Below are positions 1-64,000 of a DNA stretch of 64,000 nucleotides, piece after piece. The stretch comes from Perkinsela sp. CCAP 1560/9 (Eukaryota > Protista > Euglenozoa: Kinetoplastea), in the NCBI GenBank assembly GCA_965644495.1, contig CBFFSA010000001.1, forward strand, positions 2,976,001 to 3,040,000, read 5' to 3'. How positions within the stretch are numbered: the stretch's first letter is position 1; each line of letters opens with the position of its first letter. Made by a program: the position numbers and the translations under genes. The notes below the pieces were generated by a model, which was not told the origin of the DNA, made no database searches, and worked only from the letters and a program-made list of their open reading frames with translations.

Positions 1-991
1 CGACGGCCACCACACAGTTTGTCGGTTTCACCACCCACTCGTCAAACTGCTCCCAGGTAGAAATCTCTCTTGCGGGGTTTCTCAACACCTCCGCGACTGC
101 GGCTCGACGTTCCGCATCACTGCTCGGTCGCGGATCCGGCATCTCTGGGAACTCTTCCAGCAGGTTCACCAATTTTCGAAACGCTGTGGCGTCCCCCCAC
201 TGCTCCTGGGTCAGCGTCGTCAGTATCTCCCCCTCAGCCGAGAGCACCACCACAAACGCATTCTCCTCGACTCCACGAAACAACGACCCCTTCTCCTTCT
301 CTGCTCCCCCACCCTCGCACCTATAAAACCGTACCTGGGTACGAAACCGTGCCCCCAGCGCCGCCTGTCGCGGGGTCGTCTCATTATGAAAAAACACAAC
401 CCTTGGACCCTCCGCCTCCTGTATCTCGGTCTCCCCCCTCCCCTCCTTCACCACGTGCCGCAGACACATCTCCGTGGTATCCGCATACCGCGTCGGGGCA
501 TTCCGGATTAACCACCCCACCAGCCCCTCCACACTGAACCCGTGGGCCAGCGCCTGGGGGTAGGCGATCGGGTAACCATAGACCCCCGCCCCCGCGGGGA
601 GCCCCACGCGGTCCAGCAAGTGCCCAAACACCACCAGCTCGGGCCACGCGCTCACGCGCGCGAGCTCAGCCACCGCGGCGGCCTCCGGGGAGTCCACGGG
701 GAGGAACCCGACACGGACTAAACCCTTCGTGGCCTCGGCGACTGCGGTGAGGGCGGGACGGGTCGCGATGACCTCAGGGTCCCAGGGGAGACCGAACTGG
801 ACGAGCCAGTACTCCCCGTTGGAGAGAGCGTGGGTGAGGGCGGAGGGGGTGAGTTCGGTGATGAGGGAAGAGGGGGAAGAGCTAAGGTCCTCGGAGTCTG
901 TGGTATGGAGGAGGGGGAGAGGGGAGGGGGAGAGGGGAGGGGTGAGGGGGAGGAGGAGGAGAGTGGTGAGGAGGGTGGGGAGGAGTTGCAT
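1..991 (-). CDS. Protein disulfide isomerase-like thioredoxin-fold protein with signal peptide, lacking CXXC (3'-partial; absent from the ORF track because it runs off the window)
   Basis: Manual translation from the ATG at 991 is open to position 2. It reads MQLLPTLLTTLLLLPL (signal peptide) then GEYWLVQFGLPWDPEVIATRPALTAVAEATKGLVRVGFLPVD...VSAWPELVVF, which matches the PDI a-domain pattern WLVEFYAPWCGHC...KG.V.VG.VD...FPT. Confidence 0.7.
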   Translation of the reverse strand, partial: MQLLPTLLTTLLLLPLTPPLSPSPLPLLHTTDSEDLSSSPSSLITELTPSALTHALSNGEYWLVQFGLPWDPEVIATRPALTAVAEATKGLVRVGFLPVDSPEAAAVAELARVSAWPELVVFGHLLDRVGLPAGAGVYGYPIAYPQALAHGFSVEGLVGWLIRNAPTRYADTTEMCLRHVVKEGRGETEIQEAEGPRVVFFHNETTPRQAALGARFRTQVRFYRCEGGGAEKEKGSLFRGVEENAFVVVLSAEGEILTTLTQEQWGDATAFRKLVNLLEEFPEMPDPRPSSDAERRAAVAEVLRNPAREISTWEQFDEWVVKPTNCVVAV

Positions 992-1430
992 GGGGGGGTG
1001 GGTGGAGGTTAGGGGTGTGGAGATAGGGTGAAGAGATAAAGAAGAGGGGGTTTGGTGTGTGTAGGGAGTGGGTAGGGGCACCTAGTGGATAGGATTCTAA
1101 ACTATCATGGGGTATAAATTATATTACGGTGGTTGTATAACTACCGCTCTACCCTTGATTATAGAAAAAAAGTGAACAAACAGTGAAAATATAAGAGTAA
1201 CACAGGAAAGTACTTTTCCAAAATTAACTCCTCCACGTATTTTGAGAGTTTGGAACCTCAGCTACCACTCTACGACGTTTTTTTGTTCAGATTTACTTCC
1301 TACCCGTACTGGTAAGGCATCAAAAACGGTCTAAAGTTTGGCTAAAATTTCGCTTTTTTGACCTACAAATTGGTCTTTTTCACCAAAAAAAATGGGATGA
1401 ATGCATGATCTTTTCGCAATACCTCTTTTT

Positions 1431-1529
1431 TAGTCGCTTCGTTAAACGCGGAGGTAGTTTTCAGCGCGAAGCGCGCAGCAGTGGTGCCTTCTAAGTTGAA
1501 CACAACCACCGCATTTAAAGAATCGATTA
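1431..1529. mobile_element. ~100-bp MITE family A (other copies at 7563-7661 and 11425-11498, opposite orientation)
   Basis: Imperfect TIRs TAGTCGCTTCGTTAAACGCGG / CCGCATTTAAAGAATCGATTA. Three copies share the core GAAAACTACCTCCGCG. Confidence 0.7.
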
Positions 1530-1632
1530 AAGAAGAATTGAAAAAAAAGTGAACAAAAACAGTGAATTTTCTCAGGATTTATGAATACTTCTCATTCATA
1601 AACAAAAAGGAGTCCTCGAAATTTAAGATATA

Positions 1633-1715
1633 CTATCCCCCTCCTATTTCCATGTACCGCCCCTCTAAAAGGGCATTTTTCCAAAAATCGGTGTCCTGTT
1701 AAATAGGGGGGATAG
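1633..1715. mobile_element. TA-flanked MITE (Tc1/mariner/pogo type)
   Basis: TA|CTATCCCCCTCCTATTT ... AAATAGGGGGGATAG|TA. The terminus matches the element at 61434-61582. Confidence 0.65.
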
Positions 1716-2593
1716 TAATTAATTTTCTGTCACCTTGCACGAAGAATAGTGACAGACAACTAGGGGGGGTACAGTAATACAGATAGCTTGCGAGAGAATT
1801 GGATTCCGACCCTCAAGCTGGTAGAATGAAGCACAAAATTATTTTGTGATTTTCTATTTTAAATAGAAGCGAGCGGAAGAAAAGTTAACGAATACAAAAA
1901 CGGTACGAAACCAAAGAATGGGGCTACGCTTCAACCCACCTCCAGCACGCGAGTGTCAGTTGAAAATCTTGCCGAGTGGATATCCACATCACATCAATTG
2001 GGGGAATGGGGCGATCATTTTATCAACATTGGCACTTTCTCATATGGAATCACTATTCGAAATCACTATTGGGCGGCTGCGGGCCCACCGGCTGAAAGTG
2101 TCCAGAAACTCTTACTCTAGGACGATGAGGATAAGTACGGCCAGCTAATGACGGAAGAGCGCTTGGTGCAGCATCTAGTTCCCGTGCGGCCAAGTCGTCA
2201 AGGTCAACGCCGTATATGTTTGAACTGTCGGCAACCTGGGCTCTTCCGAGCCAACTGCCCTAGTTTGAAGCAGGGTTTTCGTCGTGACAGGCGGCACAGC
2301 AAACGCGAATGCGTTTCACGACGGCAAAAGGAGTTCCGAAAATAGAGACTCTCCCGTCCCTCAAACCGTTCGTGCCGTCTCAGGAAAAATGCCCGGTAAA
2401 TTCGAACAACTCTTCCGACATTCTCTCGCGTCAGTCATGCAAAAGTCGGGAGGTGCGAACAAGGTGGATGCAGTGATCACAGGGTTGTCGATCTTCAGCG
2501 CGAAACTGCAAGAACCTGAACTCTTTCGACGAAAATGCGCAGAAGAGGAAAAGGGCTGTGCGCGAGGCGATGTTGTGCGCGGTCCTGAAAGGG

Positions 2594-4053
2594 TGGATTA
2601 TCACATCCAGTGCACCAAGTTATCACATCCAGTGCACCAAAAGTTTTTAGATTATCATATCCAGTGCACCAAAAGTATATTTTTACAATTTCAATTTACA
2701 TATTCAACTTACTTAGATATTCAATTTAGACATTTCTATTACTCGATTTTTTTCCTTCCTTCGTCATGATAAAGAATACGGCTCAGTGAAGGAGAGAGGC
2801 GCACTATACAAGAGATGTTCGAGGCGGGAGCTACGCGACGTGAGATCGGCCCGACTATCGGAAAATCACATAGCACCGTTAGCCGTGAGTTGGCCCGAAA
2901 CAAAAAACGGAGTCGGCGGTACGAAGCCAGCCGTGCTCAGAGAGCATCCAAGAGACGCTTGGAAAGCAAGCCGGTGCGCCCTCGCATGATCTCTGGGCCC
3001 GTGGAGCGCCACATCAAGAAGCTCTTAGGGCAGCTTCACAGTCCAGAACAGGTTGCCAACACTTTAGTTGCTGGGGCGCAAGCTTCGCCGTCTGTGGCTA
3101 CTATTTGTCGCCACGTGGCACGTGATAAGCACGTAGGTGGGAAACTGTACAAATCTCTTCGGATTCGTGGTCGGCGCCCTTATAGGCGTCGATCCAACCG
3201 CGGCAGATCAACGATCCCCAACAGAGTCCCCACCCGACTTCGCCCTCAGATAGTCAACAAGAGGCGTCGGTATGGGGATTGGGAAGCAGACCTCGTGGAA
3301 CGGCATAATCACTCAGGATACATTTTGACCTTGTGTGAGCGGAAGAGCCGATTCCTCGTTCTGCGTGTTCTACGATCGAAGCATGCCGAAGAAGTGGCGA
3401 ATCAAATCATCAAGGGATTAAGAAAGTACAAAACTTTTACTATCACTTATGACAATGGAACGGAATTTACAAAGCATGAAAGATTGAATGAAAAGCTGGG
3501 CTGTAAATCCTTTTTCTGTGTCCCGTATCACTCGTGGGAAAAGGGGACGGTGGAAATTTCAAATGGTTTTATTCGCCAATATCACAAGGCGAGTGAGTCG
3601 TTTGAGACACTGAGCCTCAAAGAGGTGAACAAGACAGCCAAGAAGTTAAACAAACGGCCCAGAAAGGTTTTGCGGTGGGAATGTCCCAAGAATTTTGAAA
3701 GTCTACTCACCAAGACTTGACGTGTGAAGTTTTGTAAGCGCAATAAAGGGTGTTATTGTAAATAAGTAGAAAGTGTATTTCCGGTAGATCTAAATAAAAC
3801 AATACTGTTGTATTCCTCACCAAGACTCATTACATTGGGTTTTCTAGACCTTTTCGGCAAAAACAAATTGGGGGGCAAAAGGCTCCATTGAAAAATATAC
3901 CAATCATTGTATCATCGTACTAGGTTCATTTTTTTAAATATTCTTGGTGCACTGGATATGAGAAAATGTTTGACACCTGGAACGGGATGTAATTTTCGCG
4001 TTTTTGGTGCACTGGATATGCGAAAATGTTGGTGCACTGGATATGATAATTCA
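2594..4053 (+). mobile_element. IS30-family DNA transposon, 1460 bp, 2-bp GG target duplication
   Basis: Terminal inverted repeats are TGGATTATCACATCCAGTGCACCAA and TTGGTGCACTGGATATGATAATTCA. GG flanks both ends (2592-93, 4054-55). The core ATCCAGTGCACCAA occurs three times at each end. Confidence 0.9.
2815..3720 (+). CDS. IS30-family DDE transposase
   Basis: HTH REIGPTIGKSHSTVSRELARN, SPEQVA, and catalytic motifs GDWEADLV, TITYDNGTEF and PYHSWEKGTVE.SNGFIRQY, plus LNKRPRKVL. All are IS30 hallmarks. Confidence 0.92.
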   Translation: MFEAGATRREIGPTIGKSHSTVSRELARNKKRSRRYEASRAQRASKRRLESKPVRPRMISGPVERHIKKLLGQLHSPEQVANTLVAGAQASPSVATICRHVARDKHVGGKLYKSLRIRGRRPYRRRSNRGRSTIPNRVPTRLRPQIVNKRRRYGDWEADLVERHNHSGYILTLCERKSRFLVLRVLRSKHAEEVANQIIKGLRKYKTFTITYDNGTEFTKHERLNEKLGCKSFFCVPYHSWEKGTVEISNGFIRQYHKASESFETLSLKEVNKTAKKLNKRPRKVLRWECPKNFESLLTKT

Positions 4054-4875
4054 GGCTTCCGTCAACTAAGCTGGTTTACTTGTGGAAATGTCGACAGTGC
4101 TCGCGCTTTCCTGGTGGGAGACAACCCCACTAAAGTTGTAGTCCAAGGCTCTGCAAGGGAAGGGCAGTCTCGAGCCACAACAACACGTGCAGCCGATGAA
4201 TCCGGGACACATTGCAAAGCCTCCGAGAAGTTTGGACACACCCGAAGCGATGACAGTTCCACTTTGTTGGAAAGGAGCGGCTTGCCCCGAGTTTTACATG
4301 CCTGTTGGCTGTAAAATTTGCACCTCCCGCAATAAGCTATAAGATCGCCAAGGCTTGGGCCTCAAAGTTGTGGCTATGTGCTAAGCGTAGGTTGGACCAA
4401 AAAAGAGTGTCAGAAGAGAGATGTCGTCTCTACGAAGGGTGGACAGTACGCCAAACGAAGCTGACACTTGTGGCAGCATTCGCAATGTGTCCCGCGTGCT
4501 TTTCATAATACAGTGAAGTTTTACTCTCGGAAAATAAATGTGATGAAGATTCCCTTTTGCTGGATGTTCAGAATTGCGGAAAGTGATCTAGCTTAAACAC
4601 TAAAACGGAAGTAGAAGTGATTATGCTCTAAAAGGAGTTTTCTATAATTATGGGAACAGGAGCAAGTTATGGTCCTGTTCACGTATAAATATTTCGATAT
4701 GAAATAATTTTGCACCCATACAGTAAAATTTACAGTTGTGAGAATGGTTAGTTGCAATATGCCGCGTAAAAGAGCACGTCTTTTTTTGTCAGAGATGTAC
4801 ATTTATGTGAGAGGGGTAACAATATGGAATTCGAAAGGGAACCCCACGTTACGAGGGTCTCAACGAAGGGGTCAT

Positions 4876-7137
4876 CTACGAAGGAGTATGTCGTTTTCTT
4901 TTCTGAAAAGCCGAAAAGTGTTTATTTGAATTAGGCTTCAGACGAACCCCGTTAAAAGACATCCATTCCTTAGCAAATTTTAAAGTGCATTGAGCTAGAA
5001 TCTGTAGGCAAACTTCTCTTTCTCGCTCCATTTCGCTCCCTTCAGTTTCCCCACGCGAAGCGATTCTTTGTGCAAGAATGTGCTTGCTCGAACTAGAGAG
5101 TACGGTTCGCACTTCGTGAAGGTCAACTGCTTCCATCAAAAGTATGCGTTCGCAGAAGGAGAGCGCAATCGAGTCGGAAATTTGGTGGCACAATCGAAGC
5201 ACTTCATTTGCTGTCTGTTGTAACAAGGACAATGCTGGACGAAACTTTCGCATCTCTTTGGAACGATCGCCTCCCGTTGCCGAGTTTCTATCTTTTGTAT
5301 TTCGTTGTGAGACACTTTCATCCTTTGGTAGGCTTCTTGAATGGGTATTACGACTGTCAAATCGCGTGCGTTTGTATGCGCGCTCACGAAGATTCTGGAG
5401 ACGAGTAATCATGGGTTCACGCAATCCTCTTTTCAGACCAACACGTTCGCATTCCTTTTCTAGAACTTGATCAGCCCATAGAGCATATACGGAGAGGCCT
5501 TTTTTGTTCTTGTTAACCTGACGTATGCAAGAATCTCTGTTGTAAATGTTGTCCGCGATCCTACTGCATGATGCAGTACAATTAGCATGATCATACATAT
5601 TTTCGTTTTCCATCGCTTCCATGTGTTCATGTTCCCATTCAACATCATTGGTAAAAAGTTCCGACTCACGTTTTTCGGACTGCTCCCGAGAAGCAAGAGT
5701 GCAAGAATTATCAAAAGAATTGGAATGATGTACCCCTTTGTTAGATATTATGAGCTCATGGTTTTCCTCGTCCCACTTTCTTTGTGGTGGAGAACTTACA
5801 AACTTCTGTGAAACAGTTTCCACAGGAAGTGCACCTTCTAGTGGTTGGTTCAAAGAGAACTCTTCAAAACACCTTAGGTTTGAACTCAATATCTGAGGAT
5901 CAAGGGGATTAAGAGATGGTGAATTTGAATGTTCTAAGAATTCTCTGTGTGCTTGGTGATTTTCCTTTTTGCTAGATAAATCAAAAGTGTAATCATCATT
6001 AAACTCTAGATCGGCAGGAAGAATCGAAGGGGTAACTATTGCATTATTAGACGGAGAAAGCGATGCTACTGATCCATTTCGTTGAGATTCACACAAATGC
6101 TCCCCAGTTTTGGGACGTATATCACATGGCTCACAGCTCAGTTCGCGTGTCTGAACTTGACTCGATACGGTTCTATCGAAAATCAATGTTGCTGTCGGGG
6201 ATTCATCTACGGCAGGAAAAGCTCTCATTACAATCCTGAAAGAATTATTCGTTCTGGACATCTGAACTCCACTCTTCAGCGCATTCTTGGGGTATCGGAG
6301 GGCATATTTTTCCTCATGAGATTGTAGCTCTTCTTTGCATCTTGAAAAGGCTTCTTTAGAGACTGTTGTAAATTTACGAACCGCCTCTTGAAGGGCCCCA
6401 TGCATTTCTTTTTCCGCGCTGTCCACAGCTGCTTGATAGGTTTCCACAATATTTTCGTGTTTATTGTCAGCTTCATACACATATTCGCGCATTGTCATAT
6501 CGATACACAGTTCAGGAATTATGCCGCCACCTTGCGCTATCACGCACAATGGAGCATTTCGTTGTGGTGTTTGAGGTTCTCTCCAGAAGTCAGTCTCTCC
6601 AAGATCTTTGTACTGGCTTTGCCTCATGATATCGTTGTCTTCCGACAAAAATCGAGACTCATTCTGCAGATCAACTTCGCCATTTCTAGGTTCAGGGGGC
6701 AGAGAAATCTTTGTATCACTAGGAGACTTCGAAATCGGGGTTGAAGGATTAAGTGTGCGCGTCACAGGTTCTAGAATTCTTTCCTGTGTACTCATTTTTG
6801 ATTTTTCAGGTGTTTGTAAATTTAATTGCGCAATTGCAAGTCGTAGTTTGCGTCGATCACGTGAGGCCCGAAGTCCTAAAGAGCTATGCATGGTTGGTGT
6901 GATGCTGGCACACAGACCCTGAGTGGTTAATCTGCACTCTTGGAACGCGTCATGATATTTTAGAAGATCGTGGGTTTCTAACCACAATTTCAAATCGAAG
7001 GCAGAATGTTGAGAGGACATGTCTTTCTCGTTCTCTATGTCTTGATTTCTGAAGCCTTGCATAAAATTCGCGCTGCTAGAAGGCTCCGGCTTTACAGCTG
7101 AATAAGCATGCTGGTTCACAAAGCTTTCAAAACTCAT
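4876..7137 (-). CDS. SAM-domain protein with C-terminal SAP and SLX4-like CCD (putative SLX4 scaffold)
   Basis: First ATG at 7137. SAM: WLETHDLLKYHDAFQECRL...SLGL...DRRKLRLAI. SAP-like: Y..WADQVLEKECERVGLKRGLREPMITRLQNL. C-terminus: ERILLMEAVDLHEVRTVL...KEWMSFNGVRL. Confidence 0.6.
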   Translation of the reverse strand: MSFESFVNQHAYSAVKPEPSSSANFMQGFRNQDIENEKDMSSQHSAFDLKLWLETHDLLKYHDAFQECRLTTQGLCASITPTMHSSLGLRASRDRRKLRLAIAQLNLQTPEKSKMSTQERILEPVTRTLNPSTPISKSPSDTKISLPPEPRNGEVDLQNESRFLSEDNDIMRQSQYKDLGETDFWREPQTPQRNAPLCVIAQGGGIIPELCIDMTMREYVYEADNKHENIVETYQAAVDSAEKEMHGALQEAVRKFTTVSKEAFSRCKEELQSHEEKYALRYPKNALKSGVQMSRTNNSFRIVMRAFPAVDESPTATLIFDRTVSSQVQTRELSCEPCDIRPKTGEHLCESQRNGSVASLSPSNNAIVTPSILPADLEFNDDYTFDLSSKKENHQAHREFLEHSNSPSLNPLDPQILSSNLRCFEEFSLNQPLEGALPVETVSQKFVSSPPQRKWDEENHELIISNKGVHHSNSFDNSCTLASREQSEKRESELFTNDVEWEHEHMEAMENENMYDHANCTASCSRIADNIYNRDSCIRQVNKNKKGLSVYALWADQVLEKECERVGLKRGLREPMITRLQNLRERAYKRTRFDSRNTHSRSLPKDESVSQRNTKDRNSATGGDRSKEMRKFRPALSLLQQTANEVLRLCHQISDSIALSFCERILLMEAVDLHEVRTVLSSSSKHILAQRIASRGETEGSEMEREREVCLQILAQCTLKFAKEWMSFNGVRLKPNSNKHFSAFQKRKRHTPS

Positions 7138-8022
7138 TGTGCGGTAGCGATGGCGGCAAAGCAGGTCCTCCGCCGGGAGTGGTGAAGGGGCACATGGGGA
7201 ATATATTTTTGGAGAAAAAATCAACAAGGTACATTATCAACAAGGTATAAAAGCATTCGATGTACTATTGCAGTGCGCGCTTGAACGGATCGCTTCAAGT
7301 TCAACTATTCTGGCAAAGTCCGGGAAGCAAAGTTTTTAAAGGCTCAAGGAAGTTACAAGAAACATCGTCTGAAAGAACGCCAGAATCAGTGCTATAGCGA
7401 AAGTCGAAAGTTTGTCCCGATCAGAAAAGGAAATTGGGGGCTCAAGAGTCACAAAAATACGACGCACTCACAACACAATTCTTCGAGAGGGATTTCCACC
7501 ACGGAAAAGAGGAAATACACGTCGATCATCCATAAACCGAAATCTTGTTGAAACACTAATTTTAGGCTCTTCGTTAAACGCGGTGGTTCTTTGAAGCTTA
7601 GAAGTTACCCATGCTGCGCGCTTCGTGTTGAAAACTACCTCCGCGTCTAACGAAGAGCCTAAAAAAATTGGCTACCAAAGCGGAAGAAACCAGAAGGATT
7701 TGACCCAAAAATAACAGAGCTTCGGATAAAAATGGGAGCATTTTTGCGTATTTTTGCTCTCAGAGCACTAAATCCGATATATGCGTGTGGGATCACTCGT
7801 AGGCATGAATGAAAGCCTATCGAACGGAATGGGTAGAAAATGCGATTCTAACCACACCATTCTTCAGACACAAAAAGGTCCCTTTGGGTACGCAAATCAC
7901 TTTTTCGCATTTTTTAGTCAAAATTGGGACATTTTGGGAGGCATTTCACGGCTCCAAGAAGGCGTATCTTGCGAAAACAACGGCGTGGAAAGCTAGTAGA
8001 GCTCCCAAACTCTCAAAATGTA

Positions 8023-8607
8023 CCGTAGACCCCCCCAGTAACAGAGATTTGGCCATTTTTGGGCTGACCCCCAGTAACAGAGATTTGGCCCGGGAGGGTG
8101 GTTGGAGGGGGGAGGGGGTGTTTGGGTGGGTGGGGGTCGCTGGGCTGGGTGAGGGTGGTTGCGCGGGAGCGAAGTAGTTGCAGGGTTGTCTGGGCAGAAA
8201 ATTAATGCACACATGAACAAAAAAAGTGTTTTCCCACTAAAAAAGCATACCCCCCCAGTAACAGAGATTTGGCTGTTTGGGTCCAAAATAGATTCTATTA
8301 CTGGGGTATACGGTAGAATCGATTATGGACCAAAATGACCAAATCCTTGTTACTGGGCGGTATACTTTTTGGGTAGGAAAAGGCCTTTTTTGTTCATAAG
8401 TGCGTTGCTTTTTTGTCCAACCAACCCCACAACTACGCCATTCGCTCCCGCGCATCTACCCTCACCCCGTGCAGCAATCCCCACCCGCCCAAACACCCCC
8501 TCCCCTCTCCAACCACCCTCCCGAGACAAATCCTTGTTACTGGGGGTCAGCCGAAAAAGGGTAAAATCCTTGTTACTGGGGGAGTCCATTACTGGGGGGG
8601 TCTGCAG
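8023..8607. mobile_element. Two diverged ~290-bp MITE copies in inverted arrangement (8023-8313 and ~8325-8607)
   Basis: Copy 1 is TA|CCGTAGACCCCCCCAGTAA...TTACTGGGGTATACGG|TA with internal repeats CCCAGTAACAGAGATTTGG. Copy 2 is the reverse-complement homolog ending GGGTCTGCAG|TA. Confidence 0.75.
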
Positions 8608-8692
8608 TAATAGGGGAAACGATTTTGAAAAAATATATTTTTTGACATCTTTTTCGCGGTTGGATTTTTTTCGAAAATGTTTTCCCGAAATA

Positions 8693-9023
8693 CTCCCCGT
8701 CATTAATAATGATAATCATAAAAAAAATTATCATTCTATGTTGTGAAGACTCTTAAAAAATTATCACCTTATTTTCACGCACGCAGGGTTTTCTTACAAA
8801 AAATTTTGTGTCTTAAAAAAAACGTTTTTTGAACTAAAGAACTACTGGGAAGGTTTCAAAAACGGCCCAAATTCGGGTTATGATTTCGCATTTTTGGCCT
8901 GAAAATCGTGTTTGTTTGTCGAGAACTATGTACTCCCCCTGCCATTAATAATGATAATGATAATAACAATAATTTCAAAAAAATAACATTCTTGAGGATT
9001 ATCATTATTAATGACAGGGGGAG
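8693..9023. mobile_element. TA-flanked MITE with duplicated left TIR (inner unit 8933-9023)
   Basis: TA|CTCCCC(CT)GYCATTAATAATGATAAT at 8693 and 8933; ATTATCATTATTAATGACAGGGGGAG|TA ending at 9023. Confidence 0.65.
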
Positions 9024-10003
9024 TAATCCGGACTTAGCAGACCCGTCTTCTGCGCATGTTACACTAGGGAACGAAGTACGCAGCTCTCCCTGCGAGATAG
9101 TATGCAGACTTTTTTCTAAATTTTTTGTATTGCGGAGATCGACTCGCCGAGACTATCAACTCTCCAGGCCGAACTAAAAAAACCGTCTTCTGTCCAGCCT
9201 CACGTGAAAACTTCACAAGTTTTGTTCCCTCCAAGATAAATTTAGCGCAGCCACAGACAAGCACATCTCCAGAGTTCAGAACTCCGGTATAAAGTAGGGG
9301 AGGGATTCAGAACTTGCTTAGAAAAACGCGGAGCTATAACCAAGCTCTTTGCCGAGGTGTACAAGGGGAATACGGTGCTCGAAGAGGTCCAGGACTGGCA
9401 AAACGCCAGTCCCTCGAGTCCCTATAAATTCGAAGGGGTCCTAAAGCCAGGTCATTCGACTTTTTTCGGATGATGGGGCGTAGCGACCCCAGCTTCCCGA
9501 GCTAACTCACCCGGCGTCGCATAACAATACGCTAGATATCTATGGTGAGTACGATCAGGATCTCCTAGAAAATGGCCGGCACTAGTAAATCAAAGCTCTA
9601 AATAACTACGCCAGTGCAGGACATCAGCTTTCCCAACAGAACGAGGGATTGCTGATGATAGAGTGCTGTCCCCACTCTCCAAAGGCACTCGGCGGCTCTC
9701 TAAAGGTACTCGGCGGGGAGATTCTTATTGACCATGTCCACCGGCAACGGTGTGAATTGTCCCAGCCCGCTTCAAAAGAGTACCAGGATCGACGTAGCCC
9801 CACATCCCTCGTACGACAAATGGGGTTTATTACAGTATGCAGAGTTACAGTATATGAGGTTGATGAGTGAGACCCCAGCGTAATAAAGACCCTAAGATCG
9901 CTACATGTATTGATCTTACTCATACAGTAAGCTTGGTTTGTAAGCTTCTTTTCTTCCCGAAAGATCAAGAATAATTAAATTTTCTTTACTTTTCCTGCTT
10001 CGC

Positions 10004-11182
10004 TTAGTGAGATACTTTTGGCATTTTTAGGTGTGCGCTTAACAGTATTTGGTGTGGATGTAATCCAGTTAAAATTTTAACAGTAGACGCGAGATAGACA
10101 AGATTTTCCTCATTATCAATTGACATTAATGCAACATAGGCATGAACGCGTGAAGTAAACGAATTAGGCGAAATCAATGCACCGATGCTGCCAATAAAAT
10201 GATACAATGTGAAATTACAGTCACATGCAAGACCAAGAGCCGTGTCGCGTTTGCAGGAACAACATTTAAATCTAATATGGTACACAGGCAGCTTAAGAAT
10301 CACTCTTGGATTGAAACATTCGTCAATCTTCCTTTCCCGCGTGTTCGTACGCGTGCTCTGATCCCTATAGTACGTACTGGGAGCTTTTGGGAAACTAAAG
10401 ATCCGCAAATAGTTTCCTGTGATTTCTTTGAAATGGTCCAATTCCAGCCGATGGCAGACCTCTGGTGCGTCAATAACAACGATAACGTTAATCGAAAAAA
10501 TCTTTATCAAGGTAGTGACAATGTCGTAACCCAGCCCTTCAATCCAACCCATAGTATTTACTATTAAATTTAAGTCTGTGTTATTTCTTCGAAAACGCGC
10601 TATTTTTGCTGCCAGATTTGTGCAAATATTAAAGTACTCACGTACAGTCCTTCCCCTTACATGGTTGTGACCGAAAAAATATGACCCGATAGTATCGTGT
10701 GGTATAGATCTCTCGTCCCAGATCAGGTTTTGTAGAAGCGCGAAATGAACAGAACCAGAAATACCTAAGCTGTTCTGACCTACATCGACATCTGCATAAA
10801 CTACCTGACGTGATCGTTTAAGACTAGTATTTACAAAATACTGACATAGTGTGCTTTTGCCCGAGTTTGAAGGACCAACAACTAGTATAGTTGGGGTTCC
10901 GCGTCTCGGGACACTGTAGGAAAACGTTGAAATGAGTGGTTCATACGTTTGGACCAAAAAGTCAAGCACAATATGCGCGTAGAACTCACCAGAAACACGA
11001 ATGATAGCCCAATAATGAGGGGAAATAACTATCGTTTTTTTTTCAAAATGAAGTGGACGTTTGCGCAACAAAGAATAACCAAATGCATGTGCTCGACCAG
11101 CAACAAGTTCTACTGCACCGCTGGTCACACACTCAATATGTAGAGCACCTCTATGCTGATGTAATTCAAATGTGGCCTGCAT
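10004..11182 (-). CDS. CLP1: Clp1-family polynucleotide 5'-kinase (mRNA cleavage/polyadenylation factor)
   Basis: P-loop VVGPSNSGKSTL, DVDVGQNS and IVNTMGWIEGLGY motifs; N-terminal SGAVELVA beta domain. Confidence 0.85.
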   Translation of the reverse strand: MQATFELHQHRGALHIECVTSGAVELVAGRAHAFGYSLLRKRPLHFEKKTIVISPHYWAIIRVSGEFYAHIVLDFLVQTYEPLISTFSYSVPRRGTPTILVVGPSNSGKSTLCQYFVNTSLKRSRQVVYADVDVGQNSLGISGSVHFALLQNLIWDERSIPHDTIGSYFFGHNHVRGRTVREYFNICTNLAAKIARFRRNNTDLNLIVNTMGWIEGLGYDIVTTLIKIFSINVIVVIDAPEVCHRLELDHFKEITGNYLRIFSFPKAPSTYYRDQSTRTNTRERKIDECFNPRVILKLPVYHIRFKCCSCKRDTALGLACDCNFTLYHFIGSIGALISPNSFTSRVHAYVALMSIDNEENLVYLASTVKILTGLHPHQILLSAHLKMPKVSH

Positions 11183-11384
11183 GATCGTTTCATTATTATT
11201 AAGTCTTCGCCACGTCTAGAAAAAAATAATAAAGCGATTTCAATTTACTGCCATACCGATAAGCTCCGTTAATCCTGTCAATTTTTCTCAGAACAAATGT
11301 GCAATGTGCATTATTTTCTGAAACCGGAGCACAATTTTTTTCCGATACTGTAAGGATACGCTATGTGATACATTATGTATATTA

Positions 11385-12584
11385 TGGGCTGCGGGTGAAA
11401 CCTCGCCACCCACAGCCCCATTTTTAGTAGCTGCGTTAAACGAGGTGTTTACCATTGCTACACGTTGAAAACTACCTCCGCGTTTAACGAAGCGACTAAG
11501 CAAGAAAACATTGAGCAAAGTTCAAGAACCTTTCAATTTTTAGGTTCAAATGCCGCATTGGACACTATACAGTTGTCCACTGCCATCCAGTGCCATCCAA
11601 AACGGAGATATGAGCGAGTACCGAAGACCTTTTTTTGATTTGGAGGACCGAAGAACTTTCCATTTCCGCCGGATGTTGTAGGACAAGTGATGGCCATGAT
11701 ATGAAAAAGCGGCTAATGTCGGATTCAATTGTACTCATTTTTCAAAAATACGTCTTTTCCTTTCCTTTTGCAAAATAAGATATTTTCTCGTCTCTTCTTG
11801 TGCGTGCTCTGTCTTGTACATGTGCGGACCTGAGTTGAATTTTAAAGTGAAAGCATGATGGGGACACATCAAAAACTTTTGAAGATTTTTTGCGTTGTGA
11901 CCGAAGAGAAATGTCCTCACGATCACGAGGGTTGGAAAGTTCGTCACTCTGTTTCCAGTATTTGTTGGAGGCGATGTAAGCACGTAAGTTTCAGGAAAAG
12001 GTTGTCTCGGTTACTTCCTTACTTTTATTCAGATGTGCGCAAACCGTCCCACAAATTTTAGTTTTGGGTACTTGTAGTACACAAGTACATAAAAGTTAGT
12101 CATCCAGTGTCATCCAGTGCCATCCGCTGCCATCCAAATCTTCATAGTGTCCATTATAAGACCAAAAATGCCATATTTTACCGCGCATTTGGCCCGTTTT
12201 TGGCGCCTTACCAGTTGGGTTATTGTGGCACATCAATTCTTCCACGGGGTTCGTTCCGTTTGTGGCATAGACGTTACGCCACAGATGCTGGAGCGTGCCA
12301 TTCTTCACATCGTGGATCGCCGCGGGCAGTCCTCTTTGTCAACTTCCACTCCAGAACATTGTCATCCTGCTTTCTCCACATCGAATGGTACACCATCGAG
12401 TACGTATGCCTACCGCGGCAGCCCACTTTCGTTTATAATTAATACTCACCCACTTGCAGTTGCTTTTCAGTGTTGGTAGATGCAATAAATGGACGAAAAC
12501 TATTTGACAATCTCTAAAATATCATTGTACCCTTTTACAACTGCGAGACCTCGCGAGACCGCGGTTAACGTCACCCGCAGCCCA
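11385..12584. mobile_element. Non-autonomous TIR element with TTA target duplication (PIF/Harbinger-like)
   Basis: TTA|TGGGCTGCGGGTGA ... TCACCCGCAGCCCA|TTA (14-bp perfect TIR). It contains a nested family A MITE and GCCATCCAGT-type repeats. Confidence 0.5.
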
Positions 12585-12767
12585 TTAATTATTACTGTGT
12601 AACAGCCTGCATTCCTCTTTATTTTTTCATTGTTTTTGTTCACTTTTTGAATAATCGAGCGTAGAGCGGTAGTTATACAACCACAGCAATATGATACACT
12701 AAGGGTGGAGTGAACATGATATTTTCACGGGGAACATGAATTGTGAGGTGAACATGCAACATCCTGC

Positions 12768-13730
12768 TCACGGGTTGAAGCCGTCATTGCAAAGGGTGAG
12801 TTCTACTGAAGACGAATCACAAGGACTTGTCGAATAAGCAACACGCACCAACCGCTTGTCCGCGCAAGGTGTTCGCGTTATTATTAGACGTGTGGAAATA
12901 TGGTTTGACCAAGATAATCCGAAGGCAGGGACAGTATATCCATCCATACTTCTTACTTGGTTTGAAAAAATGACAGCAACATTATTTAGAATGGCAAAGC
13001 TCTTCAGTGTTACAGCGAGTTCACCAAGGAAGCTCAAAATAGAGTTGTAGTCTGGTTCCTTCAGTTGGGCCCCATATATTTCAGCAAAATCTATAGCGGC
13101 AATAGAATCTATAACTATTAGCGACAATGGCGTCCCTGTTCGTAATAGCTCATCCGCAAGTTGCTGCATCTGAGAAAGCTGAGTTTTGATTGAACGCCAG
13201 TCGCTTTGTTGTGAAACAATCAGTCGATCATAAACACTTTCACTCCATTTCTCCGGTACTGTGCATGAATTGAGCAACTGCGTCAATCGATCCGGTTGAA
13301 AAGATTCGGTAGAGAAGTACAGAACGCTGCCTCCATGGAGCAAGACAGAGAGAGCAGTCTGAAGAAGGAGCGTAGTTTTCCCTGCACTCGCAATGCCACA
13401 TATTTCAGACAAAGTACTACGACGAAACCCGCCCTTTAGTACGTTGTCCAAACTAAGTGAACGGGTAGATATTTTTTGAGATTTGTTTTTGAGTTGGTCC
13501 CACTGCAGAGGTCTCGGCAACAACACACTGGCAACGTTCAGAAGTAGACAGTTCCAGATATCTCGTGATATCACACACTCTACAAAGGAATACAAAAATA
13601 CCGAATCTGCGGCATTACGCATCAGAAGTTCCTCCGCGCTTCGCACGCCATTCTTAGCCAGAAAGCACTGCAGTTTTCGTATGATTTCTGCATCCAGCGT
13701 TAATTGATCCAGGAGTGGTGCTAGCAACAT
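12768..13730 (-). CDS. RAD51 paralog, XRCC3-like
   Basis: First ATG at 13730. Walker A EICGIASAGKT, STESF.PDRL, Walker B LIVIDSIAA, and NQV...PAFGLSWSNHISTRL. Confidence 0.8.
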   Translation of the reverse strand: MLLAPLLDQLTLDAEIIRKLQCFLAKNGVRSAEELLMRNAADSVFLYSFVECVISRDIWNCLLLNVASVLLPRPLQWDQLKNKSQKISTRSLSLDNVLKGGFRRSTLSEICGIASAGKTTLLLQTALSVLLHGGSVLYFSTESFQPDRLTQLLNSCTVPEKWSESVYDRLIVSQQSDWRSIKTQLSQMQQLADELLRTGTPLSLIVIDSIAAIDFAEIYGAQLKEPDYNSILSFLGELAVTLKSFAILNNVAVIFSNQVRSMDGYTVPAFGLSWSNHISTRLIITRTPCADKRLVRVAYSTSPCDSSSVELTLCNDGFNP

Positions 13731-14737
13731 TATTGGTAAGAAATATGAATTGTATTGAATAAACGTAACGTATGACAATGTTCATTGTCATATGAATAAA
13801 AACTTTTTACTCAAAGGGGTGACTCTGTGGGAGCACCTAGGATATCTTTCGTCAAAATTTTCTTCCTTTGTTTCTTAATTTTTTCCTGCAATCGGACGAT
13901 ACAGAAATCATACTACTGGAACTGTTATTCTGCGGGACTTAAACGAGGGTTTCGGCATGTAATACAAGTCAATGAAGCGTCTAACAATCAATAATAATCG
14001 ACATTTTACTCACTATAATTCCATGGACTTACATATGGATCCATACACGGATCCAACATCAGACTTTTATGAAGGCCTGCGTAAGTGGGTTGTGTACAGT
14101 ATTAAAAGTGTGCTGAAGCGCCCATGCACTATGTCGGGAAAGCACCCATGTCAGGAAAAGGGGAGTGATATGAAGTAAAAATTTGTCATGTTAGCCCAGC
14201 ATGTTCTATCCAAGGCCATTGAGGATTTTGGACCTCTGCGAAAATGATTCCACCATGTCAGAGCTCCGGCGAAGTTTACTGGGAGCGCCTGGGCAGGAGT
14301 CACCCCTCTCACTTCTTAAATGTTTTCACGTACCCCTGTACACACTGCTTGCAGGAATAGTGGTACGGGCTGCAGACGGTGATGTTCCCGCAAAGTTTCA
14401 CAGGGATTCACGTTTCAGAAAGACATCACATCTTCAGTGTGTCGACTCGTAACTCTTCTCTATTATTGTATTTGCTTTTCACACTCAAGTCTTGGTCAAG
14501 GCATTGTTCTAGTAGCTATTCCACTTTGTACCCTCAAGACCCTATTTTTTCTACACATCTCGTAGTACAACGCAAAGTACCGTGGGCATAGGTGTCTTTA
14601 GAATTTTATACGGTCAAGCCCTCGATGCAGCCGTTCTGGAATCACCTCAACCAGGCTTCGCGAAGTTTCACGAGACTTCTCGAGGTTTCCCCCGAATCCC
14701 CTCATGTAATAAACTCAATGGTCTCCTGCTAACTTTA

Positions 14738-15379
14738 TCAAGCCATCTGTCTTTCCAGAAACCTGGTCAATTGCGACGATTCATCGGAAGGACCAATAAA
14801 GAAATATTCGGTGTCTATATTGCAAAACGGACAACGTACACTCATAGTGTCTATTGTTTTGGTATTCCTAATCGCACAAAGGCTTGCGTGCGATAGCACG
14901 TGTCCACACGGCGTAAGGAAAACAAACTCCTGATTGCATCCAGGATGGATTGTGGGAGTAATAGGACATGCCCATTTCTCTGCGCTATGCAGTCCTGATG
15001 AGATCACAGGGTCTAACTGTGTTCTAGGAGAAAACAATTTTAAAGTAACCATGTGAGATAACTTTTTTATGTGGGGAACCGCTTGGAAAAATGAGTTTTC
15101 GTTCATCTTTGCATCGAAATTCTCACCGTTCATAGCCTTTTTCCTTGCTTTTTCCCGCTGCTTTCGCGAAATAACTTCTTCCAAGACAAATTCTTTATTA
15201 TACAATCGCCCTTTTCCGCAGGCTACGATAGGCTCAACAAGTTCTTTGCCAGAAATCGCACAATTGGTCCATACTTCATGCTGTCTTCGAGCTCTAAGTT
15301 CTGTCAAGGAGGTGAAGGACTCCTTCTGAGTTGTTACAAGAGTGCTCCGTTTGGGCAAGGTTCCACCATCGAGACCCAT
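14738..15379 (-). CDS. RTF2: Replication termination factor 2 (Rtf2 RING family)
   Basis: MGLDGGTLPKR..LV, W..CAIS..L..PIVAC..GRLYNKE.VLE, CPIT, PCGHV and CPFC motifs. Confidence 0.9.
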   Translation of the reverse strand: MGLDGGTLPKRSTLVTTQKESFTSLTELRARRQHEVWTNCAISGKELVEPIVACGKGRLYNKEFVLEEVISRKQREKARKKAMNGENFDAKMNENSFFQAVPHIKKLSHMVTLKLFSPRTQLDPVISSGLHSAEKWACPITPTIHPGCNQEFVFLTPCGHVLSHASLCAIRNTKTIDTMSVRCPFCNIDTEYFFIGPSDESSQLTRFLERQMA

Positions 15380-15769
15380 AGGTACTAAACGTTTCTAAAT
15401 AAAATAAAGAAGGGTAGAATCAAGGGCACCATAAAAGCAGGAAACTGGCGAAAACAAGAAAAATTGAAATAAAAGGGAACGTACATGAGTCCCAGAAACG
15501 ATTTCATTCGGAAATAGTGAAACAATTTATGTCTTCCACAATCTAGCATTGCCCTTTCCCAAGGCTACGGTCGGGGCTGACTCACTGTAGTCAAGTGACA
15601 AAATGCGAAGCATCAAATAACACCCTGCGAGCTCCTCCGAGAGAGTAGACCCCGATGCAATTTTTTTCTTCCGCCCGCAACGTGATCAAGAAAGATTAGG
15701 ATCCGATCTCTTACTTCTTTAAAAATGAGGACAATCCATTATACGCTCCAGAGTTAAGTGTCCGGAGTA

Positions 15770-17128
15770 TTACCCTCCAGGAGATGCCGAAGGAAGACGA
15801 TAAGACCTCCCAGATCTCTGCAAAGATCTTGCGTGTGTGATTTTTGTGTGACGGAAGAACTTTCTCCTCGCGTCTGGTGCACTATACTGTGGGTTTGAGT
15901 TTACGGGTGGCAAATTATAAAGCCCGTGACGCGGGACTCGAGATCCCTTGTCCTGAAAAAAGTACACGTGATCTGCAGCTCCGCTTTTCCATGGACGTGG
16001 CCGCGCGTTCTTTCGTACAGCACTTTTCCAAAGTTGGTCGCCCTCTGCTTGAACGAATGAAATGCTTTCCTGGTAGTCCGCATCTTCTAAAGTCTCCTTT
16101 TTAATATTTTGCATAGTGCGCATAGTTTGATTAACTTCGGGGTCAACTTTAAAGAGACTCAGCCTCCGATCCAGGACAGTATCAACAACCTCGCGGGATC
16201 GAAAGTTCTCGTCCCATTTGTTAATTCTCTCCAAGTCTTCCTGCGTAAATTCACGCGGACTGGAAACGTGCTTCCCCTTCGACAGGGAAGGTGCCATGTC
16301 CAGAGTGGGGTCACCTCGTAGAGTTGCCTTCGCCTCGTGAATAAGTGACACATACGGCCACGGTATCCCACTCTCTTTCGAATCCACCCCATCCTTTACA
16401 CCCTCTCGGTTCCTCTGCTTCTCCCTCTGTCCCCTTTCCTTGTTCTCCCCAAGCTTGCTGTCCTCTCCCTCCCCTAGCTCAGCCACAACATCCTCCAGCG
16501 AAACCACCCCCAAACGGTAGGCGACTCGAAGCTCCTCCTCGGAGAGCTTGGTCACGTCCCCGCGGAGCTCGTGAAGCCGCCTAAGCAACCCCTCCCGCCG
16601 GGACCCACTCATCGGGTCCAATCCCGGGACGTGACGAAAATACCCCGCGGGGTTACGACGCACCACGTCGTAGAGATCCTCCGAGGCCACGCGGCGGAGG
16701 AACGCATCCCGCATCGCGACCGCGGCACGAACCCCGGAGGGGGGAGACGTGGGGGACTCAGCACTAAACACAGAGCCTTTCGTGTCTCCCGATCCTCTCG
16801 CTCCTCGGTCCCTAGCAGTCTCGTTTTCATGATTCACTCGTTCCTGCTGCTGCGGCAACACAACCGGTGCTGCTCGATTTATCACATGCTCGGTTTCTTG
16901 CGTGGGATTGGAAGAGAAGAATTGTGACCTCAGGCTCTCCCATGTATTTTTGTGTTCTTGTGTACGATTTGGTGAAGAGGGGGATAGGGGGCACTCTGTG
17001 GTCTCGTGTTCAGATAGGGGTGGGGGCTGCGATGGGGTGTGATCGGTAGAGGAAGGATCGGGGGGAAAAGGATCAAGATTGGCGATAGGTTTGCGTCGGA
17101 GATGACGCAGGAGGCTTCGTGCTAACAT
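15770..17128 (-). CDS. Hypothetical protein with probable mitochondrial targeting peptide
   Basis: 452-aa ORF on the cluster strand. The N-terminus MLARSLLRHLRRK is typical of kinetoplastid presequences. Confidence 0.6.
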   Translation of the reverse strand: MLARSLLRHLRRKPIANLDPFPPDPSSTDHTPSQPPPLSEHETTECPLSPSSPNRTQEHKNTWESLRSQFFSSNPTQETEHVINRAAPVVLPQQQERVNHENETARDRGARGSGDTKGSVFSAESPTSPPSGVRAAVAMRDAFLRRVASEDLYDVVRRNPAGYFRHVPGLDPMSGSRREGLLRRLHELRGDVTKLSEEELRVAYRLGVVSLEDVVAELGEGEDSKLGENKERGQREKQRNREGVKDGVDSKESGIPWPYVSLIHEAKATLRGDPTLDMAPSLSKGKHVSSPREFTQEDLERINKWDENFRSREVVDTVLDRRLSLFKVDPEVNQTMRTMQNIKKETLEDADYQESISFVQAEGDQLWKSAVRKNARPRPWKSGAADHVYFFQDKGSRVPRHGLYNLPPVNSNPQYSAPDARRKFFRHTKITHARSLQRSGRSYRLPSASPGG

Positions 17129-17363
17129 GGTGAAATGGGTTTTTTAGGGGTGAGTTAGAAAGAGGGATGTGTTAGAAAACAAGGATGAAGAGAGGGCCAT
17201 GTTTCAGAGAGGATAGCTTGTATGACGAACAAAATACTTGGCCACTTTTTTAGTGGTAAACTCTTTTTCACTGACATACTTCACCACAAATCAGGGTTTT
17301 TACTGGACAGATGCCATTTCTCTTCCCAACCGACGTCAGTTCAAGAAGGTTTGTAAACTCATT

Positions 17364-17651
17364 TTAGAATGAAGGCCGCTCTCGAACAGGCTTTCGAATG
17401 CATGACGGAATCGTCGCGTCCTCGAACGTAGTCCGCGCGGAATAGAACGAACGATGTATCGGCTGAAATACAAGCGACTGACAGTAAGCACGTAAGATCA
17501 ATTGAGATCCAATGATGCCACTTATGACGGTGATTAGTGGTCGCAGACCCGCGGTATCACTGGATAAAATTAATGCTAGTGCTGGTGTGAGGAAGAGCGC
17601 TATGCCCAGTACAAGTAACGATAAAGAAAACAAGGTCTTCTGATGGGTCAT
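17364..17651 (-). CDS. Small putative membrane protein
   Basis: 95-aa ATG ORF on the cluster strand with two hydrophobic segments and a T-rich upstream tract. Confidence 0.4.
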   Translation of the reverse strand: MTHQKTLFSLSLLVLGIALFLTPALALILSSDTAGLRPLITVISGIIGSQLILRAYCQSLVFQPIHRSFYSARTTFEDATIPSCIRKPVRERPSF

Positions 17652-17880
17652 TGTATTTTGTAAACGAAATTAAGAAAACAGTGTACTGTTAAGCCAATAT
17701 AGATTCGCTAAGCAGGAAACATACAAAAAAATTCATGAGGTCAGTAACATCTGTCACCAGCCATCAGAGTGAGAAATAAACATACTGAATATACTATACT
17801 CAAGATAGCAAAGTTAGAATAAGAGTGACAATGTGAAAGATTTTTTCTAAGAAAATTCACATTTTCCTGACAAAATTTCC

Positions 17881-19542
17881 TTAACTTTCATCCCCAAGAT
17901 CCTCCAAGATTATTTCCTGCGTGTGGATCGGATCAAACTGGGCACCTTCACGGCCGTAACAGGAGAGACTTCGGTACTCCCCACCGAGGGCGTACATGAT
18001 TTGATCCCACAACGGCTCTCTGCGGCACATTGGGGGTTCTGGGGGAAAGATAGGCTCCAAGCGCTGCGTGTCATGACCTTGGTGGACACTTCGAAACTGT
18101 TTGCGCATCTGTAACTGCTCTGCGGTGGGAAAGTGTGTACGGGTGTCATTATGTGGTAGTTCCGTCCGTACGATCACCTCCTTCGACTCTTTCTGTGACG
18201 AGCGTTTCTTCGCGAATATTTTCTTGCCACGTTTCCTCAATTTCGGATCTTCATCAGGCTGAGGAATAGGAGCCTGTGCCGCGTTCTCCTCATTTTCCCG
18301 TCGCATCTTCCCCTCCGCCGTTTCTCCGGCCGGCTCGCTCCCCTGGGCACTACTCTCTACGGTTCGGAAAAACTCGGGGGACACGGTCACCGGGAACCAG
18401 AGCCCCTCCTCGAGCTCCCGCTCCAGGTTACGCCGGGACCAGTACATACACCCCCAGTAGACTCGTACCCGAGACCGCAGCTTCCCGAGCAGGTGAGTCC
18501 CGAGCCCCGAGAGTGCCTCTACCCGGCTGTAGTATAAAGACGGAACAGAGGGAACAGAGGAAGGGATTAACACGGAGTGAAGCTCAAAATTGGATTTTGA
18601 AGTAGACGAGGAAGAGGAAGCCAACCCCGAAGTTGACGATGACACATTCTCACTCGGAGTCACCAACATCTTTTCCCGTTCCCCTGAGCCACGAAACAAC
18701 GAAAAAAGTCGTTTCGAGACCGAAGAAGAGGAAGAGGAGGAAGAAGAGGAAGAGGTTGACATCGAGAACCCACCTCTTTCCCCCGCCTTCCCCTCCCTCT
18801 TCCCCCCCTTCCTCCCCCCCTCCCCCTCCGCCATCACGCCCGTGTGCAGCACCCCCACCGCCGCGGTCGGGGGCAGGGTCATCTCGACATGGAACGGCCC
18901 CCCCTGGCAGATCTCGTGCCCCCACAGCACCTCGGGGAACAGCGGGTTGCCCTTGGTGATGCCCACGGTGTAGGGCAGGTCGAGCACGAGGCCGGTCACG
19001 AGGTCGTGCTGGTGCTCGACCAGCATCACCACGCGGCGGTCGTAGTGGGAGGTCCCGAGGGGGTGGGAGAGGAGAACGGTGCCGGGGCGGAGCACCGGGG
19101 AGGGCTGGAGGTGCGCACGGAACCGCGAGCCTGGAGTGTCAAGCTGCGTACAGGTGCGTTGCTGGGGGGGGGAGAGGGCGGGGGGGTGCGCGACCCGGGT
19201 GAGTGTTTTGAAGGCGGGTGAGGCTTTTAGCATGTGTTGCATGTGTTGGATGACCTCGAACCCGGCCTGGATTTCCTCGTTGGTGCGGGGTTGTGAGGAG
19301 GGGTTACGGAACTCGTGACGGATGCGCTCGACGTAGGAGAGGGAGTTGGGTTTGTAGAGCATGGAGGAGCCGGTGCCGAGGACACGTTGGAGGACGGGGT
19401 TGGTGAGGGGGTAGACTACTTTGAGGTAGGGACGGTCGTCGAATTGGTGGGCGACGCGTAGGATGCAGCGGTACATGGTGTGGATCATTTTGCGATCCAG
19501 AGCGATGGGTCGCGTGGTGCCGGAAACGGGTGCAGGGAGCAT
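17881..19542 (-). CDS. DUF179/AlgH (UPF0301)-domain protein with N-terminal LYR-like motif
   Basis: PGTVLLSHP, YDRRVVMLVEH...GLVL, GGP and RVYWGCMYW...LERELEEGLW match DUF179. MYRCILRVAHQF...RIRHEFR resembles a LYR motif. Confidence 0.75.
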   Translation of the reverse strand: MLPAPVSGTTRPIALDRKMIHTMYRCILRVAHQFDDRPYLKVVYPLTNPVLQRVLGTGSSMLYKPNSLSYVERIRHEFRNPSSQPRTNEEIQAGFEVIQHMQHMLKASPAFKTLTRVAHPPALSPPQQRTCTQLDTPGSRFRAHLQPSPVLRPGTVLLSHPLGTSHYDRRVVMLVEHQHDLVTGLVLDLPYTVGITKGNPLFPEVLWGHEICQGGPFHVEMTLPPTAAVGVLHTGVMAEGEGGRKGGKREGKAGERGGFSMSTSSSSSSSSSSSVSKRLFSLFRGSGEREKMLVTPSENVSSSTSGLASSSSSTSKSNFELHSVLIPSSVPSVPSLYYSRVEALSGLGTHLLGKLRSRVRVYWGCMYWSRRNLERELEEGLWFPVTVSPEFFRTVESSAQGSEPAGETAEGKMRRENEENAAQAPIPQPDEDPKLRKRGKKIFAKKRSSQKESKEVIVRTELPHNDTRTHFPTAEQLQMRKQFRSVHQGHDTQRLEPIFPPEPPMCRREPLWDQIMYALGGEYRSLSCYGREGAQFDPIHTQEIILEDLGDES

Positions 19543-20092
19543 GGACAAAGAGGAAGAAAATTTAGTAATGAATGCAACTTTCCGTGATGTTTGAAAAAAT
19601 TCATGGAGACTTATGATACTTGTACTTTAGAGATCATAAAATATAAAAATAAACCCATCTCATTTTTTCGTGAAAAAGGCGCTTAAAGGGAGTCTCTCAC
19701 TCCACTAAAAGGCCTTCGGCACCGCACAACAGTGTAGAGCGGCGCTAAAATCTATACCTAACAAAACAAAATCAAAGAAGAATTCTTTTTTGTTCCCTCG
19801 CTAGACCCTCTTTTTGTTCCCTCCCTATACCCCTTTTTTTGTTCACTCCCTAAACCTACCCCTTGTAGGTTTAGGTAACTCCTTGTTCCCTCCCTACTAC
19901 TTAACACACTACCCCGCGCCCCGCTATCGCACCCCGCGGCAGTAGCAATCATGTACCGCAATCCTGTATAATCTGGGCAGTGCCCTTCTGGATAGACACG
20001 CTTCTGGTCATCCGCACACAGAAAGTGTGAACAAGCATCCGTTTCTATCGGACGTGTTGGCCCGGGCCAACAAGTTCATGGTCTCAATGTAT

Positions 20093-20168
20093 CTTCAGTC
20101 CGTGATGCTCGTGAGATTTGTTGTCATAAATGTTCAAGTGTTTGACAGTGAATAGTCATCATGTGAAG
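20093..20168 (-). ncRNA. C/D box snoRNA, copy 1 (predicted SSU rRNA guides)
   Basis: Minus strand: terminal stem CTTCA/TGAAG, box C ATGATGA, D' TTGA, C' ATGACA, box D CTGA. The D guide GAGCATCACGGA is complementary to conserved SSU UCUGUGAUGCUC, and the D' guide CTGTCAA to SSU UUGACAG. Confidence 0.8.
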
Positions 20169-20745
20169 TCTACTGAATACATACAGCATGATTTCAAATT
20201 TTTAAAAACATTCAATTTTTTTTTGATCTACACTAAATCCTAGACCCACTGCCTTACCCCCGTACCCCGCGGCGGTACCATTCTTGTTCCGCCGCCTGAA
20301 TAATCTGGGCATTGCCCCTCTGAACGGCCACCCCTATAGCCATCAACATATGCGAGAGGCACCGTTTTTGTCCGAAGTGTGGGCCCTCGCCACCTTCCGG
20401 AGAAAGTCCAGGGTATCAGGGCCCGGAATCCCATAGGTTGTGAACGATAGGGGGTGGAATTCTATCTCTCTCGCTTGCGCCATGTCGTTGTGGGCGTGAC
20501 GTTTGTTGGCTTCAGCCGTCCTAAGGGTATGGGACGGCTCGGCGGCCTCCTTCCCGACGGAGGTAAAAGAAATAGTTCATTTGTTTCGGTAAAAGGGGGA
20601 GCAGACAATGCATATCTGTCCCCCCCGACCTCTGCATATTTTTTTCTGTTCCCTCCCTAAACTTGCTTTTTTCCTTCAATAAAGAATCGTATGGGGCATT
20701 GTACAAAATGTTGTCAATGAATCCTTCAAGTAAATAAGAGCACTT

Positions 20746-20821
20746 CTTCAGTCCGTGATGCTCGTGAAATTTGTTATCATAATTTTTCAAGTGTTTGACA
20801 GTGAATAGTCATCATGTGAAG
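20746..20821 (-). ncRNA. C/D box snoRNA, copy 2
   Basis: Near-identical to 20093-20168. Substitutions avoid boxes C, D', D and the rRNA-complementary guides. Confidence 0.8.
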
Positions 20822-20849
20822 TCTACTGAATGCATACGATATGATTCCG

Positions 20850-22170
20850 ACTTTGATACAAACATTTAAAATGAAACGTTCATTCGTCTCGATAAAAATA
20901 GAGATGCAGACAATTCAAGAATCTAAAAGGGTCAAGAAATTTGCAGCCGGACTGAGACATTCTTTTGGAATTAAAGAATGTACCAAGAGAGGTCGGAGAA
21001 TGAGAATAACTGAGGCGCACAAGTTAAAGCGCATTAATTTGGCCAACACTTTGCTTGGCCTCAGGCAACTCTGAATAAAATCATTTAGAAAAATGAGAAA
21101 TTGTTTGATTGCGGTGTTCACGAGTCTTCTCAATTTTACATCGCCCCAAAAGATGGTCAAGGAAAATCAACCCGAACAAATCGGAGGTGGTGTTGGGGAA
21201 AGGGGGTGATGGCTTGGTTGGGGATAAGTGATGATCATGGGCTCTTTTCGCATGTATTTGAGCCCAATGGTGGGTGCACATACGAGAATACACACAAAGT
21301 CTCTGGGGAAGTGATTCTTCAGTCATTCGAGAGGTTTCATGGAGTACCTTGTGGGACACGCGTCTAATGTTACATTACAAATGGGCAACGCCACTACGCA
21401 CAATTTGGCGAAAGCAAAAGTCTCCAGTGAAAACATTGCTCTGCTGGACTGTTTCCCCAATTCCTCCGACCCCCAATACTTGGCTCGACAACTGTGCCTG
21501 TCACCACATTTCCAATAATAACCCTGATGAAAACACTGCGTCCCTTCTGCGTGGCGTGGTCTTCTGTTAAACCATGGTATTATATCTTCTTCGCTCTAAA
21601 AGAGCTAAAAAAGATGTTGAAAATACAGTAAGTTAAATGAATTAAAAGCGTAAACTTCTTATTAAATATTTTTTTTGCGCAATTTAGGTTGTTTTCCTCC
21701 AAAAAAGCTTTTACTGCCTTAAAAAGATCCCGCTATAAACAAAACGTTATGAACTTAATTAATTGAGTTCTAAACAGACTCAGAAAGGTATTACAAAATT
21801 CTGGAGGACACTGTGGATACTAACATACTGCCCCCCCCGTTTAAGCGCACCTCGTTTTCCGTGAAAAGTGTGCCTAAACGGGGGAGTCTGAATCACTACA
21901 TAAATAGTACAACGTTTACCATACCTTTATGGGTCCCCTGGGTCCGGACCCACCCGGGTCCTCGGACCCACGGACCCACCATAGAGACATACCATTTTTC
22001 ATTCACGTAAGCTTTACGTATACAACGTTTTTTCCTCCATTTTACTGTCTTTTTCCAAGTTTCATATTTATCAAAATCTTGTTTTGGCTGTTTTTCGGGT
22101 CACCATATGAGCACCAGGGAGTCCCTATGAAAACAAGGAGGCAAAGCCCTTCACTAGGGGAACGAGAGAA
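20850..22170 (+). pseudogene. Decayed relative of the Tc1-like element at 59609-61348
   Basis: NRRWCWGKGVMAWLGISDDHGLFSHVFEPN...YENTHKVSGEVIL, LQMGNATTHNLAK and LQNSGGHCGY*. A right-TIR remnant at ~22093-22165 is homologous to 61190-61265. Confidence 0.8.
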
Positions 22171-22533
22171 ACCACGGTATATTCGACCCCAAAGTTACCG
22201 AAAAACTGTTCCCGGAATTGTAAGATTACAGAACTCATGGTTACGAAAGGCACACTAAACGTAACACTGAATGAATTTAACATCATTTCGTGTGAAAAAA
22301 ACTGGGATAGGGTGATAGCACTAAAACTTGTATGTCGCGCCATTCATTTGTTACAATTCACTGTGTCCTTAATCAGTCAGTGTGGGGGATGTAGTATGCT
22401 GCCAGGCGATCTATAATAAAATTGTAATCAAATGATAAGTACATGTGTATGTACTCAAAAGGCTTCTCAGATTTTTCAAAGAAATTCTACCCTGCGCTCT
22501 ATGCATATTTAATATGCATAGACATATTTAATA

Positions 22534-22594
22534 TGTCAGACATAGAGTATAGACATTGTAATAATATTACAATGTCTATACTCTATGTCTGACA
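22534..22594. repeat. Perfect 61-bp palindrome (30-bp arms, 1-nt spacer)
   Basis: TGTCAGACATAGAGTATAGACATTGTAATA-A-TATTACAATGTCTATACTCTATGTCTGACA. Confidence 0.9.
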
Positions 22595-22749
22595 AGGCTC
22601 CCCGTCCGCTTGGCGTGGTATTAAAGGCTACGTAATCTAGACGCGACAGGGTTCTTATGACGAGTATGGTCTTAAGCTCTAGTCTAGAACGCTAAAGTAG
22701 AGCTTTGACCACAGCGCGACAAAAATCACTGTCGTGTAAAGTCACTGTG

Positions 22750-24213
22750 TCACTGTCGAACCGTGTCATTTATAGCTCGACGTATGGAGTGCCGAAGTAC
22801 ATCGCTACTAACAGATTCCCCTCTCCATGTTCTGAGCACTCGATTAGTAATTGAAACTGCCTGGGAAGGGGAGACGACCCGATCACGCACGTAAGGCTTC
22901 AGCTCTTCTGTAACTTCACGTACCAACGGCAGGCTTCGGGCTGTCTGTGGCAATCTCGAAACGTTACCCCTTTGGTTGGAAATCACATTGGCAGAGGAAT
23001 GAGGGTTAGTGTACATCACACGATTGCCACCCTTTTCCCTCCACGGAGGCGAAGCTGTGGTCAAATTGTTGGAAATCGCAGTAGTGAGGGAAGGAATAGT
23101 GCGATGAGCGTAGGAGTGCAACGCATTGCGCATGTTCTGTCGGTGCGTTTCGGCCAAATCATTCTGATGCTTCCGAGATGCAAAGTCATGTATACCCTCC
23201 TGTCTTTGTTGTGTGTACCACTCCTGGGCGGATCGAACGCCAGCGGTTGTGGAAAATTCGCCCGCGGGTAGAGATCTTGTGCTAGTCGACAGTGCAGGCG
23301 CCGGCGTACGCACAAAACCCGGTACCTGGAGACTGCTACTGGATGCTACAAGCGTGTTCGAGGATGGCTGAATAGTTGTAGAAAATGTCGGTCGACGCGT
23401 TTCGCGTGGTGGTGTGTCTACCACTATGTGGGGTGCTCGCTGCGCCATAGGCCGGGTACTTCTTTGAGATTCCCTCGGATACTCGGTCCGGCGTGGCGTT
23501 TTGTCTCTCTCCGACAGAAAACTACTGTGTGTGTAAGCTAACTCGAGCAGCGATAGTTCCTCTCTATCCTCCTCCCGTTCCCGTCGTGGACAGGTCGGCG
23601 GAGTTGTGTTCGGGGAATCAACCTCCACAAACGAGATCTCTCTCGGCGGCGTTGTGATCTCCACCTGCTCTCCACGACCCGGACTTCCTTCCCCCCTCGT
23701 TCTCTCCTCCCCCCTCCCCCTCACCGGCGTCTCCTCCCCGATCAAACTACACATCCCACAGAACCACTCCCCCTCCGGCACCCTCAACAACACCGGACGC
23801 AAACAATCACAATGCGCCGCCCCATCACACCCCTCCCGGGAACACAACAACAGCACCTCCTCCCGGTCCCCTTCTCTGCAAATGTCACACACAATCTCCT
23901 CTACCCCCTCCCCCTCCTCACTCTCCCCCTCCCCCCCCTCCCCCTCACTCCACGTGTAGGCCTCCTCGGGCCGCAGCACCTTCCGCCTCACCGTGGTCTG
24001 GGTGAGACAGCGGGGGGAGGGCTGGCCCTGGCGCACGTGGTGGAGGGACGCGATCTGTGCCCTGCACACGGGGCAGGTGCTCGCGGTGTGGGTGACCCAG
24101 TGCGTGATGCAGGGGAGGTGGAAGGTGTGGGGGCAGCAGGAGAGGGCGCAGAGGGCGAGCGGGGGGATGTCCCCGTCCGTGCCTGTGGGGTCGCAGATGA
24201 CACAGGGGGGCAT
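22750..24213 (-). CDS. RING + PHD finger protein (PHRF1-like)
   Basis: RING CVIC...CCPHTFHLPCITHW....STCPVCR. PHD CDICREGDREEVLLLC...CDGAAHCDCL.P.L..VPEGEWFCGMC. C-terminal EVTEELKPYV helix. Confidence 0.8.
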   Translation of the reverse strand: MPPCVICDPTGTDGDIPPLALCALSCCPHTFHLPCITHWVTHTASTCPVCRAQIASLHHVRQGQPSPRCLTQTTVRRKVLRPEEAYTWSEGEGGEGESEEGEGVEEIVCDICREGDREEVLLLCSREGCDGAAHCDCLRPVLLRVPEGEWFCGMCSLIGEETPVRGRGEERTRGEGSPGRGEQVEITTPPREISFVEVDSPNTTPPTCPRREREEDREELSLLELAYTHSSFLSERDKTPRRTEYPRESQRSTRPMAQRAPHIVVDTPPRETRRPTFSTTIQPSSNTLVASSSSLQVPGFVRTPAPALSTSTRSLPAGEFSTTAGVRSAQEWYTQQRQEGIHDFASRKHQNDLAETHRQNMRNALHSYAHRTIPSLTTAISNNLTTASPPWREKGGNRVMYTNPHSSANVISNQRGNVSRLPQTARSLPLVREVTEELKPYVRDRVVSPSQAVSITNRVLRTWRGESVSSDVLRHSIRRAINDTVRQ

Positions 24214-25284
24214 AGGGGGGGGGGTAGTGGGGTAGAAGGTGGGGTGGAGAAGGTGGTAAGGTGTAGATGGTGGGGTTACATGGGGGGGTAGGAGGGTGTA
24301 GGCGTGGGGTAGAAAGAGAGAAGAGTGTAGAAGGGGAAAGTGGAAAGGAAGGTAGAGGTTTTTTGGGGTGATTTCTGAAAGCTTAGGATATATAAATTGC
24401 GCTCTTCAACGGCCTTCGACACCCATCTTAGAAGTTCACGTTTCCATTTAAAAGCAGTCACCCGGATGACCATACACTGGGATGCTATACTAGACATTTC
24501 GACCCTCTGACATGGCTTAATCCAGAACATGAATTTCATCTTTGACATCTTTTGCTTAGCCGAAAAATAAGGGGCCAAACTGCTTAGCATTACCATTTTG
24601 CAGATGTTACTAACGCCGACCTTAGAGTAGGCAACCTAATCAAACGATAGAAATACCGTTTCTGTAAAAATTGATTTTATCAAGTTGGCAATTTTTTGGG
24701 GGGCAGTGAAAAAATTAGGAAACGAAAATTGATGAATTTTTAATCAGTAAAACCTTTTTATTATTTTACAATAAAAGTTTTACTCAGTTTTGCGAGCACT
24801 GTACACCCACTGTAGGTACTGTATACCTAAAGTACGAAAAAATATTTAGTTTTACTTCCCCCCTGTTTAAGCGCACATGGTAAGTGAGCTTAAACGGGGG
24901 GTCTGAATCACTACGTAAAAACAATTTGGCGCCAGGTCTGCACCGCAACTCTACATGTACGCTTAAACGGGGGGTCTGACCGGGTACGCTTAAGGGGGGG
25001 ACAGTATTATACATCCCTTGACAGAAGTGTGCTTCCCAAGCGAATTTTGATTCTTTTATCCGGTTTTGTTCATTTTTGTTATATTTTGCTGACCTCGTTC
25101 TGATATCGAAGTGACCCCCTAGTGTTGTATATAAGCAAACTATAGGACGGCATTGAACAAACCGAGGTGAACCGACATCGAACCTGGACGTGTTTATCTT
25201 TCATATTGAAAACTCTGTACATTGAGTTAGGCAAGAATTTAAGCAAAAACTGGCAAAAAAAATGCAAGAAAATGTGTAAAACGA

Positions 25285-26799
25285 TTAGGATTTGTGCAAC
25301 CTTTTAGGCAAGTGACTAGACGCTTCGGACTTGGTATCCCTCGAGTTTGAAAGGTCCATAACATCTAATGGTATAGGCACGTACTCTTCCATGTGAGTCG
25401 TGACTTGCTTCTCTAAGTCAGAAACATTACAAGTCGTGAGCAATGTCTCCGCAGAAGGCACATTGAAAGGAAGGGAAGAAGTTCCTGGGCAAAATATTCC
25501 CTCCTTTGACGTTACTCCATAGAGCAACAATGAAGGCAAAGAGCTCGTCGGTGAGAGGTCTGCAGGAGGTAAGGCTACAGCCCATCGATGAGAACGTACT
25601 GCAGGTCCCTGTGGGGTGTGTGAAAGTTGCCCTTCAAGAAGCAGCGCACTACCCTGTCTTGCTAATAACTCTACAATACAACGAAATGTAACATAGTTGG
25701 AGCAAAAGAAACGAGCCTGTTTTCCCGCAAGCTGTTTTTCTGACATAGAGTTCTCGGATGACTTCACTCGAGAGGCCAAAGTAGACTCCGCACAGGGAAT
25801 GAGATAAGAGGCCTCGCCACGCAGCCATGCAATGTTTATCGAGCACTGTAGCAGAACCGCAGTAACAACCCAAAGTGTGGGCCACGGAATAATATTATGC
25901 TCTGTTGAGTTAACACGTTGGCAGGGCACCGCATCAACGACGACACCAATGAGTGTGCGTTCTCTACCAGAATACTGTGCTCTGTGTAACTTTTGATCGA
26001 AAACAATTTCCACAGTTTGTGAATGATTTGGGGAAAAGGGTCCCGAAAATAAAAGACGGGAAACGGTTTCCGACACTCTACTTGGACAACAAAAATAACG
26101 CGATACGATAACTTGTTTAGAGTCGTTTTGAGAAGGGACCAAGTTGTGACTGAGCTTACGTTGGGAGCGGGAGAGTGGATCTTGATTGAACCCGGGAACG
26201 TGTATCCAGGATAGGTGTACTGCAGGGCGCTCGCTCTCCTGTTCGGAACAGTGCCATTCTTGTTGACTTTGAAACTCGACTAACAGAGAGCTGATATCGC
26301 ATATCGAAAAAAGGACTATATGGACCACGTAAGTCGAGTTATGTGATTGTAGAAAGCTGCTTCTCTTATCCGTACGGCAACGTTTACTGTTCTTGCGATG
26401 CGACAACAGTTCAGCGCTATCTCTTATACGGAGCGTGACTGCATTCTGCAAGGTGCAAAGAAAGAGATTCTCGCTTTTCGAAAAAAGTGCTTGCTTGGTT
26501 GAATAATTTGCATCGGGATGTCTAGAACTTGAGGCGTTCGAAGATCCAAAACAGTAAAGCTGTACATACTGTGGTTTTCTAATTACATCCAGTAAATGGG
26601 TGTAGTGTACAACTTCGCTACGTTGATTTAAGAGCAAGGTAACCTGTGGATTAATTTTAAAGTTGGAAGATAGTCTGTCAGAACCTGTGGATTGATTTTC
26701 GCTCCTGAAGCTCACCGAATCGCAGATAATGGAGCATAATCTTTCTAAAAGTTCGGATTGCCCTGGAGGTATCCTGGTATCCAGTAGTATGTGCAACAT
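25285..26799 (-). CDS. Hypothetical protein, possible M1AP (meiosis 1 arrest protein)-like
   Basis: Long ORF; the likely ATG is at 26799 (alternative 26934). The C-terminal N..TFRCIVELL...LLL.G...P...SLLLYGVTSKEGIF.P recalls the M1AP C-terminal region. Confidence 0.5.
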   Translation of the reverse strand: MLHILLDTRIPPGQSELLERLCSIICDSVSFRSENQSTGSDRLSSNFKINPQVTLLLNQRSEVVHYTHLLDVIRKPQYVQLYCFGSSNASSSRHPDANYSTKQALFSKSENLFLCTLQNAVTLRIRDSAELLSHRKNSKRCRTDKRSSFLQSHNSTYVVHIVLFSICDISSLLVEFQSQQEWHCSEQESERPAVHLSWIHVPGFNQDPLSRSQRKLSHNLVPSQNDSKQVIVSRYFCCPSRVSETVSRLLFSGPFSPNHSQTVEIVFDQKLHRAQYSGRERTLIGVVVDAVPCQRVNSTEHNIIPWPTLWVVTAVLLQCSINIAWLRGEASYLIPCAESTLASRVKSSENSMSEKQLAGKQARFFCSNYVTFRCIVELLARQGSALLLEGQLSHTPQGPAVRSHRWAVALPPADLSPTSSLPSLLLYGVTSKEGIFCPGTSSLPFNVPSAETLLTTCNVSDLEKQVTTHMEEYVPIPLDVMDLSNSRDTKSEASSHLPKRLHKS

Positions 26800-26960
26800 G
26801 GTCCAGAAGAAAATAGAAGTAGCATTAAAGGAAAGTAAAACTAAAGGACACCGCTTCGTAAGTGCTTTCCGTATACAGTAAAATATTTTGTAATGTAAAT
26901 AGGTACTCGGTAGTTTCTGAAACAATTTACACATACATACATGTATGTGCAATACAAATG

Positions 26961-27293
26961 CTATCTATTCAGATACGTTGATTCCATCGCTTTCTTCATC
27001 TTTTTCGCGAATGCATCAAGTGCGTCGTTTTGAAGCCGCATGCCTTTCTTGTAATCGTATTCAGCACTATTGTGATTCGGGGATGGGTCAGGCAGACTCT
27101 CTTTTCTACCCCCTTTCAGAGAACTCGAATGACAGAGAGCCTTTGCTATCCAGTCTCTTTGGTTCTTTCCGTGAGTGGAGGATCGAAGATGTAAATTGCC
27201 GGTTATATAGCGATCACGTCGGTTTGGCGTCCAACGAGTTCCTCTGGGTTTCGTCAGAGATTGCCTTTTAGAAAAGGCGTTAACAGTACTCAT
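26961..27293 (-). CDS. Small basic hypothetical protein
   Basis: 110-aa ATG ORF on the cluster strand between two genes; no recognised domain. Confidence 0.4.
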   Translation of the reverse strand: MSTVNAFSKRQSLTKPRGTRWTPNRRDRYITGNLHLRSSTHGKNQRDWIAKALCHSSSLKGGRKESLPDPSPNHNSAEYDYKKGMRLQNDALDAFAKKMKKAMESTYLNR

Positions 27294-27530
27294 GGGACTC
27301 TCAGTAATGGGAATTACGTATTGTCCGTGAAAAAGCTTGTAAGCCGTGCGAGCGAACTTTACTTTGGCTAGTAACGAAATTAAAGTTTGTAAATAATCAA
27401 GTCGATACCAAAATTATTTACTCATGCTTTTTTATTTATCAGATATTTTTTATTTATTAGATATAGTGAAGCAACAAAATGTGCGTGAAATAGTGACGAA
27501 CGCAAATTATGGTGTTATCATAATTTTCTT

Positions 27531-28916
27531 TTAAGAATCTTGGCACCCAGCCCATCGTGCGATGTATTCTGGATTATATGTCTTGTGCACAATGGAAGGG
27601 TTACGTCGAATATATCTCGCCAGAGCTGAAAGATTCTGCCGAGTGTGGTGTGAACCCTCTTCAAGATATTTGTGCCAAGGTTGCGAAGAGTCTTCCCGCA
27701 ATGCGTTGCTAACCTCCGGTGTATAATCGGTAGTTTGATAGGCATGTGATGGGAATTTCTCCAGTGGATTATTAAAAGAACTTCGATTCCTTGAAAAGCG
27801 GTGCTTCGTGCTTCTGAAGGAATAAATTGATGCTAAAAAAAGAATAACGGAGGAGCATGCCCATATATTTTTGTGGACAAGGCCCAAGAGCAACAACGCT
27901 TCGAAAAGGTATATTCCACTATTGGCGCAAATAAGCAATGGCCTGTCAAGATGAAGATATTGGAGTAGTGCCGTTATGAACACGCCCCATGCGACTAACA
28001 CGGGGTAAACCCATGGGCGTCCCATGATGTAAACGTATACAGTTTGCATGATGTTTTGAGTAAGAATACCTCCAATCAGATTCCATGCGCCGAAGGATAG
28101 TACGCTTGCAACTCCAATTTTTCCAATGCTCGTGCGACATAAATCCGCGCTGGCCCAGTAAAGGACTAATGCTAAGAGCAAGAAGCTTCCCAATGTAGCG
28201 CACAATAGCCATTGCACTAAACGAACTTTAATGATGAGCCGGGTTGCCGCAAGGACGAGTAAAAGCAGCACGCAGGAACAAAGAGTAGTCGTATCATAAC
28301 TGCGGTAAACATAGATGCTAAGAGATACTGGGCCATCGGTCACGCAACCAGATTCTTTCCGGATCCTTAAACTCGCATTACTATCAATAATCCAAAGAGA
28401 GAGTATTGGAATGGATGCCACACAGGACGATATTTCACCTGAGGTTGAACACGTAGAAATTTCCTGAAGTTGTTCTGGGAAAATATATTTACTTAATGCT
28501 AACAAGTCAGACCATTGAGAACGAAGTTGGTCGCTAATATATAGACTCTTCAAGTTGGTTTCAAATTGTAGTTCGGACGATGAATAGGATATTGGCACGG
28601 CTGGTTTTGCTTCAACACGCAAAGCAACATAAATGCTTGAAATAGGGGCCGAAAAATAGTCCCAGAACAAGGACGGTAATGAGGACCCATATTTTCGCTC
28701 GCGCTTCGTCGTCGATGAGTCCTGCAAAGTGATCCAACAAGTATCCTTTAGAGAACATTGTATGTAATCTCCTGCGTGTAAAGTTTGGAGATGCTCGCAA
28801 GGTAAAGACACTGAATATCTTTCATCCTGCTCAGACTTCAGTTTAGTTCTCCGGGTCTCTTCGGTGGCATCGTAAAAACTTGCATGCGTCAGAACGAATG
28901 GCCAGATCCACCACAT
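27531..28916 (-). CDS. NEMP-like nuclear envelope integral membrane protein
   Basis: Signal peptide, about 5 TM helices, and a C-terminal Y.EEGSHHTRQNLSALARY...NP..IARW matching the NEMP pattern Y..QG..ETRKALEELR...SP.RFA.F. Confidence 0.7.
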   Translation of the reverse strand: MWWIWPFVLTHASFYDATEETRRTKLKSEQDERYSVSLPCEHLQTLHAGDYIQCSLKDTCWITLQDSSTTKRERKYGSSLPSLFWDYFSAPISSIYVALRVEAKPAVPISYSSSELQFETNLKSLYISDQLRSQWSDLLALSKYIFPEQLQEISTCSTSGEISSCVASIPILSLWIIDSNASLRIRKESGCVTDGPVSLSIYVYRSYDTTTLCSCVLLLLVLAATRLIIKVRLVQWLLCATLGSFLLLALVLYWASADLCRTSIGKIGVASVLSFGAWNLIGGILTQNIMQTVYVYIMGRPWVYPVLVAWGVFITALLQYLHLDRPLLICANSGIYLFEALLLLGLVHKNIWACSSVILFLASIYSFRSTKHRFSRNRSSFNNPLEKFPSHAYQTTDYTPEVSNALREDSSQPWHKYLEEGSHHTRQNLSALARYIRRNPSIVHKTYNPEYIARWAGCQDS

Positions 28917-29251
28917 GGTTCAAATAGTTGGTTCACATAATATGAAGAAATTTTAAAATAAGCGCAAAATTTTAGAATATATTTTTTTGTATCGCTCCTA
29001 CGTGTCGTGGTCTTAAGGAGGCGGTCCGAATCCATCATATTTCTATTCCACCAAAATTCGTTAGAGTAATATTCTAGTCGTTTATATCATTTTACTTACT
29101 TAGTATGTCTAAGACTTGTTTATTTTAATTATGGGGTTGTCCTAATTTATGGTACCGCGCACTACTTTCGACATTTGATGTATTTTTCGGGATTCGACTG
29201 TCACGAACCTTAAAATGAGTCACGAGGCATGTTTTGCGGGTTTTCACGCAT

Positions 29252-30268
29252 TCACCTTTCCGAATCACCGCACATAATCCCGGGGCTCGATCGCAGATCC
29301 ATAACAGGCACTTGAATGCATTTACGGGTGCGAAAAATGTTGAGCGGGGAGCGTTGAAAGGTTGCACAAGCTTCCCAAGGTGCGTTCAAGTCCTTTAACA
29401 GCACATTCACACTCTGCGCATCCCATAAACCCGACAGTTGTATGGGACCCATTTCACAAACCTGTGTGTTTGACTGAGCCACTGTGACACGAGCCGTCGC
29501 ACGAGGAGGACCGACGACCTCCACAAAGGTACGTTTGTCCAACGAGGGCTGTGCCCGTAGATCTACCGACTCAGACCAATTTTGGTTCGCCCAGATGCAC
29601 AACAGAGCGGATAAAAAAATTGTTTTAAAAGCAGGACGTACACGTGCAGTGCCAATGATAAGCCCAACCACGAAATTGGCCACCAGAACGTGCCAAAGAT
29701 ACATCTCTGAGAGAATTGAAATTCCCACGAAGAATATAATCGCGAGCACAATACTTACTACAAACGCAGCCACTACTGCAGCAGAAGCCATTTTTCCATC
29801 AGCCCCAATGAACCCTTTGTCATAAAGTTTTCTCTTTTCCACACGAGAGAGAATTTCATAACTGTCCTTTATGCGCTGAAACTCAGCCACCTCGCCTCCT
29901 TGATCGGGATGATACGTTTTAGACAATTCGTAAAAGCGACGCTTGACTTCGGAAGAAGACACAGATCTATCGAGTCCAAGTCGTTCATAAAGATTTTCGC
30001 TCCAAGGCTTTGGATCTTTTGTAGAGTTCTGGGTTGTGGATGTAGTGAAGTCTCTTCTACAAAGAATGAAAATAGTGGTGCTTTTACTAAAGGTAACATG
30101 AAGATAATTCCTCAACACATCACTTCTTTCGCAATATGATGAGTTGATTTGACGAATTTCTCTATGCGCAAAAGGCCTCAGAATGGAATGGTATATTGGT
30201 ACAGATAGCCTCCTGGAAAGTCCTTTGGACAATAGATTCCTAGTAACTGATAGTGCCTGCATATTCAT
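29252..30268 (-). CDS. DnaJ-domain membrane protein, probably mitochondrial
   Basis: J domain NLYERLGL...EVKRRFYELSKTYHPD...FQRIKDSYEILS...RKLYD, followed by TM helices. Presequence-like N-terminus. Confidence 0.85.
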   Translation of the reverse strand: MNMQALSVTRNLLSKGLSRRLSVPIYHSILRPFAHREIRQINSSYCERSDVLRNYLHVTFSKSTTIFILCRRDFTTSTTQNSTKDPKPWSENLYERLGLDRSVSSSEVKRRFYELSKTYHPDQGGEVAEFQRIKDSYEILSRVEKRKLYDKGFIGADGKMASAAVVAAFVVSIVLAIIFFVGISILSEMYLWHVLVANFVVGLIIGTARVRPAFKTIFLSALLCIWANQNWSESVDLRAQPSLDKRTFVEVVGPPRATARVTVAQSNTQVCEMGPIQLSGLWDAQSVNVLLKDLNAPWEACATFQRSPLNIFRTRKCIQVPVMDLRSSPGIMCGDSER

Positions 30269-30519
30269 GGGATTAGGATGTTTTAAGAATATGGGACAAA
30301 ATGAACATCATACAGAAATTGGGGATTGTCTTAAACACTTCTTGAATAATGTAGCTAAAAGTGCTATGAAGGAAGGCATAAAGTTCGTGTCATAAAGCAA
30401 ATATCCCCCTGCAAAGAAGATCTCCTCTATTAAAGAAACTTTTTGTACACCGGTCTCGTAAGAAAATTGCTCATTGAGCGAATCTTGATAATCTTATATT
30501 ATCAAGATTATCAAAACTT

Positions 30520-30665
30520 TGAGCGAAGTCCCCGTTTACGAGTAAAGCCCAACTGCGAGCGTAGCCCTGGGACAGAATTATATTTTTTGGGGACCCGCGC
30601 GCTGGAGCGCGCGGGTCGTGCACTGAGAACCTATGTCTGCACCTCCGCAGGATTGTGTATTTGTT
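30520..30665. repeat. Dispersed repeat (second copy ~34745-34895)
   Basis: Both share AAAGCCCAACTGYGAGCGYAGCCYTGGGACAGAATTATATTTTTT...CTGAGAACCTATG...GCAGGATTGTGTATTT. Confidence 0.75.
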
Positions 30666-31224
30666 TTCCTATATGTGTATACTGCGACACCTAGTCGACG
30701 TGTCTAGGCCAAATAGTGAGCCGAATGACCTAGTTGATCAATTCGCGAAAAAATTAGCTTCTTAGAACTCAAAAAAAATCACTCCACTAAAAAAATACTT
30801 TCTTTAGAACGAATTTTAGAAATGTGACGCTCATTTTTTTTGGAAAATATGCGACGCTCTTTGGAAAAAAAGCGCTCGTTGAAATTTCAACGAAATGTGG
30901 ACACGTCATTGATAAAAAAACAACGAAGTGTCGCCACGTCGTTGAAATTTCATGATCATCAGGGAGTGATCTGATCAGGGAGCGTTGCGTAAGCCAAGGA
31001 ACATTGCATAAGTGATATGTTAGAAGTTGTGTCCAAGAGATCCTTCTTGGTTAGGAAGCCCAAGTGAATAGAAAGCCCAAGTGGATCCATCGAGCGCGCT
31101 ATTAGCGGATTATCCTATCCCCGAACGCTATTTTCCAAAATTGGAAAATTTACTGTATCCCTCCGGATACATACAAATCAAAAATGGTGTATAAAATATA
31201 TTATGATATTAAAATCGTGAAGGA

Positions 31225-31699
31225 GGCACATCATGATTTGGGCGTGCATGTCCCGAAGCGGTGTGGGACATGTGCGTCTAGTTCAAGGGAATCCGAATGC
31301 CACCTTTTTTTGCCACCCAGTACGTCGAGATTCTTGAAAAGAATCTTGCCCCCTCCATCGAAACTATGGGTCTAGACCCCCCAAAAGTCATCTTCCAACA
31401 AGATAATGACTCCAAGCGCACAAGCCATTGTGCGCAGCGTTACCTTCGGGGTGCCGGGATTGAAGTCATGCAGTGGCCCCCGTAATCCCCTGACTTAAAT
31501 CAAAATGAAAATGTGTGGGAGGAACTCAAGCGACGCCTTGCAGCGCAAGATGATCCACCAAGCGGGGTCCGAGAGTTGTGGGAGGGTAAAGATGGAATGG
31601 GCGAACATACCACCCTCAATATACCAAGCCCAGGTGTAGAGTTTGCCTGCCCGTATGAAGGCAGTGCTGAAGGCTCGTGGGGGGAATACTGAATGCTAA
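31225..31699 (+). pseudogene. Tc1 (DD34E) transposase remnant
   Basis: IMIWACMS..GVG, IFQQDNDSKR...QWPP*SPDLNQNENVW (34-residue spacer with an in-frame stop), AVLKARGGNTEC*. Confidence 0.85.
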
Positions 31700-32161
31700 T
31701 TTTACGGACATAAACTCTCTAAGGCGATTACGTTTCATCCATTTTTTGGGTCAAGATTTTCTCTATAAGAGGTAGCAAAAAAACCCCTCGAATGCTAAAC
31801 TTTTTTACATTCATTATTATTTCTTTGGTAGAACGAGCTGAGATAAACTATCTGTGAGTACTATTAGGTGACACTCATGCCTACACTACTAGCACACATT
31901 ACCAGCGCAACCGTGATATTTAATCAATGGCTGTATACAAAAGCAAAAAATCGAAAGGTTTTTTTGCTGAAGATGAAAAATTATAACGCCTACCTCACGG
32001 TAGTTCGGGGTCATTCTAGGCGGATTTACGGTGCATGGTCTTGCTTTGGCAAGTAAAAAATGCAAGATAAAAATGAGCTCACAGTATTTTCGGTTTTCGT
32101 CCACTATTATAGTGATCTTTAAAGATGACCTTAAGGGATAAGATCAAAAACGATTCGATCC

Positions 32162-33115
32162 CTATTTGGCGGACCTGTTGCCAGGAACAGCAGTGCCTTG
32201 TAATTTACAATTTAACATTGAGTATGGATCGGGTATCTTGTGTTTCATTTCAGTATCGTTGTTTCGTGAGCTTCGCGCTTGCAAGTTGTAAAACTCTACT
32301 TGCACCTTCGTGTCTAGGTCGGATTGCTTCTTATGTATTACCTGGCTTACATGTTGCATGACGTCTCCTCTCCAAGTGCGTGTGGAAGCTGGGCCTTGAT
32401 CCTGCAATGGAATAACGCTGTCTTGAAGACACTTGATCAAATCAACGATTAACTTTGGAAACGAAATGCAGCTGTCACACAGAAACAAAAGGTGATGCAC
32501 TGCGTCATTGTTAATGTTGGTGCGCAATAGCGTAGAAACTTGCTCAACGAGCATTGCCTCTATTTTGTATCGCATGAATCCGTCCTGTGAAGCAAGTTTA
32601 TCTGGGGGAATTGGTGCATTTTCTACAGCGTCAATAACTACGTCTGCCCAATCCCAAGATGCGGATAATCTCTCTCGAAGGATGTCCAAGCATTGGTAGG
32701 TCGCATCGGCTACAGTAAAAATTTTGTTCGACTCTTCCTCACTTTCATCAGCTTTTTCATTTCCTGTGTCAGGGAAACGTACATTCAGTAAACCAAAATT
32801 AGAATTCGGATCCGTATGAGCCTGCAAGACTGCAAGGGCTATAGCAACACAGTGTAAATAAACCTCTTCACAAATTTCTGTAAGATCCAGTTCTTCGTTG
32901 AACTTCTGTAAAAATCGTGAAAGACGAAGCAGGGTATGATATCGAATAGGGGAATGGTTCAAAAAATTATCAACATCCCAATAGGCAAGGTGTCGAATAC
33001 ACTTCCTTAGTATATTCTTATCAATAGTGGTTTCCATAAGCATTTTTTTGTTTTCTTCGTTTTTTGGAGCGCAGAGATTCAAGCAACGGAGAACGTAGTT
33101 AATTTCAGCTTCCAT
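32162..33115 (-). CDS. Hypothetical protein (predicted helical)
   Basis: 317-aa ATG ORF on the cluster strand; no recognised domain. Confidence 0.6.
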   Translation of the reverse strand: MEAEINYVLRCLNLCAPKNEENKKMLMETTIDKNILRKCIRHLAYWDVDNFLNHSPIRYHTLLRLSRFLQKFNEELDLTEICEEVYLHCVAIALAVLQAHTDPNSNFGLLNVRFPDTGNEKADESEEESNKIFTVADATYQCLDILRERLSASWDWADVVIDAVENAPIPPDKLASQDGFMRYKIEAMLVEQVSTLLRTNINNDAVHHLLFLCDSCISFPKLIVDLIKCLQDSVIPLQDQGPASTRTWRGDVMQHVSQVIHKKQSDLDTKVQVEFYNLQARSSRNNDTEMKHKIPDPYSMLNCKLQGTAVPGNRSAK

Positions 33116-34069
33116 TCTGGACTTAAATTATTAATACTTTTCAACTCACACGTACATTGGATTGTCCAAATTCACTCTTACATAAATTGTTTAAAGTGCT
33201 TTATGTATTATAAATCTCCGGCCAAAATAAGGCACCGTCCTCTAAAATCCAAATGCTTCGCTTGTTTTATCTAATTTTTGTAGCATTTTATAGATCTCAA
33301 CACAAAGAGTTTGCGCGTTAAGAAACGGAACAAGAAATCTCAAATGCATACGTTTGAAACGTCGGAACATTGCATTTTTAAGCCCTTAAAAATAAAAAAA
33401 AACGCCCTCGTAAACGAAAAACTCTTCTCCCCTCTGAGAAATTCAACTTTAGGGTATTAGGGGAAATTTAACTTTAGGGGTATTATTGCGGGGGTTGTTT
33501 ACCACCTCTTCCTCTCTCTTCTTTATGGTATCTTAAAAACCTGGGTCCCGGGATTTGAGCCCAGGTAGTCCGAGCCCAGGTAAGACATGCAGTTCAGAAT
33601 CTGGTGGTTACTTTTTCACAACATGCGAGCCTGAGCCATACGTTGTTAGTGGGAAACAATTTGCGAAGGGGTGGGCATGGCGAGGGCCCGCATGAGTAGT
33701 TCCTACGTAGAAGAGTATCCGAAACGAAAATATAGACCACAGTAATAACCCTAGGAACGCAACACGCGTGAAGTCCATTCTAAAAAAGAAAGAACAGACA
33801 CGAGAATCTAAGTACTATCATAGTACTTTGGCACATAGTCTATGTGCAACCACGAAGATGATAAACTGTTGTGGACACCGCGTCGTACGCTGGGACACGT
33901 CCACCGCCGTACACAGAAACCAACTACAGAAGAAATCACGGTGAAAGTGAAGCATTATTGCGCCAAAAAAAAATTCTAATATTGGTTTAAAACAAATACA
34001 TGTATGTATTCTTTTGGAGTGTGCCAGATTATTACAAACACAACCTGTTTTATCACTATGAACTGCGCA

Positions 34070-34386
34070 CAACACAATTAATTAAGTTGTCTGCTGGAAG
34101 CCGAACCGTAGCGCGCACTGATTGCTGGCGAGCGAGTCGCTCGCTGGGAAACGACTTGCGGCATGAGACAGTTTATCATCGACCTTCTTTGGTGCACACC
34201 AACACTGTTGAACGCATGAATGAGATGCTCAAGAAAGCAGTACAATCCCGTCGGAATGGGACCCTTGGGTGCCTTGATGAAGAAAGAAAAGATCGACCGA
34301 AGTTCAGCGGAGAACTTGTCAATGATCTGAAGATCGGAAATAGCGCGGGAAACCCTTTAAGAAGGTGTGAGAAGATCTCTAATTAA
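34070..34386 (+). pseudogene. Merlin/IS1595-type transposase remnant (C-terminal half)
   Basis: RTDCWRA...LRHETVYH...VHTNTVE.MN..LK matches the Merlin pattern SD.W.AY...H.TVNH...HT..IE. Confidence 0.7.
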
Positions 34387-35369
34387 TATGCAGTCACAGC
34401 TTTTTAGAAGTGAAATCAAAAGAAATAAGTAGTAGCGGTCCATAAACCTAAAAAAATGTCTTCATTTATTTTTTTCAAAAAAGGCGCAATAATGCTTCAC
34501 TTTGGCCGAAATCACTTATCCTACACATGCGAAACGAATGAAACCAATGGATATTGAAAAAGCAAGATTTTTAATGAAATCGTGGACTTCACGGGCACTT
34601 CCGTGAGTTTTAGCGATACCTTGATGATTTGTCAGGGATGTGCTTACGTGTCAGACCCTGAATCATCGAAAGGTCAATCTCATCATCGAAGGTGATTTTA
34701 TGTGCTTCTCAGCCGAAAAAAGTACACAATATATTTTTTGAACCCAACTGTGAGCGTAGCCCACGTTTGCGAGTAAGGCCCCCATTTTCGAGCAAAGCCC
34801 AACTGTGAGCGCAGCCTTGGGACAGAATTATATTTTTTCGCGCCCCCGCGAGCTCTGAGAACCTATGCCTGCCACTTCTGCAGGATTGTGTATTTAATCT
34901 GCGACATAAGATGTGCTAACTGAGTGTATCGGTGTTGTTTTTGAGATCTACGATATTTGTGGCCTGCAAGGAGGAGAGTTGTATTTTTCGGATCGGTGAT
35001 ACTAGCAAGGTACAAATGCCATGTAAGCGCTTCTACCCTTCTTCTCATTGTTTTTAGTTTCATGAATTACGAAGAGGATGGTGCGCGCGAAAAACAGGCT
35101 CTTTTAAAGAGCCTTTATTTTCTTGTGGACAGTGAAGTGCTGCGAAGTCGTGAAGCTAACACACCGTCCGAAGATGAAGATACGCCACCTCCCAGTAGGA
35201 GGCTCCTACATAGTTACGAACTCCTGGTTCGTGGGCGGACAGAATTTTTAGTCCGCTGGTCGGTGCTGATGCCACGACACGCGCGTTGCTTTCAGTGGAA
35301 CGTTTGTGCACGTGTTGCGCTGGGTTTACGTCTGTGCGTGGGTGGCAATCTTACGATTCCATCCTGGCG

Positions 35370-35842
35370 GACAGTGCGCAGAACAATGGATATCTCACCA
35401 CGGCTTATTAGATCCCCCGTCTTGTGTTATTCATGGTCGTGAGATGATGCGCGACGTCCCTGGACGATCTGACATCCAGGTTTGCCGATTTCACGAATTC
35501 TCAACAAATCCCTGTCGATTGAAGCGTGGGAAATACGAACCCTATGTTTCTTCTCGAATGAAACTTGACGCAGGGAAGTTGTTGCGAGTTTGGGCGGACA
35601 TCGCGGACAATTTGGCTGCCGGTCAAACTGTTCGTAATCGTTGCATTCACCGGAAAGTGATGACGAGATTGTTGCAAGATTTGGGGAATGCAGCGCTTCA
35701 CCAGGATGAAAATACCGTGTACACTTTCTCACGTCTCCAGATGGATGAAACTCTCCCAGGAAAACGAAAATACCAACGAGGAAGACTCACCCGAAAAACG
35801 TATGTGGTTTCTGAATGTCCTCGTTCACATTTCACGGTTTGA
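35370..35842 (+). pseudogene. Merlin transposase remnant (N-terminal half)
   Basis: W...HGLL....C..HG..M zinc-ribbon start and LQMDETLPGKRKYQRGR (Merlin VEIDES.FGKRKY.RGR). Confidence 0.75.
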
Positions 35843-36723
35843 GCTATTAGTTTAGGCCCCCTGAGCCATAAAATGCAGTGACCTGCATCCCAGGAGTCAA
35901 CTTTGCTCATGACAATGCTCTTAGCACAAGAAATATCCGGGCATCCTGCGCAAACCGGAGTAAAATTTTCCTAAGTCATGCGGGAGGAGCGCTTGTAAGA
36001 CAAAAATGAACATAATTATGCTAAGAAACGATGTCTAACGCTTTTACGAGACAAAAAAAAATGGAAGTGTTAAAAAATTGGGCGAAAAGAATTATTTTTT
36101 GTGCAATATTGGGTTAATTTCACCGTCTTTTCTACTATTTGCATTTTTTTGGATTTGTATTTTTTCCCTTCTTTATAAATCAGAATGAATCGTGTAAATT
36201 TGTACGAGCTCCAGCGTGAAACACATGCCGACATTATCACAGATGCAGGACACTATACCTGTCCCTGGGCAGCGATTCAGATGATGAAAACGAGTCGTCA
36301 GACAAAGCTGAAACAGCTGATGCTCTGCACATAGAAAAACACAGCCGATGCTCTGCACATATTCTGAAAATATATCCGAGAATGCATACACTGTATGATG
36401 AATCTGAAGCGAGCTGTAGTGAGAGTTCCTCTAGCAGTGCCGAAGACGATACTACCAATACAGCTGTCATTAACGTTCTAAAACGAAACTGGACATTTTA
36501 AAAGCCATTCTTGGGTCATGCGCAAGTCTGCGAGAGCTCTCCAATGCGATGCTACTCTCGGGCCTACGGTATACACTAGATGTATCACTAGATACAAAGA
36601 ATAGTTTGGTGCAGGGAGGTTAATCCACCTCATCAAACACGTTTTTGTTGCAAAAGAGAGTTCCTGTTTCATTACGAGCTCTTTTGTAAGTGACTTTATC
36701 TACAGTATCATGTTTTTGTGTTG

Positions 36724-37941
36724 TCATTTCTTGACAGTTTCTTTTGTCATTCCTTCTACTCTTCTCTGTAAAAACAAAAGCTTTCTTTTGTCATCTCCAG
36801 AAATCCATGATTTTTCCAGTAATTTCTGCATTTCTTCTTGTACCTTTGTCTGTTCCCGTTGGTGCTTTTCCTTTACATCTTCGGGGACATTTTCAAGCGA
36901 ATGTTCATATTTGTTTAGTGCGGCACCATATTTACACCACTTTAAAAAGGCAGAAGTCACTGAATTGATATTTTCCTTGCATGCTATACGTGTCGGCGCC
37001 TCAGGAAACGTTGTCTGCACTTCACGTACAGAAGTTTCTTCCGGTTTAGCGAGCCGGTCCTTCCCTATTTCGCTATTTTCTGAGGTTGGCGTATTCGTTG
37101 TCAACGTGTTCTCCTGTAACGATAGTGTCTCTTGGTCGTGGGTTATTAGCGTATGTCGACGTAAATTCGAGAGGCTATCAAAGAAAGTATCGCACGTCGG
37201 GCATTTGAGAGGTAAAATTTGCAACACTTCCGCTATCTGAGAAAGTCTCGGGTACACTTCGTTACCATCCACTTTCAATGATTTATCGTCCAAGCATTGA
37301 AAATACTTCTTATTGTAAATCAAACTCCACAAGTAAGATGCGGATTCTGGGACGTGTTCGAGCTCACTGCTCAGTATATGAAGCTGCGTCGAGCTCCCTT
37401 TCCCATGTACTGCAAGAAAACCTACCCTATATCCTACTCCCGACTTTGATGCGTACGATGACATAAACTCAGCCACTTCCTCTGCCGTCACAAATGATGC
37501 ATCGTCACCTAGTTGTAGATCTTCCACTGACAAATTTTCTTTCTTGGCGTACAACTCCGCATAATTAAGAGTAGGATACCGTTCAAGGAGGGCTTGAGCA
37601 GCGGAAATCGCGCTGTAACGGTCAATAAACCTGCTAACTTGTTGCCGTAAAGTTCTGTGGTAAGCACTTATACTCCGCACGGGCTTCTGGGGTAACACGA
37701 CAACGTGAACGAAAGCCCACTTACAGGGATGCATGACAAAAACAGTCTCATCTGAAAACGCAATCACAGTCTCCGGAGTGATAGGCACTTGTAGTTGAGG
37801 AAATAGAGGCCCCACATGCATGTGAATTGGTGTTCCTTTTTCGTTCAATAGAGAAACTTGCTGCGTGTCTTCGTCAGTGAATTGTAGTGTGTCATCTACC
37901 TCCGTGGCCTGCGTATCTCGGGATCGCTTTGTACCAGTCAT
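36724..37941 (-). CDS. Aprataxin-like HIT + C2H2 zinc-finger protein with degenerate HIT motif
   Basis: VHVVVLP, YRVGFLAV, TQLHILSSE, LWS.IYNKKYF and LPLKCPTCDTFF.SLSNLRRH follow the aprataxin motif order. Confidence 0.7.
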   Translation of the reverse strand: MTGTKRSRDTQATEVDDTLQFTDEDTQQVSLLNEKGTPIHMHVGPLFPQLQVPITPETVIAFSDETVFVMHPCKWAFVHVVVLPQKPVRSISAYHRTLRQQVSRFIDRYSAISAAQALLERYPTLNYAELYAKKENLSVEDLQLGDDASFVTAEEVAEFMSSYASKSGVGYRVGFLAVHGKGSSTQLHILSSELEHVPESASYLWSLIYNKKYFQCLDDKSLKVDGNEVYPRLSQIAEVLQILPLKCPTCDTFFDSLSNLRRHTLITHDQETLSLQENTLTTNTPTSENSEIGKDRLAKPEETSVREVQTTFPEAPTRIACKENINSVTSAFLKWCKYGAALNKYEHSLENVPEDVKEKHQREQTKVQEEMQKLLEKSWISGDDKRKLLFLQRRVEGMTKETVKK

Positions 37942-38230
37942 AATGAGTAGTTCAATTACGGAAGTTCAATTATGGAGCGATCCCCAAGATCTACCTTATG
38001 GCAATTTTTTATAGTACTTGTACAGAGTCTTTGGACAAGGTGAGAGCCTACCTCATGATTTCTAAAACCAATTTTAAAACTAAAATTTCAAGAATTCGTA
38101 AGTTTTATGCAACGTTATTCCGATATAATGTAAGCTTCTTACAAAAAGAATTCCGAACACTTGAAATTTACTGAAAAATTATTTCCTCCAATTTCACAAG
38201 TTATTACCTCCCCAAACCAAACCTACCCCC

Positions 38231-39169
38231 CTACACCACCTCTTCCGTCGACACCATCCTATTCCCCTTCTCCTCACTCTTTGAAGACCACGGCGGGTTC
38301 TGTACCGCCATCTTTCCATACCCCGGATCATTCTCAATACGATACGGTAGTGCACTAAACGGCACCGTCTGATAACTCACTCCGGCCTCCTCCATCACCA
38401 CACTCCGCACCACCCCCCCACTCGACCCATCCCTTGCAATGGCATGGGCGACCGCGTGGTGGGCGAACCCTACTGCCTGTTCCTTTGTCATCCCTTTCTT
38501 ATAATGTTCACCGACCCAGGCATACAAGTAACTCGACCCGCTCCCCCCAAGCGCGTAGTCCTGGGCAATCAGCGACCCCCCGAGGGGAATCGTGTAGACC
38601 TGACCGCCATTGACCCGGTCGTACCCACACACGAGTATCCCGGCCATAATACGAGATCGGTGACGGTAACATAAAAGTTGAGTCACCCGAGCCGCCGTTT
38701 TAACTAAGGTGCAATACTCATATTTTCTATTCTTGTTATCCGTTTCTTTTTTATGTTCATTGCTGTTCTTTTCTTTATTTTCAATATTTTCATGACTTTC
38801 TATTTTTTCACCCTCCACTCTCCCCCCGTTTCGTTCCTTCATTTCTTTTTCTTTTAAGTAGTGTGCCACGGCATGGGCGATGGCTTGGGTGTCGGCAGCG
38901 GAGCCGGAACGACCACAGTAGATGGACTCGGATAGTTTTGTGCATTTATTCGACACACGGTTCACGACGTAGGACCCCGAGGAGGTGCGGGAGTCCGCGG
39001 CCAGGACCGCACCCCCGGGGTAGGCCACCGCCAGCAGGGTGGTCCCCATGGACACGGGATGGCCGCAGGGATGGGGGGAGGGGAGAGAGGAAGGGGAAGA
39101 GATGTCGGAAGAGTACTCGCGGAGGTAGTGGGGGTCCATACGGAGGAGGCTGGGGTCGTGGGTGAGCAT
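38231..39169 (-). CDS. PSMB6: 20S proteasome subunit beta-1
   Basis: Propeptide then GTTLLAV...ADSRTSSGSYVVNRV..K, RSGSAADTQ, GGSGSSY and RDGSSGGVVR. Kinetoplastid-like tail PY..E.DP.Y...A.QN.P.SS. Confidence 0.93.
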   Translation of the reverse strand: MLTHDPSLLRMDPHYLREYSSDISSPSSLPSPHPCGHPVSMGTTLLAVAYPGGAVLAADSRTSSGSYVVNRVSNKCTKLSESIYCGRSGSAADTQAIAHAVAHYLKEKEMKERNGGRVEGEKIESHENIENKEKNSNEHKKETDNKNRKYEYCTLVKTAARVTQLLCYRHRSRIMAGILVCGYDRVNGGQVYTIPLGGSLIAQDYALGGSGSSYLYAWVGEHYKKGMTKEQAVGFAHHAVAHAIARDGSSGGVVRSVVMEEAGVSYQTVPFSALPYRIENDPGYGKMAVQNPPWSSKSEEKGNRMVSTEEVV

Positions 39170-39538
39170 GGGGAAGGTCGGGGAGGTAAAAATTTGCGAA
39201 CTGGGTAGGGTAAACTAGGAAGAAGAGGGATATAGAGAGATAGTCGTGAAAATGTGTGACAAAACGTCAAAACGAGACCTGAAATTGAAGGAAGTATAAA
39301 AATTGAGTGACGCGCATGCAGAGCTGTACTGATCACTTATGGTTTTGATTGCCTATTAGATCACACCATGAAATGTCTCTCTCATAATTATGATTAACAG
39401 TTACTTTATGTCACAGTATATCAACTTCAAAACCAATCGACTACGTATCAATTCACTATTATCAAGAAATCTTATCCCACCTGTAAACTTAACCATTCCT
39501 CCTCTGCACCCCAAAATCCTCATTCTATTTTCCCTTTC

Positions 39539-41008
39539 CTATTTTTTCCGAATCACAAACAGCAATGCGCCTGCAATCACTGCCCCCAACACCCCATACA
39601 GGCACAGCTCCACGGTATCCGCGGAGATCCCCCAAATCGTGTCCTCCGCCTCCTCCTCCCTCTTATCCTCCCCCTCCTTCTCCTGTGGCGGTTTGTTCAC
39701 CACGGAGGCGGGATCAAAGTAGGGGTTGATGTAAACCACGGGGCGACCGCCCGGGGTCACCGGGTTCCCAGGACCCACCCCGGAGGAATAGGGCCCATTG
39801 GGGGGGAAATACGGGTGCATCCCTGTTGGGTGGTTCCAATGCGTATGGGGATACCCTCCACTCCCCTCATTTAGACCATACCCCCCGGAAGGGGCATTTC
39901 CTACAACGGGGGGAGGCCCCCGGGGGTGTAGGCCCACAACGTTTTGTGGTGCAGCACGACTCGAGGGGGCTACGCCAGATTGTGTGGCTCCCCCACCCCC
40001 GGTAGTACTCGGGGGATTGGCTTTTTGTTGTTTCATCCACTCCGGCTCCCCCTCAATGTGAAGATTGTGACACTGGGGTCCAAACTCACACACCCCGACG
40101 CGGAAATACACACATACCGCGGGGGTATCTTGTGCCGTTTTCGCCTTATTTTGATTGGTCTCTACTTTCTTTTTCAGCTCTGCCATGGTTTCCTCTGAAA
40201 TCCCACAATTCTTCGCCCGCACCTCCACGAGCTGTGGTTTCCGCTCCACGAGCGCACAGAGGCTCTTTCCCACCTCCTCCCCGAGTGCATTGTCACACAA
40301 ATCCAGACTCGCAACCCTGGGATGGTCCCCGAGGGCTCGAATCAGTGCGCTCCACCCAATTTCACTCCCCGCTGTGTTTTGAATCGTCACGACACGAATG
40401 GATTGGTTGCGGGTTAACACGTGACTGATCGCGAGCAACTCCTCATCGGTGATTTTATATTCGTCAGGGTTAGGTTTCGTTTGGGGTTGTCGTGGTGTGG
40501 GGGATACGGTTTCCTTTGCCGTTTCTTCGTGGGTCATCACCTCTTCCTCGTTTGTCACCACCATCTCCTCCTCCTCCTTCTTTACCTTCCCGTCAAACAA
40601 CCGCACGGCACTAATCGCGTCGTGATGGATCTCACTGAGTAGCGTTCGTAGATTACTCTCGCGGTCGTTTAACCCATAACTCGAGTGGTAGCACGGGACA
40701 CCGAGGTGGGAGGCGGCACGGCCCGCGGCGTGTCGCGCGTTGGTGAAACGGCGCGGCGGTCGCAGCGGCTCCGAGAGGTACTGCGGGGAGATGCGAGCCC
40801 CGTCGGAGAGGGCGCGGGCGGCGGGGGAGGGGGAGGGGGGAGGGGGGGTGGCGGGAGAACTACTCGTACTGGAACCTGGGGTAGGAAGAAGAGGGGTCGT
40901 GGAACCGGGGATGGGGTCGTGGAGAGGCACTTGACGCATGCCGACACGACGGGAACGACGACGGGTGCGGTCGGTGACGCCTTTGGTGGTGTCGGAATCG
41001 GGGTCCAT
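39539..41008 (-). CDS. RI-type LRR + CCCH zinc finger protein with C-terminal TM anchor
   Basis: LRRs (VASLDLCDNALGEE.G..L), CVYFRVGVCEFGPQCHNLH, and a C-terminal hydrophobic helix followed by RKK. Confidence 0.75.
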   Translation of the reverse strand: MDPDSDTTKGVTDRTRRRSRRVGMRQVPLHDPIPGSTTPLLPTPGSSTSSSPATPPPPSPSPAARALSDGARISPQYLSEPLRPPRRFTNARHAAGRAASHLGVPCYHSSYGLNDRESNLRTLLSEIHHDAISAVRLFDGKVKKEEEEMVVTNEEEVMTHEETAKETVSPTPRQPQTKPNPDEYKITDEELLAISHVLTRNQSIRVVTIQNTAGSEIGWSALIRALGDHPRVASLDLCDNALGEEVGKSLCALVERKPQLVEVRAKNCGISEETMAELKKKVETNQNKAKTAQDTPAVCVYFRVGVCEFGPQCHNLHIEGEPEWMKQQKANPPSTTGGGGATQSGVAPSSRAAPQNVVGLHPRGPPPVVGNAPSGGYGLNEGSGGYPHTHWNHPTGMHPYFPPNGPYSSGVGPGNPVTPGGRPVVYINPYFDPASVVNKPPQEKEGEDKREEEAEDTIWGISADTVELCLYGVLGAVIAGALLFVIRKK

Positions 41009-41450
41009 GGAGGAGTGGGCTGGCAGAGGGTAAGAATAGAGAAAGGGAAAGTGGAAAAAAAGGAGAATGTTAAGGAAAAATTAAGGCGTAGAAATGCATG
41101 GGTAGTGCGGGTCTGAGAAGGGTGCTTTCAGGGGTGCGGGCTGAATTTAGAAAACTAAAGCAGGTTTAAATGTCGGATGAAGAAATTTTTTATTGGGGTC
41201 GCGTTTTTCAGCTTTCCTCTGATTTGTCTTTTATTTTTTAACTTTTTCAATAAAGTTGCCAAATACATGTACATGCCTTGGAGTGTGGGATCGTCAAAAA
41301 TGTTCTTTGTGTACACGTTACATGTACCTGCGTACATCTTTACATTCTCTGATCATTTTTTAAATGTCATTCGCAATGTTCACCTATACACACCTGGTTC
41401 CTATCGTACCCCATACCCTCCTATTCTCAATAGACATACTGAACATGAAA

Positions 41451-42461
41451 CTACTCCACCACCTTCTTCTTGTAACAAGAGCGCATCTCCTCCACAAGCT
41501 TCGCGTGGTCCACATTCTTGGTAAGCTGCGCGGCACGGGCGTAGATATCAAAAATCCGCTCATCCCCATTGTACTCATGCACGACCCGGGACCACGCCTC
41601 GAGGGTATCCAAACTCTTACACTTGCGAATTTCCTCCGAGGAAATCGCCCGGGAGGGGTCAACATCATCCCGGAGCTGGGCGCACTCTTTTTCGAGCTCC
41701 GGGGTCCAGTTCGAGGCCTTCGCCTCCTCGGCGTGGTCCCTCTCCACCTGGTCCACCACCTCCAACATCTCCTTCCGCGCCTCCGCGTCATTCGCCGCGA
41801 CCGTCTGGAAATCATCATAGTACACAATATGGTACTTCTCCGGGAGCCATGCCATCAGCCGCTCACTGATCTCATTCCGGTCATACGGGTGCAGCTCCGT
41901 GTTCAAATTCCACCGCGTCTTCTCCCGCAACGACGACGGCGAGCCCCCGGGGAGGATATCCAGCCGGTTATCCTCCGCGACCTCATTCGCCCGGATACAC
42001 TTCACGTACTTCATCTCGGCCTGGACGTGCTCCTCATCCGCGATGCGGGCCAGCATGCTGTCCTCGACCTCGGGGCCGCGCGCGGCGTACCTCCCCTCGC
42101 GGAGGAGCGCCTGGGAGCGGGCCACGACGTTGGCCTGCTTCTCCAGCCGCAGCCGCGTCTCGTTGCCGAACTCCTTGCGGTTGAGGCCGGGGTTCATGCG
42201 GTCCGCGTCGAAGAGGAGGCACTCGTAGGTGGAGAGGAAGGTGAGGGGGGGGAACCAGGTGAGGATGTCGCGGACCTCCTCGGGGGGGCGGTGGACGGGT
42301 TTGAGGTGGGCGGGCCTCTCCCCGGTCCAGCGGAACGCGCTGAGGTCGCACTCCATGAGGTGGCCGTACCACCGGTCCGGGTCCCCGGCACGGCCTTGGG
42401 CGAGCAGGGAGGGGGTGGGGCGGAGCAGGGAGGAGAGGGTGCGGCGGAGGAGGGAGGGCAT
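41451..42461 (-). CDS. COX4: Kinetoplastid cytochrome c oxidase subunit IV (trCOIV)
   Basis: DRWYGH, YECLLFDADR.N..LNRKEFGNE, EEHVQAEMKYVKCIRANE.AEDNRLDILPGGSP.SLREKTRWN and WLPEKYHIVY.DDFQTVAAND match trypanosomatid COX IV as recalled. Confidence 0.88.
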   Translation of the reverse strand: MPSLLRRTLSSLLRPTPSLLAQGRAGDPDRWYGHLMECDLSAFRWTGERPAHLKPVHRPPEEVRDILTWFPPLTFLSTYECLLFDADRMNPGLNRKEFGNETRLRLEKQANVVARSQALLREGRYAARGPEVEDSMLARIADEEHVQAEMKYVKCIRANEVAEDNRLDILPGGSPSSLREKTRWNLNTELHPYDRNEISERLMAWLPEKYHIVYYDDFQTVAANDAEARKEMLEVVDQVERDHAEEAKASNWTPELEKECAQLRDDVDPSRAISSEEIRKCKSLDTLEAWSRVVHEYNGDERIFDIYARAAQLTKNVDHAKLVEEMRSCYKKKVVE

Positions 42462-42723
42462 GGAGGGGGGAGGGGAGGGGGTGGATTTGGGGTGGGAAGA
42501 GGGGGTAGATAAAAGAGTAAAGAGAACTTGGAGGATAAAATATGGTTTGGAAAGTGTGGGTTACGAAAAAGAATAAATGTCGTGTATAAAGTGAGTTTGT
42601 TTGATTCTAAAAAGTTTTTTTTTTTGATACTAAACATTTTTTTAAATAGAGAGCTCTTTGTCACGCTTTCGTTACATTCTTGCTTTATGAGGGGAAATTT
42701 CACGGACCTTCCCTTTTCTCCCT

Positions 42724-43218
42724 TTAGTGTTTCACAAACGCTTTGCCTTGCTTCTCTGTGCCCCGCTTGTGTAGCTTAATCACGTTGTAGCGTACCGTCT
42801 TGCTCAGCGGGCGGCATTCCCCAATCACAACCTCATCCCCAACAGCAGGACGAAAGCACGGGGCGCAGTGTACGGCCATGTTCTTGTGGCGCTTCTCGTA
42901 ACGGCCGTACTTCTTCCGGAAGTGCATGTAGTCCCGGCGGACGATAATAGTGCGCTGCATCTTGGCCGAACGCACCACACCACGAAGAATGCGGCCACGA
43001 ATGGAGACTGCGCCCGTGAAGGGGCATTTCTTGTCGACGTAGTGAGACTCAATCGCTTCCTTGGGAACTTTGTAGCCGAGACCAATGTTTTTGAAGTAAC
43101 GACACTTGCCCTTGCGGCCGAGGTGGCTTTTGCTGTCCTCGAAAACGTTTTCCTGCTTCTGGTACGCGCGTTCGGTCTGGTCCGCGTGTTCGGTGGATAC
43201 GACGTATCGTTTTACCAT
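42724..43218 (-). CDS. RPS11: 40S ribosomal protein S11 (uS17)
   Basis: ATG at 43218. [63 protein letters not shown]. Confidence 0.96.
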
Positions 43219-43290
43219 TGAAAAAGGGGGTAATTCGAGTAAAGATTCTTGTAAAGACAGCAAAGATGGAAATAAAGGAGTGATTTCTTC
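43219..43290 (-). promoter_or_regulatory. Polypyrimidine tract and AG, putative SL trans-splice acceptor of RPS11
   Basis: The minus strand reads CTCCTTTATTTCCATCTTTGCTGTCTTTACAAG about 30 nt upstream of the ATG. Confidence 0.5.
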
Positions 43291-43468
43291 AAAGGAACAA
43301 ATACTTTTTAATCATCCCGCTTTTTAATCACTTCCAAGGAATGAAAGAAACCTAAACAAAGAGATATTCTAATCCAACTTTGTACATAAGAAATAAAAAT
43401 GTTAATGTCTTGTGTGGCCCATTTTTGCTTGTCCGTCTCGCTTGGAACATCACAAATGGCCTGGAAGG

Positions 43469-44218
43469 TCACGGGCACGTACCTCTCCAATCACTGTGGT
43501 TTTCCGGCAACATCATTTGCCGACGAGTCCATTGAAATTCGCTCTCTGAACTCTCGGGTGGGAGACAAGGACAAAACAGCGGTGCGGAGATCCGAATCTC
43601 GCGCGCGTTTTTATCCTCGTCGCCCTTCTGAGCATTCCGGTGAAACACCTGTCGAATGCGCAGTTCTATTTCGGGTGCAGTGCGCAGCCAACGGGGAAGA
43701 TAGCCCCACCCACTCGTATCGGAGTCCTCCTCTTCGCTCTCGTCCTCTCTCCACTGTACCATACAGTGGCCGTCACGTGCGTTGGGGTCGGAGCCATATT
43801 GTATCGCAACGTCATCTAATTTTTCTAAGATGGGGTCGGGGGGACAAATACCGCCTGCTTCGAAGGCCTCATCTTTATCGTTGTGTTGACACCAAACATT
43901 AGACTCCCGCAAGTGGGAGTACGATACCACTTTGCCCCGTTTTAAAATCTCCATTTCGTATGGTGAGGAGGGAAGACGAAACACTTTCTTCCGTTTCGCA
44001 ATGCGATGGGCGAAGGGAAAAATTCGAATCGGGTATTCGACTCGTTGTATGGAGAAGCCAAGAAAGGAAAGTACTTCCTCGTCGAGTTCTAGATAACATT
44101 TATGGTTGATCGTGGTTGGAGCAGTGACCTCAAAAGCCGGGGATGTGTTCTGAAGGAAGGTGAAGAAGCATGCTAATAACAGCAGCAAAGAGTAGAAAAT
44201 GCAACCGTTTGATTGCAT
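43469..44218 (-). CDS. Hypothetical protein with N-terminal signal/TM segment
   Basis: ATG at 44218 (MQSNGCIFYSLLLLLACFF); cluster strand. Confidence 0.55.
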   Translation of the reverse strand: MQSNGCIFYSLLLLLACFFTFLQNTSPAFEVTAPTTINHKCYLELDEEVLSFLGFSIQRVEYPIRIFPFAHRIAKRKKVFRLPSSPYEMEILKRGKVVSYSHLRESNVWCQHNDKDEAFEAGGICPPDPILEKLDDVAIQYGSDPNARDGHCMVQWREDESEEEDSDTSGWGYLPRWLRTAPEIELRIRQVFHRNAQKGDEDKNAREIRISAPLFCPCLPPESSESEFQWTRRQMMLPENHSDWRGTCP

Positions 44219-44516
44219 TACATAAAAGACAGCAACGTAGACTTCAAATAGCAACAAAATCGTTTTTATTTTTAATTTTTAGGGGGCGGGGGTGCCACTA
44301 TATTTCGTATGAGAGGGGATGCACTGACGCGCCTGTAAGACTAGCTCTTCTTCCTTCTTCCTTCCCATGTCCCATCAAAAATTGAAACTATTTCATAATT
44401 AGTCCTGGATATAAACGTTGTAGCTTTTAAATTCGCACATTTATTACGATGACCTTTTCATGAAATGTATCTAAAAAGGAAGAAAAATTATATATATTCT
44501 ATCGGTAATTTCATCG

Positions 44517-44601
44517 GTATCTCGTCGCAGACAGGTACAGATGAATTGTCACAGGATTGAAGTTTAAAACTTCAAGTCAAAGTCTGCGTTTTAAGCGACT
44601 C
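44517..44601 (-). ncRNA. Single-hairpin H/ACA-like (AGA box) snoRNA; further copies start at 44842, 45167, 45493, 46492, 49126 and 49594
   Basis: Minus-strand hairpin CGCAGAC...TTGTC-TTGAAGT/ACTTCAA-GACAA...GTCTGCG followed by AGA plus 3 nt. It is conserved in 7 copies while the flanks diverge. Confidence 0.65.
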
Positions 44602-44654
44602 AGAACAATGTAATTGTTTAAATATGGAATTCTAACCCCTGATTCTAACCAACA

Positions 44655-44732
44655 TGTTCAGGTCAAAGCGCATTAGTAGAAAAGTATTCATGCAAATCAT
44701 ACAAGGCTGAAACAAAGGTATCATCACGTTAG
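44655..44732 (-). ncRNA. C/D box snoRNA; further copies at 44980-45057, 45305-45382, 46200-46277 (D box TTGA) and 48853-48930
   Basis: Box C GTGATGA, D' ATGA, box D CTGA. The D' guide GTTTCAGCCTTG is complementary to conserved SSU CAAGGCUGAAAC, and the +5 rule selects the first G of AAGG (yeast Gm1126 equivalent). Confidence 0.85.
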
Positions 44733-45608
44733 AAAAATACTCCCCTTGGCACGAACCAAACTGAAATTCGCGAGTAAACAGTGCTGGATAAAAACAATGT
44801 AACCTTAAATTGGAACATTCATTACGATGACCTTTTCATCCGTATCTCGTCGCAGACAGGTACAGATGAATTGTCACAGGATTGAAGTTTAAAACTTCAA
44901 GACAAAGTCTGCGTTTTAAGCGACTCAGAACAATGTAATTGTTTAAATATGGAATTCTAACCCCTGATTCTAACCAACATGTTCAGGTCAAAGCGCATTA
45001 GTAGAAAAGTATTCATGCAAATCATACAAGGCTGAAACAAAGGTATCATCACGTTAGAAAAATACTCCCCTTGGCACGAACCAAACTGAAATTCGCGAGT
45101 AAACAGTGCTGGATAAAAACAATGTAACCTTAAATTGGAACATTCATTACGATGACCTTTTCATCCGTATCTCGTCGCAGACAGGTACAGATGAATTGTC
45201 ACAGGATTGAAGTTTAAAACTTCAAGACAAAGTCTGCGTTTTAAGCGACTCAGAACAATGTAATTGTTTAAATATGGAATTCTAACCCCTGATTCTAACC
45301 AACATGTTCAGGTCAAAGCGCATTAGTAGAAAAGTATTCATGCAAATCATACAAGGCTGAAACAAAAGTATCATCACGTTAGAAAAATACCCCCCTTGGC
45401 ACGAACCAAACTGAAATTCGCGAATAAACAGTGCTGGATAAAAACAATGTAACCTTTAAATTGGAACATTCATTACGATGACCTTTTCATCCGTATCTCG
45501 TCGCAGACAGGTACAGATGCATTGCCACAGGATTGAAGTTTAAAACTTCAAGACAAAGTCTGCGTTTTAAGCGACTCAGAACAATGCAACTGTGTAAATA
45601 TTGTTTTG

Positions 45609-46168
45609 TCATGCATTCATAGTGCAGAGATAAGCCCCACAGTGTCCTTAGCCGCATACGACAGGTGGATCAAGTGGGGGTTCGTCCTCGCCGGAGGGGT
45701 ACGGGTGCGGAGAGCTGACGTCCCAGGTGCAGAGAGCTCGGTTGTCATGTGCAGGTGCAGAGAGCCGGATGCGCAATACCCATATTACAGTTTCGGGGGC
45801 AATACGGGTACAGAGAGCTGCGACAGAGCCGAGGTGCGGAGAGCTGGGTGACCGCCAGGTGCAGAGAGCCGGGAGGCTCGTGGGCGGAGGACACGTCTAG
45901 TGGTCCTCAAGGGAGGCCACCGTGACGCATTGCCTCCTCGGAAAGGCAGGCACGGGAGAAAGAGAAGCCGAGAGAGGGAAGCACACTCACTCCAGGGGGT
46001 GAGTCGGGAAGGGGTGAAGGGGTGGAAGCGCGTGCCCTGCTTCAACAATATAGAGGGACAGTTTCAGGTTTAGTGCCGGCCGGCAAAGGGCATAGAAATA
46101 CAGTATGCCCGTTGCCGGGGAAAGAAAGGATGAACTAAGGAAAAAGTACCAACAAGGTCCAAAAACTG
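45609..46168. other. GC-rich highly structured non-coding element, copy 1 (unknown family)
   Basis: Six GTRCRGAGAG repeats with mutually complementary spacers, and several further hairpins. Shares three motifs with 58258-58620. Confidence 0.7.
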
Positions 46169-47103
46169 TATTGGAATTCTAATCCTTGTGCAATCAACAT
46201 GTTCAAGTCAAAGCGCATTAGTAGAAAAGTATTCATGCAAATCATACAAGGCTGAAACAAAAGTATCATCACGTTAGACAAATATCCCCCTTAGCAGGAA
46301 CCTACTATGCACTACTACTATACCAATACACTACTGCATGGGGAAAAAGAAATTGCAGAACGATTCAATGAAAACTATTCTACATTTCGCGCTAAATCGT
46401 GAGGAACAAGAAACTCGCGAGTGAAAGTAGTGCTGGATAAAAACAATGTAGCTTTTAAATTCGCACATTCATTACGATGACCTTTTCATCGCTATCTCGT
46501 CGCAGACAGGTACAGATGCATTGTCACAGGATTGAAGTTTAAACTTCAAGACAAAGTCTGTGTTTTAAGCGACTCAGAACAATGCAACTGTGTAAATAAT
46601 TTTTATTGAGGGAGATACCACTCCCTCGCTATCCTCTGGCCCGAAATTTCGCCTCGACAAAAACATTTCCGGAAAAAAAATCGCTAAGAATCAAAGGCAA
46701 CACCACAAATACCAATAATTTGCACCAGTGAGAAACCCCTTCTCCGGATGTTGGCGATACTAGGCTCGGAGGGTAACGTAAAGAAATATGAGTTTCAAAC
46801 CCAGCCCCTTGGAATGAGAATCCCTCGGCAAGGTGTCTCTCGTGTGTTCTCGATCAAAACGAAACTCAGTTATTGTATGTGAAGCCGGGTTTTGCTTATT
46901 ATGATATTTCTTCATGTGTGTTCCGATATCGCTTAGTGATTGTTTTCAATAGCATGTTGGGTTAAGCCTGAAAGCTCCCCTGGTAGAAACTTGAGCTTTA
47001 TGATACGGTCGGCTTTTTTCTATGCTTATCAGGCAGGTTCTCGGGATATGCAACATGTTCGCTCCAAGTGGAGATACCATAAGGAAGATCACGATAATTG
47101 TCA

Positions 47104-47290
47104 TCAATAAGCTTTAAAGGGACTTTCATAAGATCTAGGGGATGGACCGGCCACGTCGCCAGTGCAATTAAATCGTTCCACCCAGAGTTTCACAGTTCCC
47201 TCGTGGACACCAAAATTTTGGGCAGTCCGGGAATAAGACTCTGTTTTCTCAAAGTCCGCCACAAGAAGCATCATGTGACTTTCCATAATC
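47104..47290 (-). pseudogene. Transposase N-terminal HTH remnant (IS630/Tc1/pogo-like)
   Basis: SYSRTAQNFGVHEGTVKLWVERFNCTGDV matches a transposase HTH pattern; no downstream DDE is visible. Confidence 0.4.
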
Positions 47291-48616
47291 TTCCCTGGTG
47301 AGGCATAAAACACCACGGGAAGCCCTTGAACGAACTCGCTTTTGAGGCATGAAACGGGGAAAAAACAAAAAATTGCCATATTTTCACAGGAAAAAAATAC
47401 TCTTTTTGTCATCAGGTTAAATCTTTCAAGTCAAGCGTTCCGAATACGCCAAAGACATACAACCCTGCGAGAGCTCTCCAATGCGCTATTATTTCAAAAA
47501 ATTGAGCAAATTTTACAAATTTTAGACCCCCCTAGATGGAAGTTTTCACCCCTGTATGGAATGTATATGCAACATAAGGCGTTGTTCAGGAAAATAAGAA
47601 TCGAACATCTTCCTTTTATTCAGCACCTACCAGACAATATCTTAACAAAGGGGGTAAATTTGCTTCCTTTATTGCTCCGGAAAAGATTACCTCTCCAATG
47701 CAATAAATAGAACAGATAAAAAATCTTAGGTGATTAGTTAAGCTTAACCCGGGTCCAATGCTTATAACTGAGTTTCATTTTGCTCGAGAACACTTGAAAG
47801 ACACTAGCATCCGAAATTTTCTGATTGGGCACGTAAGGATCCCGCTTTGTAATGTTTTCAAAAATAAAAACATTGAAACATTTTATATGAGTTTACCTGA
47901 TTTTGGTGCAGCCTCTTGCTACAAAAGAACAAGATTACTTTTGACTTATATTATCTTGTTCTTCTATGCCTACACCGAGAGCTTTGAGAAACACTACACC
48001 CGACTCAGTCTAAACCTCAAACGAAGCTCTTTTGTCTAAAACTGGTAACGAGTGCTTCATAAATGAGGGCAACGTCATGAAATGCACCATATGCGATACT
48101 GAAGTTCATTCGAGAAGACTACCAGAACATTTAACTTCAAAAAGGCATGTGAAAAATACTACACCCGACCCTCCTCAAACTTTAAGCGAAACTAAGAGAG
48201 ACATTATGGAAGAAGATGTTTCATGCAACGAAGAACTGGTAGATGAAAAATCAAATTATGAAGTTTCTGACCAATCAGAGAAAGATCCCAGGGAAGTCGT
48301 CAGGATATTTTTAAAAGATTCACCTTTTTTCACTCGCGACTGGAGAAACATTATTCAACTCTGCGCAAGTAAAATAAAATCAGGTTGCATTCGCAAATAT
48401 AAAGAGCGTTACGATAGCCTTGGCAGTTTTGCTTGTGGAGCCTGCGGAATATTACAGGAATCAACTGCTGCACTAAATCGTATTGACTTGTCCGAATGAT
48501 CAGTACTTCAAGAGGAGAAAAATCCTGTAATGAGCCACATCGATATTAGCGTAAGACACATGCCCCTTGTAAATGAATCGTACTATCACGTAAACAATAA
48601 CCTTTTGGAACACCAA

Positions 48617-48787
48617 GGTAATGTGGACGAGGGAGATACCAATAGTGTAGGTGCGGCAGTTTTCCACAGGACAAACGGCATCTCTACCTTTTTAGGCGTC
48701 TGTCTTCAATTCCATAAGGGAAATGCCGTTTTTCCTGCGGGAAACTGCCGCACCTACACTATTGGTATCTCCCTCGTCCACTTTACC
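48617..48787. mobile_element. 171-bp foldback/MITE with ~47-bp TIRs starting GGTAA
   Basis: GGTAATGTGGACGAGGGAGATACCAATAGTGTAGGTGCGGCAGTTTCC ... GGAAACTGCCGCACCTACACTATTGGTATCTCCCTCGTCCACTTTACC. Confidence 0.75.
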
Positions 48788-49756
48788 CAGGGTTGGATAT
48801 TTTTTAGAAATACGGAAGTCTGCACGGAATTCTAATCCTTGTGTAACCAACATGTTCAGGTCAAAGCGCATTAGTAGAAAAGTATTCATGCAAATCATAC
48901 AAGGCTGAAACAAAGGTATCATCACGTTAGAAAAAGAGATTCCTTTAGCACGAACCAATGAACTACTACTGTACTAATACACAAAGAGAGTTTGCAGAAC
49001 GATTCAATGAAAACTATTCTACATTTCGCATTACATAATGAGGAACACGAGACTCGCGAGTGAAAGTAGGATATAAACAATGTAGCTTTTAAATTCGCAC
49101 ATTCATTACGATGATTTTTTCATCAGTATCTCGTCGCAGACAGGTACAGATGCATTGTCACAGGATTGAATTTTAAACTTCAAGACAAAGTCTGCGTTTT
49201 AAGCGACTCGCAACAGTATAAAGATTGAATAACCATCACTTTCATTGATTATTTATTCGAGCTAATAGTTCTATCCGATTATTTCAAGATCGTGGGAATT
49301 CGACTAAGAATGGACCCTCCTCAGTCGGGTGGTAACGATCCTGCTTGAGCACCAAATATGTTCAGCACCAACTAAGTATGTTATGAAAGCTCTTGAAGAG
49401 CAAAAAACAAAGTCATAAATATATGATATTTTATAATTTTCATAATCTCTCTTCAGAACCTTTGACTTGCCATTTAAAGAACCCAAGAAGAGATAGAGTA
49501 GACAATGAGGAAGACGAAACATGTGAGAGAAAAATACGCAGAATAAAAACGAAGCTACTCATACATTTTCACATTTCGATTACCTTTTCATCGGTATCTC
49601 GTCGCAGACAGGTACAGATACATTGTCACAGGATTGAAGTTTAAAACTTCAAGACAAAGTCTGCGTTTTAAGCGACTCGCAACCGTGCAAAGATGGAATT
49701 CTACCCCTCGAATAACCATCACTTCTATTGATTACCTGTACACCGAACACACCCTC

Positions 49757-51625
49757 CTAGCCTCCTCCCAGCATCCTCGTCGCCTCCCCATACACCCTTT
49801 CATACCTCTCTGGACGTTGTGCGAGATGGAATGCGTAGCTCACCGCACCTGCGGCATGCATGGAGAAACTAAACTGTTTTCGTCTCATGTGCAGCGCGAG
49901 GCGAAGGGCGAGGCCCCACTGCGCGCCCTGGGCTGCGCCCCCGATGACGAGATTCCCCGCGAGGTTACTGGAAAGTCCCCTCCAGTGGGTGTAGACCCAG
50001 AGGTGGTGCCTCCACTGTTGTTCCCTTAGCAATAAATACTGTATCTCGAGCTGTTGTTTAAGGGAGAGAAGTACATGTGGGTGTTGTTGTTGTTGTTTTA
50101 ACTTATTATTATTATGATTATGAAAACAATCGTTTAAAAGGTTAGAATACAAAGCAAAAGCGGGCTGCCAGCGTTGGCCCGCGAGACACTGCTGGACGAG
50201 GGTTTGGAGGGTTCTGTGGTGGGGGGTTACGTTCCGGTGGGTCATGAGGGTGTAGGTCGCGAGGGCTTGTCGCCATTGGGTGGGGGTACAGCTGGAGATG
50301 AGGAGGTCATAGCCCAGGCCGTGAGCGGTGTGGCTGGCGTCGTCCATCCAGGATTGAGAGGAGATGCGTGAGGTGTTGTCAAGAGCGCAGAGGGCAAGGA
50401 TTTGGGATGGGGAAGAGGAGGAGGAGGAGGAGGAGGAGGCAGAGACCAGTCGAAACGCGGCTAATGTCACGACCCAGTCCTGTTGGGAGGTAGCGGAGTG
50501 TAGAATATCCCAGAAGGTAGTACTGGCGTGAAATGGGGCGTATTTAGCAAGGAAACGAAACCCTTTGCGCCAGTGGGTCCCGGAGAAAAGCAGTGCGGCG
50601 ATACGACTCAACCAGTTGGAGGGGATCCCGGACGCGACGTCGGAGAAACTTTTGAGCACACGCAACGCGGCGTCCCAATGACCGGTCTTAATTCCGAGGC
50701 ATACCATCATCGCAAGTGTCTCGGAGTCCAGCGCAATGCCTTGACAGACCACCTGATGAAGGGATTGAAACGCAGCCGCCCATGACCCCCGAGATAAGTA
50801 CTCGGGAAGGGACACAGGAAGCGAGATGGATTGCCCCTCAGAGAGGTGGAGCATGTCGCTTTTTCGCAGAATCGCCGACAGAATAGCAGGGGAAATGCGT
50901 TGTTGAAAGGAGGCCTCACGGAGACACTCAATGAGTTGTTTGGGAGGAAGAGGAATTCGTCGCTTGATGGCCCATTGTACCACAGCGGTTGTATTGTGTG
51001 GGGATAATACACCAAGGAGTGGAGGCCGGGGTGGTCGTATTTGTGTGTAATATTTCAACGCCTCCGTCCACAGACCGGTGCATGTACAGCTATGATAGAG
51101 CAGCTCGCTATCTTGCGAGTTGATTTGTTTAGGAGGGTGAGTACGAAGTAACTTCAGGAGAATCATGAGTAGCGGTGCGATTTGTTTAAGTGTGCCCTCA
51201 TATAGTCGATGTCGCAGCAAGGCCAATAAACTAACACAAGCGTATTTTGAAAATGCTGCAGCATGCCCTAAGAAAAGCACGTACGACAATGCGCTTTCCC
51301 CATGTATCATAGCTAACGCCCGGGACCATATGGAGTCCATCGATTCTCTTTTCAACTCGGTTTCAATAAATCGGATACATGAGAGTGCTGAAATCCAGCA
51401 TTCATCTTGTAGAAGAGGTAGGCAGAGGTAGCGTTGCAAAATGTGGGCGAATTTATCGTCCTCCTTGTCCGTCTCCGCGCAAGCCCGGTGCAGCGACGTG
51501 GCACACAAGGCAACATCCTCCACGCTTGTGGGAGGAACAATACGGCAGACAGTAGCAAGGGCGTAAAGGTGCTCTTTGGTCTCCTCGAGCTCTTCTGATG
51601 GGTCAACCACGGGCTTATTGCACAT
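49757..51625 (-). CDS. Pentatricopeptide-repeat-like protein
   Basis: Repeated ~35-aa units with G.W..AL..., e.g. WRQALATYTLMTHRNVTPHHRTLQTLVQQCLAGQRWQPAFALY. Confidence 0.7.
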   Translation of the reverse strand: MCNKPVVDPSEELEETKEHLYALATVCRIVPPTSVEDVALCATSLHRACAETDKEDDKFAHILQRYLCLPLLQDECWISALSCIRFIETELKRESMDSIWSRALAMIHGESALSYVLFLGHAAAFSKYACVSLLALLRHRLYEGTLKQIAPLLMILLKLLRTHPPKQINSQDSELLYHSCTCTGLWTEALKYYTQIRPPRPPLLGVLSPHNTTAVVQWAIKRRIPLPPKQLIECLREASFQQRISPAILSAILRKSDMLHLSEGQSISLPVSLPEYLSRGSWAAAFQSLHQVVCQGIALDSETLAMMVCLGIKTGHWDAALRVLKSFSDVASGIPSNWLSRIAALLFSGTHWRKGFRFLAKYAPFHASTTFWDILHSATSQQDWVVTLAAFRLVSASSSSSSSSSPSQILALCALDNTSRISSQSWMDDASHTAHGLGYDLLISSCTPTQWRQALATYTLMTHRNVTPHHRTLQTLVQQCLAGQRWQPAFALYSNLLNDCFHNHNNNKLKQQQQHPHVLLSLKQQLEIQYLLLREQQWRHHLWVYTHWRGLSSNLAGNLVIGGAAQGAQWGLALRLALHMRRKQFSFSMHAAGAVSYAFHLAQRPERYERVYGEATRMLGGG

Positions 51626-52195
51626 AAGACAAAAATTGGTCGTATGGTGTAACGCCCGCGGCGTTGACCGCCATTTCAGAAAACTCTTTTTGGTAACGGC
51701 AAACGTTTCCGTCCCTTGATTGCCTCCTCTCTTCTTCGGTTAGTGTTCCGGATAGCATGAATCATGGTGAAGCGGCAAAAAAAATTGTACAACTTACATG
51801 TATATTGAGTTCAGCCGCGTTAAAAAGTTCTTGAGCAAGAACGAAAATGAGAGTGCAATATAAATAATATCTCGTTGTATCCAAATAAAGAATCAAAGAA
51901 AAAATAATACTGTCGTGATAAATGCGCACCACAACTACGAGAGTTATTGACTGTCCTGAATAGAATACCGAACTATTCGTATATTCTATTAGAGACTTCT
52001 TGCAGAAATATTATCTACCCGCTACGTGGAATGCCGTCATATGGGGTACAATACAACGGCCTTTACTCAACGTTATCCCATTCACACCCCATTGATCTAC
52101 TCTATCTAAATGAGCGGGATGCACTAAAAGCCACAAGAGCCGTAATCAGGATCACAACCTTGTTCCACGAAACCTCACACCCCAACCCCTTGTTT

Positions 52196-54565
52196 TCACG
52201 TCACCAACGTCACCTCATCCCCCCTCTCGTTCTCATTCTCCGTCAGAATCACACTCCCCGCCTCATGGGCCTGTTTCAACGCCTGCGCAACCTGCACCAG
52301 TGAAATTCCCCCATGTTGGACCTCATTATGAACCTCATGCAGCGGAAACGTCACCACCCCCGAATTCTGATACAACGAACTTAACGCCCCCATAACCTCT
52401 GCCATAACCTCGGGTTCTACCCCCCTAACCCCCCCCTCTACCCCCCTCCCCCCTCCAGAACTCCCCTCCTCCCCATCTCCCCTCCCCCCTTTCCCTTCCC
52501 CCCTCCCCCCCTCCCCCACCCCCTCTTTTCTCTTCTCCTTCCCTCCCCCCCTCCTCCCCCCCCACTCCGCCATCTCCCCGACCCTCTCCTCCCTCGCACT
52601 CACCGTGGCGTTCACACTCCCCCTCACCAGCCCGTACCCCACCCCCACGTCCTCCACCCCCACCACGGGGCTCATCCGGAGCCGGGCGTGGGCGGTGGAG
52701 AGCCGGATCAGGGACTCCAGGGTTCGCGGGGAGACGTGGAGGACGTCCTTCTTGTCGGCCTCGGGTAGCGGGCCCTGGGCCCTTCGCAGCTCCGAGTAGA
52801 GTTCGGAGACCAGGGCGACGGCGGGGGGGGAGAGGAGGGGGTGGAGCTGCCGCGCCTTGTGGAGGTATTTGCGTAGGAGGGGGAGGGGGAGGAGGGAGGG
52901 TTTGTGCCAGGGGTTGGGGAGGTCGTGGGGGGAAGGGGGAGAGGAGGAGGAGGAAGAAGAGGAAGAGGGGGTTTCGTTTTGTAAGGGGAAGGCGGTCATG
53001 TGGTTGGTAAGGACGTGGGAGGCGAGGGAACGGGTGTGGACGGTCCCGCGACGGTCAAGGATGAGAAAGGTGAGGTCGAAACGGGAGAGGAGAGACTCGG
53101 GGAGGCCGAGGTTTGTCCCGAGGGAGTGGGCGGTGGAGTAGTACCCGAAGAGGGGGTTGGCAGCCGCGAGGACGGAACACCGGGCGTTGATACTGGCGTG
53201 GATTCCGGCCTTCGCGATGGTAATGGTTTGCTGCTCCATCGCTTCGTGCATGGCCACCCGGTCTTGGGGACTCATTTTATCGAATTCGTCAATCAGAAGC
53301 ACGCCGCGATCAGCGAGGACCATCGCCCCCGCACACAGCGTGCGTTCCTTCGAATCCGCATCCTGCATCACCGCCGCCGTGAGCCCCACCCCTGTGGATC
53401 CCCGCCCTGTGGTGTGAATCGCCGTCGGCGCTAGCGCATACACAAACCGCATCAACTGCGATTTCGCCGTCGCGGGTTCCCCCACAAGCAGTACGTTAAT
53501 ATCCCCACGAATATGTGAATCCTTCACATGACGTTCCACCCCACCCGCAAGCATCAACAAAATCCCTTTCTTCTCCTCCGTCCGTCCATGCACACTCGGG
53601 GCCACACTCTCCGCCAACACCTCCAACACATCCCCTCGGGCCGCGATTCGCGCAATCACCTCCTCTTCCTCCTCCGAGATTGCATTTTCCCCCTCCTTCT
53701 CCCCGATATTCCCCCGGTACGGGGTAATCCCTTTCGCCAGCAGCACGGCATCAAAATCCTTCCTCCCTACCCTATCCCGGACATAGGGCTGGTGCACCCC
53801 CACCACCACCACCTTATCCCCGCTCTTCACCACGTCCACCAAGTCCTCCTCGGCGCGGACCTCCACGCTTCGGGGGAGCTGTCCCGGGGGGGTGGACTCC
53901 GGGGACTCCTGCAGGGTGAACCGCTGAACGTCCTGGTAGGTGGAGAGTCCAAACTCGGTTCGGAGGAGATGCCCGAGGTTGTCCTTGGTGGGCATGTGGT
54001 TAATGACGGGGAGGGTGTCGTTCTCTAGGGAGGGGGCCACGCTGTCACGGTAGCTGCGGGAGGTGTAGCGGGAGGTGGTGGGGCAGTAGTGGGTGGTGTG
54101 GAGGACGCGGCAGCGGGGGAGGGCGACTTTGGTGACGATGCCACGGACCGAGACGAGGTGGGTGGCGCAGGAGGCGGTGAGGTCACGGGGGGAGAGGGTG
54201 GGGCCGGCGAGACCGCGGAGACCGATGCGGAGGGAGGGGGAGGGGGAGAGATTTTGGGTTTTGGATTTGGTAAATGGGGGGGTGTGGCGTTGGGTGAGCT
54301 CGGTGAGGGCCATCTCGAAGAGGGGGAGACAGAGGTTGGGGTTTTCTAAAAGGTCGTGACCGAGGGAGCGGCCACGGTCTTTGTCGGCGGCGGTGGGGTA
54401 GAAATCGAGGAGGTCTTCGAGGTCGACGAGGAGACGGGAACGGCCGAGCTGAAGGGTCTCGTTCATGCGGCGAGCGTAACGTTCCTCGACGTGGTCCCAG
54501 TTGAGGAAGTCGAGGAAGTGTCGACGTAGGGTGGTTTGTTCATCGGTTAAAATGCGTCGGTTCAT
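52196..54565 (-). CDS. MCM3: DNA replication licensing factor MCM3
   Basis: IRGDINVLLVGEPATAKSQL.RFV, TTGRGSTGVGLTAAV, AGAMVLADRGV..IDEFDKM, HEAMEQQT.TIAKAGIHAS.NARCSVLAAANP, SLLSRFDL. Confidence 0.93.
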   Translation of the reverse strand: MNRRILTDEQTTLRRHFLDFLNWDHVEERYARRMNETLQLGRSRLLVDLEDLLDFYPTAADKDRGRSLGHDLLENPNLCLPLFEMALTELTQRHTPPFTKSKTQNLSPSPSLRIGLRGLAGPTLSPRDLTASCATHLVSVRGIVTKVALPRCRVLHTTHYCPTTSRYTSRSYRDSVAPSLENDTLPVINHMPTKDNLGHLLRTEFGLSTYQDVQRFTLQESPESTPPGQLPRSVEVRAEEDLVDVVKSGDKVVVVGVHQPYVRDRVGRKDFDAVLLAKGITPYRGNIGEKEGENAISEEEEEVIARIAARGDVLEVLAESVAPSVHGRTEEKKGILLMLAGGVERHVKDSHIRGDINVLLVGEPATAKSQLMRFVYALAPTAIHTTGRGSTGVGLTAAVMQDADSKERTLCAGAMVLADRGVLLIDEFDKMSPQDRVAMHEAMEQQTITIAKAGIHASINARCSVLAAANPLFGYYSTAHSLGTNLGLPESLLSRFDLTFLILDRRGTVHTRSLASHVLTNHMTAFPLQNETPSSSSSSSSSPPSPHDLPNPWHKPSLLPLPLLRKYLHKARQLHPLLSPPAVALVSELYSELRRAQGPLPEADKKDVLHVSPRTLESLIRLSTAHARLRMSPVVGVEDVGVGYGLVRGSVNATVSAREERVGEMAEWGGRRGGGKEKRKEGVGEGGRGEGKGGRGDGEEGSSGGGRGVEGGVRGVEPEVMAEVMGALSSLYQNSGVVTFPLHEVHNEVQHGGISLVQVAQALKQAHEAGSVILTENENERGDEVTLVT

Positions 54566-54708
54566 GGAGAACTGGAGAGGGTGTGCGTGGTGTTGTGAGA
54601 CAGAAATGTATGTGGTCCCTAGGAAAGGAACATTGATGAAGACAAGATGTCGTAAAAGATAACCTCGAAAGAAAATGCACTGAAAGGTGGAGAAAGTTCT
54701 TTTATATA

Positions 54709-55408
54709 CAGGGGTATAAATTTGGATGTGGGGTTTCTAAATTTTGAAAAACTTAGCCAATTTATATAAGCTAATAGCGCATTCGAGAGCTCTTGAACAG
54801 GAATCATGAACGTGCATGATCATGAACGGCATCTGCGTTAATTAGATTTTCAAGTTTTTTGGGAGACAAAATCTTGCATTTTCCAGTTTTTTTGTTTTCC
54901 CCCCTGATTCATGCTACAAAGACGGGACGGTGGACGATCGCCCGAATATAAAGACTACAAAAGGGATTATTCTTCGCCTGGGCAAGTTGGCGCATACTTC
55001 TTGTTGCCGATTACGAAACAACACAATCATTTTGGCGTTGAAAATTTATGGTCCATAGTGAACGACTTCAAAAATGGTTGAGCCCCTCGGAATCGTGCAG
55101 ATTTCATCATTCCAATCGAAAGTGTTTCAAGGCCCCTCAAAGCGCTGTGAAGAGCTTTCGAAAGCGATGCCGTATTGTGAATGGAAAGAACGGCCATAAT
55201 TGCGATTCTTAATTATTTTTTTCGATATTTGCTATTGCTTTAGAAAGTACAAATCGTATTGGGCACGTTGTCGAGGGGGAAATACTCCCTTGTGTCTAGT
55301 TCGGCTATGTTCGGTGCATGAGCCCTGTTCGAGAGCTCTCGAATGCGCTATTATTTTCCAAAATTGGTCAAGTTTTGGATCCCCCCCACATCCAAATTTA
55401 CACCCCTG
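54709..55408 (+). mobile_element. Internally deleted Tc1/mariner element with ~90-bp TIRs (solo TIRs at ~47463-47555 and 57346-57437)
   Basis: TA|CAGGGGTATAAATTTGGATGTGGGG ... CCCCACATCCAAATTTACACCCCTG|TA, with an internal decayed N.ADF..PIESV motif. Confidence 0.75.
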
Positions 55409-55647
55409 TAAGTTGTAGATTTGGGCGTACCTTGTAGGTTTGAGTACGGAAAAATAGCGCTCGTACGCAGTGCTCGAATTTTTCTCTCTCGGATCGTAAT
55501 TCACATTCTTCCTATGTGCATTTTCATTAGGAAAACTTCTATGATTTATATTTCACAGAAGAAATCGTTTGTCATTTACTTACGGGTTTCGTTGTGTTTT
55601 CGTTCTCATAGAATAAATGATGCTCCTACATCGCTAGCTCATGCGTC

Positions 55648-57213
55648 CTACTTATCGGACTCAGTCTCTACCGTTGAGTTGACCAGGGAACGCTGATACG
55701 GGGATAGTGAAGCCAAGAACTCCTCAGTAAGAATGGTCCCATCTCCGGCACACACCTTGACGGGTGAAAAACGGGGGGGTTGGGTTTCCCATTTCTCACA
55801 CCACTTGGGCAGCACCTCGGTTCGCAGACGTTCATCACAGATTCGTTTATTTTCTGCCTGTGACCTCGTCTCCTGTGACTGCGTCCGGCACACTTCTGTG
55901 CCGTCCAAAAAGAGAACAGCGGTCACATGGGTCTCTGTTACGTTCGCGGCCTGACCTCCAGGTCCGCTGCTTTTTGTGGTATGGTATTCCACTCGGGTAC
56001 GAAGTCCGGCGTCCAACGTCTGTGCAGCAATCACAGGACGTACGCGAAATGTCAATCTCTCCTTGTCCATTCCTTTTCTCTCATGGGTACGTTGCTCCTG
56101 AGCTGCTGTAGCGCCGAGTACCAACCCATACGCTCCCATACCACCAAGCTTCTGAGTGAAATACACTGCGGTTTGTTTTCCTACGGGCTGGAGTACAAAC
56201 CCTCGTGTAGTGAGTTCTTCTCGGAGGTCACCGGGGACTTTGTCCAATGCGCAGCACAGAACACAGTCGAATCGATGCATGGGAAAGCTTCGCGTGATGT
56301 ACTCCTCGCAGAGCTCCGCTAGACACTGCGGCGCGCGGATTGTCGTTGCGTGATCGTGGAATTGCTCCTGCAGCAGGTTGGCATATAACCGATGCACCTC
56401 ACCGACGGCACGGTCTGCGTTCGAGTGTTCCTGTACAGTACTCGCGGTTAGTATACGGGAACACAGATTAGAAAATGCAACAATGCCAGGTGACTGTGCC
56501 CGCAGCCGCTCGATGCGCTTTTGCATTCGGTGGATCTCCACGTCTCGTGTAGCGAACTCCTTTTCACGCAAAATGGTGTTCTTATGACTGTCCTCGACAC
56601 GGGCGAGCTGTTGCGTAAGAGCGGTGTGCTTCTGTTTCAGGTCGCGCACCTCACGTTCTTTTTGCTTTAGGTCCATTTGTTCGTTTCGCAAGTCCATGTA
56701 TTTTTGATCGATCTCGTGCAGTGACTTGCGGATACTTCTCTCGGATGTTACCAACTGCGAATTTTGCTGCAGGGTCTCGTTGTGCTGATTTTGTAGCTTT
56801 GTAAATTTTTCGGTTACATTGTCCAGTTGCACTTGTAGTTCTTGTATTCGCTCTCTTCTATGCTTCAACTCGTAAAGGATTTTTTGAACGCTTTGCGGAA
56901 GCTGCGAGAGAGAGTCATCGGTCATACCTTCTTTGTATTCACATATGGGTGCATAATCTGAAATTTTCGGTGCTGGCGGATAGGGAATCTTCCTATTAAA
57001 AGTACGCTCATATCGATTCGCCTGATCACGAGCCTTCTCGTATAATGAAATCTGCACTTCGATAGCTTGGTGCATGTTTGATAAATTGCTCGTTATGAAG
57101 CGTTGCATGAACGTCGGTTCATTATCTTTTTTAGCATCGCTATTTTTAAAGCGCACCAAAAAGAAGTATGGATTCCGCGAACGTGGAAGGCTATCAACAC
57201 ACTTGCGTATCAT
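55648..57213 (-). CDS. Coiled-coil protein with C-terminal GGQ peptidyl-tRNA hydrolase (RF-1) domain, probable mitochondrial release/rescue factor
   Basis: KSSGPGGQAANVTETHV...SQETRSQAENKRIC preceded by a long heptad region. Confidence 0.8.
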   Translation of the reverse strand: MIRKCVDSLPRSRNPYFFLVRFKNSDAKKDNEPTFMQRFITSNLSNMHQAIEVQISLYEKARDQANRYERTFNRKIPYPPAPKISDYAPICEYKEGMTDDSLSQLPQSVQKILYELKHRRERIQELQVQLDNVTEKFTKLQNQHNETLQQNSQLVTSERSIRKSLHEIDQKYMDLRNEQMDLKQKEREVRDLKQKHTALTQQLARVEDSHKNTILREKEFATRDVEIHRMQKRIERLRAQSPGIVAFSNLCSRILTASTVQEHSNADRAVGEVHRLYANLLQEQFHDHATTIRAPQCLAELCEEYITRSFPMHRFDCVLCCALDKVPGDLREELTTRGFVLQPVGKQTAVYFTQKLGGMGAYGLVLGATAAQEQRTHERKGMDKERLTFRVRPVIAAQTLDAGLRTRVEYHTTKSSGPGGQAANVTETHVTAVLFLDGTEVCRTQSQETRSQAENKRICDERLRTEVLPKWCEKWETQPPRFSPVKVCAGDGTILTEEFLASLSPYQRSLVNSTVETESDK

Positions 57214-58085
57214 TCAGTTAAATTTTTTGAGTAAGATTTTAATCAAAATCAGTTAGTGATATTGTTCAAAAGTACACAGCAGAAACGAAGTCAGAACGAT
57301 AATACATGTATACGCATGCATGAGTACGAATACCTGATATGCTATACAGGGGCGCAAATCGGGTGCTGGGGGTCTAAATTTTGTAATATTTTCTCAATTT
57401 TGGAAAATAATAGCGCATTCGAGAGCTCTCGCAGAGGTCTATGTTTTTGAATAGGAAGTTTTCCGGGGTGTAAGGCGGTGCTTAACTGAGCAGAAGTCCA
57501 AAAATGTCACGCGTTGACGACAATGTCATGACTATCTGTTTTAATGTAATCAACTGCCTTTTCAATAGATCACAAAATTTCTATTAGTGTGATACGGACA
57601 GATTTTTGGACTTTGTCCGTATTAAATGGGGGGTGCCCATGGCGCAGAAAATGACGCTATTTCTTACCGATAAAATATGTGTATAATATTAAATATTCCC
57701 CTGCACTTTTACCGGAGGTATCGTATCTTGGTCGAGTGATATATGAGATTCGTCGCCGATTCGCGGCTTCGGTGGATGCTTCCTGATCCATGATGTGAGC
57801 AGATCATTTGTACCACGTGGTGAAGTATCACACTGTTGAGACATGGTGTTGTTATGAAAAATATTCTCTGAATCAAATTCTAAGCACAAAAATGAGGAAA
57901 ACTGAGGAAAATATACTTCAATATTTTTGATATTGCTCAAAACAGGCGTCTAAGCCAAAAAGATAATTTTCTCCGAAAATCGAAATCGGAAGGTAAAAAA
58001 ATTTCCCAAAAAAAATCCGGGCAGGGGGGTCAGGGGGTCCGTATTAAAGGGGGGTCACAGTATGACGACACTTACGGTATTTAGG

Positions 58086-58964
58086 TCAACCTCTCCACGC
58101 TACAAAATCTCTGCGCGGATAAACGCCTTCATTTCGAAGATTTGTATCGTTCGTTAAAGTGACATTGGTATTCATAAAATTGAAGCTCAATGTAGGTAAA
58201 AAACTTGAAATGTCGACAATTCCGCAAAGACTTGGATTGAAAGCCACAAGGTTATGATCATACGCTCGTGGCGCAGAGATACGTCTCTCTGTGTGACGGC
58301 CGATACCATCAGCGCATGACCCGCATACGACGGGTGTCACACAGAGAGTGGAGTGCGAGGTAGGAGACGAGTCGCCCATCGGTCATGCTACAGCACGTAT
58401 AGCCATGGTTCATGCTGCAACACGGTCAAGCCGTGGGTTCATGCTGTCAGATGGTCTATCGTGGATCATGATGCATCATGGGGAGGTCCGTTACCGCCGC
58501 ACTCGCTACAGCATGTAGGGAGAGAGGGGTGCAAGTTCGCATCCCCTATACACGCATACAACGTGTCCCGCTGTAGCACGCCCAGTGGTCCTCAAGGGAG
58601 TCCTCAAGAGTGGTCCTCAAACGTCAAAATTCACTTCTCCCGTAAATTTGGCATCGAAAACAGAAAAGTCTTCTACAGTTTTTGGAAGGAACTCAAAATT
58701 TAGCTTTCCACCTATGTTCAAAAGATCCCAATTAACTGAGGAAATTTCTGACCGTTCATTGCATGTTACGCCTTGCCAAGTACACACGGATACTATTTTG
58801 ACACGCCCTAACAAACCCCTTCGTTTCGTAGTTTTCCACGATTTCATTTTGTGTCGTACATTTTCAGTAAAGCGTTCCATCATTTGTTCCTGAGGCAGAA
58901 GGGCCATAGATACCTTTCCACGCCGCAGATCACGACCGTCATCGACACAGTATAAGTTTAGCAT
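58086..58964 (-). pseudogene. Leucine-rich-repeat family gene interrupted by a structured insertion
   Basis: QEQMME.F, CTWQGVTCN...I..VNW...GGKLNFEFLPKTVEDFSVFDAKFTGEVNF resembles the expanded LRR family recalled from Perkinsela. The same frame resumes after the insert (HNLVAFN.SLCGIVDISSFLPTL). Confidence 0.6.
58258..58620. other. GC-rich highly structured non-coding element, copy 2
   Basis: 13-bp perfect stem 58285-97/58336-48, four GG(W)TCATGMT repeats with complementary spacers, and motifs shared with 45609-45915. Confidence 0.7.
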
Positions 58965-59001
58965 CTAGGTAAAACGTTTAAAGATAATTATTTTTTAAAC
59001 A

Positions 59002-59077
59002 TAAACCCTGTTCCGGGTTAATGTGTCTATAGCTACGTATTGTGCCGGGGGGGCACAATAACCCGGAACACGGTTTA
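59002..59077. repeat. Short foldback/MITE
   Basis: TAAACCCTGTTCCGGGTTAATGTG ... CACAATAACCCGGAACACGGTTTA. Confidence 0.55.
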
Positions 59078-59608
59078 CTAGTGATACTGTAAGTACAGTG
59101 AGGCCAATATTCGTGGAACAAAAGTAAGTAGGTTTTTTTATTAAAAAGGGCCTTTATTTCGGTTTTCCGGAGTGCGATCTTTTTTTCCTTATTCGAACCC
59201 TCTGGTATGGACATCCGATATCGCTTTATCACTGCCACCGCCATCGAACTTGGTAGAAGTATGTGTAGGGCTACGTGCGTAGGGTTGTACAAACGCATGA
59301 AGGACTTAAACGAAATTGAAGCACGTGAGCGCCATAATATACTGATTCAGTATATCATGCTCATAAAAGTTGATGCGAATAAAACCTTACAAGCTCACTA
59401 GGCGCATCAGGGGACATCGTATTTGATGACGTAGATGATCCTCAAAAGCAAACTTCAATGCCAATAACGAACGACGAGACAGCTGCCTCCAATTCGCACA
59501 GCGAAAAAAGAAAATGCAAACGCCCTCGAAAAACACTATCGAGTGAAGACCTTGAAATACAGCGACGCGTGGTGAACTATTCACTTTCCTGCGAGCTCTT
59601 ATTAGTTA

Positions 59609-61348
59609 CAGTGGTTTCAGTTGATCTTGCCCCCCCCCTCGGAATTTTGATTTTTTTTATCCATTTTTGCTCATCTTTGCAGCATTGGAGAGATCTCGTT
59701 CCCCTAGCGAAGAGCTTTGCCGCCTTTTTTTCATAGAGACCCTCTGGTGCCCCCTGGGTCCGAAAAACACTGTTTTTTTGGACGTTTTCTGTGTACACAA
59801 CCATTTTTTGTCACATTTTCCCTATTTTTTGTACATTTTGAACATGTAAGTACGAGTAATAGTGTTCTAAATTGATAATTTGAAAGCTCTATGTCTAGTA
59901 CCATCCCTATCGCCTAATTTAATATAGTCAACACCTCTACATTATGCAGACCAGACCCTCTAACCCCAAACAGGGGGAGTACGTACAAGGATGGAATGAC
60001 AAAAGAGAAGACAATCCCCCAATATCCCACAAAGGAACCGTGGCATTACCTCTTTGCGAGAGAAAAGAAATAATAAAGCAACACAAAAAGGGATTAAGCA
60101 TACATAAATTATCTAATAATTTCGGACGTGACCGTCGCACCATAAGAAGAATTGTTAACCTGTGGAAGGAAGGAGAAGATCTTACACCCCAAAAATCCCC
60201 AGGAAAAAAATCATCAAGGCGGTTTAAGGACCTTGTAAAAAAAATTGTGGATGATGAAAACGAAACGTACGATGGTTGCTTAACTTATACTTGGATACAC
60301 GAGCAAGTGCTGAATATGGGGTATAAATGTTCGTTAAATAAAATAAGAACTATTTTGAAAAATATTGATTACGGTAGATGGGCTAAGTCGCCGAACTGTG
60401 ACCTAACTGAGGAACACAAGTCGCAACGTTTGAGATTAGCAAACGAATTGCTTACATGGCCTAAAGAAGATTTAAACAAAATCATTTGGACCGATGAAAA
60501 GTTGTTTACCTGTGGGGTTCATGGGTCTCAGTTTTTCATTGGACCTAAAGGGTGCCAAAGAAAACCTCGCTGCAGAAACCGTAGGTGGTATGGGGGGAAG
60601 GGGGTAATGGCTTGGATGGGTATTAGTGTAGAACACGGATTTTTCTTGCACGTGTTTGAACCCAATGACAATACAACTTATGAAAACGCGCACAAGGTCA
60701 CTGGGGGAGTGATCCTTGACTCCTTTCAGAAGCCTAATGGGTTTTTACATTATCTCAAAGACCACGTTGACAATGTGACTGTGCAAATGGATAATGCTAC
60801 CACCCATAACTTGGCAAAAGGTGAATTGATTAAATATCGTACTAAACAATTGTCTTGGCCAGCGAATTCGCCTGATTTAAATCCAATAGAAAATGTTTGG
60901 AAACAAATGAACGGTATCATAAAGAAAAAAATTAAGCCCCACAATCATGCTACCCTCGCCGATGCCATTAAAAAAGCTTTTCAGATTCTAAAACGTCCTC
61001 AAGAAAAACGTAAAGTGTGCAACACAATTGATTCAGTCCCTAATAGACTTCAAAAAGTGTTGCAAAACAATGGAGGCCATTCCGGATACTAGTTCTTTTC
61101 CTTTAGAGTTAACTTTTGGACATAAAATCCGTTTTTCGTTCTATTTTTGATATGGTAAAAAAATATCATTTTTTATTATTTTGGTCAACTTTCGGGTCAC
61201 CCAAGGGGCACCAGGGGGTCTCTATGAAAAAAAGGCGGCAAAGCTCTTCGCTAGGGGAACGAGATCTCTCCAATGCTGCAAAGATGAGCAAAAATGGATA
61301 AAAAAAATCAAAATTCCGAGGGGGGGGCAAGATCAACTGAAACCACTG
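59609..61348 (+). mobile_element. Full-length Tc1-like transposon, 1740 bp, ~150-bp near-perfect TIRs, TA target duplication
   Basis: TA|CAGTGGTTTCAGTTGATCTTGCCCC ... GGGGCAAGATCAACTGAAACCACTG|TA, enclosing an intact transposase. Confidence 0.95.
59944..61092 (+). CDS. Tc1-family transposase (DD32E)
   Basis: N-terminal HTH, IIWTDEK, VMAWMGIS, QMDNATTH, WPANSPDLNPIENVW and NNGGHSGY*. Confidence 0.93.
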   Translation: MQTRPSNPKQGEYVQGWNDKREDNPPISHKGTVALPLCERKEIIKQHKKGLSIHKLSNNFGRDRRTIRRIVNLWKEGEDLTPQKSPGKKSSRRFKDLVKKIVDDENETYDGCLTYTWIHEQVLNMGYKCSLNKIRTILKNIDYGRWAKSPNCDLTEEHKSQRLRLANELLTWPKEDLNKIIWTDEKLFTCGVHGSQFFIGPKGCQRKPRCRNRRWYGGKGVMAWMGISVEHGFFLHVFEPNDNTTYENAHKVTGGVILDSFQKPNGFLHYLKDHVDNVTVQMDNATTHNLAKGELIKYRTKQLSWPANSPDLNPIENVWKQMNGIIKKKIKPHNHATLADAIKKAFQILKRPQEKRKVCNTIDSVPNRLQKVLQNNGGHSGY

Positions 61349-61383
61349 TATTTTGGGGCTTCTTTCACGGTGCTATTGACATA

Positions 61384-62072
61384 CTGTACCCCCCTATTTA
61401 AGAGTCCGTCGATTTTGGGCATTTGGACTCTTACTATCCCCCCCTATCCTAGCGTTGCCTCAGTACCCCCCCTCATTAGCGTTGCTTTTTAGACCGTCTC
61501 TTCAAGCGGCGATTTTTTTTGACCCCCCCCTCCTAGCGTTGCTTTTTCCCAAAATCAGGCAACGCTAGGATAGGGGGGATAGTAAGTGGGGGGTCAGAAT
61601 TTTCCGGACTCTTAAGTAGGGGGTCAGCATTTTTTCATAAAATTTCAATATGGCCGGTCCCTTTTTTCTCTATTTTTTCCTCTAATGAAGGTCGGCGTCT
61701 GTACTATCGATAAAATAGCAGTGCCAGGGAAGACCACGAAGAGGTCTCAACCATACTTTCCATTACGCACTCACATCAGGAGTGGTAAAGTTTATAAATG
61801 TCTGTAACAATTCTAGTCTAGTTAAGGGTTGAGGAGGGTGGTTGTGTTTCATGCTTGCCCGTAATCTACTCCTTCCTCGGAGTACTATCACGTACATGTA
61901 TAGATAAACATGTATAGATAACATGTATAGATACGCTTGGAAATATTAAAAACGCATCTAAACGCAATGAGCTGACAAAAAAAATAACAAAAAAATTGTC
62001 AGCCCAAGGCTTCGTCAAAAAGGACTCTTAAGTAGGGGGGTACCCCTTGGACTATTAAGTACGGGGGTACAG
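61384..62072. mobile_element. TA-flanked non-autonomous element containing a nested 149-bp MITE (61434-61582)
   Basis: Outer: TA|CTGTACCCCC...GGGGGTACAG|TA. Inner: TA|CTATCCCCCCCTATCCTAGCGTTGCC...GGCAACGCTAGGATAGGGGGGATAG|TA, splitting the outer repeat GGACTCTTAAGTRGGGGGTCAG. Confidence 0.85.
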
Positions 62073-62957
62073 TACATGTATTGATTTTTCCTCTCTCGAA
62101 AATTTTCTATCTCTGACTTTTTTGTTTCACCATGCAAATATTAGTGGGACAAAAATTAATATTTGTATGCGTCCTACACTTACACAATGAATGGAACCAT
62201 TAAAAAATTTTGGACGACAGTAAAAATTCAGTGTAATTAGTCTTTGGGAAAATTCGTTGGATTTCTTCGTCGCAAAGGTCGGAAACAACTGAAGAAGCAT
62301 CACCGCTGAGTCCGGGGGTGGTTTTAGTTGAAAGCAGGTTGTAGTTACACGGACCAACATCCCCCCCCGAGGGAAAACAACTAGAATGTGACGAGTTCAC
62401 ATTCGAAATTCGTTCGATTTTGGAAAGCTAAACCAAACCGTTGACTTCCGAAATAATCGTCCAAGCATGCTAGCGTCGTACCGAGATATTGTCACCAGAA
62501 ATCGCTTTCGAGAATCGCGATTATTCCCTGTACGGGTAATTTTCTTGACGTAAACAAAACTTGCAATTTTTTTACTCGCAAAAACTATCCAACCTTCATG
62601 GCTGGACACACCTCTTTTTCATCTTCGAAAGGCCTTCGTGAGCACTATCTGTGGGTATGAAAATACGTCGCTACGAAAAGGAGAATACAAGGGTATAGCT
62701 CTGCAACTGCCATTGTTAGAGTTCGATGACACCGTCAATCAGGCAGCCAATGAATTGCAAAGGTACCACGGTCAGCTACAAGGACAGGGAATTGGGAAGA
62801 ACGAACGAAGGGCGCATATCCTTTTCGAACTTTCTCGACGAATATCCTAGATATCAGTGAACAGAATAGAGTACTCCTTCCCGAAGAGGAATCGCATATT
62901 GTACTGTGAGAACTTATTCGGTCTATAAACGTTGGACTTCCTGCCACCTGGACAAGC

Positions 62958-64000
62958 CTACTGCCACCTGGACTTTCGAATCCATTCTTTAAATACCCCA
63001 TAGGATCTGAACTCTTTCACTGCGTCGGAATATTCGTTGGACTCATCTTTCATTTCTCCTCTTGTCGGACCCGTAACAGGGCACGTACGAAGGGTGCGGC
63101 TTATTGTCAGTGACTCACTCGACGCATACTTCCAGGCTCTGTCCTTCATTTTCTCGGAGCTCACTGTGCTATGTGAGCTAGGACAGTTTCTACGTTTTCT
63201 CGTCGCACCCATTAACATACCGTGTTTGGAGTCAATACGCTCATACAGGGGTGGCACATCTCGCGACCACAGCTCCGAATATGAACGCAAGGACAAGGGG
63301 ATCCCCTCGTGTATACAATCTACGCAATCCCGAAAGCAGGGTACCGAACCGACCACCGCTATACTTCGCAATGTCGAAGACGACGATGCATGGGTCCATA
63401 GCACATCGCTATCATTTTCTTCCCTTAACCTGCATTTACTGTTCCTCTCTCCTTTCCCTGCTCCAGAAAGTCTTCCCCAGAAAGCTCTCTCCAGTGCCGG
63501 TCGCTCCACAAGTTCGGAATGTGTCGTATGGACCACGAGGTACTCTAAATTGAGTTTTATGCCGCACAACGCTAGCAGAGCTCCCTGCAATCCCACAACT
63601 CCCCATTTGGCGATCTTATCCGAGCACGACATGCTGTGGCTGGGATGCCCACGACCGGGTTTCGTACGGACCAGTCCGGGGAGGAAATCGGAGGGATCGC
63701 CATGGGGAGCAATCATCTGGTTGTGGAGGGCATGGGCCCCCGTGGTGGGTCGTTTGCGGAGAGTACCGCCGGGTGGGCAAGTAGCTCCAGAACGCAGTTT
63801 CTCCGGATGAACGCTCTCTACAGGGATGTTATCCCATTCTTCACTCGTCTCTTTTTCCGCACTCTCACCTGAGACAATCTTTATTTTCCTTTTCTTGACG
63901 CTCCCTCCATCGATTTGGACATCATCCTCAAATTCCCTACCCGTCTCTTCTCGTATCTCCGGGACACACGCATCCCCACACGGGGGGTGGGATACGTACA
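62958..64000 (-). CDS. ADAT1: tRNA-specific adenosine deaminase 1-like (ADAR-fold), 5'-partial
   Basis: The frame is open from 63998 and reads [14 protein letters not shown] and [31 protein letters not shown]. Confidence 0.8.

What the first reader, a model, noticed from the sequence alone, without database searches (positions are those of the whole stretch)
45609..46168. Unknown structured element whose long arm is built from direct-repeat motifs that face each other as symmetric internal loops
Seen: six direct repeats of GTRCRGAGAG start at 45705, 45727, 45755, 45808, 45834 and 45859. Their spacers are mutually complementary: CTGACGTCCCAG with CTGGGTGACCGCCAG, and CTCGGTTGTC..GCAG with CTGCGACAGAGCCGAG. 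The arm is closed by GTCCTCGCC (45684) and GGCGGAGGAC (45883). On folding, motif 1 faces 6, 2 faces 5 and 3 faces 4, giving three near-identical two-fold symmetric loops around a mostly self-complementary TGCA core. More hairpins follow to ~46118. The block is GC-rich, sits inside an AT-rich snoRNA array and is bracketed by TATTG (45599, 46169). Inference: plain tandem or inverted duplication does not give direct motifs with inverted spacers, so the pattern suggests selection on a single-stranded fold such as an array of binding sites for a dimeric protein. I could not match it to any RNA or transposon family I know.
Basis: partly seen in the sequence, partly recalled or inferred. Interest (0 to 1): 0.9.

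Follow-up and report, generated by a model that had tools for sequence, protein, structure and literature searches.

The report
Spliced-leader-headed SINE with repeated-loop arm
This is one decaying copy of a short non-coding jumping element (about 60 copies) in a kinetoplastid protist; it starts with the cell's own spliced leader, shares its 3' end with R2-like retrotransposons that probably copy it, and carries a folded arm with six internal copies of half of that shared 3' signal, whose purpose is untested.

Summary
The six motifs and complementary spacers are real. The element is one copy of a dispersed ~575-nt family (about 62 copies) in a Perkinsela-like genome, and it reads on the MINUS strand: a 5'-truncated spliced-leader (SL) exon, a structured body, then a 3' hairpin (AUCUC-stem-UGA) and short A-rich tail. 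Six R2-like (RT + zinc knuckle + restriction-like endonuclease) lineages end in the same hairpin, so this is a SINE-like passenger. Some copies join the exon at other body positions, as trans-splicing would. TATTG is not a target-site duplication. In the RNA the loops are pyrimidine-rich (CUCUCYGCAC), and they match 9 nt of the shared 3' signal; a sister family repeats the other half instead. The arm is more conserved than the rest of the element and has two compensatory pairs, but is only marginally stable, and the window copy's + strand folds worse than shuffles. I propose, without direct evidence, that the loops are extra binding sites for the retrotransposon protein. No Rfam match or ribozyme found; no expression data. 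The scan already noted the SL-headed SINE/R2-like system elsewhere in this genome; the arm and its link to the 3' signal are what this finding adds.

The parts
45601..46171 (-). Whole SINE-like retroposon copy (family A), inserted in the spacer between two snoRNAs, same sense as the snoRNAs and neighbouring genes
   Evidence: 88% identity over full length to dispersed copies; ends from alignment; empty site in other array units
46150..46171 (-). 5' head: last 22 nt of the 38-nt spliced-leader exon, two mismatches
   Evidence: SL RNA gene unit in L060 with exon followed by the GTATGAG intron start; 533 exon relics in the genome
46135..46149 (-). Pyrimidine tract ending in AG: internal splice acceptor used by some copies
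   Evidence: five copies in two subfamilies have the exon joined directly after this AG
46080..46118 (-). Long hairpin of the 5' scaffold shared by sister families A, B and C
   Evidence: one C-G to A-U double change
45893..46079 (-). Rest of the shared 5' scaffold: four further helices
   Evidence: cross-family alignment; one-sided changes keep G-U pairs on the minus strand
45684..45892 (-). Family-specific arm: rod with three two-fold symmetric internal loops
45705..45714 (-). Loop motif 1 (faces motif 6); reads CUCUCCGCAC in the RNA
45727..45736 (-). Loop motif 2 (faces motif 5)
45755..45764 (-). Loop motif 3 (faces motif 4)
45808..45817 (-). Loop motif 4; the GTAC variant is private to this copy
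45834..45843 (-). Loop motif 5
45859..45868 (-). Loop motif 6
45609..45631 (-). 3' terminal hairpin AUCUC-stem-UGA shared with R2-like retrotransposons; damaged by two private changes in this copy
45601..45608 (-). Short A-rich 3' tail
45308..45377 (-). Context: box C/D snoRNA of the 325-bp array, two 12-nt guides to SSU rRNA
45493..45582 (-). Context: hairpin followed by an AGA box, probable H/ACA-like snoRNA (target not tested)
   Evidence: read from sequence
58250..58620 (-). 5'-truncated copy of sister family C: same 3' hairpin, arm with repeated CAUGA

Best explanation
A non-autonomous retroposon (SINE-like) mobilised by R2-like retrotransposons. Shown: dispersed copies, SL head, shared 3' hairpin, no TSD, folded body. 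Inferred cycle: a copy lying in a polycistronic unit is transcribed by read-through; trans-splicing adds a fresh SL exon at the end of the old one (or at a nearby acceptor), which gives a defined capped 5' end without an internal promoter or ribozyme; the R2-like protein binds the 3' hairpin and copies the RNA into a new site by target-primed reverse transcription, usually losing about 10 nt of the leader. The arm is a family-specific insert built from six copies of the 5' half of that 3' signal and held as a rod by compensatory change. Its most likely role is to add low-affinity contacts for the R2-like protein so that the passenger RNA competes with the LINE's own RNA (about 35%); this last step is inference only.
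For: About 62 copies on 20+ contigs; fixed 3' end, variably truncated SL head of 9-36 nt; SL gene found; exon joined at six different body positions, five copies right after a pyrimidine tract plus AG; TG is a common acceptor in Perkinsela (PMC5601477). Partner L056: RVT_1, best PDB hits R2 proteins, C-terminal CCHC and PD..E motif, ends 70 nt before the same hairpin, three copies share that end. Five more lineages, 42-75% identical where measured, end in AUCUC-stem-UGA with different stems. LINE 3' ends fused directly to SL-headed SINEs and SINE-SINE head-to-tail fusions, as template jumps give (PMC3414825). No TSD of 7 nt or more in 35 of 36 copies. Arm: variants shared by 3+ copies in 11/164 columns against 75/319 outside, Fisher p 2e-6; double changes at two adjacent pairs. 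Motif shares 9 nt with the 3' hairpin, chance about 1e-4; family C repeats CAUGA, the other half, 4-5 times.
Against: No expression, processing or binding data. The loops lack the 3' UGA side of the signal, so they are half-sites at best. Motif columns are not significantly more conserved than the spacers between them (p 1.0; 0.27 without position 6). Families B and C spread without this motif. The rod is marginally stable. Within the arm alone G-U versus A-C counts do not pick a strand (23 vs 20 cells), and the tolerated change at motif position 6 gives a C-A mismatch in the RNA if the UGCA core pairs. Low divergence of the arm could come from recent exchange between subfamilies. Copies are related, so the p-values overstate independence.
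Confidence: 0.88

Rival explanations
1. Same SINE, but the CU-rich loops bind a host pyrimidine-tract protein (PTB-like DRBD3/DRBD4), which masks internal acceptors and protects the RNA from being cut short by trans-splicing or coupled polyadenylation.
For: Loops read CUCUCY in the RNA. DRBD3 binds UUCCCCUCU and tethered DRBD3/4 repress trans-splicing in T. brucei (PMC9639853). No full-length copy examined has the exon joined inside the arm.
Against: Does not explain the invariant GCAC half or the 9-nt match to the 3' signal; my extraction required bodies over 300 nt, so internal junctions were not fairly sampled; presence of the proteins here not tested.
Confidence: 0.25
2. Same SINE, but the motifs are a by-product: reverse-transcriptase slippage or template jumps copied part of the 3' end into the body, and selection acts only on a compact, nuclease-resistant fold, not on the loop sequence.
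For: Duplicated and inverted fragments of element ends occur at junctions; motif no more conserved than spacers; each sister family has a different middle.
Against: Six copies kept nearly identical while spacers diverged from one another; only position 6 toggles, and at least one intact copy remains per loop in 65 of 66 cases.
Confidence: 0.3
3. The element descends from the SL RNA gene itself (exon plus GU donor), acting as a long SL-like donor RNA or its retrocopy.
For: Exon is followed by GTA in the main form; a 468-nt SL intron was reported for Perkinsela (PMC5601477 supplement).
Against: The true SL gene here is a 297-bp unit whose intron matches the element for only 3 nt; no copy keeps the full 38-nt exon; autonomous LINEs carry the same head followed by unrelated sequence.
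Confidence: 0.07
4. The fold is selected on the plus strand (cDNA or antisense RNA with purine-rich loops), or is a ribozyme.
For: The plus strand folds at lower absolute energy and tolerates the position-6 change as G-U.
Against: Whole-element G-U cells outnumber A-C 124 to 54 on the minus strand; cross-family one-sided changes are G-U on minus; no Rfam hit, no hammerhead or HDV core in a simple scan.
Confidence: 0.05

Closest known systems
R2 SIDEs and R2/R1 hybrid SIDEs of Drosophila (PMC3414825)
   Same: Short non-coding passenger of a restriction-like-endonuclease LINE; a 5' processing module plus the partner's 3' end; template jumps seen.
   Different: The 5' end comes from SL trans-splicing, not an HDV-like ribozyme; only about 23 nt are shared with the LINE; the body is not a deletion derivative; insertion is dispersed, not in rDNA.
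Trypanosomatid RIME, NARTc, SIDER (ingi/L1Tc clade; PMC8190864, PMC4035085, PMC3820030)
   Same: About 0.5-kb non-autonomous retroposons of kinetoplastids.
   Different: No Pr77 signature or HDV ribozyme found, no 12-bp TSD, no poly(A); the partner is R2-like, not ingi.
Classical SINEs with small-RNA heads (tRNA, 7SL, 5S, snRNA) and LINE-derived 3' tails
   Same: Composite head-body-tail design with a LINE-shared 3' stem-loop.
   Different: Head is a truncated SL exon that cannot act as an internal Pol III promoter; no tRNA, 5S or 7SL match.
Scattered SL fragments of Perkinsela sp. (PMC5601477, Supplementary Note 1.3)
   Same: More than 500 SL-like fragments, some next to retrotransposons, ascribed to reverse transcription.
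   Different: That paper describes decayed SL genes and ingi-type neighbours; it does not describe an SL-headed SINE family, its structure or an R2-like partner.
SLACS/CZAR/CRE elements (from my own knowledge)
   Same: Restriction-like-endonuclease LINEs associated with SL sequence.
   Different: They insert into SL genes with long TSDs; here the exon is the element's own 5' end at dispersed sites.

Membership tests
Non-autonomous non-LTR retroposon (SINE-like) | Dispersed, short, non-coding copies with a fixed 3' end and variable 5' truncation | tested here: met
Non-autonomous non-LTR retroposon (SINE-like) | 3' terminal sequence shared with an RT-encoding partner | tested here: met
Non-autonomous non-LTR retroposon (SINE-like) | Mobilisation by that partner protein | not testable with these tools
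   indirect only: LINE-SINE fusions
SINE in the strict sense | Pol III head derived from tRNA, 7SL or 5S | tested here: not met
   no Rfam match at gathering or E<=1 beyond chance; head is SL exon
R2 SIDE | 5' HDV-like ribozyme | tested here: inconclusive
   no Rfam hit; my descriptor scan found none but had no positive control
R2 SIDE | Internal-deletion derivative inserted at the rDNA site | tested here: not met
   body has no match to the partner loci held; insertions dispersed
RIME/NARTc/SIDER | About 12-bp TSD and poly(A) tail | tested here: not met
   one 14-bp TSD in 36 copies; short A-rich tail only
RIME/NARTc/SIDER | 77-79 nt Pr77 signature at the 5' end | tested here: inconclusive
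   5' end is the SL exon; no reference Pr77 sequence was available to align
SL RNA gene | Full exon followed by the SL intron | tested here: not met
MITE or solo LTR | Terminal inverted repeats or TG..CA ends with TSD | tested here: not met
R2-like (RLE) LINE, for the partner | Single ORF with RT, CCHC knuckle and PD-(D/E)xK endonuclease | tested here: met
   knuckle and nuclease motif read by eye; exact clade (HERO, NeSL, R2) not tested

The most novel reading that the evidence does not exclude
A promoter-less SINE that renews its 5' end by trans-splicing has multiplied half of its partner's 3' recognition signal into three two-fold symmetric loops that bind extra copies of the R2-like protein, with a sister family multiplying the complementary half: a passenger RNA that competes for the retrotransposon protein by avidity.
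Probability: 0.3. Interest if true: 0.75.

Novelty: new variant of a known kind. Interest (0 to 1): 0.55.

Why it matters
It explains part of the hundreds of SL fragments reported in Perkinsela and shows how a SINE can do without a promoter or ribozyme in a polycistronic genome. The 3' signal is only about 23 nt and keeps its flanks across R2-like lineages as distant as 42% identity, which makes it a compact natural system for asking what an R2-type protein recognises. If the loops bind the protein, it would be a way for a passenger RNA to overcome a LINE's preference for its own RNA that I could not find described.

Tried and rejected
Rfam at gathering on the window and at E<=1 on family A, B, C loci: nothing on the element. 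Hammerhead and HDV descriptor scans on both strands: none; no positive control. Resemblances recalled from memory to kink-turns, loop E, the U6 ACAGAGA box and group II intron domains V/VI all lie on the plus strand and were dropped once the RNA proved to be the minus strand. Tyrosine-recombinase element L088 first looked like the partner, but shares only the SL exon. TATTG as TSD rejected. The arm pattern is absent from JGI metagenomes and IMG/VR. A whole-arm duplex shuffle test was weak (z about -2). Orientation against flanking ORFs was mostly unclear (14 sense, 4 antisense, 18 unclear). Paper searches found no description of an SL-headed SINE.

Full report
Observation. The six 10-nt motifs are at the stated positions and far above chance (6 against 0.23 expected). 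The facing spacers are complementary in register at both ends, and their summed pairing energy beats shuffled spacers (window copy z -2.7; typical copy L004 z -3.9). But the stretch 45670-45900 does not fold better than shuffles on either strand (z +1.88 on plus, -0.76 on minus), and forcing the rod costs about 4 kcal/mol on plus and 11 on minus. There is no Rfam match.

It is a dispersed family. The genome holds at least 40 near-full-length relatives at 83-90% identity and about 62 copies of an arm-specific 22-mer. The genome is kinetoplastid-like: intron-poor, strand-polarised genes, a kinetoplastid-type SSU (L042) and an amoebozoan-type SSU (L041) in the same assembly. I read this as a Perkinsela-like endosymbiont; that is inference from sequence, not a database assignment. 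The window copy is decaying: it has private changes in the leader, the long hairpin, motif 4 and the terminal hairpin.

It reads on the minus strand. One end, present 533 times in the genome, is the reverse complement of the spliced-leader exon: the SL RNA gene is a 297-bp unit in L060 with a 38-nt exon followed by the trypanosome-type intron start. Copies keep 9-36 nt of the exon, most often 28, never all 38. The exon joins the body at six different positions; in five copies from two subfamilies it joins right after a pyrimidine tract ending in AG. A junction always at the exon's exact 3' end is what trans-splicing produces. In Perkinsela TG serves as acceptor 26% of the time (PMC5601477), so re-splicing at the end of the old exon would regenerate the main form; this step is inferred. 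The host array is also on the minus strand: a box C/D snoRNA with two 12-nt guides to the SSU rRNA. Across families A, B and C, one-sided changes in the shared 5' helices keep G-U pairs on the minus strand, and G-U cells outnumber A-C 124 to 54 in family A.

The partner. The other end is a hairpin, AUCUC-stem-UGA, present about 145 times. The same hairpin lies 70 nt after the stop of an RT ORF in L056 whose best solved relatives are R2 proteins and which ends in a CCHC knuckle and a PD..E nuclease motif; three copies share that end. A second lineage in this genome and four in ENA assembly ERZ24900291, 42-75% identical to L056, end in the same flanks around different stems, and each of those four has an SL relic upstream of its ORF. 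LINE 3' ends are fused directly to SL-headed SINEs in L082 and L091, and SINEs to SINEs in L003, L006 and L019, as template jumps by R2-type enzymes give (PMC3414825). TSDs are absent in nearly all copies. At the window site the empty array units show that at most one base is duplicated, so TATTG is not a TSD. R2 of Bombyx recognises a small core of its 3' UTR (PMC10499050), which fits a small conserved terminal signal.

The arm. In the RNA the motif is CUCUCYGCAC. Across 39 copies, variants shared by three or more copies occur in 11 of 164 inner-arm columns against 75 of 319 outside (p 2e-6). Two adjacent pairs of the spacer 1/5 helix change on both sides (G-C to A-U with a G-U intermediate; C-G to G-C and A-U). 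Ensemble probabilities support the middle loop (0.5-0.9) and one side of the inner loop in intact copies, the outer loop poorly. Only motif position 6 toggles, and each loop keeps at least one U version in 65 of 66 cases. The motif is not significantly more conserved than the spacers. The outer and central spacers are near-palindromic, so tandem duplication of a motif-plus-palindrome unit followed by compensatory change is a sufficient origin. The new point is that the motif matches nine bases of the 5' side of the LINE-shared hairpin (chance about 1e-4), and that family C, with the same scaffold, repeats CAUGA, the 3' side, four to five times in its own arm.

Mechanism. Shown: copy number, strand, SL head, alternative junctions, shared 3' hairpin, lack of TSD, conserved and partly covarying arm. 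Inferred: read-through transcription, re-trans-splicing, target-primed copying by the R2-like protein (together about 88%). For the loops I commit to extra binding sites for that protein (about 35%), against a by-product of template jumps kept only for a compact fold (30%), a host PTB-like binder (25%; PMC9639853) and others (10%).

Known relatives and novelty. It works like an R2 SIDE or a SINE but fails the strict membership tests for each (no Pol III head, not a deletion derivative, no TSD). Scattered SL fragments were reported in Perkinsela (PMC5601477) without this family. I found no paper on an SL-headed SINE, within a library that lacks most subscription journals. Earlier notes of this scan already describe the SL-headed SINE and its R2-like partner on other DNA of this genome; I had reached that reading before the look-up and tested it here. 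Verdict: a real, new variant of a known kind; the symmetric-loop arm is the unusual part and its function is untested. Interest 0.55.

Noticed in passing
window 2815-3720 (+): ORF that looks by eye like a bacterial IS30-family transposase, inside a eukaryotic contig.
   Followed up: no
window 8028-8586: Long imperfect palindrome, MITE-like; similar sequence interrupts SINE copy L032.
   Followed up: no
window 44400-49710 (-): snoRNA array: box C/D RNA with two 12-nt guides to SSU rRNA plus an AGA-box hairpin; not in Rfam. The unit just right of the insertion has an altered box D.
   Followed up: partly
window 58250-58620 (-): Truncated sister SINE (family C) whose arm repeats CAUGA.
   Followed up: partly
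L060 1400-2340: SL RNA gene in a 297-bp tandem unit with a divergent tRNA-like box A/B element upstream (not called by ARAGORN) and a 5S rRNA gene about 400 bp away; suggests a Pol III-type arrangement.
   Followed up: partly
L088 189-4544: gag / tyrosine recombinase / RT-RNase H element (VIPER/TATE-like by eye; no Pfam hit) directly after an SL relic; many relics are preceded by poly(A).
   Followed up: partly
window 59609-61348: Tc1/mariner-like ORF with long terminal inverted repeats.
   Followed up: no
L085 1500-1560: An inverted fragment of the 3' hairpin joined to the SL head of a LINE, like a twin-priming or template-switch product.
   Followed up: no
L092 9790-9920 and after 14690: An R2-like lineage flanked on both sides by (GT)n microsatellite.
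   Followed up: no

Follow-up and report, generated by a model that had tools for sequence, protein, structure and literature searches.

The structured element at 58249-58617 of the window (the whole 64,000-nt stretch of Perkinsela sp. CCAP 1560/9 DNA analysed here) is a truncated copy of a non-coding, dispersed retroposon family of 560-620 nt, with at least three subfamilies that differ in their structured middles. Most probably, the family is a non-autonomous, SINE-like non-LTR retroposon mobilised in trans by the genome's own LINEs, which code for a reverse transcriptase (RT) plus a restriction-like endonuclease (RLE), through read-through transcription, trans-splicing of a spliced leader (SL) and target-primed reverse transcription (TPRT) in trans. 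Judged from the sequence, its front end appears to be supplied by trans-splicing of the host mRNA leader, and not by a promoter or ribozyme of its own. The host is a Perkinsela-like prokinetoplastid endosymbiont: the MCM3 protein encoded in the window shares 55-60% identity with proteins of Perkinsela type, against less than 49%, along most of the protein, with those of other kinetoplastids.

The initial annotation had recognised two copies of the element by three motifs, all of which we found in both copies (58258/45609, 58321/45652, and 58584/45899), against a chance expectation of 0.00-0.34 matches. The sequence likewise contains the four loop repeats at 58381, 58407, 58436, and 58463, the helices of the long arm and all three GTCCTCAA pieces. 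The second copy had been called diverged, but it is not decayed: only the 5' head of about 260 nt is missing, and the copy starts inside the motif-3 hairpin. The parts of the two copies, the flanking gene and the ORF of a partner LINE are as follows.

58086-58248, minus strand: 3' half of a disrupted leucine-rich-repeat (LRR) gene, in frame with the 5' half when the other allele's 228 letters are counted.
58249-58617, minus strand: the whole insertion, a 5'-truncated subfamily-B retroposon, which shares about 99% identity with ten further B copies and is skipped exactly in the X1, X2, and X3 contigs.
58250-58281, minus strand: 3' tail stem-loop, equal to motif 1 (AUCUCU, a short stem-loop, AUGA), with a shape common to LINE 3' ends.
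58285-58348, minus strand: 3' three-way junction around the motif-2 hairpin (58319-58335), a putative mimic of the LINE 3'UTR fold, based on covariation between subfamilies B and C and on loop matches in LINE 3'UTRs.
58351-58504, minus strand: long arm of subfamily B with four AGCAUGA-type repeats face to face, based on the repeat positions, the predicted fold, and 30 genomic matches.
58505-58577, minus strand: second domain of subfamily B with a second motif-2-like hairpin (58550-58566), identified by its loop pattern.
58584-58600, minus strand: motif 3, the 3' part of a hairpin within which the copy is truncated, from alignment and folds against LINEs.
58601-58620, minus strand: re-copies of motif 3 at the 5' junction (8 nt and 12 nt), of which 58618-58620 are a 3-nt target microhomology, read from the sequence.
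58618-58964, minus strand: 5' half of the disrupted LRR gene with a stop created at the junction, from the translation, a weak LRRNT_2 match, and the other allele.
45601-46171, minus strand: full-length subfamily-A copy (copy 1 of the initial annotation), with the head present and an SL relic at 46150-46171.
L051, 3245-8119: ORF of a LINE with four N-terminal Cys/His repeats, an RT, a CCHC finger, and an RLE motif.

The insertion at 58249-58617 is absent from other strains. The contigs (not raw reads) of three runs, X1, X2, and X3, which come from two samples of one study and are about 1% divergent from the reference, skip the stretch and carry 228 other letters in its place. The RNA-like run X3 spans the uninterrupted form of the LRR gene. 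Since these strains lack the copy and the 228 letters there keep the LRR gene in frame, the insertion is polymorphic and, by comparison with the empty allele, its target was apparently deleted and not duplicated. The simplest reading is a recent insertion with the loss of 228 bp of the LRR gene, the 228 letters having been counted for length and frame.

The stutter reported at the right end of the copy consists of real pieces, which lie at the 5' junction and not in a 3' tail; they are the two re-copies of motif 3. Such re-copies occurred at 9/41 junctions, versus 1.2% of control windows. Target-site duplication (TSD) candidates of at least 5 nt were found in 5 of 27 copies, compared with 2.6 in controls (p about 0.18); they were few and 5-7 nt long, and no regular TSD was found among the 27 copies checked. 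Polymerase-theta-type end joining produces microhomologies, extra bases, and upstream deletions. The same features are typical of truncated R2 junctions (PMC2718515). The ORFs next to element copies lay in the same orientation in 14 cases and in the opposite one in 5, a difference that was not significant. The window also holds a Tc1/IS630-type transposase ORF (59944-61092; DDE_3 and HTH domains), with high-depth repeat ends nearby.

The orientation of the element was settled by a LINE. Locus L051, found via a motif-1 match without the other motifs, carries an intact LINE with one ORF of 1624 aa, and shortly downstream of the end of this ORF comes motif 1 in reverse complement. The RNA strand is therefore minus with respect to the window, motif 1 represents a 3' tail, and the plus-strand orientation of the initial annotation is not supported. 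On the minus strand, the B module with the tail folded at z = -4.2, versus z = -2.1 for the plus-strand stretch noted before.

The family thus has an RT and RLE LINE as a partner with the same 3' tail. The tail of the L051 LINE is 26/28 identical to that of subfamily A, and an SL lies at the 5' end of this LINE; none of the LINE copies compared has exactly the tail of subfamily B. A single ORF with an RT, a CCHC finger, and an RLE motif is the layout of the R2 group, and R2 proteins are the closest solved relatives of the L051 protein. Its N-terminal repeats (CxHxCxxKxxCxHxCCK) had no Pfam or Atlas match; they presumably resemble the C-terminal finger of HFM1/Mer3 helicases. At least 139 matches to the LINE C-terminus were present in the genome, many in long open frames. 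A quick tree of the RT, built with no labelled HERO reference, placed these LINEs in a clade of their own, apart from NeSL-like sequences. In its targeting, the partner does not behave like the CRE/SLACS clade: the L051 LINE splits an LRR gene, and the SL intron flanks no compared copy. One LINE family and a subfamily-C copy lie inside (TG)n tracts (L017:760-1800, L053:2900-7720), and a 21-nt piece of the C module was seen at the 3' junction in L053.

Sequence and folds together indicate that all three conserved motifs are LINE-type signals, namely a 3' tail stem-loop, a 3'UTR hairpin, and an ORF-start hairpin. The tail stem-loop was present at the 3' end of all close-clade LINE copies compared, with stems that are different but complementary. 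The LINE ends that were located solely through protein searches have CUCU, a 3-7-bp stem, and AUGA in common, with differing stem sequences, except for one distant match without them. The motif-2 loop was found within one mismatch in 7/8 LINE 3'UTRs, versus a rate of about one match every 3.5 kb for the window, where the exact loop pattern occurs twice, both times inside the 58249-58617 copy. Motif 3 resembles a hairpin about 100 nt downstream of the LINE SL/5' end, at the ORF start, with compensatory changes between LINE families and subfamilies; for the LINE form of motif 3, 10/14 genomic matches have a LINE C-terminus downstream of them in the same orientation. As motifs 1, 2, and 3 all have LINE counterparts, everything that had been noticed as conserved appears to be a LINE-type signal. 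A conserved mini-ORF over motif 3 was unsupported, three A copies having no ATG.

The collection of genomic copies by motif, as had been advised, gave 166 matches to motif 3 in the 21-Mb genome, whereas the reversed control gave none. We compared the sequence of 51 loci of this genome and sampled the subfamilies at 30 loci taken in genome order, which comprised 11 copies of subfamily A, 6 of B, and 13 of C. They have the head of about 260 nt, motif 3, and the 3' end in common and differ in the middle; no ORF is conserved across the family. The tail was present in 29/30 sampled copies and the SL head in 23/30. The truncation polarity, also singled out for checking, proved to be that of a constant 3' end with variable 5' truncation. 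Three further loci (L052-L054) come from a near-identical strain (98%) and represent more copies of the same species, not independent taxa. A metagenome scan with motif 3 returned 14 matches, all by chance and in bacterial coding sequence; hence no relative outside the species was found.

The proposal of a conserved core with a variable module was borne out, except that the module is not copy-specific: it marks a subfamily, and subfamily B alone has about 30 genomic copies that are 97-100% alike (median identity 99%). The middle module, a structured insert that can be exchanged, sets the subfamilies apart. Heads and modules form mosaics: a B-type head is found on three C copies, and one copy changes from B to A. 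At five loci (L036, L037, L038, L039, L010), different subfamilies, or a LINE tail and then an SL-headed copy, are joined head to tail with no spacer; these tandems likely represent RT template jumps. A fourth short family at L041:2050-2400 carries the SL, the first hairpin, and motif 3, and its motif-3 context is near that of the L054 LINE.

Modules B and C were well folded (z = -4.2 and -5.0, respectively), and that of A was weakly folded (-1.7). The 3' domain of B and C contains five pairs with compensatory changes and 95% of cells paired, which exceeded all 500 shuffles and all slid controls, and its one-sided changes yield G-U pairs on the minus strand only. With only two lineages, this covariation amounts to few independent events. 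The facing-repeat geometry described for the long arm is predicted by folding in A and B, but C has two 77-nt tandem repeats in its place; the B copies are nearly identical, which puts the geometry outside the reach of covariation. The repeat of A is the same as the tail's 5' half (p about 0.007; 7/1000 shuffled tails reach the match), and the resemblance of B's repeat to the 3' half of the tail was not significant. The idea that every module is built from tail pieces was accordingly rejected with the shuffled-tail test, as it holds for A and fails for B and C. Most likely, the modules may serve in RNA stabilisation or as extra protein-binding sites.

The strong folding (z -4 to -5.6), the covariation between subfamilies, and a contig over the element in an RNA-like run would also suit a host non-coding RNA family, a scaffold or guide with a cellular function that LINEs spread secondarily. 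We consider this highly improbable, because the conserved parts appear to be LINE-type signals, the copies are polymorphic, truncated, and gene-disrupting, and no Rfam family corresponds to them. The guide or scaffold RNA of an unidentified autonomous element, one of the candidates of the initial annotation, was dismissed on the grounds that the partner identified is a LINE. A retrozyme was another candidate, and neither a hammerhead core nor terminal repeats were found by Rfam and descriptor searches. At five loci (L001, L013, L027, L036, L043), the truncations fall close together, at head position 139-142 and facing the loop of a hairpin; an RT stop and a cleavage site are candidate readings. 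Were it the latter, five truncated copies beginning near position 140 could mark a self-cleaving, ribozyme-headed element or retrozyme; yet most copies run through this site to the SL, and the head has no hammerhead core, no HDV-like fold (Rfam, descriptor), and no terminal repeats, so that there is scarcely any likelihood of such an origin. In the Rfam search (gathering and E-value thresholds), the only matches were unrelated hairpins outside the elements, and an HDV-like ribozyme was found neither by Rfam nor by a descriptor used without positive-control validation.

Of the view that this is a dispersed, mobile, SINE-like RNA family, the main part is upheld by the 166 motif-3 matches, the RT-encoding partner sharing the 3' tail, the 5' truncation polarity, and the insertion polymorphism, and the retrozyme and guide RNA alternatives attached to it are not. 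In the broad sense the family is a SINE, being short, dispersed, and non-coding, with a LINE-shared 3' end, a constant 3' end with variable 5' truncation, and an empty allele. A classical SINE with a tRNA, 7SL, or 5S head was rejected: there was no Rfam or ARAGORN match, A/B boxes were lacking, and T tracts were internal. A plain SIDE, that is, an internally deleted LINE, was also rejected, since the head and modules match none of six LINE copies except in the SL, motif 3, and tail.

The 23/30 sampled copies with a head start with part of the kinetoplastid SL exon, and the LINEs and other families begin in this way too. Of the 38 nt of the exon, the copies mostly retain 22-31 nt, and in every copy compared the SL stops at the exon boundary. 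It is followed by GTAC in most copies; in six, 14-17 nt are missing and the junction comes directly behind an AG, and a few join at other dinucleotides. In the RNA-like run X3, the same leader is attached to the neighbouring host gene at 57251, behind a TG acceptor. At this trans-splice site (57250-57251, minus strand), the gene has an RF-1 domain and the TG comes just after a branch-point-like ACTAAC. The trans-splice acceptors of Perkinsela are AG (27%), TG (26%), and AT (15%) (PMC5601477), and cis-splicing is absent (PMC11613528). Because the SL relic ends in TG following a pyrimidine-rich stretch, splicing at this TG would restore the most frequent form of the head without change. Two junctions with a seemingly double SL (L019, L054) were discarded as evidence, microhomology or slippage being another possible reading.

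That the element itself is an SL RNA gene was excluded, for its exon is mostly partial, its downstream sequence is different, it is dispersed, and the real gene lies elsewhere. The element could instead descend from such a gene (exon and GT donor) that gained a LINE tail, in which case it would be transcribed as an SL-like small RNA and may donate leaders. Most full-length copies do have the SL and then GTAC, which is 5' splice site-like, and another Perkinsela is reported to have a 468-nt 'SL intron' with over 500 dispersed copies (PMC5601477, Supplementary Note 1.3). The actual SL RNA gene, however, is a 297-bp tandem pair whose intron starts with GTATGAG, unlike the element copies; the same exon is followed by other bases in LINEs and other families; and the AG-joined copies are the expected product of trans-splicing. 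SL promoters, moreover, lie upstream of the gene and are lost on retroposition, and we regard this descent as unlikely. Two full 38-nt SL exons, each followed by GTAT and 297 bp apart (G000 C1:661315-661653), are probably a collapsed SL RNA gene array, and about seven further SL and GTAT copies are dispersed in the genome. The SL core has 539 genome-wide matches, far above this family's share, and several further families begin with an SL. A different short repeat, whose head is tRNA-like (no call by ARAGORN), at L003 and L047:4600-4700, adjoins an SL copy and a LINE tail.

Alternatively, the same retroposon might gain its SL at integration, if the RT left the element RNA and jumped to SL RNA or another RNA bearing an SL. 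Template jumps by R2-type RTs occur in vivo (PMC3414825), and the family contains head-to-tail tandems and chimeras. A jump, in contrast, lands on an RNA 3' end and would carry SL intron, but the SL of all compared copies ends with the exon, and splicing would explain the junctions next to an AG; we therefore judge this route very unlikely.

The preferred reading, trans-mobilisation of an SL-capped RNA, would proceed as follows. Polycistronic Pol II transcription would read through a genomic copy, and SL trans-splicing would give the RNA a capped 5' end, mostly at the relic's TG and sometimes at a downstream AG, as the junction pattern suggests. The RNA would carry three LINE-type structures (5' hairpin, 3'UTR hairpin junction, and tail stem-loop), as homology and covariation indicate, and these may bind the LINE protein. 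TPRT would start at the tail, consistent with the constant 3' end, and the cDNA end would join the upstream DNA via the microhomology and short re-copies seen at the junction, presumably through repair. At 58249-58617, synthesis would have stopped within the motif-3 hairpin, with the loss of the 228 bp of the LRR gene that the other allele retains. We tentatively take a further step, which is quite possible on the same observations: a SINE cycle with neither promoter nor ribozyme, in which the element's own SL relic may act as the trans-splice acceptor that renews the capped head each round, and in which one short-RNA family might parasitise a whole LINE radiation by structural mimicry of three cis-elements while swapping folded middles.

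Several known systems share parts of this arrangement. EhLINE1, the partner of EhSINE1, is of the RLE type. EhSINE1 of Entamoeba histolytica is about 550 nt, non-coding, without a tRNA head, recently mobile, divided into classes by internal repeats, and has a 3' end in common with its LINE (PMC2996970). In both systems, a short RNA appears to be copied by an RLE LINE via common cis-elements. Unlike EhSINE1, the element here has an SL 5' end, middle modules that are unrelated folded domains, and no regular TSDs, and its LINE similarity is mostly structural and extends across many LINE families. The R2 SIDEs of Drosophila, which are likewise non-autonomous partners of an RLE LINE using cis-elements, are passively co-transcribed, keep 5' and 3' cis-elements, and display variable 5' junctions and template jumps (PMC3414825). 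They release their 5' end through an HDV-like ribozyme, are site-specific for 28S rDNA, and are plain deletion derivatives, whereas the present element is dispersed, SL-capped, and mostly of non-LINE sequence.

Among kinetoplastids, RIME, NARTc, and SIDER of trypanosomatids are also short non-autonomous retroposons; they depend on the APE-type ingi/L1Tc, and a Pr77 promoter and ribozyme give an unspliced RNA (PMC1874656, PMC3383444). CRE, SLACS, and CZAR are also kinetoplastid RT and RLE LINEs associated with SL sequence, and they insert into SL RNA genes (PMC12278014). The LINEs and partners here, in contrast, lie in LRR genes, microsatellites, and satellites, and the SL is their own 5' end. 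The genome of Perkinsela sp. CCAP 1560/4 contains hundreds of dispersed SL pieces, some of them next to retrotransposons, which were interpreted as SL genes in decay (PMC5601477), and in dinoflagellate retrogenes a relict SL marks RNA-derived copies (PMC5585692). Compared with these, a structured SINE family with LINE cis-elements is, in the literature searched, described only here; no SL-capped SINE family was described in that literature, where the dispersed SL fragments of the other Perkinsela come nearest. SINEU elements are snRNA-headed, with a Pol II small-RNA head and no internal promoter (PMC4494074), whereas the head here is exon only and appears to be renewed by splicing each cycle.

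Trans-splicing of the host leader would represent a third route, beside Pol III heads and ribozymes, by which a short retroposon RNA acquires its 5' end. The hundreds of 'decayed SL genes' described from Perkinsela would thereby have an explanation that can be tested. The short elements would also provide a natural map of the RNA structures (5' hairpin, 3'UTR hairpin, and tail) needed by a non-site-specific RLE retrotransposon, requirements that have so far been known mainly from R2. Finally, the insertion at 58249-58617 points to an active family that disrupts LRR family genes in some strains and not in others.
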